In this document: one piece after another, positions 1-31,770 of the stretch | Layout of the letters: each line of letters opens with the position of its first letter | Numbering within the stretch: position 1 is the stretch's first letter | DNA from: Planctomycetota bacterium | GTDB lineage: Bacteria > Planctomycetota > UBA1135 | DNA: 31,770 bases | Reading direction: 5' to 3' | NCBI GenBank assembly: GCA_045047305.1 | Contig: JASFYO010000018.1 | Coordinates: 1-31,770, forward strand | Notes under the pieces: model-generated | What the model was told of the DNA's origin: nothing | The model's input: only the letters and a program-made list of their open reading frames with translations | Databases searched by the model: none | Position numbers and translations under genes: made by a program

Positions 1-173
1 GTATTCACTCCATAAACCGGAGCGCCGCGCTTGACGATGGCATCGACCGTGGCGCGCGCTTTTTTTACCCGAGCAACCGCATCTCGTCCAAATACAAGTT
101 TGACTTCTTCACCCCGCGCAATCGCAGCAAGGGTGTCAGCGGAAAGGTCTTCACCGAGGTTAACGCGCAACAT
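1..173 (-). CDS. hutH: Histidine/aromatic amino acid ammonia-lyase (HAL/PAL family), N-terminal 57 aa, runs off the window edge
   Basis: Not in the ORF track. Manual translation from ATG at 173 gives MLRVNLGEDLSADTLAAIARGEEVKLVFGRDAVARVKKARATVDAIVKRGAPVYGVN(T), ending in the start of the family motif VYGVNTGFG. Substrate-specifying residues lie outside the window. Confidence 0.85.
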   Translation of the reverse strand, partial: MLRVNLGEDLSADTLAAIARGEEVKLVFGRDAVARVKKARATVDAIVKRGAPVYGVN

Positions 174-230
174 GGCGAGGATTTTACGCGCGCGGTCGAA
201 AGATGCGGCGACGAGTATGCTCATAAAGAT
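174..230. promoter_or_regulatory. Compact divergent promoter region with two -10-like boxes
   Basis: TAAAAT on the minus strand (186-181) is 7 nt before the hutH ATG. TATGCT on the plus strand (216-221) is 9 nt before the kinase ATG. No Shine-Dalgarno before either gene. Confidence 0.55.
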
Positions 231-2090
231 ATGACTGCTCGTCCTACGTCCCGCCGCGCCGGCCTAATCCAGATTTGGACATGGTCGATGACCACGGCCG
301 CAGTCTTGCTTCCGCTACTAGCGTGGTCGATGCAGCGCGACCCGGAGGCCTCGGCGTGGGCAGAAGCTCAGGCAGAAATGAATGCGCTGGTCCCGCGTTT
401 GCTGGCTGAGGTGGCAGCAGTGCGCGGGGAGTTGCTCGCCGACGAAGCGAGATCCGCACTGTTTGCCTCGGAGCTAGATGCCGACGGCCGAGTTTTAGCT
501 CTTCCGCAAAAGGTCGAGGCCGAGGCGCTGGAAGGCGCAATGCGTTCGTCGGCGGCGGAAGAATGGTATTCCGAGGGGCTGCGCAGATTGTCGGACCCGA
601 CGGCAGCGCTTTCGGCCTTTGAGAGTGCAGCGGAAGTCGTGGCAGATGGAGAGGATGGAGTTGGGGTGATGATTGACCTCAAGCGCGGGGAAATCCTGCA
701 ACGCTTAGGGCGCACCGAGGAAGCTGTGGCACTTCTCACTCCATGGCTTTTGCGGGTAAAAGATACCTGGACCCTGCGCGACCTCCCGGTCGGTTTGTTG
801 CTCGCCCACCGCATCGCCGATGGCCTGCTATTGCTCGGCAAGCAGCGTGAGGCCGATGTGGTGTATCAAGACTTGCAGGAAAAATTGCTCTATGGAACCT
901 GGCCGTTGGCTGCATCAGAAGTAGAAGTGCAGCTACAGTTTTTGCGCGTGCTGGATGATGGCGGCAAGGTCGAGCAACAATTGCATTTGCGCAAGTGGTT
1001 GGATTTGATTCCGTCGACCCCGCCAGACCCTGGATTACGTTTAGAGGAAGGCGTCCTCCTGCTCGTCGACCACAGTCTTTCCCGTGCCGTTCTGGTTGCG
1101 GCCGACTCCACTCAAGCACTCTTACTACAAAGACTCAAAGCCTTGCTTCCGCAGGAGCGGCAGTTCACATTATCCCAGGTCCAGCAGAAAGATCTCAATA
1201 CCGCCCTTCCTAATATGCAGATTGAAGCCGCCGCTCTCTTTCTGACCAATATTCAGCTCTATCTCGACAACCTCGACTCTTTCGTGGAACCCCTCCAGCA
1301 GCGTCAAATCCTTGTTTTTGCGGTCGTCCTACTCCTGTCCATTGGGCTCCTAGGACTGTCCTGGTTCGGCCGACGCCTACTCTTGCGCGAAGAATCCCTG
1401 CAACGCACCCGCACCGAATTTCTGGCTGGCGTCAGTCATGAGCTACGCACACCTGCCGCATCCTTATCTATGTTGTCAGACAACCTTCTTCACGGTCGGG
1501 TGAAAGGCGAAGAACGGGTGCAAGAGTATTACCGCTCGATGCGCCGCGATGCCCGACGCCTTGAGCGTTTGGTTGCCGATGTGTTAGATGTCACGCGCAT
1601 GGATCGCGGAAGTTTTTCCATCGACCGCCAGGACTGCGACCTTGCACCAGTTTTGCATGGACTCATCGAAGAACAAGCGCCGCGCTTGGCCGATGCCGGA
1701 ATCGCATTGACCTGCGATATCGCCAACCACCTCCCCCATCTTGCGCTCGATGCCTTCGCCGTAGAACGTGCATGCGCCAACCTCATCGAGAATGCCAGAC
1801 GCTATGCCAGCGCCGGCAAGAGCATTCATCTAAGTGCATGTCCTACCCAAAGTGGAGGCATCACTTTGCGCATTTCTGATCGCGGTCCGGGCATTCCCGA
1901 AGCATGGCAGGAACGCATCTTTGAAGCCTATGAACGACTGCCGCAAGATCAGACTTTGGCCGCTGGAGCCGGGCTCGGCCTCGCCTTGGTGAAGGCCGTC
2001 ATGCTTGCGCACGATGGCAAGGTTTGGGTAGAACAGGGCGCCGAGAACGTCGGCGCTTGCTTCGTGCTAGAGTTTCCCGCGCATGCCTAA
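231..2090 (+). CDS. Membrane sensor histidine kinase (HisKA + HATPase_c) with large helical, TPR-like extracytoplasmic region
   Basis: Two hydrophobic segments (about aa 13-33 and 360-380), H-box EFLAGVSHELRTP, N-box NLIENARRY, G1 DRGPGIP, G2 GAGLGLALV. No obvious HAMP between TM2 and the H-box. Confidence 0.95.
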   Translation: MTARPTSRRAGLIQIWTWSMTTAAVLLPLLAWSMQRDPEASAWAEAQAEMNALVPRLLAEVAAVRGELLADEARSALFASELDADGRVLALPQKVEAEALEGAMRSSAAEEWYSEGLRRLSDPTAALSAFESAAEVVADGEDGVGVMIDLKRGEILQRLGRTEEAVALLTPWLLRVKDTWTLRDLPVGLLLAHRIADGLLLLGKQREADVVYQDLQEKLLYGTWPLAASEVEVQLQFLRVLDDGGKVEQQLHLRKWLDLIPSTPPDPGLRLEEGVLLLVDHSLSRAVLVAADSTQALLLQRLKALLPQERQFTLSQVQQKDLNTALPNMQIEAAALFLTNIQLYLDNLDSFVEPLQQRQILVFAVVLLLSIGLLGLSWFGRRLLLREESLQRTRTEFLAGVSHELRTPAASLSMLSDNLLHGRVKGEERVQEYYRSMRRDARRLERLVADVLDVTRMDRGSFSIDRQDCDLAPVLHGLIEEQAPRLADAGIALTCDIANHLPHLALDAFAVERACANLIENARRYASAGKSIHLSACPTQSGGITLRISDRGPGIPEAWQERIFEAYERLPQDQTLAAGAGLGLALVKAVMLAHDGKVWVEQGAENVGACFVLEFPAHA

Positions 2091-2784
2091 TCCCAAAGCC
2101 ACCATCCTGTTAGTCGAAGACGAACCCTCCCTTCGTTTGGGATTGGTCGACGGCTTGAACAGCGAAGGATTTGAGGTGGTGGAAGCCGTCGATGGAGAAG
2201 CTGCACTCGCACTGCTCCTCCCCAACGCCCCCTTCGATGCCGTCTTGCTCGACCTCATGCTTCCGGGAATCGATGGCCTGGAAGTGTTGCGCAGAGTGCG
2301 CAGCCAATCCATTAGCATTCCCATTCTCATCCTTTCCGCACGCGGAGAAGATGCCGACCGTATTTTGGGTTTTGAGTACGGCGCCGACGACTTCATGGTC
2401 AAACCCGCCCCCTTACGCGAGGTCGTATTACGTTTGGGCGCCGTGCTCCGACGCAGGGAGCCGATTTCCGAAGCACTCACCAGCGCAAAGTTTGGCGACA
2501 TAGAAATCGACTTCGATGCCTATAGCCTCACCCGCGACGGCCAGCGCTTTGGCCTAAACCGAAAGGAACGCGACCTACTTGCCTTCTTCTTGCATCATGT
2601 TGGGGAACCCATCGAGCGCAGCCAACTGCTGACCGAAGTTTGGGGCCAACGCAGTCCATCGTCCTCGCGCACCGTGGATACGCATATTTTCCGCCTGCGG
2701 CAAAAACTAGAGGCCGACAGTGACCACCCGGTGCATCTGATTACCGTGCACGGTGTCGGATACCGCTTCGAGACTGGGCTTTAA
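2083..2784 (+). CDS. OmpR/PhoB-family DNA-binding response regulator
   Basis: Receiver motifs LLVEDE, LLDLMLPGIDG, GADDFMVKP, winged-helix tail SRTVDTHIFRLRQKLE...TVHGVGYRF. Overlaps the kinase stop by 8 nt. Confidence 0.96.
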   Translation: MPNPKATILLVEDEPSLRLGLVDGLNSEGFEVVEAVDGEAALALLLPNAPFDAVLLDLMLPGIDGLEVLRRVRSQSISIPILILSARGEDADRILGFEYGADDFMVKPAPLREVVLRLGAVLRRREPISEALTSAKFGDIEIDFDAYSLTRDGQRFGLNRKERDLLAFFLHHVGEPIERSQLLTEVWGQRSPSSSRTVDTHIFRLRQKLEADSDHPVHLITVHGVGYRFETGL

Positions 2785-2812
2785 GCTCCTATTCGCATAA
2801 AGCCGTGGACCG

Positions 2813-2856
2813 TTTGTGACAATTCTTTGACATAAGCTTGTCGAAGATGTGACGTC
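2813..2856. promoter_or_regulatory. OmpR/PhoB-type direct-repeat operator (11-bp period)
   Basis: TGACA at 2817 and 2828, TGTCG at 2839, TGACG at 2850, exactly 11 bp apart. The reverse strand reads TGTCA-N6-TGTCA, like a Pho box. A TAGAAT -10-like box follows at 2896-2901. Confidence 0.7.
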
Positions 2857-2905
2857 CGCAAGGCGACAACATGAGGGAGCTTTTCCGCGCCCCACTAGAA
2901 TCACC

Positions 2906-5716
2906 ATGCCATTTTTACTTACATCACTCATTCTCTGCCTTTTTCAAACGCCGCAACCCGAGCTTTCGATGAAGCAAAGCGAAGGCGCCTATACCAAAGC
3001 TATGCACCTGATTGATGTGCGCGGAAAATATTTCGAAGGTGCTGAAATCTTGGAAAGCATTGCGGATGCAGATGACGTGATTTGGTTTCCCGGCCAACCT
3101 TCTTGGATTCTGGCGCAAGCAGCGCGTGCGTACACCCTTGCTGGGAAGCCGGAACTGGCGTCGATGGATTTGGATTTGATCCGCGACGCGAGCCGAGGCA
3201 CTCGGTTTGAGGAACCGGTGCAGGCGCTATTGCTTTCCTTTGCGAGTCAAGGCGCGGGTTTGGATGAAGAGTTTCTTGACCATATTTGGAATCACCTCGG
3301 AACTGACGCGGACCGCAATCAACTGTATCGAGACTTTGGGACGGACATGCTCCCATATATTCGATACCTGTTAAACAATGTGGATAACGAAGTCAACCTT
3401 TCCACCCGAAGTGGAGCATTGCAAATTGCATTTACCATATTGGACATGGAATCGGTTGATTGGATGACGGAATTCCTGCTGACAGAAACACTTATTTCCA
3501 AGAAAGTGCTTTCCAAGATAAATCCAGAAGACGGCGGCTGGCTGGATCGTTTCCACAATTCTGAGGCAAGATCTGCCTTGGCAAAGGTTTTTCTAAATCT
3601 TTCTGATACGATTGATCAGGGTGAGCTTGACGCGGTGCTTTATCACCTAATCGCCATCCTTCAGTGGCCCGTTTCTTTGAGTGACTCGACAAGAGATGAT
3701 CCAACAACGGAGCAAGTGTATTCCAGAATCGTTCAATTGCTAGAAGCGGGGCACTTTGGAAGCAACAATAAGGCGCTAGATTACATTAAGGGCGGGTCCG
3801 GTAATAAGGGTTCCGGGCTTATGCCTCTCGCCATCAGAATCGCGAACAGTGAGCACCCAGAACTTAGGCATAAAATGCGCTGGATTTTGGTCAACAACCA
3901 ATATGCGAGAAACTCGATTAAGGAGTGGGCGAAAGAAGGGGGCGAAGAAAACATGCTGCGATTATGTTTGGCTACAAATAATTTAACTTATGCCCTATTT
4001 CACTCGGTAAACGGGCCTCTAGATCAAGAGTTTGGCAATTGGGCATTAGAGGAATTGCATGCTTCATTACCTGGCTTATCTTTGCCCGAATCACTGAACA
4101 CATGGCAGTCCGATGAACAAGATCTTGAAATTCTTGCGGGCATGACTTCGGCCAAGAACCCAGTCCTCCGTTTTTTCGCCGCGCACACTCTTATGCAAAA
4201 AACCGGTAAGCAAAAAGAGGCCGTTGCATTCCTACTTGATCTAGGGAAAGACTCTACTTGGGCATCTTACTTTCTAAAGTACTGGGCCCAATCAAACTAC
4301 CCGAGGAACCAAGTTACCGCAGACTCCATGAAAGTCCTAGAGCCTCTTGCTCAAAGCGGACCTCTTGTAGAAGAGACTCGCTTACTGTTGCAAGAAAATG
4401 GTGGCGCAATCATGACCAAAGAGATTTGGAAGGAGTTGGATTTGGCTCCAGGCTCTACAGTGTTGAACCTGTTCTTTCAAAGGTCCAAGGATTCGATGGC
4501 ATTTGATGACCTCCTGTGGATTATGTTGAACTCTGACCCAACATTATCTCCCGCCTCATCCTCTGCCGCGGTATTTGCCGACCGTGATCCCAAAGGTTAT
4601 CTTGCTGCTATTCCTCAGTTAGAAAAAGCTGGCCTCCGCTGGGATTACCTCACCGCCGAATGGGGCGCGTGGAAGAAAGTGGCGGAAAAATTTGGGTCCC
4701 CTTTCTTTGTGGGGGAAGAAAACAGGTTTGAAGAATTCCTAATCAAGATTTCGGATCGCTTTCTCGTGCCTGATATTTATCAAAGCACCCTGCAGTATGC
4801 TCCAGATGCCGCAATGGACTTTTTCGCAAGACACCTTGAGGATGAAAAAATAACTAGCCACCTTTACAAGAATGCCGGGGTTCTAAATATGGAGAGCCTG
4901 CAGTCCCCCACCAAGGCGGTTCAATTCTCCATCGCTCTCCTGCAAGCGGGGCGCGAAGACATTCTTAATCGCAACAAACAATTCTTCGGAGCTCTTTTAG
5001 ACCCAAAGCTGAAAGGCACCGAAGCCTTCTTCACTATTTTCTGGGCAAGAAACCCGCTTCGAACAGGCTTGTCGCAGCAATTTCTTCATACAACGATTTT
5101 CGATACCAAACTCCGATCACGTTTCCATTACGAAATGAGCCAACTGCTCTTGGTAGAAGCGTGGGCAGGATTAACTTGCAAAGAGTATGAAGCCGTTGGC
5201 GCTATCGATGAAATCTTAGAGGACTTGCTCCTCGCGATTAAGAGTGACCCAACCCCTAATAACCTCGCGAGTTTTCTAAGCACCATCAGCGCGGTAGATG
5301 ACCCTCGCGTAGTGGAAACTCTTATGCGTCACCTCGAGGATTCTCGCCCTCTAGTACATAATGCAGCCGCAACCGCCCTCGATAATCTCCGCGCCTCCCG
5401 CATCCGCAAACAAGAATGGTCCGCATGGGCTGCGGGTAACGGCGCTGTCAGTCCCATCGCTGCGCTGCTTCAAGATCTGAACGACCCTGAAAAGGAAATT
5501 CGTTTGGCTGCGATTGCATCGCTTGGCACCCTTCGCTCCACCGAAGCGCTTCCAGCCTTGGTGGATTTGCTACGCGATCAAGATGAAACGATCAAGGCCG
5601 CCGCACGCAAAGCGCTCGGGCGGATTAATACCGAGTCCAATTCTCAGGAGAAAATGCTCGAGGACTACAAAAAGGCAACAAATCAACAGGCCGAACCGGT
5701 AGGGCCCAAAAAGTAA
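2906..5716 (+). CDS. Large exported alpha-helical protein with C-terminal HEAT (PBS-lyase-like) repeats
   Basis: ATG 2906 preferred over GTG 2849 because it opens a hydrophobic leader MPFLLTSLILCLFQ and lies downstream of the operator. C-terminal repeats LMRHLEDSRPLVHNAAATAL, LLQDLNDPEKEIRLAAIASLG and LVDLLRDQDETIKAAARKALG. N-terminal TPR-like helices. Confidence 0.8.
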   Translation: MPFLLTSLILCLFQTPQPELSMKQSEGAYTKAMHLIDVRGKYFEGAEILESIADADDVIWFPGQPSWILAQAARAYTLAGKPELASMDLDLIRDASRGTRFEEPVQALLLSFASQGAGLDEEFLDHIWNHLGTDADRNQLYRDFGTDMLPYIRYLLNNVDNEVNLSTRSGALQIAFTILDMESVDWMTEFLLTETLISKKVLSKINPEDGGWLDRFHNSEARSALAKVFLNLSDTIDQGELDAVLYHLIAILQWPVSLSDSTRDDPTTEQVYSRIVQLLEAGHFGSNNKALDYIKGGSGNKGSGLMPLAIRIANSEHPELRHKMRWILVNNQYARNSIKEWAKEGGEENMLRLCLATNNLTYALFHSVNGPLDQEFGNWALEELHASLPGLSLPESLNTWQSDEQDLEILAGMTSAKNPVLRFFAAHTLMQKTGKQKEAVAFLLDLGKDSTWASYFLKYWAQSNYPRNQVTADSMKVLEPLAQSGPLVEETRLLLQENGGAIMTKEIWKELDLAPGSTVLNLFFQRSKDSMAFDDLLWIMLNSDPTLSPASSSAAVFADRDPKGYLAAIPQLEKAGLRWDYLTAEWGAWKKVAEKFGSPFFVGEENRFEEFLIKISDRFLVPDIYQSTLQYAPDAAMDFFARHLEDEKITSHLYKNAGVLNMESLQSPTKAVQFSIALLQAGREDILNRNKQFFGALLDPKLKGTEAFFTIFWARNPLRTGLSQQFLHTTIFDTKLRSRFHYEMSQLLLVEAWAGLTCKEYEAVGAIDEILEDLLLAIKSDPTPNNLASFLSTISAVDDPRVVETLMRHLEDSRPLVHNAAATALDNLRASRIRKQEWSAWAAGNGAVSPIAALLQDLNDPEKEIRLAAIASLGTLRSTEALPALVDLLRDQDETIKAAARKALGRINTESNSQEKMLEDYKKATNQQAEPVGPKK

Positions 5717-5721
5717 GCGCC

Positions 5722-7356
5722 CTAAGGCCGCAAGTCCAGCCCAGTGTCGTTTTCGATCCAAAGCTTGTCGACCTGCCGAATCAGTAGGTCGCCACGCTTC
5801 ACCACGACCCGATAGAAGCCTTGCTGCAAGCCTCCGAGGTCTTCACGCGCAGCGCCGTCGAGCATGATTTCCGCTTCTGGCACTGGGCCGCCGTCGCTGC
5901 GCATTAAGCGCAGGGCAGCAAGGCGGCGAATGTTTTCCATCACGATGCGAAAAGACTTGCCAACCGTTTTCACATCCCGTCGGGCGGTGCGCTTGCCTTT
6001 CACCTCTGCCGTAAGCAAAAGATGTCCAGTGCCTTGCGGGTGATCGCCGAGTGCAAACTCAAATCGACCTTGCGCATCGCTTTTGCTTTCGCGCAACAAC
6101 TGCGCCGGCACTGGAATCCGCACTGCAACCGGAGATTCGCCTAAGCCAGGATAGAGCGCACCCAAAACGCGGTCGGGATTCACTGCCTCTAAACGCATCC
6201 GGGCATTGGCCAACGGGTTGCCATCGGCATCTACCACCTCCCCGCTCACGGTTGCGTTTGCCTGGCGAATCACAAAATCGGCTGTGGCCGCAGAGGAAAT
6301 GCTTGGTTGCACCGAACGCACACCAGGATTGCAAATGCCCAAGGGGTGGAAGGCGCGCACATCTAACAGGTTGGAAATCGGCACATTCTCCAAACGGTAA
6401 CGTCCTTCGCGGTCGGTCATCACGCCCTGCCAGTCTTCCCAAATGACCTGGAAGCCTCCAATATTCGAAGCACGCGGAATCATAGTGATCGTAGGCAACG
6501 GCCCCCCCGGCCACGACTTCACGCGACCGCGGATAGCACCTCCAACTGGAAGTGGAGGAAGTTCGATGGGTGCACTCGTCACCAAGGCTGGGAACAGGTT
6601 CATTTCATAACGCACCGGCACATGACCTTTGGCGCGGATGTCTAAAACCACGCGCCTCCCACCAGGGATTCCGTCTAGCTGTACCATGCCCTTCTCGTTG
6701 GTCACACCACCACGCAAACCAAGATCGGTTTTGACCTCCGCGCCTTCCAAATCCTTGTTTTTATAGTCCTTCAGATGCAGAGTCACCGACAAGGTTTCAC
6801 TAAGGAAAAAGTCGCGCTTGGTTTCCGCCTGGCTTAGCACCCGCTGCATGCGCACTGCGGTTGGAGTCGTACGTGATTGCAGACGCACAAAATGTAAGCC
6901 CGGGATCAATCCTTCCAGGCGGTAGAAGCCGTCGGCATCGGTGAAGGCCGTTTTTCCATCTTGCGGACCGCCTTCGATACGCATCTCCACACCTGCGGCG
7001 CCGAGGCCGTCGGCACCGTAAACCTTGCCTTTCAAAACACCGGGGCGATGCACTTGAATCAACGCATCGTCGCGACTGCCTAAGTAGAACAACTCCACTT
7101 GCAGCGGTCCCACTCCAGGAAGCGGACGCCCCTCTTCACGGTCTAAGGTCCCAGCAACTGGATGAGCGAGGTCCGCAAGCAAAACCTCTTGTCCGCCCGG
7201 GCCTGCTGGGATTTCCGTCTCCACATCTGAAAACAGTACCCAAGTTAGGAGCAAAACCAAAAAAACACCCCCACCAAGCAAAATGCGTGGGTCGACGGCG
7301 CCTCGTTGCGAGTGAAAAAGCACTCTCAGCGGGATTTTAAAGTTCGGAAGTTGCAC
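5722..7356 (-). CDS. Membrane-anchored protein with repeated carboxypeptidase regulatory-like (transthyretin-like beta-sandwich) domains
   Basis: N-terminal TM ILLGGGVFLVLLLTWVLF, repeated motifs LKGKVYGADG..TDADGFYRLEGL, IRGRV..TDREGRYRLENV and VSGEVVDADGNPLANA..SDAQGRFEF. Start moved to GTG 7356 to avoid overlap with the divergent CDF gene. Exact start uncertain. Confidence 0.8.
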   Translation of the reverse strand: MQLPNFKIPLRVLFHSQRGAVDPRILLGGGVFLVLLLTWVLFSDVETEIPAGPGGQEVLLADLAHPVAGTLDREEGRPLPGVGPLQVELFYLGSRDDALIQVHRPGVLKGKVYGADGLGAAGVEMRIEGGPQDGKTAFTDADGFYRLEGLIPGLHFVRLQSRTTPTAVRMQRVLSQAETKRDFFLSETLSVTLHLKDYKNKDLEGAEVKTDLGLRGGVTNEKGMVQLDGIPGGRRVVLDIRAKGHVPVRYEMNLFPALVTSAPIELPPLPVGGAIRGRVKSWPGGPLPTITMIPRASNIGGFQVIWEDWQGVMTDREGRYRLENVPISNLLDVRAFHPLGICNPGVRSVQPSISSAATADFVIRQANATVSGEVVDADGNPLANARMRLEAVNPDRVLGALYPGLGESPVAVRIPVPAQLLRESKSDAQGRFEFALGDHPQGTGHLLLTAEVKGKRTARRDVKTVGKSFRIVMENIRRLAALRLMRSDGGPVPEAEIMLDGAAREDLGGLQQGFYRVVVKRGDLLIRQVDKLWIENDTGLDLRP

Positions 7357-7399
7357 GTTCGGTCTAGCGACGGGATGCAGAAAGGTTATCTTCCATTCT

Positions 7400-8290
7400 A
7401 TGGAGCTGCCAACCTCCGACCTACTCGGAAAACGTCGTTCGACTACCGCTAAGACCACCGTGAAAGTGGCTCTGGGCTTGGTGGTCATGAAAGCGCTGGC
7501 ATTTCTCTACACCGGCTCCAGCGGCATCCTCGGTTCCGGCCTCGATTCGCTCTTCGATGCGCTCGCATCGCTGCTGGTTCTATGGGCCATTATCACCGCC
7601 GAGCGCCCTGCGGACGCCGACCACCCGTGGGGCCACGGCAAAGCAGAGGGGCTTGCAACACTATTTCAATCGCTTTTCATCCTGATTAGCGGCCTTGGGC
7701 TCTCGGTTCACACCGTCAACCGCTTCCTGCACCAAGAGAATGCCACCATCCAGATGCCTTGGACCGGCGTTGCAGTCATGGTGATTTCGAGTGTCGCCAC
7801 AATTTGGCTGGTACGTCGTCTACAGACCGTAGCCAGAGAGACCGGCTCCCCCGCGCTTGCCGCCGACTCCAAGCATTACACCTCCGATTTGATGATGAAC
7901 GTGGCGGTCATCGTGGGCTTGGCCCTCGGCTGGCTATTGGACGGCGCACTTTGGCCTGACCTTGTAGTGGGTGTGGGTATTTCCCTGCTGATTCTCAATA
8001 CTTCACGAGAGGTCTTTCTCTCCTCCATCGAGATTCTGATGGACCGCGGATTGCGTCCGCGCGAGGCAGCCGCGATTTTGGAATCGGTCACCCACTTTGC
8101 ACCCCAGGTCGCCGGATTCCACGATTTGCGTAGCCGCCATTCTGGAGCCGATATCTTCCTCGAACTGCACCTCGACCTTCACCGCGACATGAGTTTCGTC
8201 GAGGCGCACGATCTAAGCGAGGAAGTCGGTGCTGCGATCGAGAAAGCGCTGCCAAACAGCATGGTGACGGTACACGCTGACCCGCTTTAG
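7400..8290 (+). CDS. fieF: Cation diffusion facilitator transporter, FieF/YiiP type
   Basis: TM2 DSLFD and TM5 HYTSD metal-site motifs, PADADHPWGHGKAE loop, C-terminal domain HDLRSR..EAHD..VTVHADP. Confidence 0.9.
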   Translation: MELPTSDLLGKRRSTTAKTTVKVALGLVVMKALAFLYTGSSGILGSGLDSLFDALASLLVLWAIITAERPADADHPWGHGKAEGLATLFQSLFILISGLGLSVHTVNRFLHQENATIQMPWTGVAVMVISSVATIWLVRRLQTVARETGSPALAADSKHYTSDLMMNVAVIVGLALGWLLDGALWPDLVVGVGISLLILNTSREVFLSSIEILMDRGLRPREAAAILESVTHFAPQVAGFHDLRSRHSGADIFLELHLDLHRDMSFVEAHDLSEEVGAAIEKALPNSMVTVHADPL

Positions 8291-8328
8291 GTTAGAATGT
8301 TCGGTCATTCCGTCCTCGGAACACCGTC

Positions 8329-9372
8329 ATGAGCCCAGCTGAAACCCTCGAACTCGCCGAATTCCACGGCGACGGCATCTCTGCCGAACTATCTGCCGCA
8401 GTCCATTACATCGCTGAGCGCATGCCCATGGAGGTGCGCTTTCACGATGTCGACCTGAGCCTGGAGCGCCGCCAAACCGATGCGGAAGGCTCCTATCAAG
8501 ATGCGGAAAAGGCGATTCGCAAATACGGCGTAGCGATTAAGTACCCGACCATCACCGAGATTGAAAGCCCCAACAAGGTTTTGCGTGACCGTTTCGATTT
8601 CTCCGTGATTCACCGTCCGGTCACCAGCATTCCGGGCGTGAAAACCCGCTACAACGGCACGGTTGATCTCAACATCGTGCGCATTGCAGTTGGCGGCACC
8701 TATGAAGACGCTGGCCGACGCATTGGCTCGGAAGCTGCGGTTTCCGTGCGGGTGATTGAGCGCCGTCCAAGCTTTCAAGCTGCCAAGTTCGCTTTCGAAC
8801 TCGCGCAAAAGTTGGAATGCGGCGTCTGCAGCGCTTCCAAGTACACCATTCAGCGCGCCACCGACGGCCTGTTTGAGGAAGTCGTTGCTGGAGTTGCTAA
8901 GGAATATCCAGAAGTGGAACACAAGATTGAGTTGTTCGATGCCCTACTCGCCAAGCTCATCATGAAGTCCGAGGACTACCGCGTTGTGGTCACGCCAAAC
9001 GAATACGGGGACTTCCTTTCGGATACCGCGTGCGGCATGATCGGCTCCATCGGTCTTGGTGCCAGCGCCTCCTACAGTTTCGACGACGCCGGCAAGGTCA
9101 CTCTCGCTATGTTCGATCCAGCCGGCGGCACCGCGCCAGACATTGCAGGTAAAGGATTGTGCAATCCATCGGCCGCACTTTGGGCCTTCGGCATGTTGCT
9201 TGAGCACCAGGGATGCCGCGCTCTGGGTGGCACCTTGAACGATGCCGTCCGCGATGCGATTTCGGCTGGGAAAACCACCGGTGACTTGGGTGGAAACCTG
9301 AGCACCATGGAATTCACCGAGGCCGTTTGGGAAGCTATGGCTGCACGCCTGACCGGCGGCGATAAGCTGTAG
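8329..9372 (+). CDS. Isocitrate/isopropylmalate dehydrogenase family protein (probably NAD-dependent), divergent
   Basis: GDGIS, SPNKVLR, NEYGDFLSD, GSIGLGASA, TAPDIAGKGLCNP and KTTGDLGGNLSTMEFT motifs. TAGAAT at 8293-8298 upstream. Confidence 0.9.
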   Translation: MSPAETLELAEFHGDGISAELSAAVHYIAERMPMEVRFHDVDLSLERRQTDAEGSYQDAEKAIRKYGVAIKYPTITEIESPNKVLRDRFDFSVIHRPVTSIPGVKTRYNGTVDLNIVRIAVGGTYEDAGRRIGSEAAVSVRVIERRPSFQAAKFAFELAQKLECGVCSASKYTIQRATDGLFEEVVAGVAKEYPEVEHKIELFDALLAKLIMKSEDYRVVVTPNEYGDFLSDTACGMIGSIGLGASASYSFDDAGKVTLAMFDPAGGTAPDIAGKGLCNPSAALWAFGMLLEHQGCRALGGTLNDAVRDAISAGKTTGDLGGNLSTMEFTEAVWEAMAARLTGGDKL

Positions 9373-9374
9373 GC

Positions 9375-10505
9375 ATGCTCAATGTTGGCTTTGACATCCG
9401 CCCTGCGTTGTTCGACTACGCAGGCATCGGGCGCTACGTGCGTGAACTCGGTACCGCCCTCACCAAAATGGATGAGGGAGATGCTCCGTATTTGCAAATG
9501 TTCGCCCCCTCATGGCGCGGTGGGCGGCAGGTTCCGCCGGGACTAGAACCGCAGCGTCACAAAATGAACCTGGGATGGTTACCCGGCCGCGTGATGGACA
9601 AGCTCGCTTTGCTTCCAGGTATGGATGCCGGGCGCTTCCCCGCCAAGGTCGATGTCTTCCATTGGACCGATTACACCTACCCCACCGTGCGCAGTTCCGC
9701 CAAAGTGATGACTTTACATGATGCAGCCTTTGTTGCCGATCCAAAGTTCCACGGTTGGGATACTTCCATTTTGCTCGACCGCGTGCGCAAGGCCTTACGC
9801 GCCGCGGATCGAATTATCGTAGTTTCAGAGCCAGGTCGTTTCGACGCGGAATTACTCGGTGCGCCATCAGAGAAGGTTGTGGTGGTACCGCACGGAGTGA
9901 GCCCATATTTTCGCCCGCCAGAAAAGGAGCTTACGGATAGTGGATTCATTCTTACCGTAGGAACTTTGGAGCCGCGAAAGAATTACATCCGCAGTTTATG
10001 CGCCATGGAAAAAGCTTGGGATCGCGATCTTGCTCCGGATTGGGTGATTATCGGACAACCGGGTTGGGACTACGAAAAGTTCTTGAAGCGAATGGAGACC
10101 TCGCGTCATCGCAAGCGCATCCGTTGGGTGCAAAGCGTGACCGACACGGAATTGCTGCGCTATTACCAAGGTGCTCTGGCTTTGCTGTTCCCATCTCTGC
10201 ATGAAGGGTTTGGATTAGTCGTACTCGAAGCGATGGCTTGTGGCGCACCCGCTATCGTCGGGAACCAGACTGCGCCGGCCTGGGTTGCTGGGCACGCAGG
10301 TATGCGGGTAGATCCGAAATCGATTGATTCGATTGCTGAGGGCATCGAGCGCATGGTCTCCGAGAGCGCTTGGCGTAAGCAAGCTTCCGCGGTAGGCATC
10401 AAGCGCGCGAAGGGCTTTACTTGGGCAAAAGCTGCGGAGGAAACCGTCAAGGTCTATGAAGCTGCGGTTGCGGAGCACAAAGAGAATGCTGGAGTCATGG
10501 CATGA
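9375..10505 (+). CDS. Glycosyltransferase family 4 (GT-B fold)
   Basis: GIGRYV, TLHD, VGTLEPRKN and FPSLHEGFGLVVLEAMACG (EX7E) motifs. Confidence 0.95.
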   Translation: MLNVGFDIRPALFDYAGIGRYVRELGTALTKMDEGDAPYLQMFAPSWRGGRQVPPGLEPQRHKMNLGWLPGRVMDKLALLPGMDAGRFPAKVDVFHWTDYTYPTVRSSAKVMTLHDAAFVADPKFHGWDTSILLDRVRKALRAADRIIVVSEPGRFDAELLGAPSEKVVVVPHGVSPYFRPPEKELTDSGFILTVGTLEPRKNYIRSLCAMEKAWDRDLAPDWVIIGQPGWDYEKFLKRMETSRHRKRIRWVQSVTDTELLRYYQGALALLFPSLHEGFGLVVLEAMACGAPAIVGNQTAPAWVAGHAGMRVDPKSIDSIAEGIERMVSESAWRKQASAVGIKRAKGFTWAKAAEETVKVYEAAVAEHKENAGVMA

Positions 10506-10780
10506 TGGAGTCTTTACTTCTTCAGTTCACAACCAGTAATGTCTCTTTCCACTATGCCGGATTCGGGTTTGGTTTGGCAACCATCGGCCAACTCATCATC
10601 GGCGTGTTTTGCGCGATCGGCGTTGCCAATGCATGCCAAAAAATGGAAGTGCAAAACCGTGAGCCCCTCTTTGTGCCTCGCTTGGTTTGGATCATCGGAT
10701 CCTTCTTCACTGGTTTCGTAGGACTACTCATCTTTTGGCTGATGCATGAGTCCACCTTAAGCCGCAAAACCGAACTGTAG
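10502..10780 (+). CDS. Small two-TM membrane protein, unknown function
   Basis: ATGA overlap with the GT4 stop, two hydrophobic stretches, fills the gap up to the convergent gene. Confidence 0.7.
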   Translation: MMESLLLQFTTSNVSFHYAGFGFGLATIGQLIIGVFCAIGVANACQKMEVQNREPLFVPRLVWIIGSFFTGFVGLLIFWLMHESTLSRKTEL

Positions 10781-10783
10781 CGA

Positions 10784-12268
10784 TTAGTTTGGCGCCGGCA
10801 TCACAACCACCGGCGCAGCATGCAGACTGGGGTAGATTGTGATCTCACTTTTTTTGCTGGCGCTGCCTTGCACGGGCTCGGTCAAAGTAATCCGTATGGG
10901 TGCATGTGGGAGTCGGCAAGCGATTTCGCGCAAGCCTTCACCGTTGTAGAGGATGGTGTTCTCAGGGTTGTAGTTGAACCATGGTGGTGCTTGATTCCAA
11001 TCGTAAGCTCCGGCAGCGAGATCCTTTTCCACATGTGGATCTGAAAGTGTTTCAATCTGCACCCAGTAAGTATCTAAAACGCCGCCCTCCACTTTAATTA
11101 TTTGATGGAAGCGAGAAGGCCTTGGGACCACATGCTCGCCCAGGTTCACGCTCAGATCTTGCTTCTTCAACTCTGATTTGAGTAAAGGGACTTCCCAGGC
11201 AAAGGTCATGTCTTTCACCAAAGGCGGCTTGCGCCGACCGCTGTAAGTGAGATCAATCTTGTAGGCGCCTTCGATCAAACTAGGCAAAGTGTAAACCCCA
11301 TCTGCATTGGTAGTCGATGTGCAAACCAGGCTCTTTCCAGTTCCAAAGTCGCGAAAGCAAGCTACCTCTAACCCAGAAAATGCTGCGCCACTTTGATCCA
11401 CGATACGTCCAGTAAAACTTTTACTGCCTCGTGAAGCGCGCAAAGTCCCAAGGTTAATGCGTTGCCCCTCCAACAATGGCTGCATTGGGATTTCTGGGGG
11501 AATCAAGTTCCTTTGTTCCTTATCCCTCACCCTGTCAAGCTCGAATCGAATCGAAGCTGACCCAGGCGCTCGTGTGAAATATGCAAAGCGACCATTAGAA
11601 TCACAATGAATACTCCCTTCGTACCCAAATCCTTGCGGCTCAAATTCGAAGTCAAAAACCACGCGCGCCCCTGAGATCGGTGCCCCTTTTTCATCTAGTA
11701 ACTGCCCGGAAACAAGTCCTTTTTGATAAACCATCAAATCGAGTTTCCACTCCATTTGGGTGGACTGCTTTGGGATTTTGATAAAGAAAAAGCCTGGATA
11801 CCACGTATTCCCATCCAGCATTCTCCCTGTTGATACTGCTTGCGCATAACCCTTCGGGAGCGTTCCACCTTTGATAAGAACACCGTACTGAACACCACGT
11901 TCCACCTCGAACGAGTAGCCTCCCTCCTGTGTAGAAAGATCCGCGTGAATGGCTACAGCCTCTTCGTAGAGAGCCACAACCGCCTCCACCGTTTCGCCAG
12001 ACATTTGGTTCACAATATGCCCAGTGATCCTTGGCCAAGGTTCCTCGTCCTCGATTAGGGAGCCCGCATTCACTTGCGCCTCCACCACCGGCGACAACTC
12101 TCGCCTGACATCGGCGACTTCCGCTACATCCGATGCTGCAGAAATAACCTTGGCCATAGGAAGAGACGACCTTGTTTCCGCAGGGTCCTCCCCATCTTTT
12201 TGCAACAACACCAGCACAAACAAAGCGAGGAGGCCGATGAGAAGAAGGATTACGCGCCGTGCATGCAT
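10784..12268 (-). CDS. Membrane-anchored/exported protein with carboxypeptidase regulatory-like domains
   Basis: N-terminal RR plus hydrophobic anchor, repeats VSGQLLDEKGAPISGARV..CDSNGRF and FTGRIVDQSGAAFSG..TTNADGVYTLPSLIEGAYKI. Confidence 0.8.
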   Translation of the reverse strand: MHARRVILLLIGLLALFVLVLLQKDGEDPAETRSSLPMAKVISAASDVAEVADVRRELSPVVEAQVNAGSLIEDEEPWPRITGHIVNQMSGETVEAVVALYEEAVAIHADLSTQEGGYSFEVERGVQYGVLIKGGTLPKGYAQAVSTGRMLDGNTWYPGFFFIKIPKQSTQMEWKLDLMVYQKGLVSGQLLDEKGAPISGARVVFDFEFEPQGFGYEGSIHCDSNGRFAYFTRAPGSASIRFELDRVRDKEQRNLIPPEIPMQPLLEGQRINLGTLRASRGSKSFTGRIVDQSGAAFSGLEVACFRDFGTGKSLVCTSTTNADGVYTLPSLIEGAYKIDLTYSGRRKPPLVKDMTFAWEVPLLKSELKKQDLSVNLGEHVVPRPSRFHQIIKVEGGVLDTYWVQIETLSDPHVEKDLAAGAYDWNQAPPWFNYNPENTILYNGEGLREIACRLPHAPIRITLTEPVQGSASKKSEITIYPSLHAAPVVVMPAPN

Positions 12269-12297
12269 AACCCTGGCAGTCTAACTTATAGCGACTC

Positions 12298-12831
12298 TTA
12301 TAAAGATGATGAGAGGAAACGGATCCCCATCACCACGCCGTACATCACGCCAATGCCTAGGGCAAAAACCAGCAGCTGAATACCCATTGGCTGCTGACTG
12401 AGATCGCCGAAACCGCGGGAACGGCCGTCGCCGGTGACCTCTCTGCGTAGACGTGCACGTGCACGTTCGGTTTCCGACATTGAGGAAGCGCGTGCTTCAC
12501 TAGCTGTCACTGTTTCTCGTGCCACCGCACTCGGTTGCGCAACGGCTTGCGGATCCGGAGCATCGCCGATGACATCAAAGGCAACCGCCCCCATGGTGAC
12601 GAGGTCTCCAGGGCGCAGAAGGAAACGCTGCTTACGCAAACCGTTCTGAAAAATGCCGTTAGAAGAACCCAAGTCCACCAACTCTGCAGCGCGGCCCTTC
12701 CGCTCGATGGTTGCGTGGCGTCGGGAGATGCTGCCATCGTCTAGCTTCACGTCGCAGCTATTTAGGCGGCCGAACACCATGCCATCGACGAGGTCGAAGC
12801 TTTCTCCTGTTTCGCGGCGGCACAGTTCCAT
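12298..12831 (-). CDS. FHA domain protein with C-terminal transmembrane anchor
   Basis: FGR..CDV.LDDGSISRRHA..DLGSSNG has the conserved GR, SxxH and NG residues, followed by an Ala/Pro-rich linker and a C-terminal TM. Start at ATG 12831 avoids overlap with the divergent gene. Confidence 0.9.
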   Translation of the reverse strand: MELCRRETGESFDLVDGMVFGRLNSCDVKLDDGSISRRHATIERKGRAAELVDLGSSNGIFQNGLRKQRFLLRPGDLVTMGAVAFDVIGDAPDPQAVAQPSAVARETVTASEARASSMSETERARARLRREVTGDGRSRGFGDLSQQPMGIQLLVFALGIGVMYGVVMGIRFLSSSL

Positions 12832-12868
12832 GGCCCATACTTTAGCAGCGGTAAGATGATTACAACGC

Positions 12869-13477
12869 ATGTCTTCCTCTCCGGTCCTCAAAGTCGAACA
12901 ACTCTGCCTCGAGCGTGGCGGCCGACGCCTTACCGAGCCTCTGAACTTGGAATTGCGTCAGGGTGAACGCGGTTTAATCCACGGCGGCAATGGCAGTGGG
13001 AAAACCACCTTGATGGAGAGTTTGTGCGGACTACTGGCACTGACGGAAGGCAAAGTGGAACACCTCGGGAGCATTGGTTATGTGCCGCAGGAACCGCGCT
13101 TTCCTGACCACCTCACTTGCCGGGATTATTTACGTCAGCTTTATCAATTAAGCGGCCGTCCACGTGCACAGATGCAAGATGAAGTTTCGCGTGCGTTAGA
13201 GCAGTTCCAGTTACAGCCACATGCGATGGACAAGATTGGAAGCCTGTCACGGGGATGGCGGCAGCGCATGAACTTAGCTCGCGCTTGGCTAGGTCAACCG
13301 GAATTACTCTTGCTGGATGAGCCGCAAACTGCGCTTGATCCACAAGGCATGTCGGCTTTGCAAACGGCCATCGAGCAGGCGGTGCAGAGTGCGGTTTTAG
13401 TGGTTGCACCAGAAGGCGTCGGCTGCGACTTGATGGCACCCTTACTCACAAAGCTGAAGAAACCGGAGCAGGCATGA
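12869..13477 (+). CDS. ABC-type ATP-binding protein (short, degenerate H-switch)
   Basis: Walker A GGNGSGKTT, Q-loop YVPQ, signature LSRGW, Walker B LLLLDEP, D-loop ALDP. The expected His position reads VLVVAP. Confidence 0.9.
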   Translation: MSSSPVLKVEQLCLERGGRRLTEPLNLELRQGERGLIHGGNGSGKTTLMESLCGLLALTEGKVEHLGSIGYVPQEPRFPDHLTCRDYLRQLYQLSGRPRAQMQDEVSRALEQFQLQPHAMDKIGSLSRGWRQRMNLARAWLGQPELLLLDEPQTALDPQGMSALQTAIEQAVQSAVLVVAPEGVGCDLMAPLLTKLKKPEQA

Positions 13478-14523
13478 ATCCACTACTCCTCGGTTTTTTG
13501 CGCGAAGTCCTGCCCTGGCGATGGCAACTCTTTTTGGTAGTCGCGGTCTTTACCTTCGCATCCCTTAGCTTCGATGCTTCTCTCGGCGCTCACTCTCTCG
13601 GCACCTATCTTGCCTATTTGAGCGTCCTCCCCACCGTTTTGCTGTTTCGAGTTGGTGCGGTACTTGATTTGCGTGCGCAACAAGGTTGGCCACAGCAAGA
13701 GATTTTGCGCGATCGCTCAGGCCGCAAGGCCCCGCTTGTAGAAATATTAGCTTGCGCTGTTTTGCTTTGCTCCGTCCTTCTACTCGGACTTGCCCCACTC
13801 GCTACCGGCCTTTTCCCAATGCCAGAAGCATCCTCCGGGCTCTATCCTGTGCGGGTTCAATTTGAGACCCAGGAGGATGGCGCTGAGCTTTGGTTGTTCG
13901 ATCTAGGATCTAGAGTGCCAGAAAATGCTCGCCTGCAACTCACTTTGGATTGGAGCGAAGCCAGCGTAGATCCAACCTTAGCCAAAGTTCAATCTCCAGA
14001 GCGACAAGTGCAACCTATACCAGGGAAACTTTTACGCTGGGATTTATCCGCCGCAGAAGCACGAGTCGGCAAGCTGGTTTTACATGCAACTACAGGTTCG
14101 GGACTTCATTTGCGCAAGCATCTTTGCCGTCTAGAAATTCCTCGCCCAAACTCCAGCGCCCTACCCCGCCTTGTTGCGCATCAGTTTCTCTTTTTTCTCC
14201 CACTCTTCGCAATCTTGATCGCATGGTTCCGTTTTGGACGCATCAGCGGAAGCCTCAGCGCCATGACCGCCTTCACCATAGGTACCATCGCCGCCATGCA
14301 GGTTGAGCCTGTGGATCTTGGCAGCGGCCCCATGGCAGCGCTCGCAAAGATGCTGCTACTGTTCAAACTCAGCCTACCTCCGGTCGAAGGATTACTTGCC
14401 ACTGGGCAACGCTTCGACCGTCTCGCGGACACCACTCCACTCGCCAGCATCATCGCCTGGCTACTCATCGGCGCACTTGCCTTAGGGCTTGCTTGCCGTC
14501 GTCGGCCACCTCGCCACGGATGA
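13474..14523 (+). CDS. Multi-pass membrane protein with central soluble insert, probable ABC permease partner
   Basis: ATGA-coupled to the ATPase. About three N-terminal and three to four C-terminal hydrophobic segments flank a beta-rich soluble region. Confidence 0.7.
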   Translation: MNPLLLGFLREVLPWRWQLFLVVAVFTFASLSFDASLGAHSLGTYLAYLSVLPTVLLFRVGAVLDLRAQQGWPQQEILRDRSGRKAPLVEILACAVLLCSVLLLGLAPLATGLFPMPEASSGLYPVRVQFETQEDGAELWLFDLGSRVPENARLQLTLDWSEASVDPTLAKVQSPERQVQPIPGKLLRWDLSAAEARVGKLVLHATTGSGLHLRKHLCRLEIPRPNSSALPRLVAHQFLFFLPLFAILIAWFRFGRISGSLSAMTAFTIGTIAAMQVEPVDLGSGPMAALAKMLLLFKLSLPPVEGLLATGQRFDRLADTTPLASIIAWLLIGALALGLACRRRPPRHG

Positions 14524-15131
14524 GATTCAGCTTCCCATCCAGCACGCAATTTCTCGCATGCAGCCTCCTTGCCATAACTCTCGGTGGAGTTTTGCTCGGC
14601 ACGGTTCGCCCCCTCGGCGCGCGATCCTGGGACAGTTTGCAGGCCTGGTGGACCATGCGCCGCTTCCATCAGGCCGAGGCGGATTTGGATTTACCCGCCC
14701 TACTTGACCTTGGAAAGGAGTACCTGCAACTTACCGGTGAAGGCGACGTACTCGAATTTGCGATCTACCGTGTGGGCTATGGCGCCTCGGGCCCGTCCAA
14801 CAACCGCCTCCCCTCCGAAGCGCTTTTCTGGGCGCGCGCGGGAATTGAAGCTCTGAATGAAACCTTGAACATCCTGCCTGACCCTTGGGCTAGCCTTCAA
14901 ACACAATGCTATACGCTTGTCGAGAGAGTGTTTCCATTGACCCAAGACCCCAAGGACCTCTCCGCCGGCCTACGGGCCATGGAGGATCGTTTAGCCGCCG
15001 GCGGGGGATATGCAACTAGCTCGCCCGGCCTGTCCAAGCTTTATCGCCGCTATCTCTCGCTTTCTCCCGCAGAACGACAGCCCTTTCTCCTGCGCCGCCT
15101 AGATCGCCTGCTAATCCCTGAGGACGAGTAG
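14520..15131 (+). CDS. Membrane-anchored helical hypothetical protein (PilG/XapA-like by context)
   Basis: ATG 14520 makes an ATGA overlap with the upstream stop. N-terminal TM FLACSLLAITLGGVLLG followed by amphipathic helices. Confidence 0.65.
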   Translation: MRFSFPSSTQFLACSLLAITLGGVLLGTVRPLGARSWDSLQAWWTMRRFHQAEADLDLPALLDLGKEYLQLTGEGDVLEFAIYRVGYGASGPSNNRLPSEALFWARAGIEALNETLNILPDPWASLQTQCYTLVERVFPLTQDPKDLSAGLRAMEDRLAAGGGYATSSPGLSKLYRRYLSLSPAERQPFLLRRLDRLLIPEDE

Positions 15132-15157
15132 GCCTCCAGCTCCTACAATCCCCCTCG

Positions 15158-15802
15158 ATGGAATCGGTCCTCGACCACATGGCACAGAATCCCGAGCTAT
15201 GGGCATTCTTATTGCTTGTGGCCTGCGGAATCGGTTTACCCCCGTGGTCGGAAGAGCTCGTCATCCTTGGCTCCGGATATTTTGTTGCAGCGGGCGAACT
15301 TAGTTACTTTCACGCCGTAATCTGGTGCTGGGCCGGCATCCTTGCTGGCGATACGGTGATTTATGGACTTGGCCGTTTTGCGGGCGACCGGGTTTACAAC
15401 TGGCCGATCCTACGCAGCCATTTACGGCCGGCACGGCGTCGACGTTTTAATGCCAGCTTCTTAAAGCATGGCACCAAGGTTGTGTTCTTTGCACGCTTCC
15501 TACCCGGAGTGCGCATGGTGGCCTATTTAGTTGCCGGCAACTTAGGCATGAAGTACTGGAAGTTCGTCATGCTCGACTCCATCGGCGCAGCTTTAACCGT
15601 ACCTATTTCAGTCTTCCTTGGTTGGAAATTTGCCTCCAACCTCGACTATGTGTTGGAGGCTATGCACCGATATCGGATTCCTCTGCTAGTTTTTGGCGTC
15701 CTGGTGGTGCTGTTTGTCGTTCTCCGCATTGGCCGTTCTCGCAAAGAACGTTTCTTACGAATTTTGAATATGCGCAAAAAGCGCGACGCAAAAGACTCTT
15801 AG
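15158..15802 (+). CDS. DedA family membrane protein
   Basis: GIGLPPWSEELVILGSG, GDTVIYGLGR and FFARFLPGVR motifs. Confidence 0.93.
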   Translation: MESVLDHMAQNPELWAFLLLVACGIGLPPWSEELVILGSGYFVAAGELSYFHAVIWCWAGILAGDTVIYGLGRFAGDRVYNWPILRSHLRPARRRRFNASFLKHGTKVVFFARFLPGVRMVAYLVAGNLGMKYWKFVMLDSIGAALTVPISVFLGWKFASNLDYVLEAMHRYRIPLLVFGVLVVLFVVLRIGRSRKERFLRILNMRKKRDAKDS

Positions 15803-15822
15803 GGCAGACAGCTTTTCGCGTC

Positions 15823-16530
15823 TTACAAACTCTGCCCGCCGTCGACACGAAGAATGTTGCCAGTGAGATGCGCAGCCCCTTCTGAAACTAAATAACGCAC
15901 CGTGTCGGCAATATCTTGTGGCGTTCCAAGTCGGCCGGTGACCGTTTCCTTTCGCGCTGCAGCTGCGTACTGTTGCGGGATTTGCGCGGTCATTGGAGTT
16001 TCAATCCAACCAGGCTCAACCACATTTACCGTAACGCCCTTAGAACCTAATTCCTTAGCCAGGCTCTTAGCAAGGCCATGCAGACCGGACTTGCTTGCAG
16101 AGTAAGTGGTTTGCCCAAACTTGCCCCGAGTTCCGTTGATACTACCAATCAGGACGATGCGACCCCATTCCGCAGCACGCATGTGCGATGCCACCGCGCG
16201 CGCCTGCAACCATGCACCACGTAAATTCACCCCCATCACTGCATCGAAATCAGAGGCTTCTTGCTTCCAGATCGGCTTGTCACGCGTGATGCCTGCGCAA
16301 TGCACGAAAATGGTTGGCTGAAACTCTGCATGCAACTGCGTGACTGCTTCTTCCTTAGAAGTGTCGCTTTCAACCGCACGCACCTTGGGTCCACAAGTTT
16401 TGCATAAGGCGTCTGCCTCTACGCTTTGCCCAATATGGGTAAATACAACTTCATGACCAGCATCGTGTAAGGCGCAAACGACTGCGGCGCCAATGCCACC
16501 TGAACCTCCAGTCACTAAGGCGAGACTCAT
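15823..16530 (-). CDS. Short-chain dehydrogenase/reductase (FabG/PhaB-like 3-hydroxyacyl-CoA or 3-oxoacyl oxidoreductase)
   Basis: TGGSGGIG, AGITRD, GQTTYSASK (YxxxK), PGWIETPMT and VDGG motifs. ATG 16530 overlaps the dch stop (ATGA). Confidence 0.92.
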   Translation of the reverse strand: MSLALVTGGSGGIGAAVVCALHDAGHEVVFTHIGQSVEADALCKTCGPKVRAVESDTSKEEAVTQLHAEFQPTIFVHCAGITRDKPIWKQEASDFDAVMGVNLRGAWLQARAVASHMRAAEWGRIVLIGSINGTRGKFGQTTYSASKSGLHGLAKSLAKELGSKGVTVNVVEPGWIETPMTAQIPQQYAAAARKETVTGRLGTPQDIADTVRYLVSEGAAHLTGNILRVDGGQSL

Positions 16531-17309
16531 CGGTTTTTCCAAGTGGGCTTACGCTTGCCCATGAATGCCTGGATTCCTTCGACAGCATCTTCGGTATGCA
16601 TGAGTTCTTCCAAGTACTGCTTCTCCAGCTGCGGCAAGACTTCTGTCAACGCCCGCGTCCACGGCCAGCGTGATGCCTTTCGACCTTGCCTTAAAGCTGC
16701 AGCCGAATGTCGCAAAATGTTTTTCTCCGCCCAAGCCTGCACTCCCTGCGCGAGGGCCTGATCTCCGAGTTCGACATCGACGATCCCAAGTTGCACCGCC
16801 TCTTCATACTTCACAATACTTCCTGAAAGCAACATGGCAGCAGATCGGCTCGCATTCACGCGTAAAGGTAGAAGCGCAGAGCCCGCAGGAGGGAATACTC
16901 CGAGATTGATCTCAGGGCAACCAAGCTGCGCGGTGGAAGTTGCAGCGATGAGGTCGCAGCCAAGCGCTACTTCAAAGCCGCCACCGAGGCATCGGCCTTG
17001 CACAGCTGCCATCAGTGGTGGCAGGTACAGGTGATTCATGTCGCGCAGAAGGGCATGGAACTGCGGAAGCATGGCGCCAACTTGATCCGGCGTATGCTCG
17101 GGAACACTTGCCCCATAACTAAAGTGGCCTCCAGCACCTTTCAGCACTACAAGTTTTAGGTCGCCGTCGGCAGCTGCGGAAACCAGAAGCTCTCGCAGCC
17201 CGTTCATCAAAGCGCAGTCAACAATATTTGCTGGAGCTGGGCCAAACTCCAACATCAACACCGCACCATCACATAAGTGCGAAGTTGCGATGCGCGTGGC
17301 AAGTTCTAT
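16527..17309 (-). CDS. dch: Cyclohexa-1,5-diene-1-carbonyl-CoA hydratase (crotonase family)
   Basis: ANIVD, HFSYGASVPEH, GRCLGGGFE, PEINLGVFPP and YLEELMHTEDAVEGIQAF match Dch/BamR-type hydratases, and the operon context agrees. Start proposed at ATA 17309. The first canonical start is GTG 17261. Confidence 0.85.
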   Translation of the reverse strand: MELATRIATSHLCDGAVLMLEFGPAPANIVDCALMNGLRELLVSAAADGDLKLVVLKGAGGHFSYGASVPEHTPDQVGAMLPQFHALLRDMNHLYLPPLMAAVQGRCLGGGFEVALGCDLIAATSTAQLGCPEINLGVFPPAGSALLPLRVNASRSAAMLLSGSIVKYEEAVQLGIVDVELGDQALAQGVQAWAEKNILRHSAAALRQGRKASRWPWTRALTEVLPQLEKQYLEELMHTEDAVEGIQAFMGKRKPTWKNR

Positions 17310-18433
17310 TTTTCTTCCTCCCGATCCACGGCATGCGGTGCAGCCCGGCGAGAGAGGTTATCTCCATAACGCACACCTTCTGCCAACGCGCGACGCATTT
17401 CAATGAAGTTGGTTTCACGTTCTTCCCGCGGCGCACGGTTAAAGGTGCGGAAACCCATACGTCCTTCCGTCATCATGTTGAGGCCAAGCCACGCGCGATT
17501 CGATTCGCGGTTCTGATCCCAATGTTGCAACTTGTGCTTACGCAATTGCTCCAAGGTATAGGTGGTGCAATCAGGCATAGTTTGTGCCAACTTGCCACAC
17601 ATAAGTTCCACCGCTTCATCCAGCATCGAAAAATCGACCTCCGACGCTTTCATTTTCGCTTTCCCTGTTTCGAAAGCTTCGCCAGTGAGTGGCTTGCCGT
17701 ATAGCGGACGCCCATAGAGATCGGTGGTGAACTCGGTGTGCACCATAGGATTCGCGATGAAGGTTCCATCGTATTTCAGCACTGGAGTAATTTCATTGAT
17801 GAGTCCAATGTTGAGTGCTGCATGGGCAGTCCAGGTTTCACAAAGTGTGCAAGATTCAATCGCGCGCGTGATGCCAACGAAGATTGGCAGCAAATCGGTC
17901 GAACCACCGACCGGGGCAGAGCCATGCTTCGGTCCTGCTTGACCGAACCGAGCGGTGTCTGCCGCAACGGTGAAATCACAAGCCATGCCGATTTCTTGAC
18001 CGCCACCGATGCGCATTCCGTTCACCCGGTTGATCACCGGCTTATCGCATTCCATGAGCGCAGAAACCCCGTCGTTGAACAAACGCATGTAGCGCCGATA
18101 CTCATCTGGGCGGCCAGAGTAATGATCGCTGTATTCGGCAGTATTGCCACCGGTGCAGAAAGCTTTGTCACCTACTGCGGTAAACACCACTGCAACCACA
18201 TCGCGTTCATTGCTTGCCTTACGGATAGCAAGAATCAACTCTGCCATTGCGCGGGTGGTGTATGAGTTGTACTGCTTTGGATTATCCAGCCAAATCCAAA
18301 CATTGAAAAGATCGTCTACTTGGGTGCCATCGGGCAGAATCAAGGGACGTTTTTCATAACGAATTTCAGTGAACTCGTAGCCAGGCGCAAGTTCGTGGTC
18401 GGCAAACAAAGTAGGGTCGGCGGTGATGCTCAT
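17306..18433 (-). CDS. oah: 6-oxocyclohex-1-ene-1-carbonyl-CoA hydrolase (ring-opening, BamA/Oah/BzdY)
   Basis: Signature segments LDNPKQYNSYTT, AFCTGGNT.EY, VNGMRIGGGQEIGMACDF, GQAGPKHGSAPVGGSTD and NRAWLGLNMMTE. 375 aa. Confidence 0.96.
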   Translation of the reverse strand: MSITADPTLFADHELAPGYEFTEIRYEKRPLILPDGTQVDDLFNVWIWLDNPKQYNSYTTRAMAELILAIRKASNERDVVAVVFTAVGDKAFCTGGNTAEYSDHYSGRPDEYRRYMRLFNDGVSALMECDKPVINRVNGMRIGGGQEIGMACDFTVAADTARFGQAGPKHGSAPVGGSTDLLPIFVGITRAIESCTLCETWTAHAALNIGLINEITPVLKYDGTFIANPMVHTEFTTDLYGRPLYGKPLTGEAFETGKAKMKASEVDFSMLDEAVELMCGKLAQTMPDCTTYTLEQLRKHKLQHWDQNRESNRAWLGLNMMTEGRMGFRTFNRAPREERETNFIEMRRALAEGVRYGDNLSRRAAPHAVDREEEK

Positions 18434-19485
18434 GGCACTAGTACAGGTCTTTGCGTAATTCGGTGATGGCGTGCATCTTCCAGCACGTCGTTGATTTCAT
18501 TCATCGGGAAGCGTTTCACAAACGGCTTCACCAAAACCTTGCCCTCGCGAATGAGATCGAGAGCAGGCGCATAGTACTGCGGCCGACAGCCCCAGTTGCC
18601 GAAAGCATCGGCATCGAAGGCCATCAGATTGGACAGGCGCACCGACACGCGGTCGAGAGTGAATCCAACAAAGCCAACCACGCCAGAGAAAGTCATTAAA
18701 GACCACGCAAGTTCTTGGCCAGAAGCGGTTCCACTCATCTCCAAGACTTTGAGTCCGACTTTAGAAAAGCCTAACTCCTTATTTTTTGCACGCACCGCGG
18801 CGCGTGATTCTTTGCCATCCATGCCAAGCGTGTTCACCACACCTTCCGCACCATACTCCAAGGCTCGGGCAAGCTTGTCATCGTCGATATCCACTGCAAC
18901 CACGCGTGCACCAAAAGCTTTTGCGATTTGAATACCGAAACTTCCAACACCGCCGGCGCCAATAATAACCACGTGATCCCCCTCCACTACCTGCGCACGT
19001 TTCATCGCTTGGTAAGGAGTGGTGACGGCATCGGCCAAAACCGAGACGTCGGCAAGAGCGATATCTTCAGGCAACCCCGAAGCATCAACCAACCACCGCG
19101 ATGGGACCAAAATGTGCGATGCAAAGCCTCCGTGGAAATCATTCCCTGGCATCAACTGCGCCCGGCATGAGGTCTCACGACCTGCATGGCACAAATCACA
19201 TTCCCCGCACGGCAAAACTGCTGGCACAACTACATCTTGATTCGCCCAAGCTTCACTGCCTGCGCCAACGGCAACCACGGTGCCCGAAATTTCATGCCCG
19301 AGCGCGAGTGGAAGTTCGTGCGCTGTGCGTACGCCGCCGTAAAGGAACCCGAGGTCAGTGTGGCACATGCCGCATCCTTTGACCTCGATGAGGACTTCGC
19401 CGGGACCTGGTTGCGGTAAGTCACCATCGGTTTTCACCAAGGGTTCATTCGGTGCCGTCATGAGCCAACGATAAAATTGCGACAT
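18430..19485 (-). CDS. had: 6-hydroxycyclohex-1-ene-1-carbonyl-CoA dehydrogenase (Zn-dependent MDR)
   Basis: GCGMCHTDLGFLYGGVRT.H.LPLALGHEISG, structural Zn site CGECDLC..C, and Had-specific RLSNLMAFDA..GNWGC. Confidence 0.95.
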   Translation of the reverse strand: MSQFYRWLMTAPNEPLVKTDGDLPQPGPGEVLIEVKGCGMCHTDLGFLYGGVRTAHELPLALGHEISGTVVAVGAGSEAWANQDVVVPAVLPCGECDLCHAGRETSCRAQLMPGNDFHGGFASHILVPSRWLVDASGLPEDIALADVSVLADAVTTPYQAMKRAQVVEGDHVVIIGAGGVGSFGIQIAKAFGARVVAVDIDDDKLARALEYGAEGVVNTLGMDGKESRAAVRAKNKELGFSKVGLKVLEMSGTASGQELAWSLMTFSGVVGFVGFTLDRVSVRLSNLMAFDADAFGNWGCRPQYYAPALDLIREGKVLVKPFVKRFPMNEINDVLEDARHHRITQRPVLVP

Positions 19486-19489
19486 GAAC

Positions 19490-20662
19490 TTATTTGTATG
19501 CGGCGCAACCGGTCACGGCCTGGCCAATGATGAGGGTATGGATTTCGTGGGTGCCTTCATAAGTCAGCACCGTTTCTAGATTGCAGGCATGACGCCCAGA
19601 GTGGTACTCCAGAGTGATGCCATTTGCGCCGAGTAAGCTTCGTGCATCGCGCGCAATGTCGAGAGCGATTTTCACATTGTTGCGCTTAGCCATAGACACT
19701 TGTTGCGGTGTCATCGTGCCCTCTTCCTTCATCCGGCCTAAACGCAAAACCAGAAGTTGCGCTTTGGTGATCTCGGTAGCCATCTCGGCGATTTTCTGCT
19801 GCGTGAGCTGGAAAGAGGCCAATGGACGGTCGTAAATTTGGCGCTGCTGGGTGTAGTCCACCGCTTCAAAAAGACATGCTTGCGCCGCCCCTAAGGCTCC
19901 CCAGGCAATGCCGTAGCGCGCTTGAGTTAAGCACATCAATGGGCTTTTCAGATTGGAAGTATTTGGCAGACGCTGCGCCTCAGAAACGCGGACATCGTCC
20001 ATCACCAATTCCGAGGTGACGGAACAACGTAATGACCACTTATGCTTTTGCTCGGGAGCGGAAAAACCTTCACTATCGTTATGCACAATGAAACCTTGCA
20101 CAATGTTGTCTTCATCCCGTGCCCACACGACGGAGATGTCGCTCACCGTTCCGTTGGTGATCCACATTTTACGGCCGTTGATAATCCAGTCATCGCCATC
20201 CCGCTTGCAGCGACTACGCATACCGCCTGGGTCCGAACCGAAGTCAGGTTCGGTCAAACCAAAGCAGCCGATGTATTCCCCTGAGGCAAGCTTCGGCAGG
20301 TACTCCTTCTTTTGTTCCTCAGAGCCGAACTCGAAGATGGGGTACATCACTAAAGATCCTTGCACCGAAGTGAAGGAACGGATTCCAGAATCCACACGCT
20401 CGATTTCTTGGCAAATCAAACCGTACATGACGCTGCTCAACCCTCCTCCACCATACTCCTCAGGAATACTTGGGCCGAGTAAGCCAAGCTCACCGAGCTC
20501 GGGAATGATTTCATTCGGAAATGTGCCGTCTTCCCAGTTCTTAGCGATGAGGGGCATCAAGCGGTCTTCGCAGTAGGCGCGGACCTGGTCACGAATCATG
20601 ATTTCGTCTTCACTTAGAAGCGAACTGATGTCGTAAAAATCTAACTCTTTGTAGCTTTTCAT
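19490..20662 (-). CDS. gcdH: Glutaryl-CoA dehydrogenase
   Basis: ERVDSGIRSFTSVQGSLVMYPI, GCFGLTEPDFGSDPGGM, ARYGIAWG and NLETVLTYEGTHEIH (catalytic Glu). Glutaryl-CoA is an intermediate of the lower benzoyl-CoA pathway. Confidence 0.9.
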   Translation of the reverse strand: MKSYKELDFYDISSLLSEDEIMIRDQVRAYCEDRLMPLIAKNWEDGTFPNEIIPELGELGLLGPSIPEEYGGGGLSSVMYGLICQEIERVDSGIRSFTSVQGSLVMYPIFEFGSEEQKKEYLPKLASGEYIGCFGLTEPDFGSDPGGMRSRCKRDGDDWIINGRKMWITNGTVSDISVVWARDEDNIVQGFIVHNDSEGFSAPEQKHKWSLRCSVTSELVMDDVRVSEAQRLPNTSNLKSPLMCLTQARYGIAWGALGAAQACLFEAVDYTQQRQIYDRPLASFQLTQQKIAEMATEITKAQLLVLRLGRMKEEGTMTPQQVSMAKRNNVKIALDIARDARSLLGANGITLEYHSGRHACNLETVLTYEGTHEIHTLIIGQAVTGCAAYK

Positions 20663-20664
20663 TT

Positions 20665-21522
20665 CTAGCCGACACTAGATGTGTCTGCAGTGGCAACTTT
20701 CGCTGCCGATGGATTACGAAGGCGGTAATGCGCGAGCCAAGCTGCACCGAGGGCAGTTGCAAACTGAGGCATGGCTTCGTCACGATCGGAGTCGGGAATG
20801 TTGCCCGGCAACCGGATGTCATTTTCCAAACGCTTATCAATGGATGTAGACATCGTACGGTAGCGCATGATGCCACCAATGAGGGTGATTTCTGGCTCCC
20901 CTTTCACTCGCTTCATTAGCTGAATGGCGCGCGTGGTGAGAGACTCAATCGAGCCTTGCATGATATCTGCAGGAGGCGTCCCGAGGCTCAGTTGATTGAT
21001 GACTTCGGACTCTGCAAACACGGCGCAAACCCCGGAAATGGTCACTGGATTGCGCGAGGTCTCCAACAGCTGACCAATGTCCTTGGTTTCGTAACCCATA
21101 TAACGGGCAGTCTTCTCGAGGAAGGCTCCAGTGCCTGCCGCACACTTGTCGTTTTGACGGAAGGAAATCACCCGTCCACTATCGTCAATGCGAATTGCCT
21201 TCATGGTTTGCCCCCCAACGTCGAGAATGGTCCGGGTCTCTGGGAAAAGCAGGAAGCAACCGCGAGAACTTGCGGTGATATCGGTCACCGCAAGGTCTTT
21301 ACACTTCACTTGATGACGCCCAAATCCAGTGGCGATGACATAGTTCAAGTCTTCACGAGTCAAATTTGCCTTCTCCAGGCATGCATCTAGGCATTTTTCC
21401 GCAACTGCGCCTAACTTAAACCCAGTGTTCATCACATGCCGAGCGAGGATGTTGTAATCCTCATCGAGAAGAATGGTTTTCGTGTAGGTCGAGCCTACAT
21501 CTATGCCGGCGGTAAGTTTCAT
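20665..21522 (-). CDS. bcrD: Benzoyl-CoA reductase ATP-binding activase subunit (delta/BcrD/BzdP position)
   Basis: ASKHA motifs [10 protein letters not shown] and DVGGQ, cluster cysteines [10 protein letters not shown] and [15 protein letters not shown] 21522 gives an ATGA overlap and 285 aa. Confidence 0.8.
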
Positions 21523-22340
21523 GATGCTGACCCCTCGACTTGGCTGCGCGGGGCGCGACTCGCCTGAATGTGATCCATGGCAAAAAGTGCCGCTCCGAGA
21601 GCACCTGCGAAATGGCATTCATCTGAGATATTGAGCTTGCACTTCAAAGCTTTTTCCAAGGACTTCACCATTGCGGTATTACGTGAAACTCCACCGGTGA
21701 AGGTGACTTCCTCATTGATGCCAACGCGACGCAATAGGCCCATTGAGCGTTTCGCAATGGATTCGTGAACACCCCAAAGAATGTCCTCTACTTTTTTCCC
21801 TTTGCCCAACCAGGACAAAATTTCCGACTCGGCAAAGACGGTGCATGTGGTGGAAATCTGAACAGGATTATCCGAAAGCAATGCGGTCGGGCCAAGTTCG
21901 TCCAAAGGTATGTCTAGAGCCGCGGATGAGGCGCCAAGAAAACGGCCGGTTCCAGCTGCACACTTATCATTCATGCAGAAATCATCGATCTCGCCGTTAG
22001 GGGCAACTCGGATAGCTTTGGTGTCTTGGCCGCCCATATCTAACACGGTGCGGGTACCAGGGAAAATGTGAGAAGCTCCGCGGCCGTGGCAACTAATCTC
22101 TGTCACCTGTGCGTTTCCAAAAGTCACTTTATAGCGACCATAACCAGTGCCGATGACCCACTCCACTTCCTCTTCCAAAAGCTTCTTTGCGTTTATGCAT
22201 TCTTGAAATGCATTTTCAGCCGCCTGGGTTACGTTTGCTCCCGTATCAATCAAACATGAGGCGATAATTTCGCGCTCTTCATTGATGATGACGGCTTTGG
22301 TTTGGGTTGACCCGACGTCGACTCCTGCTGCGTATGCCAT
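21519..22340 (-). CDS. bcrA: Benzoyl-CoA reductase ATP-binding activase subunit (alpha/BcrA/BzdQ position), short HgdC-like form
   Basis: [50 protein letters not shown] and [11 protein letters not shown] motifs. 273 aa. GGAGA SD upstream. Confidence 0.8.
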
Positions 22341-22363
22341 GTTCTTTCTCCGCTTGGTTTGGA

Positions 22364-23659
22364 TTACTTAGTGATTTTGTTTTGCTGACGTCGCGCCACC
22401 ATGCCTTCAAAGAATGCATCGACACGATTTTTCATTTGCGCTTCGGAAACTACGCGCTGGTCCATCATGTCGGACTCGAGGAATAGACTTGGGATGCCTG
22501 TGCGTTCTGCTAACGCGCGTCGACCGTCTGCTAATCCAGTCGATACGGTGCGACAACTCTTGATGGGGTGGTAGATGATGCCGTCGATACCAAAACCATC
22601 GATCATGGACTCCACTACGGTGTCATGATGGAACATCGAATCCATGGCGTCGCGCACCGAGATGAGATTCCCTTCAGCAAGGCTCGCGATCGGATCACTG
22701 AGGTCGTATTGATATCCAAGATTGGATCCTCCACTTGCAAACCACAGGTACGTGGAGTGCACGAAGGTTCCCTTCCACTCCGAAAACATCTCGTTGAAGC
22801 GGCGAAAAATCGGGTAGCAAGGCACGCCAACAAAACATAAGCGCCACTCCTCCTCCGTGATGGTGCCTATGTCGTGCGCAACTTTGTACTCCATTTCCTC
22901 CACCAAATCCTCAAAGTACTTCGCAGCACGCTCGTCTCCACGTAAGCCATTCGCTACGCCTAAAAAGATGGTGCCGTCGGTCAATGCGTTAAACACCGAC
23001 GGATGATTCTTGTTCAGGTCCAATAGCTTCTGCCACGAACTGGACAAGCCATTCACGTGTCCCATGACTTCACGCAATTTATCGATGTCGAATTTTTTCC
23101 CGGTCACCTTTTCGCAAACCGTAATCAACTCACAAATCTGTGCCTCTACATATTCCACATCGTTCTTGAAATCACGGCTTCCAATCGCCGACGCGCCGCC
23201 AGCTGAGCGGTTTCCTGGAATATCGATTGTCACTACCGGCATTTCATACATGCGCTCCCACGCTTCCGCCCACTTCAAATAGGTATTGCAGGCGTTCGTC
23301 AAAACGGAAATGGTCGGCTTTGGGATTCTCCCCATTGGGTGCTCACCACCCCTCAGTTGAGTGCCAATATCAGCCTTCACATACCCGCAGATGTCTGGCG
23401 AATAGCCATGATCTTCTGCTTCCTCCAAGTATTCCTGCGCCACCCGACGTACGGCTGTTTGCAGGGAATTGATTTCAGGGAACACCACAGGCAGATCAAA
23501 GGACTTCAAAATCTCATTGAAGCTTCCCATGACAAAGACATAGGCTGCTCCTTTGCCCTCCTCTGCTGTCTGATTTAATTCCTTGAACCAGTCGCGGAAA
23601 AGCTCCGCACCTTCGCGGTTTCCGCGTCCGACAATATTTTCAGTTGTGGTTGTACTCAT
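22364..23659 (-). CDS. bcrB: Benzoyl-CoA reductase subunit B (HgdA/HgdB-family [4Fe-4S] subunit)
   Basis: [48 protein letters not shown] and [16 protein letters not shown] parallel BcrB/BadE segments. Three cluster cysteines present. Confidence 0.88.
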
Positions 23660-23668
23660 GATTCATCC

Positions 23669-24835
23669 TTAAACGAACAGCAGGTTTTCCATGAAAGTCT
23701 CGAGCTGTAACTCAAGACCAGAGAAGGAGGTTTGGTTTTCTTCGAACTCACTCACGAAGAAAGGGATATTCGCTTTCTCCAGCCCGTGGATGTAAGCCAC
23801 TTGCTCTTCCAAGCCGGGCTCACACATTTTCGCCGACGTTACGATTGCAGCTTCACCACCGGCCTTACGAATGCGAGCAATCAACATGTCTTCCTTGCGC
23901 TTACGCAAGTCATGCTGAACAGGACTGTAAGACGAATCCTCGATGTACGCGCGCGCCATTGCAGTCAACGGCGACTCGCCTTGCGGGATATCAGACAAAA
24001 TCCAGCGCAAACCTATGAGGAAGTCATCGTCCACCACGTAAGCAGAGCGTCCGAGCATGCGCACCATGTCGAAGGGTGGTTGCTCACAGAAGGCACCTTC
24101 GTAAACCACACGGATGCGATCCTCGCGCTTAGCATCCACCGCCCGGATGAGCGGCAAGGCGTATTCCATCATCTCGTTGTGATCTTCACGTGGCATGCGA
24201 CCGGCCATCGCCATTAAGGCATAGGCATCTTCCGCAGCGATTTTTTCTGGGCACTCGCGCTTGATGTCATATAAATCACGCAGCAACTCACGATTGCGAT
24301 TAAAGATACCTATCGAGTGACGCAGTGCATCGTCTGTCACTTCTTTCCCAGAGACCTTCTCGACCAAACGCTTAAGACGATCATACTCGCCAGCTAAGTA
24401 CTCAATCGATGATGCAGAGTTTGGATTCTGCGGGAGGTATAAAATTTCACATGGATAATCGAAGTTACGCCCAAAGATTGCACCGAGGTTGCGTGCGGCA
24501 TCACAGATTGGATGAGTGATGAAGGCATCCAGGACCACCTGCTTGGAGAGTGCAATCTCCAAAGTCGTTTTGATGGTGGAGCATAGATAACTTCCGAAAC
24601 GCGAGTCCGCCTGATCTGGCTGCACATTGGCACCGTGTAGATTTAGAGGCAGCATGCCAGCTGCATGCGCGATCTCGGCAGGGAAGAAAACCTGAAAGTG
24701 GCCAAGGACTTTGCCTCCGTTAGCGCGCCACTCCTTCACCGTGGGAAAATGAATGTCTTCGTAAGTTTCGCGGCACTGATATAGCACCTCTTCAAGGGAC
24801 TGGCCGCGAATTTTATCCATGAAGGATTTGCTCAT
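23669..24835 (-). CDS. bcrC: Benzoyl-CoA reductase subunit C (HgdB-family [4Fe-4S] subunit)
   Basis: EIAHAAGMLP, SYLCS, PICDAARNL, LPQN, GAFCEQPP, YVVDDDF and KMCEPGL parallel BcrC/BadD segments. ATGA overlap with the tetR stop. Confidence 0.88.
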   Translation of the reverse strand: MSKSFMDKIRGQSLEEVLYQCRETYEDIHFPTVKEWRANGGKVLGHFQVFFPAEIAHAAGMLPLNLHGANVQPDQADSRFGSYLCSTIKTTLEIALSKQVVLDAFITHPICDAARNLGAIFGRNFDYPCEILYLPQNPNSASSIEYLAGEYDRLKRLVEKVSGKEVTDDALRHSIGIFNRNRELLRDLYDIKRECPEKIAAEDAYALMAMAGRMPREDHNEMMEYALPLIRAVDAKREDRIRVVYEGAFCEQPPFDMVRMLGRSAYVVDDDFLIGLRWILSDIPQGESPLTAMARAYIEDSSYSPVQHDLRKRKEDMLIARIRKAGGEAAIVTSAKMCEPGLEEQVAYIHGLEKANIPFFVSEFEENQTSFSGLELQLETFMENLLFV

Positions 24836-25449
24836 GATGCTTTTCTCTTATTGATGGCTTCGCTTGACGCGGACATCGCGCCGCAAAAGAACAGATTCAA
24901 CAGGTGGGCAAGCTTGGCCTCGATGTTTGGGAAAATACTTTCCGCATGTGGGTTCAAACTCACCTCGACCAAAGCGACGTAAGACCAAGCTAATAATTTG
25001 GCATCGTTCTTTGGAATTTCGCCGGTGTCCATTCCGCTTTGCAAAATAGTTTCGACAGGGCCCGGCAGCGCTTTTTGATAGGCGCGCACGATCCCTTCTC
25101 GCTGTTCGCCGCCAAACCGATTGACATCTCGACGCACCAAGCTGATGGCCTCCCGCTTCCACTGCGGCAAGCGAAAATAATCCAAGGTCAAACGATGCAA
25201 ACGTTGGACGCATGTTCCCTGCAGCGATACTGCCTCGGCAAAAATTTGAGCCTTCTCCTCTAAGTCGCGGTGCAGCATCGCCAGGTAAAGCTCCTCCTTG
25301 GAGGCAAAGTGGTGATAGACCCCTCCCTTGGTGGTCTCAGCCGCCGCAGCGACGCAATCTATGGTCACATCGGCAAAAGTTGCAACCAAAAACAGCCGTT
25401 GGGCAGCATTCAGGATGCGGGTTCGGGTTGCAGATGAGCGTTGTTGCAT
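24832..25449 (-). CDS. TetR/AcrR family transcriptional regulator heading the bcr operon
   Basis: TRTRILNAAQRLF..VTIDCVAAAAETTKGGVYHHFASKEELY helix-turn-helix. ATG 25449 preferred over TTG 25464, which lies inside the putative operator. Confidence 0.93.
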   Translation of the reverse strand: MQQRSSATRTRILNAAQRLFLVATFADVTIDCVAAAAETTKGGVYHHFASKEELYLAMLHRDLEEKAQIFAEAVSLQGTCVQRLHRLTLDYFRLPQWKREAISLVRRDVNRFGGEQREGIVRAYQKALPGPVETILQSGMDTGEIPKNDAKLLAWSYVALVEVSLNPHAESIFPNIEAKLAHLLNLFFCGAMSASSEAINKRKAS

Positions 25450-25458
25450 GGGGAAGGG

Positions 25459-25512
25459 AAACAAACTAGTCAGTCGGTTTCTTCATCCTCCTCGAGAATC
25501 GGGCCCGGTCAA
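25459..25512 (-). promoter_or_regulatory. Putative promoter and TetR operator of the bcr operon
   Basis: TTGACC (-35-like, 25512-25507), 16-nt spacer, GAGGAT (weak -10, 25490-25485). Directly downstream is the imperfect palindrome ACAAACTAGTCAGT (25461-25474) within a 4-bp-periodic TAGT-CAGT-CGGT run. Confidence 0.5.
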
Positions 25513-25879
25513 GGGAATTAAAGACCATATTATCCCTTTTAGCCACTAAATCGAGATAGTTTCATTCACTTTCAAAAACTGTATATATCCGTAACTACCT
25601 ACAATAGAATGAGTTATGCGCAATTACCTAAAAGATTGTAACACGACTCTGCCGCACCAGACCACGGCCGAGCGTTGGGGCCCACAGAATCCCAATTCCA
25701 TTTGGTAAGCCAAATTTCAACGGAAGCTTCCGCCGGCCAAAAAATGCCATAAATGCGGTTCTTAGGCCTTTTCTTTACCCCCAACTAGTCCCGATTCGCT
25801 AAAATCTGCGCTTCGCTTTTGCCCCCAAACCCTCAATTTGAAGGTAGGGAGAAGCTGTCCCCCTCCAATCGAAACATCG

Positions 25880-27922
25880 ATGGACAACATGATCACAATT
25901 CTTCCTTGGATCGGAACCGCGGCCGCGCTTGTCATGGCTGCTCTGGTCTACGCCAAAGTCATGGCAGCCCCTGCTGGCAACGACACCATGCAAAGCCTTG
26001 CGTCTGCCATCCAAGATGGTGCGCGTGCTTTCCTAATCACTGAGTACAAGCTCCTCGCAATATTCGTGGTCGTGGTCGGTGGAGGCCTCTACGTGTTGCC
26101 AGAAGGCGGCGGTCTGCACACCATGATTGCCTTTTTCACTGGTGCTTTTGCTTCGGCACTTGCTGGCTGGATTGGCATGTACACCGCCACTCGCGCGGCA
26201 GTACGCACCACGGAAGCCGCCCGTACCAGCCTCGCCGGTGCGCTCAAGATTGCGTTTGGCTCGGGCACGGTCATGGGTATGACTGTGGTTGGTCTCGGCG
26301 TGCTTGGAATCGCAGTGTTCTTTCTAGGATTCCACTACGACCTCCAACAAATCCTTGGCTTTAGTTTTGGCGCCTCGGCGATTGCATTATTCGCGCGCGT
26401 CGGCGGTGGCATTTTCACCAAAGCTGCTGACGTTGGCGCCGACTTGGTGGGCAAAGTCGAAGCTGGTATCCCCGAAGACGATATCCGCAACCCCGCCACC
26501 ATTGCTGACAACGTAGGCGATAACGTGGGCGACGTCGCCGGCATGGGCGCTGACTTGTTTGAGTCTTATGTCGGGTCCATCATCGCTACCATGATTCTTG
26601 GTGCGGCCTTCGCCACTGGCGATATCCCTCTTACGGATCAACCACTAGTGGTACTGCCACTGTCCATTGCGGCGGTCGGCGTGTTTGCTTCCATCGTGGG
26701 AACCTTCTTCGTTTCCACCAACGATGAAAGCAAAATCCACGGCGCTTTGTTCAAGGGCCTCATCGTTGCTTCCATCATCTTGTTGGGTTTTGCTTACTAC
26801 CTAACCAACATGGCTGGTTCTGATTTTGGCGACATGAGCAACATGAACTTGTTCTACTGCATTGGAGCTGGACTTGCTTCGGGTGTGATTATCGGGAAAA
26901 TCACCGAGTACTACACTGCTATGGAGTGCAAGCCGGTTAAAACAATCGCCGAGCAAGCCAAAACTGGGGAAGCTACCACGATCATTTCTGGACTAGCTGT
27001 CGGCATGAAGTCCACTTGTCTTCCAGTCATTGTCATCTGTGCAACCATCGCGGTCTCCTATGCCCTATGCGGCACTTACGGCATCGCTCTAGCAGCGGTT
27101 GGCATGCTTTCTACTTTGGGGATTTCACTCGGCGTCGATGCTTACGGCCCGGTTGCTGACAACGCTGGCGGCATGGCTGAAATGGCTGGCTTGCCTCCTG
27201 AAGTTCGCGAGCGCACCGACTCACTTGACGCTGTGGGTAACACGACTGCGGCGATTGGTAAAGGTTTCGCGATTGGTTCTGCTGCGCTTACTGCGCTGGC
27301 ATTCTTTGCGGCTTACTCTGCTGGCGCCGGCGATGTCGACCTCGGCATCGATAACCCCACCGTGGTAATCGGCATGTTCATCGGCGCGATGTTGCCGTTC
27401 TTGTTTGCCGCAATGACCATGGAAGCTGTGGGTAAAGCAGCCTTCGCAATGATTGACGAAGTCCGCCGTCAGTTCCGCGAGATCCCTGGCATCATGGAAT
27501 ACAAAGGTGAGAAGGACGCTCCAAACCGCCCCGATTACGATGCTTGTGTTGCTATCTCTACCAAGAGTTCCATGCAGCAAATGATCATGCCTGGCGTGCT
27601 TGCCATTGCAGCCCCTATTCTTGTCGGCATGTTCGGCGGCGTAGTCATGCTCGGCGGCCTACTTGCAGGTTCGCTTGCTGCTGGAGTCATGATGGCCATC
27701 TTCATGTCCAACGCAGGTGGTGCATGGGATAACGCTAAGAAACTCATCGAAACTGGTGCGCACGGCGGCAAAGGCTCCGATGCACACAAAGCTGCAGTGG
27801 TTGGCGATACCGTCGGTGACCCGTTCAAAGATACCTCTGGCCCAGCCTTGAACATCTTGTTGAAGCTGATGTCTGTGGTGTCGGTACTGCTGTTGCCATT
27901 CTTCATTGAGTTCAACAAGTAA
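25880..27922 (+). CDS. hppA: Membrane-integral ion-translocating pyrophosphatase, K+-dependent, probably Na+-pumping
   Basis: [54 protein letters not shown] and [10 protein letters not shown] motifs. GNTTAA marks K+ dependence and ADLFESY carries the gate Glu. Start ATG 25880 or 25889. TAAAAT at 25800-25805. Confidence 0.97.
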
Positions 27923-27933
27923 GGAATAAGCTG

Positions 27934-28305
27934 TTGGCCAATAACACCAGCAGAGACAAGTCTCGTGCGCTAGCTGAAAAGCTGGCGCACGAAGCTTTCA
28001 TGTTGAAAGGCGAGAACATCCGCATTTTGAATGTGGGCGAGTTCTTGTACATCACCGATTACTTTTTGATTATCACGACACAAAGTGTGCGTCAGACCAA
28101 AGCGCTTGCCGAAAGTCTGAAGATGATCGCTAAAAAGGACACCGGATCCAAAGGCCACGACGAAGGTGCCGCAACCTCCAACTGGATGTTGGTGGACTTC
28201 GATGACGTGGTGGTGCACATCCTCACCGAGGAAGCACGTGAGTTCTACGACCTCGATGGCCTTTGGGTCGATGCCGAGGAACTAGAGTTCGACCCGGCTG
28301 CTTAA
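27934..28305 (+). CDS. rsfS: Ribosome silencing factor (Iojap/RsfS)
   Basis: KGENIRILNV, TDYFLI, WMLVDFDDVVVHIL and REFYDLDGLW motifs. AAGGA SD before the TTG start. Confidence 0.93.
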   Translation: MANNTSRDKSRALAEKLAHEAFMLKGENIRILNVGEFLYITDYFLIITTQSVRQTKALAESLKMIAKKDTGSKGHDEGAATSNWMLVDFDDVVVHILTEEAREFYDLDGLWVDAEELEFDPAA

Positions 28306-28311
28306 AGCTAT

Positions 28312-29961
28312 ATGAATTTGAAAACGAATAGGCCACCTCTGTTCTGGGTTTGGCTTGGGGCACTGCTTGCTGCCTTTGTCGCTTGGTGGGCGCGCCCCCT
28401 TCTTTTGATTGATGAGACGCGGTACCTGTCGGTCGCTTGGGAAATGTGGCGCACCAGCGAATTTTTGGTGCCGCATATTAATGGAGAAACTTATGCGCAC
28501 AAACCACCCCTTCTTTTTTGGTTCATGCACGCTGGGTGGAGTGTTTTTGGCGTCCAGCTGTGGTGGCCACGGTTGCTTGGATTTTTGTTTTTAACCAGTG
28601 CTGCACTACTCCTAAAGCATTTAGTCGATCTATTGCTTCCCCTCGTTAAGCAGGAAAACGCCGGTACTTTTGCCGCAATCATATTCTTAGGCACCCTTTC
28701 CATCTTTGCGTTCAGCACCATGGTCATGTTTGATCTCTTGCTGCTAAACTGTATTTTGCTGACTTGGCTTGCTTTAATAAACACTCACCTTGGTGGCAGC
28801 GTAGTTAGGGGAGCCCTCTTATTTGGCTTCGGCATTGGCCTCGGCATTCTGGCAAAAGGACCCGTTGTACTTTTATTCGCGCTGCCCCCTGCCTTTGCTG
28901 CTGCACATTGGGCCGCAAATGCACGCAACATCGCTTGGGTTACCTTTCTTGGGGTTTTACTTGGCGCTGGCGTAGCTCTTGCCTGGGCCATACCGGCCGG
29001 TATTGCTGGAGGCGAAGAATACCGCGATGCCATTTTTTGGGGACAGACTGCAGGACGGGTCACTGATTCCTTCGCGCACGCCCGGCCCTGGCACTGGTAC
29101 CTGCCCCTGCTTCCAGCAATGCTTCTCCCGTGGGTGTTGCTACCTAACTTTTGGACGTGGGTCCGGAAAAATCCCGCACCGAACAAAGATCAGTCCTCGC
29201 GTGAGCAAAGATTTCTCCTTTGGGCCAGCATTCCCGCCTTCCTCATTCTTTGTTTCCTGAGTGGAAAGCAGCCGCATTATTTGGTTCCTGTGATTGCTGC
29301 CATCTCCGCTCTTTTCGGTATACAACTCGCAAAAGGCTTATCCAAATCAAATGGCCGCATCAAGGGAATCTCCATAGGACCAAGCGTACTATTCCTCCTA
29401 ACTGGGATTTGCCTCTTAATCCTTCCGCAAGTTGGAGACTCTAACCCTAGACTTGCATGGCTCAGTCAGGATTGGAGCATCGTGCCAGGAGGGCTCATGC
29501 TGCTTGCCGCTGGGCTTTGGCTACTTGCAGCAAAAAGGCAACGTCATCATATATTGCAACTAGGTCTTTTCTGCCCACTCTGGATTAGCCTTCTACACCT
29601 TGGACTCCGGGGGCCCTTACAAGGGAACTATAACTTGGCCCCTCTTTCTCAAAAAATCGCTCAATGGCAAGACGCGGGGCAGGATGTTGCCTTTTCAGGA
29701 GCCATGTACCATGGGCAATTTTCATTTCTTGGGCGCTTAGAGGACCCCCTTGCCAACCCAACCACCCTTAGGCAAATGCTTGATTGGGCAAAAGACAACC
29801 CTACTGAACCCATACTGATTGTCTTGGATAAACATTCACGTAAGGTATTTTCTTCCAAAGCAACCTCCCTGTTGGCTTATGGAACCAAACAAATCGCAGT
29901 ATGGGAAACGGCCTCTGACTTTCAAAAGGCCATTCGGGAAGATTCCAAAGCAAGTGACTAA
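28312..29961 (+). CDS. ArnT-like GT-C fold glycosyltransferase (PMT/GT39-GT83 family)
   Basis: DETRYLSVAWEM, YAHKPPLLFW, LAKGPV, HARPWHWYL and SGKQPHYLVP motifs with many TM segments. Confidence 0.92.
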   Translation: MNLKTNRPPLFWVWLGALLAAFVAWWARPLLLIDETRYLSVAWEMWRTSEFLVPHINGETYAHKPPLLFWFMHAGWSVFGVQLWWPRLLGFLFLTSAALLLKHLVDLLLPLVKQENAGTFAAIIFLGTLSIFAFSTMVMFDLLLLNCILLTWLALINTHLGGSVVRGALLFGFGIGLGILAKGPVVLLFALPPAFAAAHWAANARNIAWVTFLGVLLGAGVALAWAIPAGIAGGEEYRDAIFWGQTAGRVTDSFAHARPWHWYLPLLPAMLLPWVLLPNFWTWVRKNPAPNKDQSSREQRFLLWASIPAFLILCFLSGKQPHYLVPVIAAISALFGIQLAKGLSKSNGRIKGISIGPSVLFLLTGICLLILPQVGDSNPRLAWLSQDWSIVPGGLMLLAAGLWLLAAKRQRHHILQLGLFCPLWISLLHLGLRGPLQGNYNLAPLSQKIAQWQDAGQDVAFSGAMYHGQFSFLGRLEDPLANPTTLRQMLDWAKDNPTEPILIVLDKHSRKVFSSKATSLLAYGTKQIAVWETASDFQKAIREDSKASD

Positions 29962-30942
29962 TTAGGCGGTTGCATGCATGCAACCGTTGTCTTCCACCAA
30001 CACATATTCGGGGATACGAAGCGCCATAAGCGCCGCATTCCGTTCTCCTTGCTCTCCCTTGGCGCGAGCAATATTCCTATATCCCACCGAGTAATCCACG
30101 CAGTAGGCGTTTTGAAGAGGGCCCAAGGCCTCTTCAAAGGGTACATCGTGGAACATGTAAGGCCCCTTCTTCACTGCTCGTTTCTCCGGATCTATAGCTC
30201 TCCAGAAGTGCCCAAAGACCACTGGCACATCTTCTGTGTAAGATTCCCACCAAGCGACTCTTTCAACGTGCCTGACTTTGCCTCCCGCTCGAAATGGAAC
30301 GCTAGTTTCTCTTTCCAATCCCGACGTTAGTGCTGTGACGGGATTTCCATTTTGCCTCACTAAATCTGCTTGGATTGAGTTTCTTTCGAGTTGACTAGAT
30401 CCAATCGCAGTCGTTAAGTCCTTTTCCGTCTCATAAAAAAGGTCCAGGATTGAGCGAGAGTCGTTTCTCAACTCTGCGACCGCAGAAGGGTGCCAACATG
30501 CATGGACCACACGGAGATCAGCGCGTTCCGCGACCAAAGGCAGGGTTTGAAGGAAAAGTAAAATATCTTCTCGAGTCTCATGATCAGCCAACACTTGAGG
30601 GATAACTTTTTCTTCGCCTCCAAGCATTTGCTCACGACCATAAAACCATTCATTTCCAGCACGCTCTTTACCCAAAAGTAAATTTAGCTCGTGATTGCCA
30701 AGCAGGCATTGAGCATTGCCTTGCTGAATTAACTTTTGAACCAATCGAACAACTCCTGGACTGTCTGGTCCTCGGTCCACTAGATCTCCGACGAAAACTA
30801 AGAACCGGTCTTGGGCGTGGTCTCCTTTTTCATCATAACCAAGGTGACCTAATAAATTTTCTAGGGCTTCAAGCTCACCATGCACATCTCCAACTACATC
30901 CAATGGACGATCTCCCGGTAACAGCGCGATGTGGCAATGCAT
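29962..30942 (-). CDS. Metallophosphoesterase (PPP/ApaH-like family)
   Basis: GDVHGE, GDLVDRGPDS, GNHE, VHACWH and FGHFW motifs. Start at ATG 30942 because the longer ORF runs through a terminator and into the porin gene. Confidence 0.92.
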   Translation of the reverse strand: MHCHIALLPGDRPLDVVGDVHGELEALENLLGHLGYDEKGDHAQDRFLVFVGDLVDRGPDSPGVVRLVQKLIQQGNAQCLLGNHELNLLLGKERAGNEWFYGREQMLGGEEKVIPQVLADHETREDILLFLQTLPLVAERADLRVVHACWHPSAVAELRNDSRSILDLFYETEKDLTTAIGSSQLERNSIQADLVRQNGNPVTALTSGLERETSVPFRAGGKVRHVERVAWWESYTEDVPVVFGHFWRAIDPEKRAVKKGPYMFHDVPFEEALGPLQNAYCVDYSVGYRNIARAKGEQGERNAALMALRIPEYVLVEDNGCMHATA

Positions 30943-30980
30943 GACAAGAAAATATAGCGACGCCGAAGAAGTCCCGTAGG

Positions 30981-31018
30981 CAATAAAGAAGACGGGCATC
31001 CAGAAGGATGCCCGTCTT
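30981..31018 (-). terminator. Rho-independent terminator of the porin gene
   Basis: Perfect 13-bp inverted repeat AAGACGGGCATCC-AGAA-GGATGCCCGTCTT (30989-31018) followed on the minus strand by a T-rich tail (CTTTATTG), 18 nt after the stop. Confidence 0.88.
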
Positions 31019-31036
31019 GTATTCGAAGTCCTAAGA

Positions 31037-31770
31037 CTACTCGCCGAAGCCGAGGTCAAGGACAGCCCAGAAGGTGTCCTGATTGTTAAAGGCACCTGCC
31101 TTTGCATCAACCATGGCGTAGCCGAACCAACCTTCTACGTTGCCACCAAAGGTGGTTCCGACAGAAACGTCGATTTCGTCCCATTCAACAGCAGCCTGCT
31201 GAACGTTTGCAACTGCCACGCGGCCGGTCCAACCCTCTGCAGGGCTGAAGCTCAGGCCAACTTGCCAGGTGTCGGTGTCTGGGGACCAGAGGCCACCAGC
31301 GCCAAGACGATCGGAGAAGCCAGCTGCACCGTGGTACTTGGTGGTACCCGTGGTTGCAAACTGGAGGTCCGTGCTCGAAAGAGCAATATCTAGGCCACCA
31401 TTGTCTACACCAGGAATGCTCTCAAGGGCATCGAGGTCAATGGAGGTTTCAAAGTACCATGCGTCGCCTTCGGCGAGACCCTGGTCGTAAGCAGCGTATT
31501 CAGCTTCGTAGCCGAAACCCATGAGCTCACCGGAGAATAGAATACCCAACCAAGTTGCGAATTCTGCACCCGTGTTCTCATTACGAATCCAGTATGGAGC
31601 GATGTGCATTGGGCCCAGTTGCTCAACGTAGTCACAAACCCAATCCAGACTCATCACGTAGACCATGTCGTCTGTGTTGTCGAGGAGGGTGGTTGCGGGA
31701 CCTGGAGGATTCGTGGTTCCTGCGATTGAACCGTAGCCTTTCTCAACACCATTCATCATGGCGAAGTTTA
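31037..31770 (-). CDS. Putative outer-membrane beta-barrel/porin, C-terminal part (5' end outside the window)
   Basis: Frame stays open to the window edge. Alternating amphipathic beta-strands rich in aromatic, Gly and Asp residues (FGYEAEYAAY, WQVGLSF, IDVSVGTTF, FWAVLDLGF). Strong terminator follows. Confidence 0.7.
   Translation of the reverse strand, partial: NFAMMNGVEKGYGSIAGTTNPPGPATTLLDNTDDMVYVMSLDWVCDYVEQLGPMHIAPYWIRNENTGAEFATWLGILFSGELMGFGYEAEYAAYDQGLAEGDAWYFETSIDLDALESIPGVDNGGLDIALSSTDLQFATTGTTKYHGAAGFSDRLGAGGLWSPDTDTWQVGLSFSPAEGWTGRVAVANVQQAAVEWDEIDVSVGTTFGGNVEGWFGYAMVDAKAGAFNNQDTFWAVLDLGFGE

What the first reader, a model, noticed from the sequence alone, without database searches (positions are those of the whole stretch)
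15823..25512. Compact TetR-led anaerobic benzoyl-CoA dearomatisation operon in a probable Planctomycetota-like genome
Seen: ten co-oriented genes, tetR-bcrC-bcrB-bcrA-bcrD-gcdH-had-oah-dch-SDR, joined by 4-nt overlaps or gaps of 2-23 nt. Established: class I BCR, Dch, Had and Oah convert benzoyl-CoA to 3-hydroxypimeloyl-CoA and are best characterised in Thauera, Azoarcus/Aromatoleum, Rhodopseudomonas and Magnetospirillum, under other regulator families (BzdR, BadM/AadR). Inference: the flanking genes look PVC-like and no mobility genes flank the operon, so this may be a native anaerobic aromatic catabolism route in a lineage where it is not experimentally described.
Basis: partly seen in the sequence, partly recalled or inferred. 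Interest (0 to 1): 0.82.

Follow-up and report, generated by a model that had tools for sequence, protein, structure and literature searches.

The report
Planctomycete swapped-in benzoyl-CoA reductase operon
An uncultured Planctomycetota bacterium carries an intact ten-gene operon predicted to break aromatic rings without oxygen, using a close relative of an already solved reductase (MBR type) that likely replaced its family's older one, so it extends a known pathway to a new host family rather than being a new system.

Summary
The ten co-oriented genes are real, intact and not chimeric: an independent contig spans both borders. The host is Planctomycetota by RpoB. The reductase is not Thauera BcrABCD: all four subunits miss those cut-offs and best match the solved 3-methylbenzoyl-CoA reductase MbdN/O/Q/P. 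TetR control of an MBR cluster is published (MbdR), and BCR genes were already listed for Planctomycetes MAGs. This scan found MBR-type operons before on other DNA (three notes).

'Native' is only half right. Oah, Had and GcdH form family-wide clades, but the tetR-NOQP module likely replaced an older reductase. This genome's operon groups with a more distant congener's copy (AU p=0.003) and sits at a new site.

New details: an 18-bp palindrome matching MbdR's operator precedes tetR in 26 of 32 upstream regions; narG occurs in 10 of 12 reductase-bearing family relatives and 0 of 6 without; all 19 family genomes tested carry aerobic boxB, yet none has a benzoate-CoA ligase above cut-off, so substrate entry is unexplained.

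Verdict: new member of a known kind, interest 0.3.

The parts
25485..25512 (-). Putative sigma70-type promoter: -35 TTGACC (25512-25507), 16-nt spacer, weak -10 GAGGAT (25490-25485)
   Evidence: Read from the sequence. Many relatives have TTGAC plus a -10-like hexamer at the same place before the operator. Not called by the consensus scan, so inferred.
25463..25480 (-). Degenerate copy of the conserved TetR operator palindrome (consensus ATACCGAC-N2-GTCGGTAT)
   Evidence: 26 of 32 upstream regions match at <=3 mismatches versus a shuffle mean of 0.025. The window copy is not among them (6 mismatches, 10.8 bits), but no other letter is listed at 25456-25490 in three related contigs.
24832..25449 (-). 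TetR-family regulator, 205 aa
   Evidence: PF00440. A homologue at >40% identity is present in 33 of 80 related loci, upstream of N where its place was mapped. MbdR (4uds) matches only the HTH.
23669..24835 (-). MbdN-type (gamma, BcrC-like) catalytic subunit, 388 aa
   Evidence: PDB 9g87_B 487.6 bits versus BzdN 80; TIGR02263 226 of 421.
22364..23659 (-). MbdO-type (beta, BcrB-like) catalytic subunit, 431 aa
   Evidence: PDB 9g87_A 550 bits versus BzdO 85; TIGR02260 203 of 487.
21519..22340 (-). MbdQ-type (alpha) ATP-binding activator subunit, 273 aa
   Evidence: PDB 9gai_D 421 bits; only the C-terminal half of the 432-position BcrA model is matched, 210 of 578.
20665..21522 (-). MbdP-type (delta) ATP-binding activator subunit, 285 aa
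   Evidence: PDB 9gai_C 284.8 bits; TIGR02261 129 of 313.
19490..20662 (-). Glutaryl-CoA dehydrogenase, likely decarboxylating type, 390 aa
   Evidence: Nine of the top ten PDB matches are named glutaryl-CoA dehydrogenase, 419-494 bits; non-decarboxylating Acd model 231 of 470; TYEGTH motif.
18430..19485 (-). [quoted passage not shown]
   Evidence: TIGR03201 439, cut-off 339.
17306..18433 (-). Oah, ring-opening 6-oxocyclohex-1-ene-1-carbonyl-CoA hydrolase, 375 aa
   Evidence: TIGR03200 498, cut-off 464.
16527..17309 (-). Dch-like dienoyl-CoA hydratase, 260 aa with a likely ATA start
   Evidence: TIGR03189 is the best model, 208 of 292.5, next family 125; start site.
15823..16530 (-). Short-chain dehydrogenase, 235 aa; likely the 3-hydroxyacyl-CoA dehydrogenase step after ring opening (inferred)
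   Evidence: adh_short_C2; kept in the cluster in most family and order relatives examined. Function not tested.

Best explanation
This is an intact ten-gene operon encoding an MBR-type class I aryl-CoA reductase with Dch, Had, Oah, an SDR and glutaryl-CoA dehydrogenase, predicted to dearomatise and open benzoyl-CoA without oxygen, likely under TetR control, in a Planctomycetota bacterium. Inferred mechanism: MbdQ/P hydrolyse ATP to push ferredoxin electrons into MbdO/N, giving cyclohexa-1,5-diene-1-carboxyl-CoA. Dch, Had and Oah then give 3-hydroxypimeloyl-CoA. The SDR and a thiolase encoded elsewhere would give glutaryl-CoA, and GcdH crotonyl-CoA plus CO2. The KorAB-type oxidoreductase and small ferredoxin elsewhere in the genome likely supply the electrons. 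The operon is likely the anoxic counterpart of the genome's aerobic Box route, used during nitrate or nitrite respiration. Inferred history: the lower pathway is old in the family, the tetR-NOQP module replaced an older reductase that lay between dch and SDR, and this lineage re-acquired the fused operon from a congener.
For: Subunit-by-subunit best matches to solved MbdN/O/Q/P. Likely cluster-ligand cysteines are invariant in all aligned related loci: O C91 78/78, C124 79/79, C369 76/76; N C85, C111, C338 76/76 each; Q C127, C166 74/74; P C127 73/73, C166 71/71. Oah and Had pass curated cut-offs. Other benzoyl-CoA genes in the genome: BoxR-like, BoxC, BoxB and BoxD over cut-off, and a three-subunit 4-hydroxybenzoyl-CoA-reductase-like enzyme below cut-off. 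KorAB-type pair over cut-off, ferredoxin, NirK over cut-off beside a NorCB-like pair. narG in 10 of 12 family relatives with a reductase and 0 of 6 without. History: Oah 100*, Had 99* and GcdH 97* family clades. The order had-oah-dch-[other reductase]-SDR is seen in five family genomes (two cut before SDR by a contig end); three order-level genomes show had-oah-dch-reductase-SDR, and seven genomes show gcdH-had-oah-dch-SDR without a reductase. GcdH+Oah join G000 with G007 (97/97), and AU rejects G000+G004 (p=0.003), although five flanking genes are 83.5% identical to G004 and 70.3% to G007.
Against: No activity or expression data. No benzoate-CoA ligase above cut-off in 19 family genomes; in G000 no family III CoA-transferase and no PaaK-like hit, so the substrate source is not identified. 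G000 itself has no narG, nirS or nosZ hit (87.7% complete). Dch and the Hcr-like subunits are below cut-off. The window's operator scores within genome background (16th of 34 sites over 9 bits). The narG pattern is among kin and is not a statistical test. The trees used LG+G4 without the mixture model, most were quick searches, and the G001/G007 order is unresolved in the RpoB tree.
Confidence: 0.75

Rival explanations
1. Same chemistry, but the physiological substrate is a ring-substituted aryl-CoA (3-methyl-, halo-, amino- or hydroxybenzoyl-CoA) rather than benzoyl-CoA, as in the mbd pathway.
For: The closest solved enzyme is 3-methylbenzoyl-CoA reductase. The operator consensus fits MbdR's ATAC-N10-GTAT. 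Dch is divergent. A tryptophanase/tyrosine phenol-lyase family enzyme is in the genome.
Against: It is the only BCR found in the genome. Box and Hcr-like enzymes point to plain benzoyl-CoA as the hub. Oah and Had pass the standard models. No mbdA-type ligase or transporter lies in the operon. Mbd enzymes also process benzoyl-CoA (PMC4424350 Discussion).
Confidence: 0.17
2. In this genome the operon is intact but little used or unregulated, because the lineage lacks nitrate reductase and its operator has decayed.
For: No narG found in G000; the operator has 6 mismatches; close congeners G001 and G004 keep only gcdH-oah and G006 has no reductase hit and a split dch.
Against: All ten frames are open, ligand cysteines are kept, and related contigs at about 93-98% identity keep the operon in place with the operator stretch unchanged while neighbouring bases differ. 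NirK and a NorCB-like pair are present.
Confidence: 0.06
3. The four genes encode a 2-hydroxyacyl-CoA dehydratase and activator for amino-acid fermentation, not a ring reductase.
For: Same Pfam families (PF06050, PF01869).
Against: HadB/HadC models score 156 of 750 and 148 of 700. Mbd structures score 3-4 times higher than the dehydratase for the catalytic subunits. There are two different activator subunits, and Oah, Had and Dch are adjacent.
Confidence: 0.02

Closest known systems
MBR, 3-methylbenzoyl-CoA reductase MbdONQP (PDB 9G87, 9GAI, 9GAL, 9GBA)
   Same: Four subunits of near-equal length with two short ATPase subunits; best structural-sequence match for each.
   Different: Host phylum; gene order N-O-Q-P; substrate range untested.
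mbd cluster of Azoarcus (Aromatoleum) sp. CIB with TetR repressor MbdR (PMC4424350; passages and Discussion part 1 read)
   Same: MBR-type reductase, upper pathway enzymes, a TetR regulator, and an 18-bp operator of form ATAC-N10-GTAT near the transcription start.
   Different: Here tetR heads the operon and is not an MbdR orthologue beyond the HTH. No ligase, transporter or ferredoxin gene is in the operon, and gcdH is inserted between the reductase and had.
Thauera-type BcrCBAD-dch-had-oah clusters
   Same: Same predicted pathway to 3-hydroxypimeloyl-CoA; an order-level relative carries a BcrB over cut-off (G022, 698 of 487).
   Different: All four window subunits are far below the Bcr cut-offs and the alpha subunit lacks the N-terminal half.
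Dual bzd/box benzoyl-CoA metabolism of Azoarcus sp. CIB (PMC4424350 introduction passage)
   Same: One genome with an anaerobic reductase route and the aerobic Box route with a BzdR/BoxR-type regulator.
   Different: No benzoate-CoA ligase above cut-off in the family. No boxA was seen beside boxCB (not searched genome-wide).

Membership tests
MBR-type class I BCR (MbdONQP) | Each of four subunits closest to MbdN, O, Q, P | tested here: met
   487.6, 550, 421 and 284.8 bits, top hit each.
MBR-type class I BCR (MbdONQP) | Two short, different ATPase subunits | tested here: met
   273 and 285 aa versus 269 and 273 in 9GAI; 39% identical to each other.
MBR-type class I BCR (MbdONQP) | Fe-S ligand cysteines kept | tested here: met
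   Cysteines match Mbd and are invariant across related loci. Their ligand role is from own knowledge of the family.
MBR-type class I BCR (MbdONQP) | Permanent heterotetramer (PMC11971306 introduction) and ATP-dependent aryl-CoA reduction | not testable with these tools
   Needs anaerobic protein work.
BCR-type class I BCR (Thauera BcrABCD) | TIGR02259/02260/02263/02261 cut-offs; long BcrA | tested here: not met
   210/578, 203/487, 226/421, 129/313.
BZD-type class I BCR | TIGR03190/03191/03192 cut-offs | tested here: not met
   80/454, 97/449, 189/380.
Upper benzoyl-CoA pathway | Oah and Had equivalogs | tested here: met
   498/464 and 439/339.
Upper benzoyl-CoA pathway | Dch equivalog | tested here: inconclusive
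   Best model but 208 of 292.5; its position in the cluster is conserved.
Upper benzoyl-CoA pathway | Benzoate-CoA ligase in the genome | tested here: not met
   0 of 19 family genomes over the TIGR02262 cut-off; 8 of 12 order-level genomes outside the family pass. Genomes are 83-92% complete.
MbdR regulator | Operator ATAC-N10-GTAT at the promoter | tested here: inconclusive
   Met in relatives (15 of 32 upstream regions have exactly ATAC-N10-GTAT); degenerate in the window (AAAC-N10-GTTT with a poor right half).
MbdR regulator | Full-length orthology to MbdR | tested here: not met
   A profile of 16 TetRs matches 4uds only over positions 4-65, 45 bits, below more than 40 other entries.
2-hydroxyacyl-CoA dehydratase (HadBC/HadI) | HadB and HadC cut-offs | tested here: not met
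   156/750 and 148/700.

The most novel reading that the evidence does not exclude
This Planctomycetota family is built around benzoyl-CoA (Box in all 19 genomes tested, a close Hcr-like enzyme in 15, a class I reductase in 13) yet makes it without any known benzoate-CoA ligase. It uses an undescribed entry, such as its ADP-forming acyl-CoA synthetase or a route from aromatic amino acids, and it swaps TetR-MBR modules between lineages together with nitrate respiration.
Probability: 0.3. Interest if true: 0.55.

Novelty: new member of a known kind. Interest (0 to 1): 0.3.

Why it matters
It moves the finding from 'BcrABCD in an unexpected phylum' to the MBR subclass, which standard Bcr and Bzd models miss, so surveys using those cut-offs would undercount it. 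The MBR-type beta subunit occurs in 17 of 41 genomes of this family and 24 of 278 of its class. The family looks like a facultative degrader of aromatics with both oxic (Box) and anoxic routes. It offers a testable operator for an uncharacterised TetR, a natural case of one reductase subclass replacing another inside a conserved pathway, and an open question about how benzoyl-CoA is made without a recognised ligase. None of this is new chemistry yet.

Tried and rejected
Chimera: rejected. Phenylalanine ammonia-lyase route: the single aromatic-lyase gene of relatives has the SH motif in 8 of 8 loci read, which I take from own knowledge as histidine ammonia-lyase; G000's copy is split over contig ends. 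Phenylglyoxylate or indolepyruvate oxidoreductase route: only one PF01855 protein, KorA-type, and the only PF00384 enzyme is a formate dehydrogenase. HppD: no hit over cut-off. Family III CoA-transferase and PaaK: none found. A wider TetR regulon: one exact site per genome in 16 of 25 genomes, two in one, none in eight; G001 and G004 each have one although no reductase was found in them, so single sites can be chance; no convincing second site in G000. Foreign composition: GC3 0.50-0.60 versus a genome mean of 0.57, sd 0.045, so no signal. No informative border repeats (longest 8 nt). No 16S primer match in the assembly, so the class was not determined. TGA stops in relatives' Hcr-like matches were an artefact of my over-long query. 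No RNA holder listed; runs X2, X5 and X6 covered the stretch only in part or not at all. Tiedt et al. 2018 (PMC6028946) was not held; I saw only its title in reference lists. Searches with no paper returned. No structure or complex prediction was run, since solved homologues exist.
Full report
Observation. Ten minus-strand genes run from tetR (ATG 25449) to an SDR ending at 15823, with gaps of 2-23 nt or 4-nt overlaps. The oah/dch junction fits this pattern only with an ATA start at 17309, which follows GGAGG and is in register with relatives' ATG; G007 has ATC there. The window is a whole contig of a 2.83-Mb, 87.7% complete genome. A contig of run X3 spans 14500-26551 at about 93% identity, and contigs of run X1 (labelled hydrothermal vent metagenome, 97-99% identical) bridge both borders, so the borders are not chimeric.

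Host. All but two of the RpoB hits that carry an organism name are labelled Planctomycetota or Planctomycetes, the closest at 95% identity; the two exceptions are distant ('Phycisphaerales', itself Planctomycetota, and 'bacterium'). The class was not determined.

The reductase. All four subunits fall far below the NCBIfam cut-offs for BcrA/B/C/D and BzdN/O/Q. Each has its best solved match in 3-methylbenzoyl-CoA reductase: MbdN 488, MbdO 550, MbdQ 421 and MbdP 285 bits. PMC11971306 (abstract and two passages seen) names BCR, MBR and BZD as the class I types. Likely cluster-ligand cysteines are invariant across 71-79 aligned loci. Oah and Had pass their cut-offs; Dch is the best model but below it. 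GcdH matches glutaryl-CoA dehydrogenases and has the TYEG motif, which I read from own knowledge as the decarboxylating type. The SDR's role is inferred from its conserved place in the cluster.

Regulation. A TetR homologue occurs in 33 of 80 related loci, upstream of N where mapped. Of 32 upstream regions read (31 loci plus the window; two loci at contig edges were left out), 26 carry ATACCGAC-N2-GTCGGTAT at three mismatches or fewer, against 0.025 in shuffles. This fits the MbdR operator ATAC-N10-GTAT (PMC4424350; passages and Discussion part 1 read). The TetR is not an MbdR orthologue beyond its HTH. The window's own copy (25463-25480) has six mismatches and scores within genome background, yet three related contigs show no change at 25456-25490 while neighbouring bases differ. 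It may be a functional variant; this is untested.

Distribution and history. The MBR-type beta subunit is found in 17 of 41 family genomes and 24 of 278 class genomes. The 80 best related loci come from about ten phyla; in a tree of 74 of them (six partial rows dropped) the Planctomycetota-labelled rows need six changes. Oah is in 15 of 18 family relatives, and Oah, Had and GcdH each form a family clade. Five family genomes have a different reductase (beta subunit 36% identical, nearer BcrB at 410 of 487 bits, short alpha) directly after dch, followed by SDR in the three where the contig continues; three order-level genomes show had-oah-dch-reductase-SDR. Seven genomes show gcdH-had-oah-dch-SDR with no reductase in between, and six of these have an MBR-type O elsewhere. 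I infer that the MBR module replaced the older reductase. The full ten-gene fusion was seen in one other genome, G007, where it lies between idh and cdf; 1 of the 80 titled loci also has it and should not be counted as independent. G004 and G001, closer to G000 in five flanking genes (83.5% and 75.5% versus 70.3%), keep only gcdH-oah next to idh, and G004 has dedA next to hppA. GcdH+Oah group G000 with G007 (97/97), and the AU test rejects G000+G004 (p=0.003). The simplest reading is loss, then re-acquisition from a congener at a new site; differential loss of paralogues is not excluded.

Physiology. The genome has BoxR-like, BoxC, BoxB and BoxD genes over cut-off, and boxB is in 18 of 18 family relatives. 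A three-subunit enzyme closest to 4-hydroxybenzoyl-CoA reductase but below cut-off has orthologues at 72% or more in 14 of 18 relatives. A KorAB-type pair and a small ferredoxin are present, as are aa3-like and cbb3 oxidases, NirK and a NorCB-like pair. No narG, nirS or nosZ was found in G000. Among family relatives narG is in 10 of 12 with a reductase and 0 of 6 without; kin are not independent. The gap is substrate entry: no benzoate-CoA ligase passes the cut-off in 19 family genomes, whereas 8 of 12 order-level genomes outside the family have one. Candidates are an ADP-forming acyl-CoA synthetase (in 12 of 13 reductase-bearing and 2 of 6 other family genomes, but missing from 5 of 19 box-bearing ones), a FadD-like ligase below all listed cut-offs and a family I CoA-transferase. 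None is tested.

Prior work. PMC7673041 (passages) lists Planctomycetes among MAGs with class I or II BCR genes; its supplement was not read. Passages of PMC11704145, PMC12869995 and bioRxiv 10.1101/2025.07.18.665577 report BCR genes in other uncultured phyla. Ten paper searches were allowed and nine used; none returned a study of this pathway in this family, but most subscription papers are not searched. Three earlier notes of this scan describe MBR-type operons in other genomes, one in Phycisphaerae; my MBR reading predates that look-up.

Verdict. A real, intact MBR-type benzoyl-CoA pathway operon in an uncultured Planctomycetota family: a new member of a known kind, interest 0.3. The most novel open reading is a ligase-independent entry to benzoyl-CoA across the family (probability 0.3, interest 0.55).

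Noticed in passing
L024:8108-9952, L091:3832-5676, L092:8122-9966: TetR and the MbdN-type subunit lie in one open 614-aa frame, an apparent regulator-enzyme fusion, in loci titled Pseudomonadota. An internal start is not excluded.
   Followed up: partly
window 17309 and L254 (G007): dch appears to start at ATA in the window and ATC in G007, where most relatives have ATG; possibly a way to lower Dch translation.
   Followed up: partly
L103-L105, L120, L121 (G016, G010, G018, G012, G014) and L116 (G025): A further class I reductase type: BcrB/BcrC-like but below cut-off, with a short alpha subunit; five of the six form their own 99* clade. Possibly an undescribed subclass.
   Followed up: partly
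L108 (G004) and L112 (G001): Only gcdH-oah is kept from the pathway, with intact frames; Oah without Dch, Had or a reductase hit is unexplained.
   Followed up: no
L111 (G006) 9590-10372: dch is in two frames, a likely pseudogene; this genome's GcdH, Had and Oah group with the other subclade of the genus.
   Followed up: no
L152 (G000 C3:110336-116881): Box cluster (boxR-like, boxC, boxB, boxD) with no boxA seen next to it; the electron donor for BoxB is unclear. In G013 and G017 box lies within about 15 kb of tetR-NOQP.
   Followed up: partly
window 3 to about 200 (minus strand): N-terminal piece of a histidine ammonia-lyase family gene cut by the contig end; the C-terminal piece is at the end of contig C22, which also carries hutU.
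   Followed up: yes
L148 (G000 C1:28724-36274): Cluster of a 26-heme and a 17-heme cytochrome, an unknown 548-aa protein and an Fe-S flavoprotein; a possible extracellular electron transfer conduit.
   Followed up: no
L123 (G000 C7:34255-36930): Formate dehydrogenase with an in-frame TGA at the cofactor-binding position, and a tRNA-Sec in the genome: a likely selenoprotein.
   Followed up: partly
L026, L029, L050, L070, L086, L089: MBR genes sit beside a second dehydratase/reductase-family set and an AMP-binding ligase, in some also a thiolase and a hydratase-dehydrogenase fusion; could be a side-chain shortening route to benzoyl-CoA.
   Followed up: no
L047, L049, L051, L054, L059: Actinomycetota loci place NOQP beside two proteins that look like family III CoA-transferases and a UbiD-like protein (names from sequence appearance, not scanned), suggesting a phthalate-type entry.
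   Followed up: no
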